Of a DNA stretch of 58,738 bases, positions 1 through 58,738 are shown piece by piece; within the stretch, counting starts at the first letter, position 1, and the number at the start of each line of letters is the position of its first letter. Source of the stretch: an uncultured cyanobacterium (lineage in GTDB: Bacteria > Cyanobacteriota > Cyanobacteriia > Cyanobacteriales > Microcystaceae); contig CAWEDJ010000005.1 of the NCBI GenBank assembly GCA_963807635.1, positions 1 through 58,738 on the forward strand, in the 5' to 3' direction. The notes beneath the pieces were generated by a model. The model was not told the DNA's origin. It did not search any database and saw only the letters and a program-made list of their open reading frames with translations. The translations under genes were made by a program, and so were the position numbers.

Positions 1-358
1 TCTTTATTGAGCAAGTATTATTACCTCAGTTATGGGCAGGGGCAATTGTCGTGATGGATAATTTGTCTGTACATTACGCTACCGTCACTACAAATCTGAT
101 TGAATCTGTTGGAGCCAAGGTTAAATTTTTACCTTCCTATTCGCCAGATTTATCACCAATTGAGTTGTGTTGGTCTAAATTAAAAGAAATTATTCGTTCT
201 GCTAAAGCTCGAACAATCGAGGCTCTTGACGAAGCTATTACTAATGCGATCAATACCATTACTGATGAAAATGCTCTTGATTGGTTCCAACATTGTGGTC
301 TCTACTTTGAGCCTTTGAGATAGCTTTTTTGTAGTGCGTTTGATCGGAAATTGCTGTA
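1..358 (+). mobile_element. IS630-family insertion sequence, right end (partial)
   Basis: A transposase C-terminus is followed by ...TTGATCGGAAATTGCTG|TA (340-358). The reverse complement TA|CAGCAATTTCC is an IS630-type end with a TA target. Confidence 0.75.
3..323 (+). CDS. IS630-family transposase (DDE_3), C-terminal part, 5'-truncated by the window edge
   Basis: Motifs VVMDNLSVH and FLPSYSPDLSPIELCWSKLK; the frame is open from nt 3. Confidence 0.9.
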   Translation, partial: FIEQVLLPQLWAGAIVVMDNLSVHYATVTTNLIESVGAKVKFLPSYSPDLSPIELCWSKLKEIIRSAKARTIEALDEAITNAINTITDENALDWFQHCGLYFEPLR

Positions 359-2045
359 ATTCTGGTTTTTTTTCTTGATTTACATCTGGTGAATCTGTTT
401 TTGTAGTCTTAGGAGTGTTGCTCTGAGATGGTTTGGAAGTGGGGATTTTAGGAGTGGAAGTCGTTTCTAGTGATTCGCTTTGTTCTTCTTCAACTGTCAT
501 CTGGGATTGAAGATACTTTTTCAGGTTGATCGGAGAAATAGGGCGCATCCGATAGGGAATTTGAATGATTTTTTCTAAGTAATCAATCCCTGATGGTTTG
601 CCTCGACGTTTGAGAACGCCTTTATAGACATCTTCTAAGGCACGGCTAATGTAGCGATCGTCAATAGCAAGAACGACGATAAATAAACTGGTTTTAACGA
701 GGAGTTGAACGGCTTCTAATACCTCTACAACTTTATGGGGAGGACAACGATCTAAATCGTCAATATAGAGGACTACTCTGGCAGGGCCTCTGGGAAAAAT
801 TTTTTGGATTGTTTCAATTTTGTTTTTAAACTGTTCTTTGTTGAAATCGCCATGATCTGGAAAAGTAAAATGTTCAGTCAAGTCGGCTAAATCACGTTGA
901 ACTTGCTGAAGAAAACCAAGTTGCGTATTGTAGGAATTGGCCTGAAGACGATCAGTAACAAAGGTATTTAAGGATGGATAAGCAGAAGAAACTCCCAATT
1001 GTTGTTGTTGTTGATTAATTTCATTTTCTAGTTTTTGTATACCTTGTAATTTTTCTTTGATTGTTTCATCTTGTTTTAAAACTTCACGATAAGCCGCTTG
1101 CGCAAAATCCTGAGCATCTCTTTGATTTTTTTGTATTTTTTCTTGGGATTCTTTCAAGTAATTTAACAATTCATTTTGTTTTTCCCTCGTTTTTTGTACT
1201 AAGTTTTTGCTGGATGCCACCACAGAGCCAAGACCGCCCGCAGTAGTCGCTAAAGGAAGAGCTGAAAGAGCGTTATTAATATTTTCAGGAAATAGTTTAT
1301 TTTTGATATCTTGCGGTAAAGTTGGATATAGTGTAATCAATAAGCCAAAACCCAATCCTAGAATAGATAGCGAATTTTTTTGTAGGAAATAAATAGGAGT
1401 TCTGAACAAGATGAGCTTTCTTAGTTCTTGTTTTTCTTTGATTAATTTTTTATTTTTTTCACTAAGTTGTTTTTTTTTCGTTTCGCGGAGTTCACTAATT
1501 TTTTTCCATAAATAATCTGTAATTTGCCCATCAGATTTAATACTTTTAAGGTCTGTATTATTTTCTTCTTTTAATTTGGATAATTTACTTAAAATAATCT
1601 CTCGATCGCGATCATTCATTTTGTTAAGTGCTTTCCAAATTTCGTGACCTCCGAGGAGCGATTTATCCTCACCTCCCAATTGTTGTTCAATTTGCTTTTC
1701 TAAGGTAAGTTGGCGATTAAATTCATATAGTATTGTTTGCATCAGACTTGACCATAAATCAGCTTTTGCATACGTCCAAGCATCAAATTCTATTTGATAG
1801 ATATGGCCGACGTAGGGAAAAAGTTGATCGGCTTCTCCCCAAGCTTGTTTTTCTGTTAAAGCTTCACTACGAATTTCATTAATGCGCTCTTTCATTAGGT
1901 GTAAAGCAAAGGATTTGCCGCTACCCCAACCCCCTAAAATACCCACAGCTAAAGGTGGTTTTAATTCACGTAACATTAATACATTCGTTAAGGCATCAAT
2001 TTCAGTTTTAATGCTAAGTTTGATCAGCCCCTTGAGCCAGATCAT
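357..2045 (-). CDS. KAP-family P-loop NTPase portion of a probable TIR-propeller-KAP gene; 3' end interrupted by IS630
   Basis: Walker A GGWGSGKS, FDAW motif, two hydrophobic segments, Walker B VVLYIDDLDRC and YLEKIIQIPY. Beyond ...KKPE the ORF reads into IS sequence. Confidence 0.85.
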
Positions 2046-3520
2046 TTTGTAATTCCTGTCCGATATAATTCTTGGGAATTGTCTTTAATCGATTTTTTAT
2101 CCATACTCCTTCAAACCAATCCATAAACCAAATATTTCTCTCTTCATCCAGTCCAAACAAATATATGTTTCCCTCCTTATTTGATTGAGCTGTAATTACC
2201 CGCAAAGGAACATCTAGACTTACAGGCCCAACCCTGTACCCATTCACCTCCAGGTAAACCGATAGCCCAAGTGTTTCCTTCTCTATCTAAAGCAAATAGA
2301 TGAGGATCATTACCAGATTGAACCGTAATTGTTTTCAAGCGAACACCTGGAGTTGAAGGCCATTGTTTCCACTCTTTTCCAGGTAAATCAATAGACCAAA
2401 TGCTTCCTTCTTTATCTAAAGCGAATAGATAGGGAGTATCACCAGATTGAACCGTAATTGTCTCGAAAAGAATATTTGGAGTTGAAGGCCAATTTTGTTT
2501 CCACTCTCCTTGAGGTAAATCAACCCCCCAAACTTTTCCTTCTACATCTAAAGCAAATAAATAAGAATCGCTACCAGATTGAACAGCAAGCTTTTTGAAT
2601 GATATATCTACATTGGTAGGATTGTATGTCTCCCATAGTCCTTTTTGGATATTTACAGTCCAAATCTTTCCTTTTTCATCTAAACCAAATAAGTCAGAAT
2701 TATCATTAGATTGGATGACAATTTCTTTTAAAGGAACTTTCGTATTTTTTGATTCATATTTTTCCCATACACCTTCTGGAAAATTTACAATCCAAATATT
2801 TCCTTCTTTATCTAAGGCAAATAGGCGAGACTCTTCAGCATATTGGAAAGCAAGACAGTTAAACTTAATTGTTTTATTTACAGAATCTTTTGAATTTAAG
2901 ATAGTTGAAATATTTCCACCTTCCACCTGACGGCTTTTGTGAATATATTCTTTCTGTAAATCTGTTGGTTTCGGGTCTTTATTTGCCCCCGCCTTTAACC
3001 AATCCTCTGCTTCGGTTAAACTTTCATTCCATAATAAAAACCCCTCTCTGCGTCCTTTGTTATCCCACTCCAAAGCTCTTACCAAAAAGCGTGTATGACC
3101 CTTAACATAGGCAATATCTAAATTCAGCGCATAAATTAATTCTTGAAAGGACTGGTCAAAATTATCTGTGTCTCGAAAAAATAACCAATTATGACTGCTG
3201 ATCGACTGATGTGCAGAATTATTCTTATCAAATAATTCGTAGGCATCCCGATAGACAATCGGCAAAATTCGTTTGTTGTGCTTCACCGCATGGTTAATTT
3301 CCTTCTGACAAACATCAGAAGCCACCGAATCAGGACTGATCACAAAAACAAAAGTATCAGACCCCTCAATCGCCTCCTCAATCTCTTTCCACCACTCCGT
3401 CCCCTTGCCGATTCCTTCCCAATCAACCCAGGTTTCTCGGTTACTTTTCTTCAGAGCCTCATGCAAAGCACGCACAAAACCTGAATCCTTACGGGAATAG
3501 CAGAGATAAACATCAGACAT
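2014..3520 (-). CDS. TIR domain + W-rich beta-propeller repeats; N-terminal portion of the same gene (frameshifts at ~2228 and ~2020)
   Basis: TIR_2 motifs VYLCYSRKD, WVDWEGI, FVFVISPDSVASDVCQKE, then six ~44-aa repeats. Removing one base at each site gives GWPVSLDVP and NDLAQGADQLSIKTEIDAL. Confidence 0.85.
2090..2863 (-). repeat. Six intragenic ~44-aa (~130 bp) repeats, consensus (I/L)xVQSxxxxxLFALDxEGxIWxxxLPxGxW
   Basis: Visible in translation; copies 3-5 are also similar at the DNA level (e.g. CCAGATTGAAC and GGAGTTGAAGGCCA recur). Confidence 0.85.
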
Positions 3521-3648
3521 AGTTGCAGAAATATTAATTGATTAACCGAAATTATAGGACACTTTCAGGTTAATTTTTTGCCAAAACAACTACTTTTTTC
3601 TCAGGATGACCTAAAAGCATCTTTATCACTCAAGAAGCATTGCCATGA

Positions 3649-4230
3649 CTAACCCAATAAAACCTGATTTGCAGTTAAACCCAATTCAGAAAAAGTTGGT
3701 GAAATAATCCGCTCCTCATCACGAAAAGCAACCTGATCATACCATCCATCAACTAGCGTGCAAACAATCACGCAATTCTGTAAAGGATCAACAATCCAAT
3801 ACTCTAAGATTCCCAAAACCGCATATTCAGCTTGTTTACTGCGATAATCCGTGACCTGAGTTGAAGGACTCACAATTTCTACCACTAATAACGGTGGTTC
3901 CTCGTTTAAATCAATCACAGCTTCCCGATCGCCTAAAGAATCCCATTGCTCAAGGGGTAACACTGTCACATCAGGAATACGAGAAGTATCCCACCTTCCC
4001 CCACGCGGCGATCGCAATCCCACAGAAAACCGTTGAGCTATCCAAGGAAGTTCTAATCGGGTAATTTCATCATCAAAAAAACGTTCCAATCGTTTCGCGA
4101 TCGCGCCATGTTTTCCTGTCCCCAAGCTCATGGGAATTAATTCTCCTTCTACCAATTCATAGCGATTATCCGTATTATCTTGATAATTAAGATATTCATT
4201 AAAGGTTAGCTTTTGATGGGTGATAGTCAT
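3649..4230 (-). CDS. Uma2 family (DUF820) endonuclease
   Basis: RYELVEG, RIPDVTV, PLLVVEIVSPS, EYWIVDP. Confidence 0.9.
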   Translation of the reverse strand: MTITHQKLTFNEYLNYQDNTDNRYELVEGELIPMSLGTGKHGAIAKRLERFFDDEITRLELPWIAQRFSVGLRSPRGGRWDTSRIPDVTVLPLEQWDSLGDREAVIDLNEEPPLLVVEIVSPSTQVTDYRSKQAEYAVLGILEYWIVDPLQNCVIVCTLVDGWYDQVAFRDEERIISPTFSELGLTANQVLLG

Positions 4231-4261
4231 CGGTAATTGGGAGTTTTTTCAATAAAAATCA

Positions 4262-4495
4262 TTAAGCTACTTTTTGTTGATAATCACCAACTAAGCCAAT
4301 ATTTTCTAACATAACTTGTCGTATCGTTTCCATTCCTCCAAATTGTTGAGAAGCATCCAATATTTCAATCCCAGCTAAATGACCATTTTTATCATAATCA
4401 ACAGCAATTCCTTCGGCTAAATGTTGAGTTGTAACAGTCGTTTCTTGAAAGGTGATACTCAACGCATCTACTTCTTTGTCATAGATGATTTTCAC
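4262..4495 (-). CDS. DUF2283 family protein (putative antitoxin)
   Basis: MKIIYDKEVDALSI...VDYDKNGHLAGIEILDAS. Confidence 0.85.
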   Translation of the reverse strand: MKIIYDKEVDALSITFQETTVTTQHLAEGIAVDYDKNGHLAGIEILDASQQFGGMETIRQVMLENIGLVGDYQQKVA

Positions 4496-4508
4496 AATGC
4501 TTGCTCCT

Positions 4509-4763
4509 TTAAAAAAAGTAAGTATAAACAGTAATAACTACTATTTCAGTGGGTTCATCCACAAAAATCGGTCGAATCTGTTTGGTTTTATAAGCTTTAC
4601 CGTTCCATATCCCATTATAGGAAAAGTCCTGATGACATTCCATCCTGTTTGAAGCGACGGGTTGCCAATCGCCATTACGAATGGTTTCCTCTACTTCAGC
4701 GATAGTAAATCCTCGTTGGGGAATATAGTTTAAGGCGTGCTGGGAAAGTCGAATCGGTTTCAC
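4509..4763 (-). CDS. DUF4258 family protein (putative toxin)
   Basis: IRLSQHA...RGFTIAEVEETI...IVVITVY; lies directly upstream of DUF2283. Confidence 0.75.
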   Translation of the reverse strand: MKPIRLSQHALNYIPQRGFTIAEVEETIRNGDWQPVASNRMECHQDFSYNGIWNGKAYKTKQIRPIFVDEPTEIVVITVYTYFF

Positions 4764-4829
4764 TCCGTTAAATTCTCTTCTTTCTTAATGTAAAATCATG
4801 TTTTGTATTTCAGGAATTCTTACACAATC

Positions 4830-6566
4830 CTAACTATTTTTTTCTGAGTTAACCTCTTTCTGACTTGATCGCTCACTTTTCAACAACGGAAAAGCAATCA
4901 CATCGCGAATACTCGGTGAATTCGTTAACAACATCACCAATCGATCAATACCAATCCCTAAACCCCCCGTCGGCGGCATCCCGTACTCCAACGCAGTGAG
5001 AAAATCCTCATCCACCCCATGCGCTTCCAAATCACCCGCCGCTTTTTTCGCAGACTGTTCTTCCAAACGTTGACGCTGATCAATCGGATCAGTTAACTCA
5101 GAAAAACTATTCGCCAATTCTCGCCCGACCACAAATAATTCAAAGCGTTCCACTAAACCAGCCTTAGAACGATGGGGTTTCGCTAAAGGAGAAATTTCAA
5201 CAGGAAAATCGATAATAAATGTTGGTTGAATGAGAGTTTCTTCGACGGTTTGCTCGAAAGCTTCATTCAGTAACTTACCAATGGATTGACAACTTTCAGA
5301 AACTCCAATCCCCACAGATTCCGCCGCAGTTTTAGCCGTTGCAAAATCCGTAAATTCACTAAAATCAATCCCTGTTTTTTCCTTAACCGCATCGTGCATA
5401 GTAATGCGTTTCCAAGGAGCCATTAAATCAATTTCTGTGCCTTGATAATCGACTTTTAAAGTTCCTAAAACGGTTTTAGCGGCATTGATAATTAAAGTTT
5501 CTGTCAACGCCATCATCTCATGGTAATCAACATAGGCTTGATACACTTCAATGGAGGTAAATTCAGGATTGTGGCGAGTCGAAACGCCTTCATTACGGAA
5601 AATTCGGCCTAATTCAAAAACCTTTTCAAAGCCGCCCACAATTAATCTTTTTAGATGCAATTCAGTGGCAATTCTGAGATAAAATTCCTGATCTAAAGCA
5701 TTGTGATGGGTAATAAAAGGACGGGCTTCCGCTCCCCCAGGTTCGGATTGCAAAACGGGGGTTTCAATTTCAATAAAACCCTGTTCATCCAAATAACGAC
5801 GGATAGAAGCCGTAATTTTAGCGCGATCGCGGAAAGTTTTTCGGACATCAGGATTAACAATGAGATCAACATAACGCTGACGATACCGTTTTTCGGTGTC
5901 GGTTAAACCGTGCCATTTATCGGGCAAAGGTAATAGGGATTTCGTGAGGATGGCGTACTCTTTTACATAGACTGATAATTCACCTTTTTCGGTACGCTTA
6001 ATGCTTCCTTTTACCCCTAAAATATCGCCTGCATCCGTTAATTTTGTGAGGATGTCAAAAGGTGTTTTTGAAATAGAAACAGATTGAGGCTTACGGTTTC
6101 TCTTAGGATTATTTTCATTCGATGACACGAATGCGTCGTATATTTCTCTGCCTTTTTCTGAAGAAAGTAAGTCTGAAGCCAAAGAATTTGATAACTCATC
6201 TAATATCTCTTCTGGTTTATTCTCTTCTGGTTTATTCTCTTCTGGTTTATTCTCTTCGTTAATTCGTTTTTTCTCTAGATATAACTGAATCGTTCCTGTT
6301 TCATCCTGGAGATTAAAAAAAGCTAGTTTCCCCATGACTCGCCGCGCCATAATCCGACCTGCAATAGAAACTTCTATTTCTAATTCTTCTCCACTCGCTA
6401 AATCTATATATTTCCCCTGTAGTTCTGCTGCGGTATGGGAGGATTCCCACTGATAAGCATAGGGATTTAAACCTAATTGCTTGAGTTGAGCAACTTTTTC
6501 TAAACGGGTAGCTCGAATTTCTTCTAGAGTTGAGTGGGAATCGGCAGGATTGGGATTGGCAGACAT
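4830..6566 (-). CDS. lysS: Lysine--tRNA ligase (class II) with a loop insertion
   Basis: [55 protein letters not shown]. Confidence 0.98.
6206..6257 (-). repeat. 15-bp tandem repeat (3.5 copies) encoding EENKP in lysS
   Basis: TCTCTTCTGGTTTAT x3 plus TCTCTTC. Confidence 0.95.
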
Positions 6567-6572
6567 TAGGAA

Positions 6573-6607
6573 TAATTGATAGTTAATAATTGATAGTTGC
6601 TAGTTAA
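6573..6607. repeat. Degenerate heptamer tandem repeat (STRR-like) upstream of lysS
   Basis: TAATTGA TAGTTAA TAATTGA TAGTTGC TAGTTAA. Confidence 0.6.
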
Positions 6608-6673
6608 TACTTCGGAATGATCCTATTTTTTAACTATTCATTGAAGCTGAGATTCTGAAACTTTTCACGTTAT

Positions 6674-6871
6674 TTATTTCATATTTGCTTTGGTATCTTT
6701 AACCGCAAACAAAAATAAAACAATGGTTAAGGGAATACTTGCCGCTAGGATGGAGCCTGTGATCATCGTTCCCAGTTCAGGAAATCCCGATGAAAGTTCA
6801 AAGACTGAACCCACTCCCGCGATCGCAGTGATACAGGAACCGAGCAATAACACACCACTTTTAGGAGTCAT
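6674..6871 (-). CDS. Small two-TM hypothetical membrane protein
   Basis: 65-aa ORF with two hydrophobic segments, co-oriented between def and lysS. Confidence 0.75.
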   Translation of the reverse strand: MTPKSGVLLLGSCITAIAGVGSVFELSSGFPELGTMITGSILAASIPLTIVLFLFAVKDTKANMK

Positions 6872-6930
6872 AGACGCTATGCCGACCGAATGTAAGATTT
6901 TTTTAAGTTAAGAAAAAGATTAAGCGTTCT

Positions 6931-7494
6931 CTAACCAATAGGTTTCACGGATTGGACAGAAAAACCCTGCTTTTTCAAGGCTTCCGTTAAAGCAAGAGCA
7001 TTGTCAACCCGATCTACAAACATAACACCATTGAGGTGATCCATTTCGTGCTGAATCACTCTGGATAATAATCCTGTGGCTTGTAATTTTTGGGGACGAC
7101 CGTTTTCATCTTTAAAGGTCACTTCGATCGCCTGGGGACGAGTAACCTCAAGGAAAACATTGGGAATACTGAGACAGCCTTCTTCTACCACGCACAATTC
7201 CTTACCCCAGCGCGTAATTTGGGGATTAATCAAAATAAGAGCCTGATTTTCCTCTTTATCAGGTTCACAGTCAATAACAATTAACTGTTTATTCACGCCA
7301 ACTTGGGGCGCGGCCAAGCCAATTCCGTTGGAACTGTACATGGTTTGCAACATTTCTTTGGCTAATTTCCGCACGCTCTCATCCACCTTGGCAATGCGTT
7401 TGGCGGGTTGACGAAGGACGCGATCGCCCAAATAATGCAGGTCTAGGGGCGGTTTTTCTAACTTTTCTTTTTCTACGGCGAGAGTGGCAGTCAT
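6931..7494 (-). CDS. def: Peptide deformylase
   Basis: GIGLAAPQVG, EGCLS, QHEMDHLNG. Confidence 0.97.
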   Translation of the reverse strand: MTATLAVEKEKLEKPPLDLHYLGDRVLRQPAKRIAKVDESVRKLAKEMLQTMYSSNGIGLAAPQVGVNKQLIVIDCEPDKEENQALILINPQITRWGKELCVVEEGCLSIPNVFLEVTRPQAIEVTFKDENGRPQKLQATGLLSRVIQHEMDHLNGVMFVDRVDNALALTEALKKQGFSVQSVKPIG

Positions 7495-7666
7495 AGGAAG
7501 GGTTAAAACGTCTCTTTTGGGACTGTTTTATATTAAGTAATCTTATTCACTAATCTTAACAGGGAATTAAGCCCCTTGCTAGAGACTCTAAAAAGACGAA
7601 TATTCGCTTCCTGATGATTAGGACTCTTGCTCTTTCAACAGGGCATTAAGGCGATCGCGGAAAAAT

Positions 7667-7778
7667 GGCGTTGCACAATGGCCAGATAAATGGCAATAAC
7701 TTGATCGTTGCAATATTTTATAGCTTCAGTCTTGATAGCTAATAAAATAGATGATTTATCTCCAAAATTAGCAACGCC
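7667..7778. mobile_element. 112-bp MITE-like element with 25-bp imperfect terminal inverted repeats
   Basis: Left end GGCGTTGC-N9-AGATAAAT; right end (reverse complement) GGCGTTGC-N9-AGATAAAT; no internal ORF. Confidence 0.65.
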
Positions 7779-7786
7779 TTCCTCTT

Positions 7787-8029
7787 TTAAACCGCTACCT
7801 TCGGATTACTCCAGCAACCGATGGGTAAACAGAAATAATCTCCCTGCCCCGATGCCGTATTTTCTTGAATAGATGCTTCAACTTCAGCCGCCGTAAAGGT
7901 GTATCCTTTCTTTGCACCGAGTTGAGTCACTAATTTGGTAAAGGCTTTTTTGTCGGTGATAGCTTCAAGTCGATGGATCAGCGTGGGATCGTTGCTCACT
8001 TCTTGGTAAAATTTTTGTAAACCCTTCAT
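7787..8029 (-). CDS. Nif11-like leader peptide family protein (possible RiPP precursor)
   Basis: LQKFYQEVSNDPTL...LGAKKGYTFTAAEV leader pattern; tail GDYFCLPIGCW. Confidence 0.75.
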   Translation of the reverse strand: MKGLQKFYQEVSNDPTLIHRLEAITDKKAFTKLVTQLGAKKGYTFTAAEVEASIQENTASGQGDYFCLPIGCWSNPKVAV

Positions 8030-8698
8030 ATTATCATAAACCTCATAGAAAAATATAGTACCAATTATACTTCTCTTTAATTAAGGTTAGGAAAAAGGCT
8101 TGAAAATCAGTAATTCAGCTTAAATTTATATTCAAAAACTACTTAAAGAATAGGATCTATTGTTAACGAAAACATCCTTCTATTTTCGCGGACAGAAGCA
8201 ACTATTTAAGGTCGGTTCAAAATATTTGATAGGAAAAGGTTAATGACTTTTTGTAATAATCATACTCACACAACAACACCCAAGACCTACTCTCCAGTTA
8301 AATTCCTCGTTTACTTATCTAAAATCTCTATGGAGCTGCATTCTCTTTAGAGTTGCCTTTTCTCCCATGTTGATTAAATCAAAGGAATATACTGTTTTGG
8401 GTTTGGGTGTTGTGTTGGATTAGACGAGACACATTCGAGATTAAACAGCTTGATTTTACCTCTTTGTTGAATAATGGTTTATCTAACTCACGCTTGGCTG
8501 TTTTATCTGCCTTTGAAGCTCTTTTACTTCATGTTTATACTTTAATAAATCTGAGGGGTTAATGCAAGGAATTCTGGTAAAACTTCATCAAACTATGAGC
8601 GATCGCCTACAAAATTATTAAGTAATATATTTATCGACCTTGTTTGTTTGATTCAAGATTTTTGTCGTACTGTAAGAGAACGTCTATCTTCAATTGTT

Positions 8699-9245
8699 AT
8701 GTACACATCAGAAAAAAGCCAGTCTATTTTGCAAGCGGGAAAAACGACCACCCAAGAAGCATTACAGTTGTATGATTCCCTCGAACCTGTGAATTGTGAT
8801 TTTATGTGGGGACGGTGGCGGGGAGCAGGGCCTGGACACCGATCACCCAATGGATGGACTATTGGAACTATCCAATTGGTATGGGAAAGAATTTGTAGAT
8901 CCTGAAACTGTTCATCCCCTCTTATTTTCTGATGGTCGAGGAGAGCTTTTTAAGGTTGCGCCCCATCCAACTCTGATGAATTGGGTCTTGAAACTCCCGA
9001 TTCCGCGAAATAAGGCTTTTAAACCCTGGTTAATGTTTACCAATTCCCTACTCAAAACCGATAAAAGTCAAGCAAGGCTCCGTTCGATGGAATATCGAGG
9101 AGTGGTGACAGCAACTATGATTTATGATTATCTACCCATTAACGATTCCTTTAAAAAAGTAGATGATAATACGGTTTTTGGCATTATGGATTTTAAAAAT
9201 TCCCCCCAACCTTTCTTTTTTACCCTCAAACGTGAAGTCATTTAA
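8699..9245 (+). CDS. GXWXG + DUF4334 domain protein (frameshift at ~8829)
   Basis: MWGRWRG, HPMDGLL...WYGKEF, ARLR.MEYRG..TATMIYD.LPIND.F; removing one G joins the two ORFs. Confidence 0.85.
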
Positions 9246-9300
9246 AAATATAAAAATAACGGGTCTTTTTGACTGGGATGAATGAAATCGGTATGTCCAA

Positions 9301-12300
9301 TTAATCCTGGGATAGACTACATTGTTTCTTGGCATTCTCCAACGCTTCTTTCAATTCATTAATCCGAATCGGTTTACTGATATAGTCATTCATGCCAATT
9401 TCTAGGCACTTTTCGCGATCGCCCAGCATGGAATAGGCGGTCACCGCAATAATCCAAGGAGAAGTCCAACGGGAAGACCGCTCCCGAATCAAACGAGTGG
9501 CGGTGAGTCCATCCATTTCTGGCATTTCCACATCCATAAGAATGACATCATAATCTGCGTGTTCTAGGGCCTGTAGGACTTCTTCACCGTTACTGACTAC
9601 ATCGGCACGATAGCCAAATTTTTTCAGCAACAATAAAGCAACCTGCTGATTCACCGTATTATCTTCCGCTAAGAGAATCCGCAGAGGCGCGATCGCGGGT
9701 GGCTCCTTGGGACTATCAACCTTCATCGGTGGCTTCGGAGAAGGGTGAACAACTTGTTTGGGAGTATGACCCAACGTTTGCACTAGGGTATTGTAGAGAA
9801 CCAGAGGTTGAATAGGATTTTGCAACCAAGCCGCGAACTTGACATTCGTTTGCTGCAGCCGCTCTCCAGGAGACAAATAAACCCCCGTTAACATGATCAA
9901 AGGAATTGTCTGCATATTAGGCAAACTGCGAATAGCTTCTGCCAGACTAATTCCGTCCATTTCGGGCATATTTAAATCTACAATAATGAGATCAAAAGAT
10001 TCACCTGACTTGATCCATTTCAGCCCTTCATCAGGAGATTGGGTAATTTTTGTTTCAATTTCCCATTTTTTTAACCATTCATCCAGAAAATGACAATTGA
10101 CCGAGTTATCATCTACCACGAGGATTTGATAACCTTTTAAAGAGACTTTTTCTCCATTGTCGGTCGTAGGTTCTAAATAATCTTCAAAATTAGCGGTCTT
10201 AGCCCGAATTGTAAAGTAAAAAGTCGTCCCAGGAGTCTCCTCCGCTCTCTCAGAGTTCCAATGCTTCGGCGCATTGCCTGCCACTGATCCCCCACTTTCT
10301 ACCCAGATGTCTCCTCCCATGATTTTGCTCAAACGGGAAGAAATGGCTAAACCCAGTCCCGTTCCACCATATTTGCGGGTAATGGAAGTATTAACTTGAC
10401 TAAAGGCCTTAAACAAAGAATTTTGTTGTTGGGGCGTAATCCCAATCCCCGTATCTTGAACAGCAAACTGCAAGGTATAGGAATTGTCTGCTTCATTCCG
10501 CTCTGCAACAGAGACAAATACGGTTACACTGCCCTGTTCGGTAAATTTGACCGCATTACTCAGTAAATTGACTAAAATCTGTCGAAGTCGGGTCACATCT
10601 CCGACGATTAGACGTGGTATTTGGGGATGGCAACGATAAACTAACTCTAAATTTTTGTTACTGGCCTTGGGAATGACTAAATTGAGGGCTTCTTCCACAC
10701 ACACAGAAATTTCAAAGGGATGTTCTTCGAGTTCTAGCTTACCTGATTCAATTTTGGAAAAATCGAGGATATCGTTGATCAGAGTCAGCAGATTTTCTCC
10801 ACTGTTGCGGATAACTTCGGTGTAATACTGTTGTTGGGAAGTTAGCTCCGTATCTAGCATTAAGCCTGTCATGCCGATAATGGCATTCATGGGGGTGCGA
10901 ATTTCGTGACTCATGGTTGCCAGAAAATCACTCTTTGCTTGATTCGCAGCTTCGGCGGTATGGGTTGCAGTGGCTAATTCTTCGTTTTGTTCCGCTAACT
11001 GACGACGGATTTCCCGTTCTTTTTCGAGGGACTGGGCCTGGGCGAGGGCAATTCCCACCTGGGCGGCAACGGCTTCTAACAGTTCAATTTCATTATTTTC
11101 CCAATGGTGTTTTTTTTGACAATGATGAAGGGCAAGGAGTCCATTGGGTTTTCCCTGGTAGGAGGTGCGGACGGCGATGAGAGATTTTACCTTCAGTTGA
11201 CGCAAATGATGGTTGAGGAATGAATCATTGATAACACGGGGCTCGGTATCTAAGTCATCGCAACTAATAGATTGATCTTGGCTCAGAATTTGCTGAATAT
11301 AGTGACTTTGATGAAAGTGCAGTTCCATTTTTAGCATGGAGCCGGAGGTGGCAGTTAAGTATTCTGCGACACAACGAATATGGGGGTCGGGGTTTTCTAC
11401 ATAGGTATGAATTACACAACGATCTACTCCAAAGGTTTTGCCGATTTGGTTAACCGTTGTTTGAAAAATATGTTGACTGTCTAAGCTACTGCGAATTTCT
11501 TCGGTAATATTTTTGAGTAGAACTGTCCACTGTAATTTTTGTTCTAAGAGTCTTTCGGCTTGTTTTTTGGCTGAAATGTCTCGATAAAGCCACAGATGTC
11601 CGAAATAGTCTCCTTCAACAAAAATAGGGACATAATCCCGTTCAAAAACTTGCCCATTGCGTAACAAAATTTCTTCATTCGTAATAACTTCTCTCCTTTT
11701 GGCGATCGCGTCCAAGGATTGCTTAAATTGATGGGGATTGCTAAAAAGAGATTGAATTTGGGACGATAACAGACAAGCGCTTAACCCAACGAGATTTTCT
11801 GGAGCGGTCGTGATCCTAAACAAATGACAAAATTCGGGATTGACCAAAATAATGTTGCCCGATTCATTTTCGACCAGAACCCCTGCTTGCAAATTTTGGA
11901 GCAATGTACTTAAACGAGAAGTAGTTGTGCGAAGAATTTGTTCGGCTTGACGCAGGTCTGCTTCGTTTTTTTGTTGGACAATTAAGGCTTGCGCTAGGCG
12001 ATCGCGGGTTTGTTTCAATTCCAGATGGGTTTTGACCCTAGCCAATAATTCAGGAGGATTAAAGGGCTTGGTGACATAATCCACAGCCCCCCGTTCAAAG
12101 GCTTGTAAAAGATGAAGTTTCTTGCTACTTGCTGTCAGAAAGATCACGGGAATATCCGCCGTTTTAGGATTAGCTTTTAAACGGGAGCAAACCTCTAATC
12201 CGTCAATTTCAGGCATCATAAAATCCAAAAGAATCAAATCGGGGCGAGCCGACTCCACTCGATCCATCACATCTCGTCCCGCCGTCACAAAGGTTGTTCC

Positions 12301-12399
12301 ATAACCAAGGCTTTCCAATAATTCCGTAATGAGATGAATATTGCTAGAGATATCATCTACAATAAGAATAAGAAAATCTTCTGGGTTAAATAATTCCAT
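9301..12399 (-). CDS. Hybrid sensor histidine kinase (REC-PAS-GAF-HisKA-HATPase-REC-REC)
   Basis: [43 protein letters not shown], two C-terminal receiver domains. Confidence 0.95.
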
Positions 12400-12918
12400 T
12401 TTTCAAAAAAATCTCAATTTAAACGACTTTACTCAATCAGAAATAATTGTTTATTAACCAATACCTCTAGAAAATAGACTTCTTTTTCCTACCGATTAAA
12501 GACTTATTTTTTGTTAATTTAGTATATCGTTAGAGTAGTGGTCAAAGACACAAATGCAAGCATGATAAAAAATTTAATGGATTCCAACTCTGCGGGGTAA
12601 TTAAAATAATAGCGTTTAAGATGAAAATAAGTCTAATAAAATTCTAAAATTTTGTTTGAGCTTAGTATATTTTTATTGCTTGATTGTAAAGAAGACCCCC
12701 GCAAACTGGGAGTCTCACCATTTATCCCACCCTATTAGCGGAATATCAGACCCTTGGGCAAAAGACTATTGTGAAAATCAGAGAAACTTTTCTTAAAACA
12801 GAATCGAACGGTTTTTGGTTTTTCCGTAATATTACTGACTTATCTTTTTCGGATAATCTAAATAAAGTGACTGACAGAAAAAGAACCAGTGTTTTTACTG
12901 AAAGACAATAAAAAAATC

Positions 12919-12952
12919 TTTCCTTCTTCGCTGAATCTTAGGAAGAAGGAAA
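12919..12952. other. Intergenic stem-loop (11-bp perfect stem), possible terminator or processing site
   Basis: TTTCCTTCTTC-N12-GAAGAAGGAAA. Confidence 0.4.
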
Positions 12953-13173
12953 AATGTCAGAAGAAGACCTAAACAACCTTCAATAATGCTGAAAGTTCCT
13001 GTCTGTATTAAACTAAAGTCCCATTAATAGAACAAGAGGAAAAAGTAGGGTCTTGATCAGGTGAAAATTTCAATTCACAATCAATTTGTCGGAAAAAGTC
13101 GGAAAAAGTAGGTTTATGTTAGGGAAAGCTCCCAAAATAGGGGACGGTTGCCCCACTCATTAACCAGCAATAA

Positions 13174-15003
13174 CTAGAAATTGGTATGGTTGGCGATCGC
13201 GGCTTGAATTTTTTCCATCACCTCAGCAACGGAAATCATGCCCAATTCCCCAGAAGCTCTGGTTCTCACACTTAAACTATTAGATTCGAGTTCTTTTGCC
13301 CCAATAACCGACATAATCGGAATTTTTTGGGTTTCAGCATTGCGAATCATTTTGCCTAAGCGTTCCCCACTGGTATCGACTTCTGCCCGAATACCCTGCG
13401 ATCGCAATTGACTAGCCACCGATTGAGCATAATCCAATTGCACATCACTCACAGGTAACAAACGAATTTGAATAGGAGCCAACCAAAGCGGAAAATCTCC
13501 CACATATTCTTCGATTAAAATACCAATTAACCGTTCCAAGGAACCAAAGGGCGCACGGTGAATCATTACAGGACGCTGGCGAGATCCATCATTCGCTGTG
13601 TATTCCAAATCAAAACGTTCAGGCAAATTATAATCAACCTGCACCGTTCCCAATTGCCATTCCCGTTCCAGGGCATCTTGGAAAATAAAATCTAATTTCG
13701 GGCCATAGAAAGCCGCTTCTCCAGGAGCTTCAAAATAATCCATGCCCAGGGTTTGCACTGCTCGACGAATCGCGCCCTCTGCCTTTTGCCAAGCTTCATC
13801 AGATCCAATATATTTATCCGATTCAGGATCACGAAAGGATAGCCGAGCTTTAAAATTCTTGAGTTGTAAACTCTTGAAAACGGTCAGAATTAAATCCACT
13901 ACGTTCAGAAATTCTGCATCTAATTGTTCAGGAGTAACAAATAAGTGGGAATCATCCACCGTAAAGCCCCGTACACGGGTTAAACCGCCTAATTCTCCTG
14001 ATTGCTCGTAGCGATAAACCGTCCCAAATTCTGCTAAACGTAGGGGCAAATCCCGATAGGAACGCAATTCGTTTTTGTAAATTTGAATATGGAACGGGCA
14101 ATTCATCGGTTTTAGGACAAATCCCTGCTCTAACTGGGCAGATTTTTCGTCTTCCGCCATCATGGGAAACATATCTTCTTTGTACTTTTGCCAATGACCA
14201 GAGGTTTTAAATAAATCAACCCTGGCAATGTGGGGTGTAACAACGGCTAAATAACCCCGTTTAATCTGCTCCTGTTTCAAGAAATCTTCTAATAAAGTCC
14301 GAATAACGGTTCCTTTGGGAGTCCAAAGCGGTAGGCCTGGCCCCACATCGTCGGAAAAGAGAAATAATCCCAGTTGTTTGCCTAATTTACGGTGATCCCG
14401 CTTTAATGCTTCTTCCTTGCGGCGTTTATATTCGGCCAATTGCTCAGGGGTTTCCCAGGCGGTTCCATAAATTCTTTGCAGTTGGGCTTTGGTTGAATCT
14501 CCCCGCCAGTAAGCTCCTGCGACACTTTCTAGCTCGATCGCCTTGGGATTAATTTCTGAGGTACTTTCCAAATGAGGCCCCGCGCAGAGATCCCACCATT
14601 TATCACCTAAATGATAGAGAGTAATCGGTTCTTGAATCCCTGCTAAGATTTCCAGCTTGTAGGGTTCATTAATAGCTTGAATGCGAGTTTCTGCTTCCGT
14701 GCGGCTCACTTCTTCACGCAGGACAGGCAGTTTTTGATTAATAATTTTAATCATTTCCTTTTTAATAGCCTTGAGATCCGCTTCTGTAAAGGGATCGGGG
14801 CTATCAAAATCGTAATAAAATCCGTTTTCTGTCCAGGGGCCAATGGTTACTTGCGCCTTGGGAAAAAGTTTTTGGACTGCCATTGCCAATACATGGGAAG
14901 TCGTGTGGCGAATGCGTTTGAGCTTGTCCGATTCACTGGTACGGGGCAGTTTGATGGGAGGGGTTTCGTCTTGGGACGCGATCGCAGTTACTTGGTTAAC
15001 CAT
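13174..15003 (-). CDS. thrS: Threonine--tRNA ligase
   Basis: IRHTTSHVLA, DLCAGPH, RDHRKLG, KPMNCPFH, HRAPFGSLER. Confidence 0.98.
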   Translation of the reverse strand: MVNQVTAIASQDETPPIKLPRTSESDKLKRIRHTTSHVLAMAVQKLFPKAQVTIGPWTENGFYYDFDSPDPFTEADLKAIKKEMIKIINQKLPVLREEVSRTEAETRIQAINEPYKLEILAGIQEPITLYHLGDKWWDLCAGPHLESTSEINPKAIELESVAGAYWRGDSTKAQLQRIYGTAWETPEQLAEYKRRKEEALKRDHRKLGKQLGLFLFSDDVGPGLPLWTPKGTVIRTLLEDFLKQEQIKRGYLAVVTPHIARVDLFKTSGHWQKYKEDMFPMMAEDEKSAQLEQGFVLKPMNCPFHIQIYKNELRSYRDLPLRLAEFGTVYRYEQSGELGGLTRVRGFTVDDSHLFVTPEQLDAEFLNVVDLILTVFKSLQLKNFKARLSFRDPESDKYIGSDEAWQKAEGAIRRAVQTLGMDYFEAPGEAAFYGPKLDFIFQDALEREWQLGTVQVDYNLPERFDLEYTANDGSRQRPVMIHRAPFGSLERLIGILIEEYVGDFPLWLAPIQIRLLPVSDVQLDYAQSVASQLRSQGIRAEVDTSGERLGKMIRNAETQKIPIMSVIGAKELESNSLSVRTRASGELGMISVAEVMEKIQAAIANHTNF

Positions 15004-15151
15004 TGCGGAAAATTTTATCTCAACACATTTTTCTACAGGTCTATCATCTTATCCTACTGTGATGGTGATGACGCACTCCCAATCTAAATAAAGTTAAGAG
15101 ATTTTTCACTGATTACTGCGATCGCTGAACGGTTACTGAAGGTAAAATATT

Positions 15152-15540
15152 ATGTTATCCCTAAGAGAGTTTCAAGCAAGTATAGCCAGTCTAAATGAGA
15201 TGTGAACAGGCAACAGATGAAATCGTTTAATTTCCAAAAGCTCAATTAGCTTCTCTCTATGACTTCTGTTAGAAATAAAGAATAAGTCAAAAGAGCTTGG
15301 AGTTTTCACAATTGATTTAGGTTCGTTATACACTTGCTCCCCGATGCCAAATTGTCTCATTCGGGAGAAATTCGTAAATTACAATCTAACGATTTGTATT
15401 GCTATCCTGCTGATAACTTGAGAATTATTTTGTCTAAAAATGACGCTGGATGGGTTGTCGAAGACATTATGGATCAAGATAAATATCACCGTTTAGGTCT
15501 GGAAAATAAATATCGTCGTTTAGAACTAGAGAACGGATAG
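15152..15540 (+). pseudogene. Small gene, possibly RelE/ParE-like, apparently interrupted by the MITE
   Basis: The 3' ORF reads IRKLQSNDLY...LRIILS...VEDIMDQD. ATG at 15152 joins it in frame if the MITE is removed and one TATA is kept. Confidence 0.4.
15181..15330. mobile_element. ~150-bp TA-flanked MITE-like element
   Basis: Left end TATAGCCAGTCTAAATGAGATGTGAA vs right end (reverse complement) TATAACGAACCTAAATCAATTGTGAA: 19/26 identical. Confidence 0.7.
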
Positions 15541-15693
15541 AACTAGGATTGATTAAATTTTTATTTAACGACTCGTTATAATGTTTGAAATTAAAGTGTC
15601 GTTTAAAAATAGCGATCGCGTGGGGAATCTTTCTCATTTTACTGATTCTGTTTTATAGTTTGGATACATCAATTTTTTTAAGGAGATTAAATC

Positions 15694-16605
15694 ATGTTGA
15701 ATAAAACTTTTTTGAAAATCAGCGCGATCGCGGGAATCGGAGTCATCGCAACGGCAAGTATGGCCAACTCCCAAACCAAAGAACTGACGGGAACCCTGAA
15801 AAAAATCAAGGATTCAGGCGTAATTGTGCTGGGTGTAAGGGAATCGTCTATTCCGTTTTCCTATTTGAACGATCAGCAAAAACCCATTGGGTATTCCATT
15901 GATTTGTGCATGAAAGTAGTTGATTCGGTCAAAAAACAACTAAAAATGCCAAAACTTCAGGTTAAAACTAATCCTGTTACCTCCCAAACCCGTATTCCCT
16001 TGATGACCAATGGAACCATTGATCTAGAATGTGGCTCTACCACCAACAGTGTAGAACGCCAAAAACAAGTGGCTTTTAGTGTCGCGCCTTTTGTGACTTC
16101 GGTACGGATGGCAGTCAAAAAAGATTCAGGAATTAAAAATCTTTCCGATCTGGATGGAAAAGCCGTTGTTACCACCACAGGAACCACTTCTGATCGCTAT
16201 ATCAAACAAAACGAAAAAGGACAAAAAATTAATGTGAAAAATCTCTACGGTAAAGACCATGCTGAATCCTTTTTGATGTTGGAATCGGGACGGGCTAGTG
16301 CTTTTGTGATGGATGATGTCTTGCTGGCTGGTTTAATTGCCCAATCGAAAAATCCGAAAGCTTTCGCGATCGTGGGGCCAGCTTTATCGGTTGAACCCTA
16401 TGGTCTGATGTTCCGCAAAGATGATCCCCAGTTTAAAGCGGTTGTCGATGGTTCTCTCAAGAATTTGATGAAAACAGGAGAAATTAATAAAATTTACGCT
16501 AAATGGTTCACTAAACCCATTCCTCCTAAAAATGTCAATCTCAATTTACCCATGAGTCCCAAGTTAAAAGAAGCCATTAAAAACCCAACGGATAAAGGGG
16601 TTTAA
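15694..16605 (+). CDS. gltI: Glutamate/aspartate ABC transporter substrate-binding protein
   Basis: Signal peptide; GTLKKIKDSGVIVLGVRESSIPFSY, DLECGSTTN, GKDHAESF; RBS AAGGAG. Confidence 0.85.
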   Translation: MLNKTFLKISAIAGIGVIATASMANSQTKELTGTLKKIKDSGVIVLGVRESSIPFSYLNDQQKPIGYSIDLCMKVVDSVKKQLKMPKLQVKTNPVTSQTRIPLMTNGTIDLECGSTTNSVERQKQVAFSVAPFVTSVRMAVKKDSGIKNLSDLDGKAVVTTTGTTSDRYIKQNEKGQKINVKNLYGKDHAESFLMLESGRASAFVMDDVLLAGLIAQSKNPKAFAIVGPALSVEPYGLMFRKDDPQFKAVVDGSLKNLMKTGEINKIYAKWFTKPIPPKNVNLNLPMSPKLKEAIKNPTDKGV

Positions 16606-16642
16606 ATTTAAATTAAATTCTCTTTTTTGATGAAAAATCTCC

Positions 16643-17380
16643 ATGAATAGCTATAACTGGAACTGGCTTGTTTTTTTCGAGGAAGTGGCAACGGGGGACG
16701 AAAAATATTATCAGTGGATTCTCTCAGGTTTGCTCTGGACGATCGCAACTTCCCTGTCCGCTTGGGTCATCGCGCTCATTCTCGGTGTCATTGTCGGGGT
16801 GATACGAACCTTACCGAATAAAGGACTCGTTTTATTGGGAGATAGCTATGTGGAGATTTTTCGCAATATTCCCTTAATTGTGCAGATGTTTCTCTGGTTT
16901 TTCGTTTTGCCTGAACTGGTTCCGTCAAATTTGGGAGATTGGATAAAGCAGGATTTGCCCCTTCCTGAATTTACAACGGCGGTGATTAGTCTGGCTTTTT
17001 TCACCTCAGCACGGATTGCCGAACAGGTGAAAGCGGGAATTTTATCCCTTCCCGTTGGACAAAAAGGTGCAGGACTGGCGATCGGGTTTACCTTGCCCCA
17101 GGTCTATTGTTATGTGTTGTTGCCCGTTGCTTTTCGGATTATGATCCCGCCTTTGACCAGTGAATTAATGAATATTTTCAAAAATTCTTCGGTAGCCTTA
17201 ACCATTGGGATGTTGGAACTCACCGCAGTGGCCAAACAAATGAATGAATATACATTTCAAGGGTTTGAGGTGTTTACGGTGGTGACCATTCTCTATATTA
17301 TTGTGGCTTTTACGGCGAATCGTTTGATGGCGTTGATTGAATATAAAACCCAAATTCCAGGGTATCTAAAGGGGCGTTAA
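16643..17380 (+). CDS. gltJ: Amino acid ABC transporter permease
   Basis: YNWNW..F, YVEIFRNIPLIVQMF, AEQVKAGI, IFKNSSVA. Confidence 0.8.
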   Translation: MNSYNWNWLVFFEEVATGDEKYYQWILSGLLWTIATSLSAWVIALILGVIVGVIRTLPNKGLVLLGDSYVEIFRNIPLIVQMFLWFFVLPELVPSNLGDWIKQDLPLPEFTTAVISLAFFTSARIAEQVKAGILSLPVGQKGAGLAIGFTLPQVYCYVLLPVAFRIMIPPLTSELMNIFKNSSVALTIGMLELTAVAKQMNEYTFQGFEVFTVVTILYIIVAFTANRLMALIEYKTQIPGYLKGR

Positions 17381-17382
17381 TC

Positions 17383-18070
17383 ATGGACGATTTTGATTTT
17401 GATGTGATTGGGCGATCGCTCCCCTATCTTTGGAAGGGAATGCGATATACCCTAACTCTGACCTTGACGGCCATGACGGGGGGAATTATTTTCGGTTCTC
17501 TGTTGGCAATGGCCAGACTTTCGAGCATTAAGCCCCTAGTCTTAGTGGCAACCGTCTATGTAAATTTGATGCGATCAATTCCCCTAGTATTAGTTATTTT
17601 TTGGTTTTATTTTTTGGTTCCCCTCCTGGGTCAATGGTTGACGACTTCTGAGACTCCCATCACCGTTGGCCCTGATCAAACTGCTTTAATTAGTTTTACT
17701 CTCTTTGAAATTGCTTATTACTGCGAAATTATTCGGGCAGGTATTCAATCGATTCCTACAGGACAGGTTTCTGCGGCAAGGCGATCGGCTTTACCTATTC
17801 CCAACAAATGTTATACGTGATTTTACCCCAGGCGTTTCGCAATATGTTACCTGTTTTATTGACCCAAACGATTGTTTTATTTCAGGATACTTCTTTGGTG
17901 TATGTGATTTCGGGAACGGATTTTTTAGGGGCGGCTTCTAAAATTGCTCAACGGGATAGTCGTTTAATTGAAATGTATAGTTTTGTAGCAGTTATTTATT
18001 TTTTGATTAGTTTTAGTTTGTCCCAAGTAGTTAAACGAATGCAAGCAAAAACAACCCTTGCTCGTTCATA
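17383..18070 (+). CDS. gltK: Amino acid ABC transporter permease (frameshift at ~17777)
   Basis: FDFDVI, RSIPLVLVIFWFY, AYYCEIIRAGIQSI, then VILPQAFRNMLP, FQDTSLVYV; one missing base joins the two ORFs. Confidence 0.8.
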
Positions 18071-18113
18071 AAATTGGGCGATCGCGGCTCTCTTTCTTTT
18101 TTTTAAGGCAAAA

Positions 18114-18824
18114 TTAGTCCAGATTATAGGCAAAGAAATTTCCTAAAATAGCTGAAAACTTAGGGGCAGGATGGGGTAAAAATTCTACTTGAAAACGTAA
18201 CCCAGTCAAGAAATCTGCCAAGGTTCCCACCGAATATTGATCATAGCCTTCAACCTGGGCGATCGCGGGCAGATCGACTAAATGATATTCTCCCGTAATA
18301 AAGCGAACTTGCTTAAGTTTTTGAGACGTTAATAGTACCGGAAATTCACTGCCCTCACAATCGATTTTCAAAATATCAACGGTTTCATCTCCAATAACAC
18401 TATCTAGAGCAATCGTTTCTACTCCTTCTCCTTGCGCCCCAAAAACCGAAGGCGTTCCCGTATTCATCGTGCCTGGGTCAACAACATCGGGGCCATCCAG
18501 GTGCATTTCAGAAAATTCCGTTAAAAAGAGTTTTTCATTAACTAATCTATCAGATCGCCAAACGGCTTTATTAATCAAAGAAACAGAAGTACGGGCAAGG
18601 TTGGATTTTGCTAATTCATAGCTTTCTTTATTCGGTTCAAAAGCGGTGATATTTCGCGCACCTCTTTGCCAACACAGATGAGAAAATAAACCAATGTGAC
18701 CCCCCACATCAATAATGCGACTTTCTGGACTCAGGCGATCGGGAATGCGATATTCATTTTCTTCCCAAATCGTTCTTTGAAAAATCCCATCAATCGTATT
18801 GGGTCGCAGTTGAAACTCTGACAT
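18114..18824 (-). CDS. FkbM family methyltransferase
   Basis: IIDVGGHIG, AFEPN, LKIDCEGSE. Confidence 0.88.
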   Translation of the reverse strand: MSEFQLRPNTIDGIFQRTIWEENEYRIPDRLSPESRIIDVGGHIGLFSHLCWQRGARNITAFEPNKESYELAKSNLARTSVSLINKAVWRSDRLVNEKLFLTEFSEMHLDGPDVVDPGTMNTGTPSVFGAQGEGVETIALDSVIGDETVDILKIDCEGSEFPVLLTSQKLKQVRFITGEYHLVDLPAIAQVEGYDQYSVGTLADFLTGLRFQVEFLPHPAPKFSAILGNFFAYNLD

Positions 18825-19028
18825 TTGAAATAGTCCTTTTTTTGGAATTGAATTTATATCATATTTGTTAACCCAAATTAGGGAAGAAAAAGCCCCTGGT
18901 GTCTTTCCTTGTTTCGACTCCAGAAGCTCTTTTTGTTTTTACTCCTCACACACGTTTCCTTGTTGACGAAGATCGGAATAAAAAGTTTCTTCACAAAAGA
19001 CAATTTTTGGATAAATTGGATAAGTTGA

Positions 19029-19337
19029 TCAGCGATCGCGTTGATAGTCTTCTAGGAGACTTAATAAATTGGCTTGGGAAGTCGCGGGAATGAGATCAGC
19101 TAGGGAAACCTTTAATTTACCGCCGCCCAGGGGAACGGAAATATTTTGCAAGATAGACGCGATCGCCCCTGCACTGAGTTCATCATCCTCTAGGAGGGGA
19201 TAAATCTGTTCAGCAACGGTGGTATGTAAATGGGCTTCTGCTAAAAAAAGATGCCATTTGGCAACATCAATATAAACTTGCTCACCAATTTCGGCGGCAA
19301 GAGCTTCGATGGTTTGGGTAGAAGGAGTATTAGCCAT
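19029..19337 (-). CDS. DUF3181 family protein
   Basis: IEALAAEIGEQVYIDVAKWHLFL...LGGG. Confidence 0.85.
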   Translation of the reverse strand: MANTPSTQTIEALAAEIGEQVYIDVAKWHLFLAEAHLHTTVAEQIYPLLEDDELSAGAIASILQNISVPLGGGKLKVSLADLIPATSQANLLSLLEDYQRDR

Positions 19338-19581
19338 TGGATTTTAGGGAATAATCGGCGATTAGAGTGATATAAATCAAATGAATTAGCAGTAAACCCA
19401 ACCAAATGCCACTAAAACCAACTAACCAAGGCCATTCTGCTTGCTTGAGATTATGAACAAACCAAAACCCAGAATTAGTTGCGAGAAATATGCCAACATG
19501 AACCGCAAAATTCATGCGATCATCTAAACGGCGATAGTCGGGATCTTTGCGATCGGGTTCACGGGGCCAACGAGGAGGCAT
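19330..19581 (-). CDS. 2TM domain protein
   Basis: MPPRWPREPDR...YRRLDDRMNFAVH followed by two TM segments. Confidence 0.85.
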   Translation of the reverse strand: MPPRWPREPDRKDPDYRRLDDRMNFAVHVGIFLATNSGFWFVHNLKQAEWPWLVGFSGIWLGLLLIHLIYITLIADYSLKSNG

Positions 19582-19794
19582 AGGAGAAAATTCTGCTTAA
19601 TGTGCTGAAAGTGGATAATATTTATTTATATTATAATCATAATAGTCGTTATCTCTAGGATGAATACATTAATTTTCAGAGATTAATCAATAGCATTGCT
19701 AATAAAAAAAGACTATAACCTAATCCCAATTCAATTAGATTTTAACAATTCATTTTTATTCTAAATCTTCTATAAAATTTTATATTTTTGTGAC

Positions 19795-20382
19795 TTAACT
19801 AAGATTTTTATTAGATGGCTTAATATTTTCTTGAGGATTAAAGGATAAAGCGGGGAAATCATGTTGAGCATGATGCAGGGAAACGCCCAATTTTTTGGAA
19901 ATCCAGACTTCTAGATTCCGAAGCGAATAGGAAGGGGCAGCACTCCCCAGTTCGACCATTGGTTCTACCAGAATAGTGAACATTCCTAATCTATTTCCCG
20001 CTAAAACATCCGTAAATAGGCGATCGCCAACCATTGCCACCTGGGAAACTGGCAGATCCATGTGTTGAACGGCATGACGTAATTTTCGACGAGAGGGCTT
20101 CCCTGCACCGAAAAGATAGGGAAGATCCACCGATTTTGCGATGCGGCCAATACGATTTTCACTGATATTATTACTAACCAACCAAATCGGCAGAATCGGA
20201 CGAATTTCCGCTAACCAGTCGTGCAATTCCTCAGAAACATCGGTTTCCTTGAAAGAAACCAGGGTTTCATCCACATCCAGCACCAATCCTTTGAGATGGT
20301 AAAACCGTAAAATTTCTGGACTCAGATGGGTAATGGTTTTCCCTAAAGTCAAATCAGGCTGGAGTAGTTTTGCCTTAGTCAT
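19795..20382 (-). CDS. YqeG family HAD IIIA phosphatase
   Basis: LDVDETLV, LVSNN, AGKP, MVGDRLFTDVLAGNR. Confidence 0.92.
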   Translation of the reverse strand: MTKAKLLQPDLTLGKTITHLSPEILRFYHLKGLVLDVDETLVSFKETDVSEELHDWLAEIRPILPIWLVSNNISENRIGRIAKSVDLPYLFGAGKPSRRKLRHAVQHMDLPVSQVAMVGDRLFTDVLAGNRLGMFTILVEPMVELGSAAPSYSLRNLEVWISKKLGVSLHHAQHDFPALSFNPQENIKPSNKNLS

Positions 20383-20522
20383 GGCAGTATTAATGAAATA
20401 AAAATTAATTCTTTAAGCACGCTTAGATTCCCATGATACTCGAAAGATGGCGTAGGGTTCATAAAAATCATCAAAATACTCGATAAAGCCAGATTTTTAC
20501 CAATCAGGAAATATTCTTCAAG

Positions 20523-21164
20523 CTAAGATAAATTTTTTTCAAATTCCTCTAGGGCTTCTACCCAACCGATCGCCCAAGCCTTTTCAATCGTTTCAGGAAT
20601 CATTTGAATGAGAAGAAGATCAGGAAAAATAGGGCTAAAATCCGACGAAATATATTCCCCTGATTCTAAAAGATAAATTTGCAATTCTCCCTCGCGATAA
20701 ATCCAGAGTTCGGGAACCGCGATCGCCAAATAAGCATTAAGAGTGGTTTTAGAGGCGACATCAATTTCGATGGCCAAATCGGGTGGCGGATCACCTGCTT
20801 GTAGCCTGCGCCGTCCAATCATTTGTTGATAATGTTGAATATAAAAACAAGCATCAGGTTCAACACCCGCGACATTTTCTTGTTTAAAAGTAGTTGAACC
20901 AAAAGGCTCATATTTTCTGCCCGAATGTTTCAACAAAATTTTTACCATCTCAGAAATTAACTCTTTGGGCTTTTCGTGTTCGGGTAAAGGAACCATAATT
21001 TCCAGGGTATTTTGACTGTAAGAAATACGAGAAACTCTTTTTTCACCCAGATCTTGCAAAATAGATTCAAATTCTGACCAACTGATCTGGGGAATCGTAA
21101 CAACACTCCCCGAATTGAGTTGCATTTGGCTAACGGGTTTGAGAACAGGCGAAAGAATAGCCAT
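20523..21164 (-). CDS. Uma2 family endonuclease
   Basis: LEIMVPLPEHE, GVEPDACFYI, PPDLAIEID, VPELW. Confidence 0.9.
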   Translation of the reverse strand: MAILSPVLKPVSQMQLNSGSVVTIPQISWSEFESILQDLGEKRVSRISYSQNTLEIMVPLPEHEKPKELISEMVKILLKHSGRKYEPFGSTTFKQENVAGVEPDACFYIQHYQQMIGRRRLQAGDPPPDLAIEIDVASKTTLNAYLAIAVPELWIYREGELQIYLLESGEYISSDFSPIFPDLLLIQMIPETIEKAWAIGWVEALEEFEKNLS

Positions 21165-21199
21165 AGTTTTTAAAATTTCTTCATCATGAGATTTTTATT

Positions 21200-21835
21200 T
21201 TAGCGATCGCCTGACTTTTTGGCCTGTACGACTTGCAAACTGCCTCCTGCATAAAACAACTGCTTGCATTCCCGAAATCCGATACTTTCTAGTTGACTCA
21301 CTAAATCCGTTTTGATCAATTTCCAAGCGGTTTCTGTTTCAAATAACCAGAGAAACAGGGCTAAGGGCGGCCAAAAGAACGGATTGCGGGGTTGGTGTAA
21401 ATCAATAAGCGTGAAAATGCCGTTGGGTTTGAGGACTCGATAGACTTCTTGGAAAATTTGCGCTAATTGTGGCTCTGTCATTTCGTGGAGCGCGACGCTG
21501 GTATGGACGACATCAAACACGCCATCGGCAAAGGGCATGGATTCCGCTAAGGATTGGACATATTCGGCAGTAGGAGCCATTTTAACCGCTCGTTTGAGGG
21601 AAACAGGGGAGGCATCTAAACCCGTCACCTGTTGGGATTTTTGGGCTAAAAATTGGGTCGCTTGACCGCCACCGCAACAGAGGTCGAGGATTTTACTGTC
21701 TGGGGTTAGCTCTAGACCTTCTAGGGGCAATTGATGAAATCTTGTTTCTCCCCCAACTCCCAGGGTTGTGATCGCCGAAATAGTGGCATAAAGCCAAGGA
21801 TATTGATAACTCCAGGTTCTGAAAATAGTTGCCAT
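21200..21835 (-). CDS. Class I SAM-dependent methyltransferase (UbiE-like)
   Basis: ILDLCCGGG, GLDAS, FDVV...LHE, RVLKPNG. Confidence 0.9.
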   Translation of the reverse strand: MATIFRTWSYQYPWLYATISAITTLGVGGETRFHQLPLEGLELTPDSKILDLCCGGGQATQFLAQKSQQVTGLDASPVSLKRAVKMAPTAEYVQSLAESMPFADGVFDVVHTSVALHEMTEPQLAQIFQEVYRVLKPNGIFTLIDLHQPRNPFFWPPLALFLWLFETETAWKLIKTDLVSQLESIGFRECKQLFYAGGSLQVVQAKKSGDR

Positions 21836-21936
21836 TGATATTCTTGATTATTTAATGGATAAATCTATCCCCTTTTTCCCATAAATTGTTACACTTGGTA
21901 AAGATTCTGAAAATCTTTCTCATTAACATAACAGCT

Positions 21937-23100
21937 ATGGGTCGTGTTGGGGTATTACTGCTCAATCTAGGAGGGCCAGAGAAATTAGAGGATGTTCGCC
22001 CTTTCCTCTTTAATTTGTTCTCTGACCCTGAAATTATTCGTTTGCCCTTTCCTTGGTTGCAAAAACCGTTGGCTTGGTTGATTTCCACCCTGAGAGCGAA
22101 AAAATCCCAAGCAAATTATGAACAAATTGGCGGCGGTTCCCCCCTGCTCAAAATTACCGAAGCTCAGGGAGAGGCCCTAGAACACCGTCTTACCGAGATT
22201 GGTCAAAAGCCTGTGATTTATATTGGTATGCGCTATTGGCATCCCTTCACCGAAGAAGCCATTGAACAAATTAAACGCGATCGCATCCAAAGACTCGTCA
22301 TCCTACCGCTCTATCCTCATTTTTCCATTAGTACCAGTGGTTCCAGTTTTCGGATCATCGAGGAAATGTGGCAACAAGACCCGACTCTCCGACAAATTGA
22401 CTACACCCTGATTCCCTCTTGGTACGATGATCCCCTTTATTTACAAGCAATGGCGGATTTGATTTCCCAGGAATTAACCAAATTTCCTAATCCCGACTCA
22501 GCCCATATTTTCTTCAGCGCGCACGGCGTTCCCCAGAGTTACGTCGATGAAGCAGGCGATCCTTATCAAGCAGAAATAGAAGCTTGTACCCGTTTGATCA
22601 TGCGAACCCTAGATCGCCCTAATCCCTTCACCCTCGCCTACCAAAGCCGAGTCGGCCCCGTCGAATGGCTCAAACCCTATACGGAAGATGCCCTACACAA
22701 CTTAGGCACGGAAGGGGTCAAGGATTTATTGGTGGTTCCCATTAGTTTTGTGTCGGAGCATATCGAAACCCTCCAGGAAATCGATATTGAATACCGAGAA
22801 ATCGCAGAAGAATCAGGCATCGAGAATTTTCAACGGGTTCCCGCCCTCAACACCCATCCGATGTTCATTGATTCCCTTGCTCAGATGGTAGTGAGTTCCC
22901 TAGAGAATCCGCCTTGCACCTTTGATACGGTTGCCCATCCCAACAAAAACATGAAAATGTATCCCCAGGAGCGATGGGAATGGGGTATGACGACTGCCGC
23001 CGAGGTTTGGAATGGTCGTCTGGCGATGTTGGGTTTTATTGCCCTTTTGATTGAATTAATTAGTGGTCAGGGGCCACTTCATCTGGCGGGATTACTTTAA
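21937..23100 (+). CDS. hemH: Ferrochelatase with C-terminal CAB domain
   Basis: [31 protein letters not shown]; tail [12 protein letters not shown]. Confidence 0.98.
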
Positions 23101-23339
23101 TTCCAGACTTTTTCTAAGCTTGCGGTTCTCCATTTACGCGATCGCATTTTAGATACCTCCTGGTTTTTTTTAATATTAAGAAACAAAAAATTAAGCGGCT
23201 GGCTCTTTAAGCTAAAAGATAAATTTGCCCATTGTTGTAAATCCTTAAAGCAAAATTTTTAATAAAGTTGCCTAACTTTTTTCAAACATATTTTCAGCTT
23301 TATAGAAACAATATCAATATCTAAGTCCGTTAAAATAAA

Positions 23340-25403
23340 ATGTTATTTGATAGTCTTAAAAATTTAAGTAAAAATCTTAGAATAAATCCATTAATAAAAA
23401 TATTATTGCAATTCTATAAGGGTTTGTTTTCCAAATTTGAGCAAGCAGCTTTATCGACTTTGAAACCCTATCAATTCATTATTTTAACTTGTTTAATCAC
23501 GTTATCTTGGGCGTTATTTTACCAACCTGTTTTAGCCACATCAGAAAGAATCATTTTAACAGAAATCTTATTTCAGGATGCCTTAGTTCATCCTATTTTA
23601 AATGATGGATTTTTAATCATTGACTTACAAAATTTTGAGATTAATTTAACTCCTGAAAATATAGAGTTTCGAGACCAATTTTATCAACAATTACAAAATC
23701 AATTTAACCATTCTCCTAAGCCGTTAGGATTAGACTTGAGCAATAGCCTTATTCGCGGAGATTTTAATTTTAATCAATTAGGATTAGCCGTTCAGCTTTC
23801 CCAATCCACTCTGCCTAAACAATTAATGTCAACCGAAAAACAACTCTTGGAAAAAGATCCTTCTTTTTTATCAGAAGTTGGAGAACAAATTAATACTATT
23901 AACATTTTTCGGGGTTTGCTCAAACTGAAAGGAGCAATTTTTACAGGGAAAACAGATTTTTCTAAAACATTTTTTTTACAACGGGTAGAAGGAGAAAATG
24001 TTAAATTTAATCAGGATAGTGTTTGGACAGAATCACGCTTTGGCAGAGATTTAGATTTTTCTAAAGGAATTTTTAATCGAAACTTAGATTTTTCTCAAGA
24101 TTTATTTTTTGGCCCCGTTAAATTTCGTCAAGGTAAATTTCAAGGAGTCACAGACTTTAAAAAGAGTAGTTTTTGGACAGAAGCTAATTTTCGAGAATCT
24201 CACTTTCTACAACTTGCCAATTTTACGGCTATTCAATGGCTCAAGGATGTTCATTTTGATCAAGTCAATTGGAGCGATCGCGTTTTATTTTCCCAGAGTC
24301 GATTTTTCCAGAACTTAAGTTTTAATAATGCAACATTTGAAAAATCAGCAGCTTTTCGGTCTGCCCGTTTTAGTCATCTTATCGATCTTCATGATGTCAA
24401 ATTATTAGGACAATTAGACTTTAGTAATGGAGTCTTTTTTCCCTATGCAAAAATGGATGTATCGGGCCTAGCTTTTGACTCAGAGCAAGCAAAATTATTA
24501 GGCGATAAAACGATTATTGGTAAAACAATAACACTTTCAGGCTTAAAAAATAATGAAACCGTTATCCGTAGTTTAGTCCGCAATTTTCGAGATTTAGAAC
24601 AAATTCCTGATGCTAATCAAGTAGAATATACTGCCCAATTACTCAAATCTCAACGCCTGAGCCAGGAACTTTTACGCATTCCTAAAAATGTGAGATCATT
24701 GATAACTTGGTTAGGAATGTTAAATGATTGGTTAATGCTCAACGGCTTACTATTATTTAGCAATTATGGGACAAATGTTAAACTTGTTTTAGGAATTGGT
24801 CTGATTACGATCGCCTATTTTGGCATGATTTTTTGGTTGATTGATCGAGTAAGGCGTTGGCATCCCCACCCCATTTTACCCGACAAATCTGAAACTATTT
24901 ATATGGTTAGTAGTTTTGTTGGATTAATGATAGTGGGTTTAACGACTGTTTTTACATCGACTCCCACGCCTAACTTAACTTTAATGGGTTTAGGATTCAT
25001 TCTTTTACCCCTTTCTGTCTTCTTAATCGGTCGTTTATATTATCAGGGTCGTTATCATAATTTACTGAAAATATCCTATCTAACCCAGGATGGGAGTATG
25101 CGCCAATTACGATTATTAATTGTGAGATTACCCGTTATTCCAGAGTTTCCTCTTTTTCGCGATCGCTATACCTATTTGAATTGGGAACGGCATTGGAACT
25201 GGCTTAATTACTATGATTTTAGTTGCAATAATTTAATTAAATTGGGCTTTAATGATATTCGCCTACGGGATGAACACTTACCTGGAATTATGAGTTTTTT
25301 AGTCTGGTATCAATGGATTTTAGGGGTTTTATATTTATCCTTATTGTTGTGGACGTTATCCCGCACGATTCCTGGTTTAAACTTGCTGATTTATTTACGA
25401 TAA
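23340..25403 (+). CDS. Pentapeptide-repeat membrane protein with a channel-like C-terminal TM region
   Basis: F-x4-F repeats in the middle of the protein, several C-terminal TM helices, NNLIKLGFNDIR; start codon uncertain. Confidence 0.75.
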   Translation: MLFDSLKNLSKNLRINPLIKILLQFYKGLFSKFEQAALSTLKPYQFIILTCLITLSWALFYQPVLATSERIILTEILFQDALVHPILNDGFLIIDLQNFEINLTPENIEFRDQFYQQLQNQFNHSPKPLGLDLSNSLIRGDFNFNQLGLAVQLSQSTLPKQLMSTEKQLLEKDPSFLSEVGEQINTINIFRGLLKLKGAIFTGKTDFSKTFFLQRVEGENVKFNQDSVWTESRFGRDLDFSKGIFNRNLDFSQDLFFGPVKFRQGKFQGVTDFKKSSFWTEANFRESHFLQLANFTAIQWLKDVHFDQVNWSDRVLFSQSRFFQNLSFNNATFEKSAAFRSARFSHLIDLHDVKLLGQLDFSNGVFFPYAKMDVSGLAFDSEQAKLLGDKTIIGKTITLSGLKNNETVIRSLVRNFRDLEQIPDANQVEYTAQLLKSQRLSQELLRIPKNVRSLITWLGMLNDWLMLNGLLLFSNYGTNVKLVLGIGLITIAYFGMIFWLIDRVRRWHPHPILPDKSETIYMVSSFVGLMIVGLTTVFTSTPTPNLTLMGLGFILLPLSVFLIGRLYYQGRYHNLLKISYLTQDGSMRQLRLLIVRLPVIPEFPLFRDRYTYLNWERHWNWLNYYDFSCNNLIKLGFNDIRLRDEHLPGIMSFLVWYQWILGVLYLSLLLWTLSRTIPGLNLLIYLR

Positions 25404-25517
25404 AAGCTAATGCAATAGAAAAAACTAGAAATTTAAGCGATCGCATTTTTTAATCTGACCCTTCTCTAGGGTAACGGCGATCGCTTTAAAACTTTACCCA
25501 AAAAACTTCTTTTATCG

Positions 25518-28251
25518 CTAAAATTTATGATAAAATTCAACCCGTTGTAAAAATAATTCTGCCCCTGGGCGATCGCGAATTTCTCCATCAAGAGTTGCCG
25601 CGAGTAGGGCATCTAAAATTTGTTTGAATTGGGGGCCAGGTTTATAGCCCATTACTTTGAGGTCATTGCCATTTAAGGGGGCGTGAATCTGGGAAAGTTG
25701 GGTTAAATATCTCCAAATATGAGAACGAATAGATTTCTCACTCCTGACGGCAATCAATATTAAAGTAACGGTTTTGTGTGTTCTTAAAGCTTGAACAATT
25801 TCACTATTTTTGGGATTATTATTTAACGCTTGATCAATCTGTTTTTGAGATTGGTCTAAATTTTGTAAACTATCAATAACTGGTTTAGGTAATTGTAAAT
25901 TTTCAGCAATTTTATTATTTATCTGTTGTTGATTATTTGTTTTTAGGTCATGCAAAGAAGCAATTAAAATCGCTAAACGAATTAACCAATGATCTAATTT
26001 ATTCTCAGGGTCTAGATAGTTTAACCAACGAGAAATATAACGTAATTGCCACCATAATTGGGGTGTTAAAACTAAACTCGAATGTAAACATTTTAAGGCT
26101 TCTAAATGGGCTAATAATTGAATCGCAGGTTTCCAATATTGAGATTCTAAAATAATTTTTAATTCGGCTTTTAAACGGGTCGTTAGGGCGGGTGCAGGGT
26201 GATTTTCTAATAATAAACGCTCATAAACACCACTTTCCAGGGCATAGCGGATATAAACTTCTGTTTGTGGCTCTAGTTCAAACCCTAACCGCACCGCAAA
26301 TCTAACCGCTCGATAAATACGGGTGGGATCTTCAATAAAACTGTTGGCATGGAGTACCCGAATTTGACGCGATCGCAGATCCAACAGTCCCCCAAAAAAG
26401 TCCAACAAATCCCCCCGTCGAGGAGAGGTTAGTCTAACCGCTAGGGCATTGACGCTAAAATCGCGACGATAGAGATCCTGACGAATGGAACTGGCTTCTA
26501 CTTCGGGATTAGCGGCGGGGTAGGGATAAAATTCCGTTCTCGCGGTGGCAATATCAACCCAGAGGGAACCCAGTTCGGGATCTTTATGCCACAGTAGGGC
26601 GGCGGTTTGGAATTCCCCATGAACCGAAAGCCGCGCCTGGGGATAACATTCTTGCAATTTTTTCGCCAATTCCACGCCAGCTCCCACATCTGCCGCTCGA
26701 TGAAAACCATCGACTACCAAATCAATATCCTGCAATAGGAGCGTTTTTTCAGGCGTTTCTAACAGTAAATCCCGAACCGCACCACCGACTAAATAAAGAT
26801 TTCCAGCCTTGTTTTTCTGCTTTTTTAGCGGCTTTTTCAAGAAATATCCAGAGAGCAGGATGTAAACGATTTTGAATCGCAGGCAAAAGACAGGTGGTTA
26901 ACAGGGTTTTATGGTCTGTATTTTGTTCTCGGTCTTGATGGAGTTGGCGTAAAACATCGGTACGGGTAACAATTCCCATTAATTTATTATTTTCGACGAC
27001 AGGTAACCTTCCTACGTCAAATGTGACCATTAACGATTCAATTTCGCTTAAAAGCGTTTCGGGAGTAATGGTTTTGAGGTAACGAGTCATGTAACCTTTA
27101 ACGGGGGCGTGACTAAAGCCATGATGCAATGCCAAATCAATATCCCGACGAGAAATAATACCCACCAATTCATCTTGCTCATTGACGACCGATAACCCCG
27201 AATGACCATAGCGAAATAAAATGCGTTGGGCCTGTTCAATGGTAGTTTGGGGGCGAATGGTGCGGACAGGGGAAGACATGAGATCCCTGGCGGTGAGGGG
27301 ATGGGGAAATTGCTCAATTAATTCTTCAACCAGTTCTTTTAAGGTAATTTCGGGATCGACTCCGCGCAAATTTAAAGAAGCCGCTTGTTTATGACCGCCG
27401 CCGCCCAGGGGGACAAATATTTGGTTTAAATCTGTTCCCTCAATCCGCGATCGTCCAATAATAGTCAAACGTCCGTCGGCATAAACCCCATGTTCTCGGC
27501 GTTGGGTGTAATAATGACCAAAAATCAGGGCATCACTTTCCGTTAATTCAATTAATCTTTCCGCTAAATTAGAGAGTCCTGGGATAAAAACTTCTGTTCT
27601 CAATAAAACCGACGCAACCCGATAACCCTGAACAACTTCGGTTTGGATTTTTTCCATCGCTTCGGCAAAAAGAGCCTGTAAAGGTAAGGGGAAACCTGGA
27701 TCGACATATTCCGCGATCGCCCGCATATTCGCGCCCTGTTCCATCAACCAAGCCAAGGCTCTGGCATCCCTGGCGGTACTTTGGGCAAAGGTGAGTGAAC
27801 CCGTATCGACATGAATTCCCAGGGCCATCACCGAGGCTTCAACGGAGTTCAACGTTAAATCAGTTGTTTGAAGTTTTTCGACAATCAGGGTCGTCGTTGC
27901 TCCGACTGCTTCAATTTGACTAAAAGTTGCTTTAATATCGGATTCTGCCTGTAAATGATGATCATAGAGTTCAATCTTTTTAACCTGCTCTAAATCTAAC
28001 CATTGGGCCGCTTTTCCCAGGCGATCGCGTTGCTGATTATCAACCACGATCACAGAGCGCAACTTTTTAGGATTGACACTCCGCATTTCAATCAGAGCCA
28101 ACTCATCCCGATGTAAGGCCAAAAAATCCCGCACCGCAGGATGCGCCCCCCCTGTCAGGACAATGCGACTGCCGACTCTTAGACGAGACAATCCTACTGC
28201 CGCCCCCAATGCGTCAAAATCTGCGGTTTGATGACAGAGAATTACATCCAT
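25518..28251 (-). CDS. tRNA nucleotidyltransferase, probably A-adding (DHH-DHHA1-CBS-NTase); frameshift at ~26801
   Basis: [21 protein letters not shown] pair, [33 protein letters not shown]. Confidence 0.92.
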
Positions 28252-28320
28252 GTTTTTATGTTGTCATGATATAAATTTTGATTAATAATTGGAATTGAAA
28301 ACAGAATTCCTATCCTAAAA

Positions 28321-28998
28321 TCAAGATTTAGCATTAGTTAATTCATCAGGATTAATTCCTAATTCTCGTAACTTTTCTGCTAAAATAGTTGAGCGATTTT
28401 GTTCCTGCAAAGCCACTTCTTCAGGCGTTAAAACCAGTCTTTCTTCTGCGTCAAAATAGCGCAATTTATCTCCCTGTAACCCTAAGTATAACCCTAAAAC
28501 GTTGCTCCAGAGGAGATTTGAATTATTAGATTTAATGGGCTTGTATTTTCCATCAATTAACTTAAATCCAGCCAACTCTAAGGTATCAGGAGAAAACCAA
28601 AAATATTCCTGGGTACGAAACCTTTCTTCATAGAGAGTCTTTTTAAATGCTTTATCGATCGCGGCGGTAGAAGTTGATAATAATTCGATAATTAGATCAG
28701 GATATTTTCCGTCTTCTTCCCAAACAACCCAGGAGCGACGGGGATGATTTTGGGTGTTTTTAACGAGAAAAAAATCAGGGCCACGAAAATCTCGATTTTT
28801 CAGTTGTTGACGACTAAAATAAATGGTTAAATTAGCCCCAATAAAGTAATCCTGTCGATCGCGCCATAGCCAATCTAAACAGGATACCAGTAATGCTAAT
28901 TGTAAATAATGTAAACTACTTTCCATTTCTGGTTCATCGCTCTCTAATAGCGTGGCATCGGGCATTAACTCATCTAACCGTTTTGCAGTAAGTGTCAT
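28321..28998 (-). CDS. Uma2 family endonuclease
   Basis: MESSLH, GPDFFLV, PDLIIELLS, EYFWF. Confidence 0.9.
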   Translation of the reverse strand: MTLTAKRLDELMPDATLLESDEPEMESSLHYLQLALLVSCLDWLWRDRQDYFIGANLTIYFSRQQLKNRDFRGPDFFLVKNTQNHPRRSWVVWEEDGKYPDLIIELLSTSTAAIDKAFKKTLYEERFRTQEYFWFSPDTLELAGFKLIDGKYKPIKSNNSNLLWSNVLGLYLGLQGDKLRYFDAEERLVLTPEEVALQEQNRSTILAEKLRELGINPDELTNAKS

Positions 28999-29075
28999 GG
29001 CTAATCTTTGTTAAATTGTTAAGTTGTTGAGTTTTTTCAACTATCCCTAGTCTTATTTTACTATTCGTTTGAAAA

Positions 29076-29717
29076 ATGTCCCATTCCCCCGACGCGCTTC
29101 CTAGTTTTATTTTTCCTGATTTGTCCTTGTCTCAGATACCGCTAAAAAATCCGCCCAAATTAGGGTTTATGGCTTCAGGGAGTGGAACCAATTTTGCCGC
29201 GATCGCTGAATCTATCCAAAGCAATGAATTAAACGCCAAAATAGAAGTTTTAATTTATAACAATCCTAAAGCGAAAGTTCAGGAACAGGCAGAAAAATAT
29301 CAAATTCCCAGGGTTTTGATCAATCATCAGGATTTTGCCTCACGGGAAGCCCTAGATGAAGCAATTGTCACAACTTTTAAGGAATACGGGGTAGAATGGA
29401 TTATTATGGCCGGATGGATGCGGATTATAACGCCTGTGTTATTAAATGCCTTTTCGGAACGGGTCATTAATATTCATCCGAGTTTATTGCCGAGTTTTCG
29501 GGGGATTCGGGCGATCGAACAAGCTTTAGCCGCAGGGGTTAAGGTAACAGGTTGCACAGTGCATTTTGCCAGCCTAGAGGTCGATAGTGGCCCGATTATT
29601 GCCCAGGCGGTGGTTCCAGTTCTCCCCGATGATACCGCCGAAACTCTCCATGCCCGCATCCAAATTCAGGAACACAAAATTTTTCCAATGGCGATCGCGA
29701 TCGCGCCAACGGGCTGA
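29076..29717 (+). CDS. purN: Phosphoribosylglycinamide formyltransferase
   Basis: ASGSGTNF, AGWMRI, NIHPSLLPSF, GCTVHF, DSGPII. Confidence 0.96.
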   Translation: MSHSPDALPSFIFPDLSLSQIPLKNPPKLGFMASGSGTNFAAIAESIQSNELNAKIEVLIYNNPKAKVQEQAEKYQIPRVLINHQDFASREALDEAIVTTFKEYGVEWIIMAGWMRIITPVLLNAFSERVINIHPSLLPSFRGIRAIEQALAAGVKVTGCTVHFASLEVDSGPIIAQAVVPVLPDDTAETLHARIQIQEHKIFPMAIAIAPTG

Positions 29718-29775
29718 AATTTCAGTATAAAGCTAGAATTGTTTAGATTAAACCCATTTTTTGAAAAAACTTACG

Positions 29776-29997
29776 ATGGATAAAGATACCAAGTTCGCCT
29801 TACTCGTCGTCGGGATTCCCCTATTGGGATTGGGCTATTGTGCTTTGATGTTAGCGGTAATGTTTATGATTCCCGATGCTCGGCAACATCCGATTATTAT
29901 TGCGGCCCTATTTGTGTTGGCTCCTTCGGTGGTTTCGGGGTCTATTTGGTTAGCGTCTTCTGCTAAAGCGAAAAATAAAGAAAGATTAGGGCTTTGA
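29776..29997 (+). CDS. Small two-TM hypothetical protein
   Basis: MDKDTKFALL... with two hydrophobic helices. Confidence 0.75.
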   Translation: MDKDTKFALLVVGIPLLGLGYCALMLAVMFMIPDARQHPIIIAALFVLAPSVVSGSIWLASSAKAKNKERLGL

Positions 29998-30245
29998 ATA
30001 TTTGAAAAAAGATTGATCAGAAAATTTTTCTTCTGGTAAATTTTTTGTTGATTTGTGTCTGAGATAATGGTAAAAATCTTAAACTATCCTTTCACTAGAT
30101 AAACTATCAACAGATTGTTTATAAGCAGATATATTTTACGATATAAACAGGAGAGATTTGTGAGATATTAATTTTGTATAGTTTATTATTAATTATCATT
30201 AATCACAGCTTTGATACCAATAAAACAATAAAAATTTAGATTACT

Positions 30246-30587
30246 ATGACCTTAACTATAATTCCTGAAACTGCTCCTCTACCTCTAGAAATGAATACTG
30301 ATGGTGTGGTACTAGTGGGTAAAACCCGTGTAACTTTAGATAGTGTTATTAACACTTTCATACAAGGAACAACTGCTGAAGAAATTGTTTATCGTTATCC
30401 TTCCCTTAAGTTAGCTGATGTTTATGCTGTGATCGCATTCTATTTGAATTATCAACAAGAAGTTGAAACTTATTTACATCAAAGACAACAGCAATCCCAA
30501 GTTATTCGTAAGATAAACGAGGCAAAATTTGATCCTCAAGGTTTACGCGATCGCTTATTAGCTCGACAATTAAACAAATCAGTATGA
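30246..30587 (+). CDS. DUF433 family antitoxin
   Basis: GKTRVTLD, EEIVYRYPSLKLADVYAVIAFY. Confidence 0.9.
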   Translation: MTLTIIPETAPLPLEMNTDGVVLVGKTRVTLDSVINTFIQGTTAEEIVYRYPSLKLADVYAVIAFYLNYQQEVETYLHQRQQQSQVIRKINEAKFDPQGLRDRLLARQLNKSV

Positions 30588-30930
30588 AATTCCTCGCCGA
30601 TGAAAATTTCGACAATACCATCATCAGAGGGTTAGAACGTCGTCAACTAGACATCGAGATTGTTCGTGTTCAAGACATTGGTTTATCTGGCAAAGATGAT
30701 CCAACTGTACTTGAATGGGCAGCTAAAGAAGGTCGAGTATTACTAACCCATGATGTTGCCACGATACTCGCTATGCCTATGATCGTATTGTTGCAGGACA
30801 AGCAATGCCTGGAGTTATTGAAGTTACTTCAGATGCTTCTATTGGCAGGGTCATTGAAGATATTTTGCTAATCGTGAATTGTAGTATGGAAGGAGAATTG
30901 GAAGGGCAAATTCAATATCTTCCATTTTGA
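30584..30930 (+). CDS. DUF5615 PIN-like toxin (frameshift at ~30765)
   Basis: MKFLADENF, DDPTVLEWA, VLLTHD; continues in the other frame as RYAYDRI..GQAMPGVIEV...GQIQYLPF; ATGA overlap with DUF433. Confidence 0.85.
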
Positions 30931-31055
30931 AAATTTGCAATCTTATCGTGATAGCTAATATTGAGAAAGGAGCGATGAGGGATTTGAATATTTGACAAAA
31001 AATTGATCGGAAATTGTTGTGAGATTTTTTAGGATGCGATCGCCGTTTTCGATAA

Positions 31056-31490
31056 TTAACCTAAAAAAGCAGCAGGAGAAATTTTAAAAAATTCAGCGAG
31101 TTTTTTGATTTGGCTAAGGGTTAATTCTTGCTGATTCGTAAGGATTTTTGAGACAGTTATTTCATTGCCAAAAATAAAGTTTAAATCTTGAATTTGTAGA
31201 CTTGCATCGTCTAGAAGCGCCTGAATTAATTCCACTGGATTTAATTTAGGTAAAGTTAGATTTATATCTTCATAATCTCTAATTAAACTACCTAAAACGC
31301 TGAGATAATCTTGTTCGTCAGGAGTAAGTTCACCTTTATCAATTAGAGTATCAATAATTTTTTGAGTTTTGTTGAAGTCTTCTTCATTAGCGATCGGGCG
31401 CGGAGGAAAGGTGCTGAGTAATTCTAGATAATTAAGATTACTCGATAAACCAAGGGTCTTTTTTCCAATTATTTGTGTCATATTCTGCAT
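31056..31490 (-). CDS. higA: HigA-type HTH antitoxin
   Basis: FPPRPI, LIRDYE, VSKIL...LTLSQIKKLAEFFKISPAAF. Confidence 0.85.
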   Translation of the reverse strand: MQNMTQIIGKKTLGLSSNLNYLELLSTFPPRPIANEEDFNKTQKIIDTLIDKGELTPDEQDYLSVLGSLIRDYEDINLTLPKLNPVELIQALLDDASLQIQDLNFIFGNEITVSKILTNQQELTLSQIKKLAEFFKISPAAFLG

Positions 31491-31743
31491 GAGTTAAGAT
31501 ATTACGAATAAAAACTTTTTTGTGGGTATAGTCAATTAGTGTAATTAGCCGATATTTATTACCGCTAATATTAAAAACGGTAAGATTTTCAACTTGATCG
31601 GCTGAGGGAAAAAGTTGACGCAATTCCGTAAAGTTTTGCCATTGGGCGGTTTCGGTTCGTTGATACCAAATTGTAAGACTGGTCTGTGCATTTGGATATT
31701 TCTCCCAAAATTCTCGTAGTCGTTTACGGGTTATTATGTGCAT
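31438..31743 (-). CDS. higB: HigB toxin
   Basis: MHIITRKRLREFW, FPSAD, VFNISGNKYRLI, LTHAEYD. Confidence 0.92.
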   Translation of the reverse strand: MHIITRKRLREFWEKYPNAQTSLTIWYQRTETAQWQNFTELRQLFPSADQVENLTVFNISGNKYRLITLIDYTHKKVFIRNILTHAEYDTNNWKKDPWFIE

Positions 31744-31821
31744 AAAAAATTAATCGAAATTCAAGCTCAATTATTTTATTAACTTTTCTAAAATTTCCTG
31801 AGCATCAAGCTTTCCCACATA

Positions 31822-34800
31822 TTAACTCTTTTGTTTAAATTCGGCAGCATAATAGCGTTTTGTTTCAGCTTCTTTGTTACATAAAATTAATCCCAGTTCT
31901 TCAAGAATTTCTAAACAATTAGCAATAACGTCTGTTTTTGTTTTACTTTGAAATTGAACGGCAATTTGGGCTTCTGTCCACTCTCTTTCTTGAGTTCGCA
32001 ATAGTTCTCGAATAGCGGCTAGTTGATCTTTGAATTTGGTAGGGAATTTCCGAGGTTCAACAGGTTCAATAACGGCTTTTTCTTCGAGTTCAATTCCTTC
32101 AATTTCTTTTTGAGTCGTTACTTGATCGGGAGCTTGATATTCGGGACGGAGCCAACGAATAATTCCGTTTTTTTCTTCTTCACCACGTTCTAAATTAAGG
32201 GCGACTAACTTTTCTAAAATGCTTTGTTTGAGTTCTTCTTTTTGAATTTCATCTCCTTGCCAAAGCGGAACTAATTCATCCCATCCGTAGGCTTGAAAAA
32301 CGGCTATGTCTAATTCGTCATGGATTTGTTTAAGAATGGAAACTAAAGCTCGATCATTGTATTCGCGATCGCTGTCTGTAAAGGATTCACCCTTTCGCAT
32401 TTTTTCTAATAAGTTATACATTCCTGTTAGGGTAATATCAGGATGTTGGGTTTGGATATTTTTACGGTGACTATCTAATCTTTCGCCTAATTCTCGAATT
32501 TTTTGTTTTAATTTCTCAGGAGGATCGGGAAAAGGAAATTTCATAAAACAATCAGTATGATTATAATTTGAATCATTCCCAACTCCTAAAAATGCACCTG
32601 TTCTAAATGACCATACCAAATGAATTTGTGATGACAAGACACCAAGAAAATAACTATCATCTAAACTAATGGCAATCAGTTTAGCATCAGGTAAAATATT
32701 AGCATTTAAAAACATAAAAATTCGATGTTTCGCTGTTCTACAAGTTGCAATATAGCGATTCAATGCTTGAAATGACTTTCTTAGATTAGGATAATTTTCA
32801 GCAAAAAGCCACCAATTATCTCGTCTAATTTTTCTTTTTTGCTGATCTCGAATTGGTTTAACTTTTTCTAAAAGAATTTGATAGAGACTCGGATATTGTA
32901 TGGAAGCTTCTTGTTGAGTAAATCCAAAAAAATCAATTACCCATCTCTCTTGATAATTCTGTACTAAATCTCTACCGATAATATAGGGCTTGATAACGCT
33001 TGGTAAATTATTTTCTGAAAAACCGAGTAATTCTAAATCTTCTTTTGTCAATCTAAAACCTTCTCCCGAAAGAATAAATCCTTGAAAGGATAAATTAAGA
33101 TTAGATTGCAATGTAACTATTTTTGGAGTGTCAAAACCAATTGTTAAGTTAGGATTGATTTTACCTATTGTAATTGAACACTCAATTTCCCTAGTTCCTT
33201 CTTGATCCGTAACTTCCCTTGTCACTGTCAATAAATTGCCTTGATTTTCTCCAAAACTGCATACTGTCATTGCCACTCGAACGGCGGCTCCGTCTTTTAC
33301 ATCAACCCAAGGATGATCAGGAATTGCAAAAATCAACGAAATATTTTTATCTTTATTAATATAATTTTCAGTAATTTTTCTGTTAAATGGTTGTGTAATA
33401 CTATTCGTTGTAATAAATCCGAAACTTTTAATTTTCTTTTCTTCTAAAAATTTAGCGGCAAGATTCCACCAATACATTACTAAATCAGCAGATTCAGCTA
33501 CATTTTTATGAACTTTCCTTAATGTTTCAACATACCCATCTCCCAAAAGATTACGCATTCTCTTATTGCCAATAAAAGGCGGATTAGAAACAATATAATC
33601 AGCTTCAGGCCATTGGGCGGAACGGGGACGAACATAATGCAAAATCTTGATTTGATCATTCGGATCGGGTACTTTTTTTCCCGTAATAGGATGTTTAATC
33701 GTTGCCCCTCCCCAACGAGTCCGCACCTTTTTTGTCTTTGGATCAATGGCTGTTTTAATCTTGTCGTAAGCTAAAACTGCATCCCTACATTCAATATTTT
33801 TATATTCTCTTAAAACAGGCTCTATCGGTGGTAAATTACCAAATAAACGAGAATGCCATTGTAAATAGCCAATCCAAATCACTAAATCCGCGATCGCTGC
33901 CGCACGAGGATTAATTTCAATCCCTAAAAACTGAGACGGATTAACTTTTTCAAATTCTAACTTTAATTGAGAAACTCCTGTTACGGTTTCCAAACGATTA
34001 AAAACTTCTAATTCCAAAGTTTTCATTAAATCCAAAGTAACATAAAGAAAATTACCCGAACCGCAAGCAGGATCAAGCACTCTAATCTCTCGCAATTCCT
34101 TCAGAAAATCTTCTAAAATTGCCTGAGCTTGATTCACTTTTTCAGGATTAATTTCTGCTTCATCTTCCAAAATATGTTCAACTTCCCCTTGAATTAACTG
34201 CCATCTTTCTTGCAATGGCTCAATAATAGTAGGACGAACTAAACGCTCCACATAGGATCTCGGTGTATAATGCGCCCCTAATTGGCTTCTTTCTTTTATT
34301 TCTAAAGCTTGCTCTAATAACGTACCAAAAATTGCTGGCTCTACATTTTTCCAATCCCGTTCCGCCGCATCCAATAATAATTTTAATTGATCAGTTGTTA
34401 ATTTAAAAGCGACGGGATCTGCAAATAAATTTCCATTAAAATGTAGTACCTTTTCAAAGCCAAATTTTCCACCTTCATTCATCGTTTGCCACAGGGTTTC
34501 AATGCCTTCCTTAAAGTTATAAGGTTTAGGAATCCAACGCTCTTTTAAAGCTTTCGTAAATAAATGCTCAGGAAGTAACTCCAGATCTTCTGCAAACATC
34601 GTAAAAATACAACGCATCAAAAACTGAGCAACTTCTTGAGGATCACGTTTTCTGGGTTTTGATCCTGTTTTATAAACAGAAGCAGGTTCATGTTCTAAGG
34701 TCTTAGCTAACTTTGCCAAATCTGCCGCTACTTCTCTAGTTACTTTTGCCGCAATTTTTTCTGGATTTAAGGATTGTGGATCATTAAAAATCTTAACAAA

Positions 34801-35334
34801 ATAGTCAAAAATGTCTGGCTTTAGTAAATCTGAAAAATTAATATGCTTACCACTATCATAGGTTCCATAATTCCCATTAGCACTCAGCCAAGAATCACTA
34901 AAATCTTGCCAAATTTGAAAATGATTGCCAATATCACAGGTAATCAAAAAAGGAGGCTTGGGTAACACAAAACGTGCATAATTCAGGGCTTGAGCAAAAG
35001 CCTTTTTCATTGCCTTCCGATAACTATTGGTTCCCCGCTTACCTGTTCCCTTCGCACTTAGATCACTGCCCTGCTTTGCTTCCAGAACAAAATGACCCTC
35101 CTTATAAAGATCAATAAAATTCGGCGTAAACTCTCCACTAGGGTGAATTACCTTAATATCCTTGTCAAAACAGTAGAGATCTCCTTCTGTCGTTCCCTTC
35201 GCCCTGGGACGTTCAATTCCTAACGCATCACAAAATTCTGTGATAAATAACTGATAATTAGCCCGTTCATTGCCCCCCGACTTTTCCCAACGAGAAACAA
35301 AGGCTTCCATTCTTAGGCGATCGCTGTCTTGCAT
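31822..35334 (-). CDS. MmeI-like (Type IIL/IIG) restriction endonuclease-methyltransferase fusion
   Basis: N-terminal ERANYQLF and IDLYK..FVLEAK nuclease motifs, GAHYT, LDPACGSGNFL, NPPF, ADLVMYW; C-terminal target-recognition region. Confidence 0.88.
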   Translation of the reverse strand: MQDSDRLRMEAFVSRWEKSGGNERANYQLFITEFCDALGIERPRAKGTTEGDLYCFDKDIKVIHPSGEFTPNFIDLYKEGHFVLEAKQGSDLSAKGTGKRGTNSYRKAMKKAFAQALNYARFVLPKPPFLITCDIGNHFQIWQDFSDSWLSANGNYGTYDSGKHINFSDLLKPDIFDYFVKIFNDPQSLNPEKIAAKVTREVAADLAKLAKTLEHEPASVYKTGSKPRKRDPQEVAQFLMRCIFTMFAEDLELLPEHLFTKALKERWIPKPYNFKEGIETLWQTMNEGGKFGFEKVLHFNGNLFADPVAFKLTTDQLKLLLDAAERDWKNVEPAIFGTLLEQALEIKERSQLGAHYTPRSYVERLVRPTIIEPLQERWQLIQGEVEHILEDEAEINPEKVNQAQAILEDFLKELREIRVLDPACGSGNFLYVTLDLMKTLELEVFNRLETVTGVSQLKLEFEKVNPSQFLGIEINPRAAAIADLVIWIGYLQWHSRLFGNLPPIEPVLREYKNIECRDAVLAYDKIKTAIDPKTKKVRTRWGGATIKHPITGKKVPDPNDQIKILHYVRPRSAQWPEADYIVSNPPFIGNKRMRNLLGDGYVETLRKVHKNVAESADLVMYWWNLAAKFLEEKKIKSFGFITTNSITQPFNRKITENYINKDKNISLIFAIPDHPWVDVKDGAAVRVAMTVCSFGENQGNLLTVTREVTDQEGTREIECSITIGKINPNLTIGFDTPKIVTLQSNLNLSFQGFILSGEGFRLTKEDLELLGFSENNLPSVIKPYIIGRDLVQNYQERWVIDFFGFTQQEASIQYPSLYQILLEKVKPIRDQQKRKIRRDNWWLFAENYPNLRKSFQALNRYIATCRTAKHRIFMFLNANILPDAKLIAISLDDSYFLGVLSSQIHLVWSFRTGAFLGVGNDSNYNHTDCFMKFPFPDPPEKLKQKIRELGERLDSHRKNIQTQHPDITLTGMYNLLEKMRKGESFTDSDREYNDRALVSILKQIHDELDIAVFQAYGWDELVPLWQGDEIQKEELKQSILEKLVALNLERGEEEKNGIIRWLRPEYQAPDQVTTQKEIEGIELEEKAVIEPVEPRKFPTKFKDQLAAIRELLRTQEREWTEAQIAVQFQSKTKTDVIANCLEILEELGLILCNKEAETKRYYAAEFKQKS

Positions 35335-35768
35335 ATTGACTTGATTTATTTATAATAGACTAACTTAAAAAGTAACAAAAATGAGAACTACTATAGATTA
35401 GCCGATAACCAAATAATAAAATTATTAAAACTCATTATTTCAGTTAAAATCAATTGTTTTTTATTGTCCAAATGTAAAATGAATTTCTCTTTCACCGAGA
35501 GCAAAAAATCTGTTCATAGAGAAGTTGAGTGATTGTTTGACTTATAACAAATTGATTTTTTGAACCATTTTTATTTATTATAACCATATTATTGTATCTA
35601 TTGACCATTTTAGATGACATATTTCACCTTCACCGCGATCGCCTTTCCCCTCAAACTCAAGCCAAAAAATTTCACAAATCACCGAAAAACTACTATATAC
35701 TGAGGGGTTGAATAGACAATATTTCAACTTGTCTTGCCCAAAAAAGTACATTTATCGAGTTTACGACC

Positions 35769-36809
35769 ATGACAGCGAGTTCTATCTACCCCGTCACTTG
35801 GCAACACGACCGAGTACTGTTGATCGACCAGACTCGGTTGCCAGGCGAATTTCACCACATTCAGATCGCCAATTATCACCAGATGGCCGAAGCCATTAAA
35901 ACCATGATTGTGCGGGGCGCACCAGCGATCGGGGTTGCCGCCGCCTATGGAGTGTATTTAGGCGCAAGAGATATCTATACAGAGGAAGTCGGAGAATTTT
36001 TACCCCTATTAGAAAATGTTGCCGAAGAATTACGCCATACTCGCCCAACTGCCGTTAATTTGTTCTGGGCCATTCGGGAAATGCTCAAAACCGCCTACGG
36101 AAGCGGCGATAATGTGGCGACCATTAAACAACAACTATTGATGACCGCCCAAGCCATTCAGGAACAGGATTTAATGACCTGTCAGCAAATCGGCGATCGC
36201 GGCTTAGAAGTTTTACCGAGTAGTCCTGAAAAATTAAATATTCTCACCCATTGTAATGCAGGAGCCTTAGCCACCGCAGGTTACGGAACCGCTTTAGGAG
36301 TCATTCGTTCCGCCTGGACAGCAGGGAGACTAGAACGAGTCTATGCCGATGAGACCCGTCCCCGTCTTCAGGGCGCGAAATTAACCGCCTGGGAATGTGT
36401 GCAGGAAAAGATTCCCGTCACCGTAATTACCGATAACATGGCGGCCCATTGTATGCAGAAAAAAATGATTCATGCTGTCGTCGTCGGTGCAGACCGCATT
36501 GCCGCCAATGGAGATGCCGCGAATAAAATTGGAACCTATGGATTGGCCGTGATTGCGAAGATGCACCAGGTTCCCTTTTTTGTCGCCGCGCCCCTTTCTA
36601 CCGTTGATTTTGACCTGCAAGACGGGACACAAATTCCCATTGAAGAACGTGATCCAACGGAAATTTATCAAATCGGAGAAACCCGCCTTTGTCCCGAAGG
36701 AGTGGATTTTTATAATCCCGCCTTTGATGTTACCCCTAACTCCCTGATTACGGCGATTATTACCGAAAAAGGAGCCGTTAAACCCACCGAATTAATTTCT
36801 CTTCAATAA
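35769..36809 (+). CDS. mtnA: Methylthioribose-1-phosphate isomerase
   Basis: [38 protein letters not shown]. Confidence 0.96.
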
Positions 36810-36810
36810 T

Positions 36811-36932
36811 TAAGTAGCTAGTTACAATTAAACTGATAATACGTTTTTCGCTCGATCCCCCCTGCCCCCCTTGATAAGGGGGGTGTCCGTAGGACGGGGG
36901 GATCTTAATAAATTTTAAGCTCTATCCACTTA
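36811..36932. mobile_element. MITE-like element containing a GC-rich branched palindrome
   Basis: Ends TAAGTAGCTAG / (reverse complement) TAAGTGGATAG; core 36854-36904 is GATCCCCCC-[CCCCCCTT-GAT-AAGGGGGG]-[GTCC-GTA-GGAC]-GGGGGGATC. Confidence 0.65.
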
Positions 36933-38167
36933 TGCAACAGTTTGATGTCGTTGTTATCGGAGCGGGGCCTGCGGGTTCCCATTGTGCAGGGTTACTTGCA
37001 AAAGCAGGTTATCAGGTTCTTTTAGTAGAGCAACATGAGACTTTTTCCCAAAATAATTATTCGAGTGCGGCTTCTCCCTTAGAAATTTTAGAACAGTTTG
37101 ATTTACCCCATTCTGTTGTTGCTCAGTTTTGGCGGAAATTGGAATTAGTGAGTAGTGCGGTATCCCATACCTGGGAATCAGAAAAATCTTTAGGAGTGGT
37201 GTTTGATTTTTCTAAACTTCGACAATTTTTAGCCGATAGAGTAGAGAACCAGGGCGGAAAGGTTTGGATGGGTTATCGATATTTGAAATATGAAAAAATA
37301 GCAGATCAAACGATTGTTTCTCTCAAGAAAAAGGGCGGAGAAATAGTCGCGATCACCACCCAGATTTTAGTCGATGCAACGGGCTATGCTAGGGCTGTAA
37401 TCTATCCTGACAAAAGCAAACGTCAACCTTTTTATAAAGCAACGGGCATTGAATACTTAATTGAAGTTGATCAAGAAATTCATCAAAAATATGCCGAATC
37501 CCTGGTCTTTTTTCTAGGTTACCAATGGAGTCCAAGGGGATATTCTTGGATTTTTCCAATGGATAAAAATCAGTTAAAAATTGGGTCTGCTTGGATTGAT
37601 GCCGAGCATAAATATTTAAAAAAATTAAAGCCATTACGAGACTATACTAAGTCAATTATTCAAGATTATTTAAAATTAGACCAGTATAAATTGATTGAAA
37701 TTCACGGATCAACTTTGGAATATTCCAGTGGTTTAGATGACATTTATTACCAAGAGAATATCATCGCGATTGGGGATGCGGTTTCAACGGTGAATTTTTT
37801 AGGGGGAGAAGGGATTCGTCACGGAATGAAGGGTGCGGAAATCGCCTTTTCTTATATTGATAATTATCTACAAAATCAGACTTCTACTTTTTTAAACTAC
37901 GAAAAGGAAATGAAGAAAATATTTACAGAAAAATGGAACTTTTCTGAGAGAATTGGCAAAAAAGTTTATCTAGAATATTCTGATGAAAAAATCGATCTAG
38001 GCGTTTCTTATTTCAAATATTTAAAACTAAAAGATGTGATGGATATTCTGTTTAATTATAAATTTGATAAAATGTATGGGGGAGTTTATCCCTATTTGCT
38101 TAAAAAATTCACTCAACTTTCTGTCGTCCTTCAAAAATGGGTGGGTAGAAGTCAATCCAATTTATGA
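36932..38167 (+). CDS. FAD-dependent oxidoreductase, geranylgeranyl reductase-like family
   Basis: VIGAGPAG, VDATG, GYSWIFP, IGDAV...GEGI. Confidence 0.88.
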   Translation: MQQFDVVVIGAGPAGSHCAGLLAKAGYQVLLVEQHETFSQNNYSSAASPLEILEQFDLPHSVVAQFWRKLELVSSAVSHTWESEKSLGVVFDFSKLRQFLADRVENQGGKVWMGYRYLKYEKIADQTIVSLKKKGGEIVAITTQILVDATGYARAVIYPDKSKRQPFYKATGIEYLIEVDQEIHQKYAESLVFFLGYQWSPRGYSWIFPMDKNQLKIGSAWIDAEHKYLKKLKPLRDYTKSIIQDYLKLDQYKLIEIHGSTLEYSSGLDDIYYQENIIAIGDAVSTVNFLGGEGIRHGMKGAEIAFSYIDNYLQNQTSTFLNYEKEMKKIFTEKWNFSERIGKKVYLEYSDEKIDLGVSYFKYLKLKDVMDILFNYKFDKMYGGVYPYLLKKFTQLSVVLQKWVGRSQSNL

Positions 38168-39381
38168 TCAAAAAATTTATAGGATTTAATTTAAAAACAA
38201 TCACTCTGTCCTTCGGCATTCTCTCCCTCTTAACAAGTTGTAGCGGGAGTCAGTTTTTTGAAAATCGTTTTACCGCCGATCCCAGCTTACAAAATTCTCC
38301 CCAGGTTTCGACTTCCCCAAGCCTTGATCCTAACGCTGTTATTTCTACCCAAAATTTCCCGACAGAGATTCCCCGCTACAGTAATGCAACCTTAGAAGAA
38401 ATCAGTCCCGATGCCACTCGCGATCGCGGTCAAAGTAGATGGTCATCCCCCGATTCCATTAATTTAATTACGGATTTTTATCAAAAAGAATTCCAAACGA
38501 ATGACTGGGTGATCACCCAACCCCTTTCTCCTGATGATCCCAATAGTTCCCTGATCGCCAAACGGAATAATCTCCAAGTTACCCTAACCCCCCTGATTAC
38601 GGGGCAAAAAACGGAATTTACTCTAGATTATCAGCTCCTAGATAATGCTGGCTTAATCATACCGAGTCCCCAAGCTTCCAACGCCGTTATTCCCAACTCA
38701 CCTGTTACGTTTAATGATTTAGATCAAGTTGCTCAACCCCTGCGGGATTATATTCAGGATTTGGGCGATCTCGGTATTTTGACTCCCAAAAATGGCAATA
38801 ACTTCCAAGCAAATGCCCCTATCACTCGACAAGAATATGCCCGTTGGTTAGTTGCCGCCAATAATCAGTTCTATGCTACCTCTCCCAGTAAACAAATTCG
38901 GTTGGGCAATAAAAATACGCCTCCTGCATTTACCGACGTTCCGCCTAATCATCCTGATTTTCCTAGTATTCAAGGTTTAGCTGAGGCAGGACTGATTCCC
39001 TCTCCCTTGAGTAATGATGCTAGTGCCGTTCTCTTTCGTCCCGATGCCATTCTCAATCGGGAAAATTTAATTGCCTGGAAAGTTCCCCTCGATAGTCGTA
39101 GAGCTTTGCCTAATGCTTCGATGGAAACTCTCAAGGAAACTTGGGGATTTCAGGATACAGCGAAAATTGATCCTAAACTGTGGCGAGCTATCTATGGAGA
39201 TTTTCAGAATGGGGAGCAAGCAAACATTCGTCGGGTTTTTGGTTTTACTACCTTGTTTCAACCCAAGAAACCTGCCACTCGCGGAGATGCCGCCGCCGCT
39301 ATCTGGTATTTTGGCTTTCAAGGTGATGGACTATCTGCCAAGGATGTTTTGGGATTGAAGAAGACTACTCCCAGTAATTAA
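38164..39381 (+). CDS. S-layer homology (SLH) domain lipoprotein
   Basis: Lipobox LTSC; ITRQEYA, FTDVPPNHP, FQP...TRGDAAA. Confidence 0.88.
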   Translation: MIKKFIGFNLKTITLSFGILSLLTSCSGSQFFENRFTADPSLQNSPQVSTSPSLDPNAVISTQNFPTEIPRYSNATLEEISPDATRDRGQSRWSSPDSINLITDFYQKEFQTNDWVITQPLSPDDPNSSLIAKRNNLQVTLTPLITGQKTEFTLDYQLLDNAGLIIPSPQASNAVIPNSPVTFNDLDQVAQPLRDYIQDLGDLGILTPKNGNNFQANAPITRQEYARWLVAANNQFYATSPSKQIRLGNKNTPPAFTDVPPNHPDFPSIQGLAEAGLIPSPLSNDASAVLFRPDAILNRENLIAWKVPLDSRRALPNASMETLKETWGFQDTAKIDPKLWRAIYGDFQNGEQANIRRVFGFTTLFQPKKPATRGDAAAAIWYFGFQGDGLSAKDVLGLKKTTPSN

Positions 39382-39423
39382 ATTTTTTAAAAATCCTACA
39401 AATCAATTATTCACTAATGATTT

Positions 39424-40221
39424 ATGCGTTTTTTCAATAAAGTTGCCCTACAAACGCCTGAAAGTGTGGAGTTAGATTTCACCCTAGCGGGGATTGGGAA
39501 TCGTGCCTATGCCCTAGTCATTGACGATATTATTTTGGGATTTATTCTGATTATTTTTCTGATTATTTGGGCTTTATTTTCTTATTTTTTATATGAAGTT
39601 ATTCATATCAATAGTTTGATTGATAGTAAGACGATTAGCCTTTGGTTAGTGGCAATTCAATTACTGATAACATTTAGTATTTATGTAGGATATTTCACGT
39701 TTTTTGAAACCCTTTGGCAGGGTCAAACGCCAGGAAAGCGTATTGTTAAAATTCGTGTCATTCGAGAGGATGGCCGTCCTATTAGACTTCCCCAAGCGAC
39801 CCTTAGGGCGTTATTGCGCCCCCTGGATGATGTGCTTTTTTTAGGAATGTTTTTGATTATTTTTAGTAAATCCGAAAAACGTCTGGGGGATTGGCTGGCG
39901 GGAACTTTAGTGATTCAAGAAGAACAAAATTTGCCTGCCAAAAAGTTGATTATTTCCCCTGAAGCCGAGATTCTAGCCCAAAATCTTTTAGAAAATTCGG
40001 CGATCGCGGACTTACTGCCCGAAGATTTTGCCACTATCCGAGAGTATCTGCAACGGCGTGAGGGAATGTTAGCCAAAGGTCGTCGAGAATTGAGCGTTAA
40101 ATTAGCTCATCAAGCCAAATCTTTAATTAAACTCGAAGATATTCCCGATGAAACTTCCGCCAATATTTTTCTAGAAGCAGTTTATCTAGCCTACCAACAA
40201 CAATTTGACCGTGAACGATAG
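39424..40221 (+). CDS. RDD family membrane protein
   Basis: TPESVEL..LAGIGNRA.A..ID, GQTPGKR, RLGDWLAGT. Confidence 0.92.
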   Translation: MRFFNKVALQTPESVELDFTLAGIGNRAYALVIDDIILGFILIIFLIIWALFSYFLYEVIHINSLIDSKTISLWLVAIQLLITFSIYVGYFTFFETLWQGQTPGKRIVKIRVIREDGRPIRLPQATLRALLRPLDDVLFLGMFLIIFSKSEKRLGDWLAGTLVIQEEQNLPAKKLIISPEAEILAQNLLENSAIADLLPEDFATIREYLQRREGMLAKGRRELSVKLAHQAKSLIKLEDIPDETSANIFLEAVYLAYQQQFDRER

Positions 40222-40346
40222 AGAAAACAGGGCAAACATTGACTAAAACTCGGTTAGTGTTCGGCTTTGCTTGTAAAATGCTTTAGGGTATCTAGAAAGT
40301 TACCTAGTCATTAATTCTTAAAAATTGTAATATTCGGAGAAAAATT

Positions 40347-40859
40347 GTGGATTTAGCTCGTATTCCCGCCCAACCCAAGCCTGGTTTAGTTAATGTTTTA
40401 GTGGAAATTCCCGCAGGCAGTAAAAATAAGTATGAATTTGATAAAGACCTCAATGCCCTCGCGTTAGACCGTGTTCTCTATGCGTCTGTGCAGTATCCCT
40501 ACGATTATGGTTTTATTCCCAATACCCTCGCTGATGATGGCGATCCCCTCGATGGCATGGTGATCATGGATCAACCGACTTTTCCTGGCTGTGTGATTAC
40601 CGCCCGTCCTATTGGAATGTTGGAAATGATTGACGGTGGCGATCGCGACGAAAAGATTCTCTGTGTTCCTGACAAAGATCCCCGTTATGCCAATGTCAAA
40701 TCTCTTAAAGATATTGCGCCCCATCGGTTAGAAGAAATCGCCGAATTTTTCCGCACCTACAAGAATCTGGAAAAGAAAGTAACAGAAATTTTGGGTTGGA
40801 AAGATGTGGAATCGGTTCTGCCCTTGGTTGAAGAATGTGTTAAAGCGGGACAAAAATAA
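40347..40859 (+). CDS. ppa: Inorganic pyrophosphatase (family I)
   Basis: [27 protein letters not shown] start with GGAG RBS. Confidence 0.97.
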
Positions 40860-40881
40860 GGTTTTTGAAGTTTGAAATTAC

Positions 40882-40907
40882 GGTGGGCCTTTCCCACCCA
40901 TTGTTTT
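40882..40907 (+). terminator. Possible terminator hairpin after ppa
   Basis: GGTGGG-CCTTT-CCCACC followed by a T-rich tract. Confidence 0.45.
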
Positions 40908-41099
40908 GCAGTGAGTTGATGAAATATCTTTATTAACCCAGAATTGAAACGAAATTAATCGTCACAGAAAGTTCATGTCCTCGACATACCCCCGACAAAC
41001 CCGCCCCCTATATTAAAAGAGTGTCAGCCCAAACCGTTTTCCCAGATGCTCCTCATCGGGCTGACTTTCCTCCTTTTGATCAGGCTAAATGTAATCACT

Positions 41100-42347
41100 A
41101 TGAAAGACTATTCATTAAATAATAATCCCCGCTCTAATAACGGATCAATTTCTAAAAAAACGATCGCCTATGTCGGTTTTGTCGTCTTTGGCATGGGGCT
41201 TGGAGTCGGCGGAACCTATGCTCTGACCAACCCTCAACTATTAAGCAGTATTGCTGAAAATCCCATTGTCAAAGCGAATAATTCTAATCCTATTAATCAA
41301 TCGGCGATCGCCGCGATGCCTGCTCCAACGAATTTCGTGGTAGATGTGGTCAAGGAAACTGGCCCCGCCGTTGTGCGGATTAATGCCCAAAAGACCGTCA
41401 AAACGGAAGCACCAGAACAACTGAATGATCCCTTTTTCCAAGGCTTTTTTGGTTCCCAATCTCCCCATTTTCCTGATACAAAGGTGGAACGGGGAACGGG
41501 TTCAGGGTTTATTTTGACTGAAAATGGACAAATTTTAACCAATGCCCACGTAGTCGATGGAGCCGATCAAGTGACGGTTACTCTCAAAGATGGTCGCACT
41601 CTTCAGGGAAAAGTCATGGGAACTGACCCGACTACGGATGTCGCGGTTGTGAAAATTGAAGCCGATAATTTACCCGTCGTTAAAGTGGGTAACTCTGATC
41701 GCCTACAGGTTGGAGAATGGGCGATCGCGATCGGTAATCCTTTAGGTTTAGATAACACCGTCACTACGGGAATTATCAGTGCGAGTGGACGCAGTAGCTC
41801 GGAAGTAGGAATTGGCGATAAACGGGTCGAATTTATCCAAACCGATGCCGCCATTAATCCAGGAAACTCTGGTGGCCCGCTTTTAAATTCCAACGGTGAA
41901 GTGATCGGCATGAATACTGCGATTATTCAAAATGCCCAGGGAATTGGATTTGCGATTCCCATCAACAAAGCCAAGCAGATCGCCCAAGAATTAATTGCCA
42001 CAGGTAAGGCCGATCATGCCTACCTCGGAATTCAAATGGTCGAAGTGACCCCTGAACTAAAACAACAATTAAAAGAACAGGGTGGTGTGGACTTAAAGAG
42101 CGATCGGGGTGTGGTGATCATGAAAGTCATGCCCAACTCTCCTGCGGATCTCGCGGGAATCCAATCGGGGGATGTGATTCAAAGCGTTAATGGACAAGAA
42201 ATCAAGACCCCTAGCGAAGTTCAGGCGATCGTTGAAAAAACCAGCATTGGTTCTGAACTTCCCCTAGAAGTTTCCCGTGATGATCGTCCTGTGAAAATTT
42301 CCATTAAAGTTGGTACTCTTCCCACTCAGAAGATGTCCCAAAACTAA
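41100..42347 (+). CDS. HtrA/HhoA/HhoB family serine protease with PDZ domain
   Basis: [27 protein letters not shown]-terminal PDZ; alternative start at 41046. Confidence 0.95.
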
Positions 42348-42376
42348 ATCTAGCTTTTGTTAACTTTTAACCTCGT

Positions 42377-42460
42377 TTATGGTTGGGATTGATCTTCTTT
42401 TTTGATCAATCGTAATTTTTTATCAGGGAGATTTTCATCCATCAAATACTTGATTTGCAT
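42377..42460 (-). pseudogene. Truncated DUF5615 PIN-like toxin remnant
   Basis: MQIKYLMDENLP followed by unrelated sequence and a stop after 27 aa; overlaps the end of the DUF433 gene. Confidence 0.6.
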
Positions 42461-42789
42461 ACGATTTTCCTAATGTTAGTCGTTCGGCTCGAAGTTGACG
42501 CAATTTTTCAGAAATTGGCGGGGGATTATTTGTTTGCCTCTTCTCGCATTTTGTGTCCCCACTCTAGCCAATTCGTAAGGTATCCATCAATTTCTTCTTT
42601 GTTATGAAGATAGTAGAGAACTGTTGCATAAACCTGTTCTAAGCTTAATGATGGGTAGGTTTTGGTAATTTCTTCGGGTGTTCGACTTCGGTAAATATAC
42701 TCATACAAGACTGTTTCAATACCAATTCGTGTATTTTTTAGGCGAATATCATTGGTAGAAAGAAAGATAAAGTAGTCTTCTAATTGCAT
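42435..42789 (-). CDS. DUF433 family antitoxin (frameshift at ~42537)
   Basis: MQLEDYF, TRIGIETVL, YPSLSLEQVYATVLYY; the corrected tail reads EQTNNPPPISEKLRQLR. Confidence 0.85.
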
Positions 42790-42894
42790 AGTTTATATCT
42801 CCAGGATGTTATAACTAAACCGATCATCGCCTTATCTGGCATTATAACTGACCAGAAACTTTTCTCATATCTCTGCCATCAACCAAGCCAGCAG

Positions 42895-42921
42895 TGGGTT
42901 TTGTCTCTTAACCCAACCTAC
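42895..42921 (-). repeat. GTAG-type REP-like palindrome
   Basis: Minus strand GTAGGTTGGGTT-AAGAGACAA-AACCCA. Confidence 0.5.
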
Positions 42922-42932
42922 GCTATCAGCGA

Positions 42933-43928
42933 TCACTGTGAACTTAATTGATCAATTATTTGATTACCAGAGTCTAGAGCTATCTGAATTGCTTCCTTTA
43001 AATCCTTTAATTTCATAGCATTTATTTTTTTACTATTGATTAGTACTATTGCATCCTGTTCTGTAACGTATTTTTCAGACCAAGCTGGTGGATGCATAGT
43101 TCCAAAACAGAGAATTCCATTTCCGTATTTGGGTTTTGCTTCAAGGGGTTGAACCTTTGCTTTCAATACAAGTAAATCCCTACATTTCTCCTCGATACTA
43201 TCTAACCTTCCATAAAAATTTTGAATGTACTGCATTAGTTCGCCATTAATACTTTGAGTGAGAAGTGTTCGGGATGGTATATCTTCCCATACACCGCGAT
43301 TCTCTTTTAAGCATGATTGCCACTTCTCAGACAGATAACTTTGCTTGTTGTGATCAAGAAGTTCCTGAAGTAATTTGCAGTCCTGCCGGATATCTAAAGA
43401 GAGAAGATATCGGGTTGATGCGGCTTTCTCTACCTCTATTCCTTGACGATTTGCAAAGATTTGCCCCCATTCTGAATAATACTTCTTAAGCAAATCATGA
43501 TTGTTTGAATGAGCTAAATCACTGCAAAGATCCTCCCAAAAAACTACATGGACTGTGAATTTATTTTCCGACTTGCGTTCATCGTTCAAAATACGAATAA
43601 AATCTTGAATTTTTGTATCTCTTGATTCTGTAGTTGCAACTAAATATTCACTGATTGGTGATGGGAAGGAATCTGCTTTTTCAAGCTCTGCTACAATCCT
43701 TTGTACGTTTAGCTTCTTTTCTCCATAACGTTTACATTGAATGGCAATGTAATTTTTAGAGCTATTCTGTTGACCGTATATATCAACACCATTCTGAGCT
43801 TGACCACTTCTACCATATCGCTGAGTATGAGAGTCTTGCCATTTTCGTGTATAAACTTCCCACACAATATCCTCGAACTCATCCCAAGATTTAGGCTTAG
43901 GCAGATCGCTTGTTGAGGGTATAGGCAT
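42933..43928 (-). CDS. PD-(D/E)XK (Mrr-like) nuclease domain + unknown C-terminal domain
   Basis: PKPKSWDEFE, YGRSGQAQNGVDIY, IAIQCK, ATT, FWEDL. Confidence 0.75.
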   Translation of the reverse strand: MPIPSTSDLPKPKSWDEFEDIVWEVYTRKWQDSHTQRYGRSGQAQNGVDIYGQQNSSKNYIAIQCKRYGEKKLNVQRIVAELEKADSFPSPISEYLVATTESRDTKIQDFIRILNDERKSENKFTVHVVFWEDLCSDLAHSNNHDLLKKYYSEWGQIFANRQGIEVEKAASTRYLLSLDIRQDCKLLQELLDHNKQSYLSEKWQSCLKENRGVWEDIPSRTLLTQSINGELMQYIQNFYGRLDSIEEKCRDLLVLKAKVQPLEAKPKYGNGILCFGTMHPPAWSEKYVTEQDAIVLINSKKINAMKLKDLKEAIQIALDSGNQIIDQLSSQ

Positions 43929-44120
43929 AGCTGTATGTGAGTACTTTAGTTAGGTATATCGCAGAGATAATACAGATGGATTATGAACAATTCTAAAACA
44001 CTTCAAAAATATTGGGCATACACTTTTACCGACGGTCGCAACATCACATCTTAAACCCGCACACTAACAGTCAATCTTCAGGCAAACTCCCAATAGATAA
44101 CTCAGGGGGCTAACTATAAA

Positions 44121-44251
44121 TTATACGGAAACTTTCCATATATTACCCCAAATAAGGAACTTAATTAAGAATCTTTCCGTATAACACTCCCAAATAGCCT
44201 GATCGCAAGAAATTTTCCGTACAATATTCCAAAAAGTGTGTTATGCCAATT
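44121..44251. repeat. Three ~30-bp imperfect direct repeats at 40-41 bp period plus one inverted copy
   Basis: TTTCCATATATTACCCCAAATA (44133), TTTCCGTATAACACTCCCAAATA (44174), TTTCCGTACAATATTCCAAAAA (44214); inverted TTATACGGAAA (44121). Confidence 0.75.
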
Positions 44252-44487
44252 CGCGTACTCTGTCATGAACTCATGTTTTTGACTTTGACAAGAGTGCGAA
44301 AGATCCGTGACACTGATTTTTGATCAGCAAAATAAGCAAACAAGCCGAAAAAAGCAGGACTAAATTCGTGATAGGATTAAAAATCGGACTATCGAGCTAA
44401 CCTAGCCTTTTATTTCATCGGGCGAAAGACGACCGAAAGTTGAGCAACCCTAACTCGTTTTGTCTCTAACCTTTGTGTACAGGAACC

Positions 44488-45006
44488 ATGAAACATACAT
44501 TGTCTGTTTTAGTAGAAGATGAAGCGGGCGTTTTAACGCGAATTGCAGGATTATTTGCCCGTCGGGGCTACAATATCGAGAGTTTAGCCGTTGGCCCTGC
44601 CGAACAAGCAGGGGTATCTCGCATTACGATGGTTGTGCCTGGAGATGACGACACCATTGAACAGTTGACCAAGCAACTCTACAAACTGATTAATGTCCTA
44701 AAAGTTCAGGATATTACCCAGATTCCCTGCGTTGAACGGGAATTAATGCTGGTAAAGGTCAATGCCTCGACCGCAAATCGAGCAGAAGTGATTGAACTCG
44801 TACAGGTCTTTCGGGCCAGAATTGTAGATATCTCTGAAGAAACCGTCACCGTTGAAGCGGTGGGAGATCCAGGCAAAATGGTCGCGATTATTCAGATGCT
44901 TAATCGATTTGGGATTCGGGAAATTTCACGGACGGGAAAAATTGCCCTGATTCGCGAGTCTGGGGTGAATACGGAATATCTCAAATTACTAGAAGCCAAA
45001 GTTTAA
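44488..45006 (+). CDS. ilvN: Acetolactate synthase small subunit
   Basis: [36 protein letters not shown]. Confidence 0.97.
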
Positions 45007-45196
45007 GTTTTTTCATAGAACTTCCTGTGCCAACTGACGGTCTGGTTAGTAGCCGCTTTTGTCATCGTTGGGGAAAGGCTACAATCGGACAATCGAACCT
45101 AAGATAGTCGCGATCGCCTTCCCTGGGAACTAAACTGAGAATTCCTAGAAATTGGCATCATAGATTGCTTAGGATTATTATTTAAGGAAAATAACT

Positions 45197-45715
45197 ATGC
45201 TTAAACCCGTTTTATTGAGTGGATTAGTCGGTCTTTCGATAGTTTCTTTCGCGATCGCCGCCCAAGCCCAATCTCAAGTTCAGATTTACCAAGCCCAGGT
45301 TCAATCAACCGCATCCTCCAGTATTCCCGCCTTGGAGTTACAGCAATTTGTGCAGGTACAAAAACGATGGAAAAACATTGAACAACAGTCCCAAGGTCTA
45401 ATGGTGCAGGCAATTAAGTCGGAAGGATTAACGCCAGAACGATTTATGGTAATTTTGAAACAAAAACAATCTCCAACGCCCTCCGATGAGCCACTTTCGA
45501 CCGACGATAATACAAAATTCGAGAAAATCATTGCTAAATTCCAGAAAATCGAGGAAGAGTCTATTCCTAAAAAAGAAAAAGCCATTATCTCCCAGGGCTT
45601 AGATATACAACGATTTGGGCAAATTCAACGCACTATTCAACAAGATCCTGCTCTCCAGGAAAAAGTCAAGGCAATGTTAGGAGAAGATGCTCAACAACCA
45701 GCTAAACAACCATAG
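45197..45715 (+). CDS. DUF4168-like secreted protein
   Basis: Signal peptide; duplicated AIxxxGLxxxRF motif; DPALQEKV. Confidence 0.75.
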   Translation: MLKPVLLSGLVGLSIVSFAIAAQAQSQVQIYQAQVQSTASSSIPALELQQFVQVQKRWKNIEQQSQGLMVQAIKSEGLTPERFMVILKQKQSPTPSDEPLSTDDNTKFEKIIAKFQKIEEESIPKKEKAIISQGLDIQRFGQIQRTIQQDPALQEKVKAMLGEDAQQPAKQP

Positions 45716-45763
45716 GATAAGCTAATTTTAATAAATCATTTAAAAAGATTGAGATGAATAGTA

Positions 45764-45877
45764 ATGGAACCGAATAGTTCTTTAGATTGGATGTTAGGCG
45801 GTTTGGCTTTTTTGATTTTGTTTAGTGGGCTAGTGATGCTACTGAATGGAGTTCGGAAAATGGGCGATAAGTTTTAA
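45764..45877 (+). CDS. 37-aa single-TM small protein (not in the ORF track)
   Basis: MEPNSSLDWMLGGLAFLILFSGLVMLLNGVRKMGDKF; fills the gap between co-oriented genes. Confidence 0.6.
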   Translation: MEPNSSLDWMLGGLAFLILFSGLVMLLNGVRKMGDKF

Positions 45878-45890
45878 ACTCGTTTTTTTA

Positions 45891-46370
45891 ATGCAATCAT
45901 TCTCCATTTTGATCATTGGTTACGGGAATAACCTACGCAGTGATGACGGTGTAGGACGGTATCTGGCAGAAATGATTGATCAACAGCAATTGCCCTTAGT
46001 GAAGACTCTTTCTGTTCATCAATTAACGCCAGAGTTAGTGTTAGAAATTACCGAATCCAAAGCCGTCATTTTTATCGATGCGATGATCGCTTTTCCCCCC
46101 TTTGAAATTAGCCTCCAATCCCTAGAAGCAACTCAGGATAAAACCCGTTTGGGCCATACCAGTAATCCTGAACAGTTACTTTCTTTATGTAAAAATCTAT
46201 ATCATAAATTCCCTTCCGCTTGGTTATTGACGATTCCAACTCATAACTTTGAATTTGGAGAAACATTTTCCGCTCTTACCCAAAATGCGATCGCTCCTGC
46301 CCTGATTATCTTGACTCAACTCATCAAAATTCTCTCTCTAAAATTCTATGCTCCTGTCGAAAATCAATGA
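45891..46370 (+). CDS. hoxW: Hydrogenase maturation protease
   Basis: IIGYGNNLRSDDGVG, VHQLTPEL, FIDA. Confidence 0.88.
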   Translation: MQSFSILIIGYGNNLRSDDGVGRYLAEMIDQQQLPLVKTLSVHQLTPELVLEITESKAVIFIDAMIAFPPFEISLQSLEATQDKTRLGHTSNPEQLLSLCKNLYHKFPSAWLLTIPTHNFEFGETFSALTQNAIAPALIILTQLIKILSLKFYAPVENQ

Positions 46371-47664
46371 ATCTCACTATTGGTTAAAAAATGCCCATAT
46401 TCCTGTTTGTTTACTTGATCAAACTCAATTTGTCGCTGAAACTAGGGAAGGATTGAGTAATGTTGACCTAGAAATTAGGTTAGGAATTATTCAACAGGTT
46501 ATTAAACATACTAAAACCCAGCCCGATATTCCCTTTATTGACCTAGAAAAAAAGATTATTTTTCCTGGATTTGTTGACATTCACACTCATTTAGATAAAG
46601 GTCATATCTGGGAGCGATTGCCGAATCTAGAAGGAACCTTTGACTCTGCCCTAAAGACTATTGTTAAAGATGTCGAAAAATATTATCAAGCTGATGATGT
46701 TTATCGTCGGATGGAGTTTGGACTAAAGTGTAGTTACGCTCACGGAACGATTGCACTGAGAACTCATTTAGATGCCTTTGGAACTCAAGGAGATATGGCC
46801 TTTGAGATTTTTCAAAGCTTACAAAAAGAATGGCAAGATAAAATAAATTTACAGGCAGTTTGTCTTGTTAGTTTGGATTATTTTCAGACTACTGAAGGCG
46901 TTAAACTTGCGGATAAAATGGCCGCAGTGGGAACAGTTTTAGGCGGATTTGCCCCTAATCATCAAGACTTAGACAATCAATTAGACAGGATTTTTCAACT
47001 AGCAAAAGAACGATGTCTAGATTTGGATTTTCACGTTGATGAAAATGGCGATCAAAACTCTAACTCTTTACGCAAAGTTGCAGAAGCCGCACTCAGAAAT
47101 CAATTTACAGGCTCTATTATTTGTGGACATTGTTGTAGTTTAGCGGTTCAACCCTTAGAAATTGTTCAGCAAACTTTGGCTCTGGTAAAGGAAGCAAATA
47201 TTGGCATTATTAGTTTGCCCATGTGTAATTTATTTTTGCAGGATCGGCAACAAAATCGTACTCCGCTTTGGCGAGGAATTACTAGAGTTCATGAGTTAAA
47301 AGAAGCGGGCATTCCTGTCAGCTTTGCCAGTGATAATTGTCGCGATCCGTTCTTTGGTTTTGGTGATCATGACGGTTTAGAAGTATTGAATCAATCGATT
47401 AGAATTGCCCATTTAGATACTCCCTATGGAGATTGGTGTAGTAGCGTCACAAAAACTCCTGCTGAGTTGATGAATTTACCGAATTTAGGCAGAATTGAAA
47501 CGGGATTAGTTGCCGACCTAATTATTTTTAAAGCTCGTTATTTTAGTGAATTATTTTCTCGTCCCCAAAGCGATCGCGTTGTTATTCGTAACGGCAAACA
47601 AATTGAGATTAATTTGCCAGAATATAGTGAACTAGATGATTTAGTCCAGATTCAATCTCATTAA
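46348..47664 (+). CDS. codA: Cytosine deaminase (amidohydrolase family)
   Basis: DIHTHLDK, RTHLD, DFHVDE, GHCCSL, SDNCRDPF. Confidence 0.9.
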   Translation: MLLSKINESHYWLKNAHIPVCLLDQTQFVAETREGLSNVDLEIRLGIIQQVIKHTKTQPDIPFIDLEKKIIFPGFVDIHTHLDKGHIWERLPNLEGTFDSALKTIVKDVEKYYQADDVYRRMEFGLKCSYAHGTIALRTHLDAFGTQGDMAFEIFQSLQKEWQDKINLQAVCLVSLDYFQTTEGVKLADKMAAVGTVLGGFAPNHQDLDNQLDRIFQLAKERCLDLDFHVDENGDQNSNSLRKVAEAALRNQFTGSIICGHCCSLAVQPLEIVQQTLALVKEANIGIISLPMCNLFLQDRQQNRTPLWRGITRVHELKEAGIPVSFASDNCRDPFFGFGDHDGLEVLNQSIRIAHLDTPYGDWCSSVTKTPAELMNLPNLGRIETGLVADLIIFKARYFSELFSRPQSDRVVIRNGKQIEINLPEYSELDDLVQIQSH

Positions 47665-47676
47665 TTCACAAGCAAT

Positions 47677-48252
47677 TTACCAAATTGGTATTAAATCAAG
47701 TATAAAATTTGGCAATATATTTTCTCCTGATAGGTTTGTCGGATTTTCTAATATTTCAACTTCCTGACCTTGACGGTAAATTTCAACTTTTTTATCTTGG
47801 CGATTAATTAACCAGCCTAATTGACTACCGTTTTCGAGATATTCTCGCATTTTATCCTGTAGAGATTTTAAACTATCACTTTTGGAGCGTAATTCTAGGA
47901 CAAAATCAGGACAAAGGGGAACAAATCCTTGACGTTCTTCTAGAGTGAGATGATTCCATTTTTCTAACGGAATCCAAGCTGAATCAGGCGATCTATCTGC
48001 ACCGTTAGGCAGTTTAAATCCTGTTGAAGAATCAAAAACTTTACCAAGTTGATGCCGTTTATTCCAAGATCTAAGTTGGTAATTAATTTCGGAATTTCGT
48101 TCTCCTGTTTCTCCGCCTGTAGGGGACATGATAATTAAATCTCCTTGACAATTTCTCTCAAAACATAAATCACGATTGTTTTGACATAATTCATAAAATT
48201 GGTCGTCAGATAATTGTAAAGGATCGAGTTTAACAGTTAGAGGACTCATCAT
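47677..48252 (-). CDS. Uma2 family endonuclease
   Basis: FDSSTGFKLPNGADRSPD, CPDFVLELRS, LGWLI. Confidence 0.92.
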   Translation of the reverse strand: MMSPLTVKLDPLQLSDDQFYELCQNNRDLCFERNCQGDLIIMSPTGGETGERNSEINYQLRSWNKRHQLGKVFDSSTGFKLPNGADRSPDSAWIPLEKWNHLTLEERQGFVPLCPDFVLELRSKSDSLKSLQDKMREYLENGSQLGWLINRQDKKVEIYRQGQEVEILENPTNLSGENILPNFILDLIPIW

Positions 48253-48332
48253 CTCTCTTCTCTTTCATTCTATTAGGGTCATTAACTTAAATTTAGCACA
48301 AAGTTTTAATCACATACATTACAGGAATTTAA

Positions 48333-49328
48333 TTACTCTAAAAAAATCGTTTTGTCTTGTTTTGAGGACTGATAGGCGGCTTCTGCTACCTGAAGGGCAT
48401 ATAAACTGGCTTCGGGTTGAACATAAAGCGGTGAACCATTAAAGAGATGATCCAATACTTTTTGGGTATCAAGGGTAAATAATCCGCGACGACTTCCTAC
48501 TTCTAAATCGGTCATTTCTTCACCTCGAATGAGTTTACCTTGTTCTCCATCAAAACTTAAAGTTCCCTGGTCTCCGTGCAACACAAAACTGCGATCACCT
48601 TGCCAACAAATTTCTCCCTTAGCGTAAACCGTATCAGCCATTAAGCCGTTTTGAAATTGCAATTGAGCATTACAAAAACACGCTCGAAAATATCCTGCCT
48701 CTGGTGCATCCCAAAAACGCGATTGACAGGTAACAGAAGTCACTGGGCCAAATAAATCTGTAAAGCGATGGAGACGAGAAAGAGCCGCAATTAGGGGAAA
48801 ACCAAAACTTTCTAAGTGATACGTCCAACGTTGAGGAGCAGGATTTTGGGGCATAATTGTTGCGTAACGGGCATAAAAAACTTCACCAATTTCAGGTAAA
48901 TAGCGACGCAATGCCTGATGAACTCCTCCTAACAGTTCAATATGCTCAATATGAAGTAATTTATTTTGTTTTTTAGCAAGTTCTAATAACCCTTTTCCGA
49001 TAACATAATCTAGGGCGAGAGGATATTCAACAATAACGTGTTTACCTGATTGCAGAGCGGCTTGGGCAATTAAAGCATGATCTCGATTAATCGTTCCAAT
49101 AATCACTAAATCTAGATCGGAATGATTGACTAATTGTTGCCAGGAAGTTAAGGAATTAATACCAAAAGTTTGACAAAATTCGTCGGTACGTTCGGGCGTA
49201 TTGCCTGTCACAAAACAGAGTTGACTGCGTTCATCGGCTTGGATCGCTTCTGCTCGACGTTTCGCGGTATAACCTGTGCCAACAATGCCAACTTTAAGGG
49301 GAGCGGTTATAGAAAAAGATTGGGTCAT
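48333..49328 (-). CDS. bvdR: Biliverdin reductase (Gfo/Idh/MocA family)
   Basis: KVGIVGTGY, GKHVIVEYPLAL, HIEHIELLGGVHQ, ALSRLHR; matches cyanobacterial BvdR as I recall it. Confidence 0.85.
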   Translation of the reverse strand: MTQSFSITAPLKVGIVGTGYTAKRRAEAIQADERSQLCFVTGNTPERTDEFCQTFGINSLTSWQQLVNHSDLDLVIIGTINRDHALIAQAALQSGKHVIVEYPLALDYVIGKGLLELAKKQNKLLHIEHIELLGGVHQALRRYLPEIGEVFYARYATIMPQNPAPQRWTYHLESFGFPLIAALSRLHRFTDLFGPVTSVTCQSRFWDAPEAGYFRACFCNAQLQFQNGLMADTVYAKGEICWQGDRSFVLHGDQGTLSFDGEQGKLIRGEEMTDLEVGSRRGLFTLDTQKVLDHLFNGSPLYVQPEASLYALQVAEAAYQSSKQDKTIFLE

Positions 49329-49464
49329 GGTATTGTGTGTTTTTAAAGATTGAACTTGAAATTAGAATATTACCGTATTGGGAGAGGGAATGGATTTTGA
49401 TCAGATTATAAGTTTATAATAAAAGTCTAGCCTATGAGTTGTTGTTAAATTTTCTCAATTAATT

Positions 49465-50817
49465 ATGTTAAAAAAGTTAATTTTGGAAAATTGGAAAAGT
49501 TTTCGCTATGCCGAGCTTTATTTTGATCCGTTAACGGTTTTGATCGGCACGAATGCGAGCGGTAAGTCTAATGTAGTGGAAGCGTTGGAATTTTTACGAC
49601 GGATGGCGACAGGGGAAACGGTTGATGTGGCCTTAAACGGCGATCGCACTCTTCCTCCAATTCGAGGTGGTTCACAAGGGGCTGTATTGAATTTTGAGGA
49701 AAACTTTGCTTTAAGAATTGTTTTACAAGAAGAAGGTAATGAAACTAATTTTTTATATGATATTAAAATTAATCCACAATTGAAATCTACGCAAATCATA
49801 TCGGAATCAATCGAGGTAAAATCTAAAAATGTCAGTTTTGATAGAAAACTAAACACTGATAATCAGCCATATTCAAAGATAAGTACTTTTGAAAACAATA
49901 ATCATTATTGTAACTTGGTTGATTTTGAAGCGTTTAAACCTGATTTTGACTTTAAAACTTTTGAAGAATATATAAATAATGCTTTTGATATTATTGATAG
50001 AGAAAAATATAATAAAAATACGGAATATAAACAAGATGCAGATTTTCTGTTTGAGAGTATGTATAAAAGTATGTATAAAAAGGAAGAAAAAGAATATAAA
50101 GAAGTAAATTTCTTACAACAAATATTACCAGTAATCAACACTACTTTCAAAGAAATTTTAATTCTCAATCCTCTTCCCTCACAAATGCGAAATTTTTCTC
50201 GATTATCCGAAATCTTTGAACATGATGGATCTAATATTGCAGGCATTTTAGCGGCTTTACCCGATGAGAAAAAATTAGAAGTTGAATCGAATTTATCTCA
50301 CTACTTACACCATTTTCCTGAAGGTGATATTAAAAAAATTTGGGCAGAAAAAATTGGTAGATTAGGAACTGATGCTATGCTTTATTGTCAAGAAGAATGG
50401 CAACCTGGACAAATAACCGAAATTGATGCCAGAAGTATGTCCGATGGAACTTTACGATTTATTGGAATTTTAACGGCTCTGTTAACTCGACCTGAAGGTA
50501 GTTTAATTGTTATTGAAGAAATTGATAATGGCTTGCATCCTTCTCGCGCTGAATTATTAGTTAAAACTTTGCGAGAAATTGGGACTAAACGAAATATTGA
50601 TTTGTTGATAACAACCCATAATCCCGCTTTATTGGATGCCTTGGGGCCAGAGATTATTCCCTTTGTCGTGGTTGCCCATCGAGATTCAGAAACAGGTGAG
50701 AGCAAATTAACCCAATTAGAAGATATTGAAAATTTACCTAAATTACTGGCTTCTGGATCCTTAGGAAAATTAGCAACAAAAGGTTCGATAGAAAAATCGT
50801 TGGCTGAGTCTGTTTAA
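49465..50817 (+). CDS. ABC-type ATPase (AAA_21 family)
   Basis: ENWKSF, Walker A GTNASGKSN, signature MSDGT, Walker B IVIEEIDNGLHP, ITTHNP. Confidence 0.9.
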   Translation: MLKKLILENWKSFRYAELYFDPLTVLIGTNASGKSNVVEALEFLRRMATGETVDVALNGDRTLPPIRGGSQGAVLNFEENFALRIVLQEEGNETNFLYDIKINPQLKSTQIISESIEVKSKNVSFDRKLNTDNQPYSKISTFENNNHYCNLVDFEAFKPDFDFKTFEEYINNAFDIIDREKYNKNTEYKQDADFLFESMYKSMYKKEEKEYKEVNFLQQILPVINTTFKEILILNPLPSQMRNFSRLSEIFEHDGSNIAGILAALPDEKKLEVESNLSHYLHHFPEGDIKKIWAEKIGRLGTDAMLYCQEEWQPGQITEIDARSMSDGTLRFIGILTALLTRPEGSLIVIEEIDNGLHPSRAELLVKTLREIGTKRNIDLLITTHNPALLDALGPEIIPFVVVAHRDSETGESKLTQLEDIENLPKLLASGSLGKLATKGSIEKSLAESV

Positions 50818-50824
50818 ATTTTTT

Positions 50825-51334
50825 ATGAGAAAAGTTTTGATATTTGATACTTCTATTCTTTGCGTTTATCTACAAGTTCCAAACATGGAAACGGCGGGTT
50901 CTGATCACGATAAATGGGATAAAAAACGAGTCGATCAAGTCATTGAAGAAGCAGAAAAAGCAAATACAACTTTTGTCTTACCCCTAGCCAGTATTATTGA
51001 GACAGGAAACCATATTTCTCAGATTAAAGGAAAACGATATGATATTGCTCAAATTTTTGCTGAATTAATGCGAAAAGCGGCTGATATTGAAACTCCTTGG
51101 GCGGCATTTACGGAACAAGCTGAATTTTGGGAATCAGAGGGATTAAAACAACTCGCAGAAGATTGGTTAAAAAACGTGACGGAGAAATTATCTTTAGGGG
51201 ATATTTCGATTAAAAATGTCGCAGAATATTATGCCAAAAGTGGTTTTCAGGTAGAAATTTTTACGGGAGATGCGGGCTTAAAAGCCTATGAACCCAGTAT
51301 TCCGATCGCCATTCCCCGAAGAAGACAACGTTGA
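50825..51334 (+). CDS. PIN-like domain protein paired with the ATPase
   Basis: LIFDTSIL, IIETGNH, SLGD, FTGD: acidic residues in PIN-like spacing. Confidence 0.65.
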   Translation: MRKVLIFDTSILCVYLQVPNMETAGSDHDKWDKKRVDQVIEEAEKANTTFVLPLASIIETGNHISQIKGKRYDIAQIFAELMRKAADIETPWAAFTEQAEFWESEGLKQLAEDWLKNVTEKLSLGDISIKNVAEYYAKSGFQVEIFTGDAGLKAYEPSIPIAIPRRRQR

Positions 51335-51403
51335 GTTTTTCTGTTTTTTCCTAGACAGTATTTAATCCGTCGGACAAGAGGCGATCGCGGTTTATCGGTA
51401 TTC

Positions 51404-51446
51404 AAAAAAAAAGAGAGAGAACTATCGACAAGATAATTTCCCTCTC
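51404..51446 (-). terminator. Rho-independent terminator of amt
   Basis: Minus strand GAGAGGGAAATTATC-TTGTC-GATAGTTCTCTCTC-T9. Confidence 0.8.
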
Positions 51447-51474
51447 AAACTTAAATTAATTCGGTAGTCGCTAA

Positions 51475-53014
51475 TTATTCCATAGAACCACTACCCATAA
51501 AAGAATCCACATCTTTGGTAAAGCCAGCATAGGCTTCCATACCGTGTTCACCGATATCTAAACCCATTTGTTCCTCGTGTTTTGAAACTCGAATACCCAG
51601 GGTCTGTTTCAACACTAGCCACAACGCAACGCTAAAAGCGACGGTAAAAGCACCCACTGCAACAATACCGATAAGCTGATTAATGATTTGGGTAAATCCT
51701 CCACCATAGAAAAGTCCTTTTTCCATATTAAAAAGACCGACTGCTAAGGTTCCCCAGACTCCATTGATTAAGTGGACGGAAAGCGCACCAACAGGATCAT
51801 CAATTTTCAAACTATCAAAGAAGGCAACGGCATAGACGACTAAAATACCGCCGATACTGCCAATAATAAAGGCTCCCCAGTAAGAAATGCCATCACAACC
51901 TGCGGTAACAGCAACTAGACCTGCCAGAACACCATTGATCACCATACTGAGGTCAGGCTTACCATCTTTGAACCAAGAGGTAAACGTTGCCGTAATTCCC
52001 CCTGCGGCTCCTCCTAGACAGGTGGTTACCGCAATATAAGCACAAGCTTTATCGGCGGCTAATTGGGAACCAGGGTTAAACCCAAACCAACCAACCCACA
52101 AAATTAAACAACCCAATGTTGCCATACTGAGATTATGGCCAGGAATGGCACCAGGACGACCTTCTACAAATTTACCAAGACGGGGCCAGAATATAGGCTC
52201 CCACCAGAGCGGCCCAACCGCCGACGGAATGGACTACCGTTGAACCTGCAAAATCTTTGAACCCTAAGCCTGTTAACCATCCAGAGCTAGACCAGACCCA
52301 ATGACCCGTGATGGGGTAAGCGATCGCAACGAGAATAATACTAAAAATGAGAAAGTCAATCAATTTAATCCTTTCTGCAACGGCTCCAGAAACGATAGTT
52401 GCGGCTGTCCCAGCAAAAGCAACTTGAAAGAGAAAAAAGACGGGAACGGGCAAACCTTCAGGGAAGGGATTCAATCCATAGGTTTCGGATTCACCAGAGA
52501 GAAACCAACCGCCGAAACCAATAAATGGATTTCCCGAATTCCCAAACATCAGAGAAAAACCGATCGCCCAAAAAGCCACCGTTGCTAGAGCAAAGACAAT
52601 GAGGTTTTTAGTGAGAATGTTCACCGCATTTTTCTGGCGACACAGGCCAGCCTCTAACATGGCAAAGCCCGCATTCATGAAAATAACAAGGATTGAGGCG
52701 ATCAAAATCCAAATGGTATTTAAATTTCCCTGGAGGATCGCCATATTGGTGTTGACGGTTTCAACGGCGACTTCCACCACCTCTGTCCCCTGGGCGGAAA
52801 CAGCCGTATTCCACACAATGACGATCAGAGCGGTTAGGGGGATACAACCAAACCAATAGGGAGAGCAAAAACGACTAATCGTACCCCAGATACTTAAACT
52901 GTTATCAACGGCAGAAGAATCGGCGATCGCGGGTGAAGAGTTACGATAGGAAGCATCGATTGTCGTTCGATTAATCGTTTTTTTCGACACTGTGTTTGCA
53001 TTCATCTTGATCAT
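51475..53014 (-). CDS. amt1: Ammonium transporter (frameshift at ~52185)
   Basis: [47 protein letters not shown]. Confidence 0.92.
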
Positions 53015-53142
53015 GTGTACTTCGTATTTAACTTGATAGATACATTAATTTAGCCATTGAGTCTATTCAATGGTTTGTGGGCATAGGGTTGATTAATCTC
53101 ATGACACAAGAGACAGTGTTAAGTTTTTCTAAGTTTCTTGCT

Positions 53143-53156
53143 GTAGATTGTGATAC
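53143..53156 (-). promoter_or_regulatory. NtcA-binding site upstream of amt
   Basis: GTA-GATTGTGA-TAC (GTAN8TAC); -10-like AACACT 22 nt downstream on the minus strand. Confidence 0.8.
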
Positions 53157-53268
53157 TTTTTGGGAAAAATTAAGCGAAGGATTAAATTTTCGAGAGTGGT
53201 TTTCTGGAGATGATGAGCGAAAATCGACTTTTCTAATGAGTAGTACTTTCTGATCATTCAAATTTTAT

Positions 53269-55275
53269 TCAACGATGCCCCAAAAGCTGATCTCGTAAAT
53301 GCTGGATGCGATCGCGACATTTTGCGGCTTCTTCAAACTGTAAATTTTTCGCCGCTTCTTTCATCGTGTCTTCTAATTGTTTAATCAAATTAGGAATTTG
53401 TTCTAGGGGCAAATCATCGGCTTGCTGATAAACTTCCTCTAGCTGTTGGGAATTGAGACGACGAGAAATATCTAAAAAAGATAAAATCGAATTACTAGAG
53501 CGAGATTGAATAGATTGGGGAATAATGCTATTTTTTTCATTATAATCCTGTTGAATTTTACGTCTTCTTTCCGTTTCTTTAATGGCTCTAGCCATACTAT
53601 TAGTTAAATTATCTGCATACAAAATTGCCTGACCATTAATGTGTCGTGCCGCTCTACCCATTGTTTGAATCAGCGATCGCTCTGACCGCAAAAAGCCTTC
53701 CTTGTCTGCATCTAAAATAGCCACTAGAGAAACTTCAGGTAAATCCAACCCTTCCCGTAATAAATTGACCCCAATCAGAACATCAAATTCTCCATTTTTT
53801 AAAGACTGAATAATTTCAATCCGTTGAATAGATTGAATTTCTGAATGTAAATACTGAACCCGAATCGCTCTTTCTTGGAAATAATTAGTTAAATCCTCCG
53901 CCATTTTTTTCGTTAAAGTTGTAATTAAAACTCGCTCTTTTCGGGGAATTCGTTCTTGTATTTCACCATACAAATCATCTACTTGTCCCATCGTAGGACG
54001 TACAAAAATAATAGGATCAAGAATGCCCGTTGGTCGAATAATTTGTTCAAATACTCGGTCTTCTGATTGCTCCATTTCCCAAACGCCAGGCGTTGCCGAA
54101 ACAAAGATACATTGATTCACTTTTTCCCAAAATTCCTCTGCCTTTAAGGGTCGATTATCTGCGGCACTAGGTAAACGAAAACCATGATCAATTAAAACTT
54201 TTTTCCGAGCCTGATCGCCGTTATACATACCGCGCAATTGGGGAATCGTCACATGGGATTCATCAATCACTAATAACCAATCTTCAGGAAAATAATCAAT
54301 TAAACATTCGGGCGGTTCCCCTGCATTTCTTCCTGCTAAAAAACGAGAATAATTCTCTACTCCGTTACAATAGCCGACTTCTTGCAACATTTCGAGATCG
54401 TAACGAGTGCGTTGGCTTAAACGTTGGGCCTCTAAGACTTGATTGTTTTTTTCTAACAGTGCAACCTGTCCTTCTAATTCCGCTTTAATCGATAAACAGG
54501 CTGATTCTAGGGTTTCTTCGGGGGTGACAAAGTGGCGAGCGGGATAAATATTGAGAGCTTCTAATTGATTTAAAATTTCTCCTGTAACAGGATCAAGATA
54601 ACGAATAGCTTCAATTTCATCCCCAAAAAATTCAACCCGAATAATACGGTCTTCGTAGGCAGGAACAATTTCTAAAACATCCCCTTTTAAACGAAATCTT
54701 CCCCGTTGTAATTCCACATCATTCCGTTCGTATTGAACATTCACTAAACTCCGAATTAATTGTCTGGGATCAACTTCTTTTCCCACTGCTAAAGGAACAG
54801 CCGCTTTGAGATATTCGGCGGGCATTCCCAATCCATAAATGCAACTAATCGAGGCAACCACAATCACATCTTTTCTTTCAAACAAAGAACGGGTTGCAGA
54901 GTGCCGAAGCATATCAATTTCATCGTTAATGGCCGCCGTTTTTTCAATGTAGGTATCGGTAACGGGAATGTAGGCTTCGGGTTGATAATAGTCGTAATAA
55001 CTAACAAAATATTCCACCGCATTATCGGGAAAAAATTGGCGAAATTCATTGCACAATTGGGCCGCGAGGGTTTTATTGTGAGCCAATACCAAGGTCGGAC
55101 GGTTAACTTTTTCGATCACCGAGGCAATGGTGAAGGTTTTACCCGTTCCCGTTGCCCCCAGTAAGGTTTGTAGAGAATTTCCCTGGTTTAAAGATTTAAG
55201 TAATCCCGCGATCGCGTTTGGCTGATCCCCAGTGGGTTTGAAGGGAGCATCGAGATGAAAAAGGCTATCCGTCAT
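53269..55275 (-). CDS. uvrB: Excinuclease ABC subunit B
   Basis: [36 protein letters not shown] tail. Confidence 0.98.
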
Positions 55276-55454
55276 TACAAAAATTGGCTATAGTCTGGGA
55301 TAATTAAGGATATTATAAATCCCTATCTTTGAAGACCCAATGATAGGTGTATCTTTAATCATAGAAGCAATTCTTAAAAATTAGCTTAGAATTGGCCATT
55401 CCATGCGCCCCTAAAAGACTTCATTTACGGTATTAAAACAAGGAGAATGACACA

Positions 55455-55868
55455 ATGACAGTGGAAAACACCGCACCCGCAACAACTGCAAGCGAATCCG
55501 CCAAGGAACCGACGAAAACCCCGACCAGAGGCAGAAAGACCAAGGAAGACTCAGAAGTAACGGCGTTATCCGTTTCCTCCGCTCAGTCGGGGGGGTTACA
55601 TTTAATGAAGTCTCCCACTGGATTACCAGGCAACCGCCCCATCGAAGCGAGTCATTTACACATCATTGGAACCTATAGCGCAGTCGGTGGCTCTCGTCCT
55701 ATCACCACTAATGGCATCGAAGTCAGCAGTACGATGACTATTTCTGGGAATCGTCCTATTGCGGTTAGTCATTTGGTGATCAGTGAAATGTATTCGGTCA
55801 TGGGGAATCGTCCCGTTGCCTCTAATGAAATTGACGACCCTACGGCTTTGATGGGATTTTTGGATTAG
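55455..55868 (+). CDS. Hypothetical protein with four G(N/S)RP(I/V) repeats
   Basis: RBS AGGAG; LPGNRPI, GGSRPI, SGNRPI and MGNRPV at ~20-aa spacing. Confidence 0.8.
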   Translation: MTVENTAPATTASESAKEPTKTPTRGRKTKEDSEVTALSVSSAQSGGLHLMKSPTGLPGNRPIEASHLHIIGTYSAVGGSRPITTNGIEVSSTMTISGNRPIAVSHLVISEMYSVMGNRPVASNEIDDPTALMGFLD

Positions 55869-55904
55869 AATCGCTCAATTTAAAACAAAATTTACTAGTG
55901 AAAT

Positions 55905-55940
55905 AAAACCTTGCTCTGAGACTTTTTGGGGCAGGTTTTT
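55905..55940. terminator. Probable bidirectional terminator between convergent genes
   Basis: AAAACCTTGCTCTGAG-ACTT-TTTGGGGCAGGTTTTT. Confidence 0.6.
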
Positions 55941-55975
55941 AAGTTTTTAACCTACGCTAAAATAGGCGAATTTTT

Positions 55976-56519
55976 TTAGGATTGTTTTAGCTTTATTGTC
56001 GTATCCAGCAGACTTTTCGGCAAATTGATCAAATCTTTCTGCTAGTTTTTCATCCAATAGTTTTCCTTCTTTATCAAAAACTTGCCAGGCTTGACCGATC
56101 GCAATTTGGGACGGAATAACCCAGGCATGAACCCATCTCATAATAACCCGTAAATCGTTGAGGGCATTGCTATTGGACTGACCGCCGAGAACACTCATCA
56201 AACCTGTGACCTTGCCTGATAATTCTTCAAAAGTCAACAGATCGAGCGCATTTTTCATCACTCCACTCAGGCTCCCGTGATATTCGGGAGTGGCTAAAAC
56301 TAAGCCGTCCGCCGCTTTGACAATTTGTTTGAACCTGGCGACATCAGGATAGTCGGCATACTCTTTTCCCCCATCACAGAAGGGTAAATTCAGCGATCGC
56401 AGATCTATAATTTCTACCTCTGCACCCAAGGCGGCTAATCGTTGCATCACTAAGTTTAACGACTGAAAGCTATAGGAACCTTCCCGCAAACTGCCACTAA
56501 TTCCCACAATCTTGACCAT
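55976..56519 (-). CDS. NADPH-dependent FMN reductase (frameshift at ~56015 alters the tail; uncorrected ORF ends at 55947)
   Basis: GISGSLREGS, TPEYHGSLSGVMKNALD. Confidence 0.92.
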
Positions 56520-56562
56520 TTGACTTATTTTCCTCTATTAGAGCTAGATAGACACAACTCAT

Positions 56563-56575
56563 AGTCATTATGACT
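56563..56575. promoter_or_regulatory. Palindromic operator-like site
   Basis: AGTCAT-T-ATGACT, ~45 bp upstream of the FMN reductase start. Confidence 0.4.
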
Positions 56576-56786
56576 CCATTTAAGTTAGCGAATATTACCT
56601 CGCTTTGTCAAGAAATTTTCAAGTCGCGATCGCGATGTTCCCGTCAATCAGAATAATTCCATCCTTAACAAGCAATAATATAAATTAATGTAAATCGAAG
56701 ACATTGATTTAAGTCTATTTTTATGATGTGAGCGATAGAATAGTTAGTAGGAGTGATAATCAATTCCTTCGCGGAGGTACTGCGCT

Positions 56787-56939
56787 ATGAAACCGATGAT
56801 TTGGCGACCCGAAGCAAACGATGAAAAAGTGAACCAATATCTTGATCACTTTAACCATGAACCTTGGATAGAGTTTTTAGTCGGTCTAATGTTGTTTGTG
56901 ATGCTATTTAGTATTTTGGTTTTTCTGGGCATTTTTTAA
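56787..56939 (+). CDS. 50-aa small protein with a C-terminal TM helix (not in the ORF track)
   Basis: GGAGG RBS at 56773; MKPMIWRPEANDEKVNQYLDHFNHEPWIEFLVGLMLFVMLFSILVFLGIF. Confidence 0.65.
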   Translation: MKPMIWRPEANDEKVNQYLDHFNHEPWIEFLVGLMLFVMLFSILVFLGIF

Positions 56940-57069
56940 CAACTCAATCTGCTATTAAAGGGAGTTAATCAGATTTTTGTCTTTTTACTCCTTTTTTTGT
57001 GTTGTTTGATAATCTCTTAATGGATTTTTCCCTAAACGGTAATGCTAGAAAAGACATCACTCGAAAAAA

Positions 57070-57841
57070 TTAAAATTGTCGTCGCGCAAAAATTAAATTA
57101 GCAAGCGTTAATAAAAAGACAACGTAGAGTATGCCATACAGCAACGTGCTAAAAAGTTCTGAGCTTGCTGGTAATAACCCATAAACGGCATCATTTTTGA
57201 GATTAAATCTTTCTAGATTGGGTAATACTAAATAAAGCGATTTTGTGAGGGTTTCAATATTCTCATTTTTCGTGATAGCTCCCAATTTTAAGAGGTCTTT
57301 GCTGATATGACCCATAAAATAAATCCCAAAGCTAAATAGGGTTGCTAGAATAGAACTGGTGAAAACTCCGAACAAAATAGCTACCCGCTGTTAATACCGC
57401 TAATTCGAGGAATAGGAAAGCTTGGGATAAAAGAATATGGATAAAGAAAAAGGAATTTTTGCCCAGTACAACATTCCCAGATAAATAATGGTCATAATGG
57501 CAATCATTACCGCTAAAACTGCTGACAATCCCAAATGTTTACCCACAATAAATTCAGTGCGACTAATGGGTTTAGGAATGAGAACTAGAACAGTTTTCTT
57601 TTCGATTTCTTTATTAATTAATCCTGTTCCCACAAAAATCGCCACGATCGCGCCTAATAAAGAAGTAGCGGCAAGCCCTAAATCCAGAAAAATTTTTCCA
57701 TCGGCTCCGACAGAAATTTCAGGTAATAAGCGCAACGCTAGGGCTAGAAAAATGGCGAAGAAACCAATGACGTAAAGAATACGATCGCGAATAACTTCCC
57801 GAAATCCATTGGCCGATCGCCCAAATTCTAAAGAGATTCAT
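57070..57841 (-). CDS. ABC-2 type transporter permease (frameshifts at ~57812, ~57438 and ~57385)
   Basis: NGFREVIRDRILY, KEIEKKTVLVLIPKPISR.EFIVGKHLG, LPNLERFNLKNDAVYG, FARRQF. Confidence 0.85.
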
Positions 57842-57926
57842 AGGACGCTTGGTAACGTAGGTATCAGAGACAACGATTTATTATAGCTTTCTAGGTTAGG
57901 GTCAGAATACGGAAATGGTCAGAAAA

Positions 57927-57956
57927 GTTAACCTAATTTTAACCTTAGCTTTGCCT
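57927..57956 (+). promoter_or_regulatory. Pho box (SphR/PhoB-type) upstream of pstS
   Basis: GTTAACCT-AAT-TTTAACCT-TAG-CTTTGCCT: three 8-mers at 11-bp period resembling PyTTAAPyPy(T/A). Confidence 0.8.
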
Positions 57957-58058
57957 TAATTTATTGTTTGTCCCCTCACTTGTATCTGTGGCTAAACTCT
58001 ACTAAAAATCAAAGGTGACTGATATATTGCAACGAATTTGCCAGGGGACGAAACAACA

Positions 58059-58738
58059 ATGCTTTTATTTTCAACAACTTTACGCCAAGCGGTGACATTC
58101 TCTGCGGTTACTGTGGCAGTGTCTCTAGGAGCAGTTGGTCAAGCGATCGCTGGTTCCTTAAGTGGAGCAGGTGCAACCTTTCCCGCACCGCTTTATCAAC
58201 GTTATTTTTCTGAATATCAAAAAGCGACTGGTACAACCGTTAATTATAATTCCGTTGGTAGTGGAGCAGGAATTAGACAATTTATTGGCGGAACCGTTGA
58301 TTTTGGGGCGACAGATGTTCCCCCTCGGCCTCAGAAAAAGGCCAGATGAAAAACGGGGTTTTATTAGTTCCTACGGCGGGTGGTGCCGTTGCCGTTGTTT
58401 ATAACTTGCCCTGGTGTTAAAGATGTTAAGATTTCACGCCAGATATTACCTAAGATTTTTAGCGGTGAAATTACCAACTGGAAACAGGTCGATTCCAAAT
58501 TTCCCAGTAAACCCATTCGCGTGGTTGTTCGGGCAGATGGTAGTGGAACCACCGAAATTTTTACCAGTCATTTAGCGGCGGCTAGTCCTGCTTTCAAGAG
58601 TAAAGTGGGAGCCAGCAAAGATCCTAATTGGGGTTTTCAAGTATTAAAAGGCCCTAAAAATGACGGTGTCGCGGCTCTCGTTAAACAAACCGATGGCGCG
58701 ATCGGCTATGTCCAAGATACCTATGCCCGTAAGAATGA
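58059..58738 (+). CDS. pstS: Phosphate ABC transporter substrate-binding protein (3'-partial; frameshifts at ~58322 and ~58410)
   Basis: GAGATFPAPLY, YNSVGSGAG, VDFGATD, IFSGEITNW, VVRADGSGTT, GAIGYV. Confidence 0.93.

Follow-up and report, generated by a model that had tools for sequence, protein, structure and literature searches.

What do three adjacent minus-strand open reading frames (ORFs) at one end of a cyanobacterial contig represent: three genes, one working gene split by sequencing errors, or the remains of a gene that has died? The question concerns the first 3,520 bases of a 58,738-nucleotide stretch from an uncultured member of the Microcystaceae (contig CAWEDJ010000005.1 of assembly GCA_963807635.1), hereafter the window. 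By three-frame translation and alignment to homologues, I identified the ORFs at 3520-2177, 2247-2014 and 2045-180 (here ORF1, ORF2 and ORF3) as pieces of one ancestral gene. The locus is most probably one decayed gene, whose domains, breaks and intact relatives are described below (Table 1).

A search for intact TIR-propeller-KAP homologues returned P0001 (1366 aa) and P0002 (1283 aa), each a single uninterrupted protein. The three window pieces tile both of them without overlap, and both run through the positions of GGG 2227-2229 and AAA 2019-2021 with no break, reading GWPVGLDV at the first site and NDLAQGVDQLSIKTEIDAL at the second, with DQL there in both. Each frame switch in the window sequence is +1, that is, one surplus base per site. 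Supporting this, base 2227 is absent in one related-strain contig of run X2 (which covers this position; X1, X4 and X8 give no cover), and base 2019 is missing from a single related-strain contig in each of runs X1 and X4 (X2 does not reach it, and the single contig of X8 stops at about 2021 and is uninformative). A sequence-only reading of this DNA had already joined the three ORFs by removing one base at each site. These corrections match the intact homologues and the related-strain contigs exactly, and the motifs that they were expected to restore are genuine: GWPVGLDV is present in P0001, and N-D-x3-G-x-D, which precedes the Walker A motif, shows at least 90% conservation across an alignment of 34 KAP relatives.

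Table 1. Features of the probably decayed gene and of the adjoining insertion element, in window positions.
Feature	Position	Strand	Basis
TIR domain	3134..3520	minus	Pfam TIR_2; start codon 3520-3518
Linker, about 85 residues	2879..3133	minus	accompanies this TIR type; gap in the P0002 alignment
Propeller blades 1-5, first frame	2230..2878	minus	93% identical to P0001 residues 208-431
Frameshift site 1	2227..2229	minus	GGG in the window, GG in the relative
Sixth blade and connector with N-D-x3-G-x-D, second frame	2020..2226	minus	88% identical to P0001 residues 432-509
Frameshift site 2	2019..2021	minus	AAA in the window, AA in relatives
KAP NTPase piece, third frame	359..2018	minus	LSIKTEIDAL to DVNQEKKPEL; Pfam KAP_NTPase and alignments
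Walker A, GGWGSGKS	1911..1934	minus	G29, W31, G32, G34, K35 and S36 invariant in 34 aligned relatives
Two hydrophobic helices, predicted membrane hairpin	1215..1373	minus	within the long helical insert that separates the Walker motifs
Walker B strand, VVLYIDDLDR	747..776	minus	D420, D421, L422, D423 and R424 invariant in the alignment of relatives
IS630-family element, right-hand 358 bases of 1066 bp	1..358	plus	Pfam DDE_3, E 5.9e-20

The domain order proposed from the letters alone (TIR, putatively helical linker, six-bladed tryptophan-rich propeller, KAP NTPase with hydrophobic helices) is borne out by Pfam matches, homologue alignments and the propeller model. At the N-terminus, residues 4-129 of ORF1 match Pfam TIR_2 (PF13676) over the full profile (1-122) with an E of 6.5e-25 and 88.4 bits against a cut-off of 28. 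The conserved glutamate of the W/C-x-x-E motif is a hallmark of enzymatic, NAD+-cleaving TIR domains. The window TIR domain carries it as Glu74 (codon 3301-3299) in a C-x-x-E motif, C71-Q-K-E74, as had been claimed, and Glu74 aligns with the glutamate of CWDEL in PDB 9mud_K (Cat1) and of TEYEL in 7uxr_A. On the strength of this residue, the domain is a candidate NADase. In many proteins of cyanobacteria a TIR domain of this type comes with the linker that follows here, but the linker is missing from P0002. Among 200 other genomes of the order, 47 have a match to TIR domain and linker as a single block (residues 1-200).

The propeller is an unclassified repeat without a Pfam family and is the unusual feature of this protein. 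Its six repeats of about 44 residues, first noticed in the sequence-only reading, hold up well: LF[AG]LD anchors lie 44, 44, 44 and 43 residues apart in ORF1 and the sixth repeat, with an LFGLD anchor, lies in ORF2; pairwise blade scores average 75.9 against -10.8 +/- 2.4 in shuffles; and the model of the intact-homologue propeller has six blades of four strands each (pLDDT 80, pTM 0.80). Tryptophan makes up 16 of 293 residues, and blades 3-5 form a tandem repeat in the DNA itself, with a period of 129 at 2240-2584 (Tandem Repeats Finder). In profile searches, Pfam Hyd_WA reaches E 0.0012 and 19 bits, below its cut-off of 21, WD40 profiles do not match the propeller even at E <= 10, and the middle ORF of 77 aa has no Pfam match.

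Is this a lectin-type propeller of the tectonin or AAL kind, as the sequence-only reading suggested? The best matches in a structure search were six-bladed propellers, namely AofleA (Z 23.7), AAL (23.2), RSL (23.0) and PknD (22.6), with tectonin 2 at Z 20.8, so the named lectins do stand near the top. However, they do so only within a continuum: across the fucose lectins AofleA and AAL, RSL, tectonin 2, fishelectin and the PknD sensor, the fold is alike (Z 20.8-23.7, rmsd 2.2-3.3 over 209-260 residues) but sequence identity is 5-12%, and the Z values run on without a gap into those of NHL, TolB and sialidase propellers. For the AAL-type fucose lectins, which combine a six-bladed fold with conserved sugar-binding residues between the blades, the likeness seen is one of fold, at 10-11% identity. 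Unlike the six-bladed lectin propellers, the window-type propeller is also predicted to be cytoplasmic. A Foldseek search of the PDB returned generic propellers only (UVR8/RCC1, PLL and Pizza6), and the nearest protein-language-model neighbours were tachylectin and tectonin clusters with scores of 0.87-0.91, which serve as leads only. The repeat is also rare. It is joined to TIR and KAP domains in two protein clusters only; a scan of species-genome contigs gave seven weak loci (24-41% identity), none of them cyanobacterial, and a scan of metagenome contigs at least five weak loci. Of 400 other genomes from the phylum, 14 gave matches, all of them weak, at about 25% identity; one of these is a secreted protein resembling the Reg_prop-type propeller of two-component regulators, which I judged to be unrelated.

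The third piece is a KAP NTPase with two hydrophobic segments, as had been read from the sequence. ORF3 matches Pfam KAP_NTPase (PF07693) with an E of 6.1e-32 and 111.5 bits against a cut-off of 20; a Walker A of the form GxxGxGKS and a Walker B of the form hhhhDDxD are both kept, the Walker B segment is modelled as a strand (E413-420), and the hydrophobic segments are helical in the model. They lie at residues 216-234 and 250-268 of the KAP piece, with Kyte-Doolittle means over 19 residues of 1.65 and 1.41, and the first is stronger in homologues (2.1-2.8). The window copy and all seven relatives scanned have hydrophobic segments between the two Walker motifs, with P0002, P0152 and P0153 showing a single distinct segment there at the threshold of 1.2. 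In a model that is middling overall (pLDDT 66.8, pTM 0.53), the hairpin sits between two long helices (163-214 and 273-341) with pLDDT 50-70, and a sequence search of the PDB with the KAP piece gave no match. The hairpin inserted in the NTPase is a predicted membrane anchor. Aravind and colleagues are said to have described in 2004 KAP NTPases with transmembrane segments inserted inside the P-loop domain. The first 790 residues of P0001 contain no hydrophobic segment. The central cassette of the KAP domain is 84% identical to that of a PG-binding-WD40-KAP protein and 35% identical to that of TIR-propeller relatives.

This NTPase is incomplete in the window. The contig begins within an IS630-family element, with the transposase C-terminus at 3-323 and the TA at 357-358 as the element end. 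At least 13 other full copies of the element are present in the genome, and homology to them ends at window 358-361. In the related-strain contig of run X2 the sequence before window position 357 differs from that of the window. The gene is thus interrupted at 357/358 by a 1066-bp element, and past 357 the frame of ORF3 is IS630 antisense sequence and not gene. The junction is the equivalent of P0001 residue 1132, short of the SPRxxKRLIN helix at 1197 and of the P0001 end at 1366, so the conserved last 234 codons have been lost from the window copy. The missing domain is 86% identical between P0001 and P0002, as against 67-68% for their TIR domains and propellers, and many of its columns are conserved in at least 90% of the 34 relatives. 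I found these codons nowhere in the assembly: the C-terminal 193 residues of P0001 had no match in the window's own genome at E <= 1, and at four contig ends that carry the other end of the IS the flanking sequence is unrelated to the missing C-terminus. The assembly is 93.7% complete, and incomplete assembly instead of deletion may account for the unfound piece.

Because it has two one-base insertions and has lost its last 234 codons to the IS630-family element, the locus is in all likelihood a pseudogene. It would be a dead copy of a rare gene for a predicted immune-type sensor, which is intact in related strains. The earlier suggestion of a hidden working gene in need of polishing only does not survive, both because the element takes away the conserved last 234 codons and because indel noise in the assembly is low. 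Were the two frameshifts assembly errors nonetheless, the frame in this strain would stay open all the way from the TIR start codon to the IS and give a truncated, possibly expressed protein of about 1055 aa. Such an artefact is conceivable because both surplus bases fall in short homopolymers, where errors also arise; each site is a 3-base homopolymer, the two are 208 bases apart, and the broken ORFs occur on this one contig only. Yet 11 of the 13 other full IS copies align without a gap (at 99.2-99.7% identity), and in an adjacent control stretch of 11.5 kb the 12 indels listed against related strains all fall in intergenic spacers and none in an ORF (a further 28 lie beyond that list). Frame lengths are also normal across the genome, with 84.5% of it covered by frames of 100 aa or more and 1429 frames that reach 300 aa or more, and the remaining indels within the gene relative to related strains are compensated or multiples of three. 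The best public sequencing run matches only 0.42 of sampled words, and no RNA run was listed among the matches. The scarcity of indel errors elsewhere in the assembly suggests that both frameshifts are probably real, which makes their origin in assembly unlikely; even if it were true, the IS would still take away a conserved domain.

A working locus could also be imagined in which the pieces are functional as they stand, either as three genes (a TIR-propeller protein, a small protein and a KAP protein) or as one protein made through two programmed +1 frameshifts, and all three frames are indeed open, with an in-frame ATG at 2045 in ORF3. This was already disfavoured and I regard it as highly improbable: the shift is absent at both sites in the intact homologues and related strains, the breaks interrupt a propeller blade and the conserved N-D-x3-G-x-D motif, the middle ORF belongs to no family and starts at a GTG within blade 5, and the tail of ORF3 is antisense to the IS. 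For the annotation of this IS-rich genome, the pseudogene reading means one pseudogene and not three genes.

What kind of protein did the gene encode? The sequence-only reading knew of no named system with this layout, but TIR-WD40-KAP proteins (P0153 and P0155) and other effector-propeller-KAP proteins are common in cyanobacteria, and the layout is not unique. Cyanobacteria have a very large family of KAP proteins in which the effector and propeller modules at the N-terminus are exchangeable, with more than 1000 long proteins matched here, and within the same KAP subfamily the N-terminal modules include TIR-WD40, caspase, trypsin with VMAP-M1, PNP, macro, nSTAND1 and PG-binding. The subfamily is patchily distributed, with matches at E <= 1e-40 in 9 of the 200 other genomes searched within the order, and one caspase-KAP relative (G133) sits amid an integrase, transposases and a PIN gene. 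The TIR-WD40-KAP proteins (P0153, 1396 aa; P0155, 1047 aa) have the same order as the window gene, with an N-terminal TIR, a beta-propeller and a KAP domain, and share its KAP subfamily with 63-75% identity in the Walker B part. Like the caspase, trypsin, PNP and PG-binding sisters, they possess the N-D-x3-G-x-D motif, the hydrophobic insert and the C-terminal domain as in the window family. The difference lies in the propeller, which in the sister proteins is of WD40 type (E 1e-24 to 1e-77) and in the window gene consists of the six repeats described above. The TIR-WD40-KAP proteins and their sisters go by database labels only, for example 'P-loop NTPase fold protein'. In a literature search I found no experimental work on them or on the sister forms and no use of 'TIR-KAP', 'KAP-TIR' or 'TIR-WD40'; in Kaur et al., 2020, 'KAP' turns up only as part of the names of cited authors.

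Published work has dealt with KAP NTPases that carry accessory repeats and effector domains (PMC8195603 and PMC13001434), and in Enterococcus faecalis KAP NTPase fusion proteins give protection against phages that depends on Walker B (PLoS Biol 2026, PMC13552941). In that paper, EF_KAP and three metagenomic KAP fusions are single polypeptides whose KAP NTPase domain contains a transmembrane helix, and both the fused non-NTPase region and the Walker B motif are needed for defence. They come from Firmicutes, and the fused region is described there as C-terminal, of unknown fold and without a TIR domain or propeller. PifA of the F plasmid and QatA are likewise KAP-family NTPases, and PADLOC profiles for QatA (E 1e-18) and PifA (E 1e-8 to 1e-13) match in the Walker B region, but only over about 100 of 600-700 profile positions; PifA is reported to have no transmembrane helices (PMC13001434). 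I rejected the Qat system, as NCBIfam QatA scores 66.7-73.3 bits against a cut-off of 600 over about 100 of 628 positions, and the window neighbours are unrelated, with no QatBCD genes among them. Thoeris was also rejected: matches to ThsB are at the level of the TIR domain (PADLOC ThsB at a weak E of about 1e-8, NCBIfam ThcB4 at 25.9 bits, far below its cut-off of 220), and no ThsA-like SIR2/SLOG-type domain was found among the Pfam-annotated window neighbours. With Avs and bacterial NACHT proteins (STAND/NLR-like) the window family shares a single-chain logic of effector, NTPase switch and repeat sensor. It differs in that the NTPase is KAP and not STAND (STAND profiles matched neither the window pieces nor P0001 or P0002), is membrane-inserted, and follows an effector-sensor-NTPase order instead of effector-NTPase-sensor. 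Kaur et al., 2021 (PMC8195603) remark that KAP can displace STAND in systems of this kind.

Taken as a whole, the explanation that I consider quite probable is that the locus is the remnant of one TIR-propeller-KAP gene, likely a pseudogene, whose intact relatives would be membrane-tethered sensor-effector proteins. In these relatives the hydrophobic hairpin in the NTPase would anchor the protein to the inner face of the membrane, and TIR, propeller and P-loop would all be cytoplasmic because no hydrophobic segment separates them. The propeller is predicted to bind a ligand-type trigger, for example a phage or a glycan-bearing molecule. The KAP NTPase would then switch state or form oligomers, and TIR domains brought into clusters would cleave NAD+ and so keep the infected cell from growing. 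The gene structure, its breaks, the domains and the intact relatives are observed, whereas the ligand, the switching by NTP, the NADase activity and the defence role are read from domain content and from likeness to other proteins. Within this scheme it is possible, and I put it forward tentatively, that P0001 and P0002 are single-chain membrane-tethered immune receptors built on KAP, in which an intracellular, unclassified, lectin-like six-bladed propeller senses an invader ligand and fires a TIR NADase, and that the swap of the KAP cassette reflects diversification by module exchange.

The family may of course have nothing to do with phages. It could serve membrane signalling, programmed cell death, or kin or self-recognition in colonial or filamentous cyanobacteria, with the TIR domain as an adaptor or signal generator and not as a killer that depletes NAD+. 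Neither the window nor the searches gave a link to phages, and the neighbours of the window copy (lysS, def, thrS, a hybrid kinase and an ABC transporter) are mostly housekeeping genes; only a Uma2 gene and a DUF2283/DUF4258 pair adjoin it, and there is no defence island around the window copy. Comparative-genomic work has also placed such TIR, caspase and NTPase proteins in broader 'conflict/apoptosis-like' systems of multicellular prokaryotes (PMC8195603 and PMC10907252). I nevertheless find a purely non-phage role rather unlikely, given that the TIR domain retains the glutamate aligned with enzymatic TIRs, that KAP fusion proteins defend against phages (PMC13552941), and that the subfamily is patchily distributed with a relative amid mobile elements.

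Anti-phage defence by KAP NTPases has been shown experimentally only recently. In the cyanobacterial effector-propeller-KAP proteins the sensor precedes the NTPase, whereas in NLR-like proteins it comes after it. Since the TIR-propeller-KAP form combines a TIR effector that has a simple read-out (NAD+ loss) with a compact candidate sensor, the family would be testable.

The three adjacent minus-strand ORFs are one gene, as the sequence-only reading had observed, since the pieces tile two intact TIR-propeller-KAP homologues, P0001 (1366 aa) and P0002 (1283 aa), from end to end (Table). In the three-frame translation, frame 1 loses sense at ...GEWVQGW, frame 2 takes over with PVSLDVPLRVITAQSNKEGNIYLFGLDEERNIWFMDW... 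and runs to ...NDLAQGADQT*, and frame 3 then resumes with LSIKTEIDALTNVLMLRELKPPLAVGILGGWGSGKSF...; the switches fall at GGG 2229-2227 and AAA 2021-2019, and each is a +1 shift, or one extra base. ORF1 residues 4-129 match TIR_2 (Pfam, E 6.5e-25) and ORF3 matches KAP_NTPase (Pfam, E 6.1e-32); no Pfam family was found in the middle ORF. The homologues came from a search with the repeat region among 2839 candidate longer proteins (784-2235 aa), of which these two pass E <= 0.001; their repeats are 93% (P0001) and 66% (P0002) identical to those of the window gene, and both have TIR and KAP Pfam domains. Both proteins are uninterrupted at the two shift sites (GWPVGLDV and NDLAQGVDQLSIKTEIDAL), and among contigs of related strains from four metagenome runs (X1, X2, X4, X8) those that span a site lack its extra base, so the two single-base corrections proposed earlier are exactly right and every detail of that observation holds. 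At site 2019 one X1 contig and one X4 contig have one base fewer, X2 gives no cover and the sole X8 contig stops at about 2021; at site 2227 one X2 contig has one base fewer, and X1, X4 and X8 give no cover.

Coordinates of the gene pieces and domains, with the identity of window-gene segments to P0001 and to P0152, a PG-binding-WD40-KAP sister protein
Feature	Position	Strand	Size or content	P0001	P0152
ORF1	3520-2177	minus	447 aa		
ORF2	2247-2014	minus	77 aa		
ORF3	2045-180	minus	621 aa		
DDE_3 (IS630-type) transposase C-terminus (Pfam)	3-323	plus			
TIR	residues 1-130 of intact protein		C71-Q-K-E74 motif		
Linker	about residues 130-210				
Propeller	about residues 214-480		six repeats		
P0153			TIR 16-134, WD40 212-549, KAP to 1257		
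P0155			TIR 20-140, WD40 158-261, KAP 274-921		
TIR and linker segment				76%	27% (local, 26% of segment)
Blades 1-5				93%	26% (local, 29% of segment)
Walker A segment				97%	98%
Central insert	window 798-1757			35%	84%
Walker B segment				95%	78%

The gene also lacks its end. Window bases 1-358 belong to an IS630-family element of 1066 bp, of which they form the right end; it has at least 14 full copies in the genome (at least 13 besides the reference copy; identity 99.2-99.7%), and the similarity between copies ends at window 358-361, at a TA, the usual IS630 target. The gene frame reads ...DVNQEKKPEL and then passes into IS antisense sequence, and as the equivalent peptide in P0001 ends at residue 1132 of 1366, 234 codons are missing here; an X2 contig has non-IS sequence before 357. 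The lost part includes the ...SPRTGKRLIN... helix at the end of the Pfam KAP profile, together with a C-terminal domain. This domain shows good conservation across 34 aligned relatives, and its identity between P0001 and P0002 is 86%, compared with 67-68% in TIR and propeller. The last 193 residues of P0001 have no match in the window's own genome at E <= 1, and at four contig ends carrying the other IS end the continuing sequence is unrelated; because the genome is 93.7% complete, the C-terminal piece counts as not found rather than deleted. Full IS copies lie on C75, C93, C79, C67, C40, C29, C42, C41, C39 (three), C73, C98 and C54, and contig ends hold several partial ones. In a genome this rich in IS elements, further genes may have been interrupted. 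The C75 copy (G000:C75:70808-72865) sits inside another short repeat of about 360 bases, found on at least eight other contigs (C54, C34, C23, C90, C59, C64, C31, C61).

Are the two extra bases real or errors of assembly? The assembly (4.03 Mb in 107 contigs, the window being one in full) bears a cyanobacterial mark in its 40.9% G+C and 4738 GCGATCGC sites, and the best public read run contains 0.42 of its sampled words. Frames of at least 100 aa cover 84.5% of the genome and 1429 frames reach at least 300 aa, which is ordinary for its size, and 11 of the 13 other full IS copies align without gaps to the reference copy. A neighbouring control stretch of 11.5 kb (lysS, def, hybrid kinase, thrS) was compared with the same related strains, and all 12 listed indels are intergenic and none lies in an ORF (28 further indels fall outside the listing). 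As for the other indels listed within the gene, some form compensated pairs, some have lengths divisible by three, and the rest stem from a single relative that is more distant. Real frameshifts are also plausible because nothing stops them from accumulating once an IS has cut the gene, and I regard both as probably genuine. The gene is truncated either way. The earlier interpretation holds in part: one ancestral gene with the stated domains stands, but with two frameshifts and an IS removing a conserved domain this copy is most likely dead in this genome.

The N-terminal domain is a TIR as claimed: besides the Pfam match, Glu74 of its CxxE motif, presumably catalytic, falls on the Glu of the W/C-x-x-E-L motif when aligned to the solved chains 9mud_K (Cat1) and 7uxr_A. 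TIR and linker travel together as a unit in 47 of 200 other genomes from the order, mostly within ORFs of 900-1800 aa, and in none of 10 genomes of the same family; the linker, putatively helical, is missing from P0002. Many cyanobacterial ORFs of 1000-1800 aa have two or three tandem TIR-plus-linker modules (e.g. G118:C288:41202-43004, in another cyanobacterial genome). A paralogous locus in the window's own genome (L002, C69, 3-2124, minus) has TIR and linker 73% identical to the window gene, runs into a hydrophobic segment and ends after 264 aa, with WD40 ORFs next in other frames; it may be another broken gene of the TIR-WD40 type, or else a repeat that was mis-assembled.

The six repeats of about 44 aa proved regular, with LF[AG]LD anchors spaced 43-44 residues and a mean pairwise blade score of 75.9 (shuffles score -10.8 +/- 2.4); 16 of the region's 293 residues are Trp, and at the DNA level blades 3-5 form a tandem repeat of period 129. 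The P0001 stretch, modelled by AlphaFold from 10 aligned rows, has six blades of four strands (pLDDT 80.1, pTM 0.80). The best fold matches among 48,161 chains (VIA-align) are six-bladed, namely AofleA (Z 23.7), AAL (23.2), RSL (23.0), the PknD sensor (22.6), SapL1 (22.3), fishelectin (22.1) and tectonin 2 (20.8), and the ranking grades smoothly into NHL, TolB and sialidase propellers (Z 19-22); Foldseek gave generic propeller matches only. No Pfam family exceeds its cut-off (Hyd_WA, 19 bits vs 21), and the language-model neighbours, tachylectin and tectonin clusters (0.87-0.91), are leads only. The repeat family is rare: 1.84 billion representatives yield 198 clusters at E <= 0.001, and 21 at E <= 1e-10. 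Of the 35 top matches scanned P0001 and P0002 alone join it to TIR and KAP. In its nearest relatives the repeat has no Pfam name and adjoins Vps62 (Pfam) and trypsin-like domains. One of these, P0007, has no Pfam family and an N-terminus that reads as peptidase-like; P0011 looks phospholipase-like from its sequence, and Trypsin_2 is named in the more distant P0012, P0016 and P0023.

Neither Walker A (GGWGSGKS) nor Walker B (VVLYIDDLDR) varies among 34 relatives of the KAP NTPase, and the N-D-x3-G-x-D motif upstream of Walker A, previously used as a check on the frame correction, is at least 90% conserved. The two hydrophobic segments that had been claimed (KAP-piece residues 216-234 and 250-268; Kyte-Doolittle means 1.65 and 1.41) sit in an insert of about 320 aa that separates the Walker motifs; the first segment is stronger in relatives (2.1-2.8). 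The model of the KAP piece (pLDDT 66.8, pTM 0.53; P-loop core 80-90) draws the insert as long helices (163-214, 273-316, 318-341) around the hydrophobic pair at pLDDT of about 50-70. The first 790 residues of P0001 hold no hydrophobic segment, which would place TIR and propeller in the cytoplasm, on the P-loop side of the membrane.

No named system with this layout was known to the sequence-only reading; P0153 and P0155 have the same domain order with a WD40 propeller instead. At E <= 0.001 the KAP piece matches 1254 proteins 987-2815 aa in length (7996 scored), nearly all the named ones cyanobacterial; among the 120 listed, TIR_2 occurs in six (P0001, P0002, P0153, P0155, P0167, P0253), WD40 in many, and caspase, nSTAND1, PG_binding_1, PNP_UDP_1, Trypsin_2 with VMAP-M1, and Macro elsewhere. 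As P0153 and P0155 order their domains as the window gene does, effector-propeller-KAP is a common cyanobacterial theme, and the kind of propeller is the sole unusual trait. The KAP subfamily has a patchy distribution (matches at E <= 1e-40 in 9 of 200 other genomes from the order). Its one match in the same taxonomic family, in genome G133, is a caspase-KAP gene of 1006 aa with an integrase, two transposases and a PIN gene around it. By segment identities the window gene is a mosaic (Table), and its central insert points to a putative cassette exchange between paralogous KAP genes.

Earlier papers already note this widespread class of conflict protein, of which the window gene is a variant. 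They state that a KAP ATPase can replace the STAND NTPase in effector-associated conflict systems (Kaur et al., 2021, PMC8195603), that repeats and accessory domains thought to sense and act are frequent in KAP ATPases (Tmn preprint citing Aravind et al., 2004, PMC13001434), and that the targets of diversity-generating retroelements include KAP NTPases headed by TIR or peptidase domains (Doré et al., 2024, PMC10907252). Phage protection has been shown for a KAP protein from Enterococcus and for three metagenomic KAP fusions; it requires both Walker B and the fused region, and EF_KAP does not act via abortive infection (PLoS Biology 2026, PMC13552941). The terms 'TIR-KAP', 'KAP-TIR' and 'TIR-WD40' were not found in the literature searched. 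Membership of QatA, PifA, PDC-S20 and ThsB was rejected, the PADLOC and NCBIfam matches being partial and far below cut-offs.

The surroundings of the gene in the window add no support for defence: apart from Uma2 and a DUF2283/DUF4258 pair, its neighbours have housekeeping roles. At 3649-4763, flanked by the TIR gene and lysS, are the Uma2-family endonuclease-like gene and this pair, and one related contig skips 4249-4875, so the block varies between strains. In lysS (4830-6566) related-strain contigs skip about 203 bases at 6051-6255 and have 32-43 other letters instead, so the window lysyl-tRNA synthetase has a strain-specific insert, with EENKP repeats; in a hybrid histidine kinase gene (9301-12399) 412 bases at 11550-11963 are replaced by 25 other letters in related-strain contigs. 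As for the intact relatives, their domains suggest that the propeller would bind a trigger in the cytoplasm, that the membrane-tethered KAP NTPase would then switch or assemble, and that the TIR domains would then cleave NAD+.
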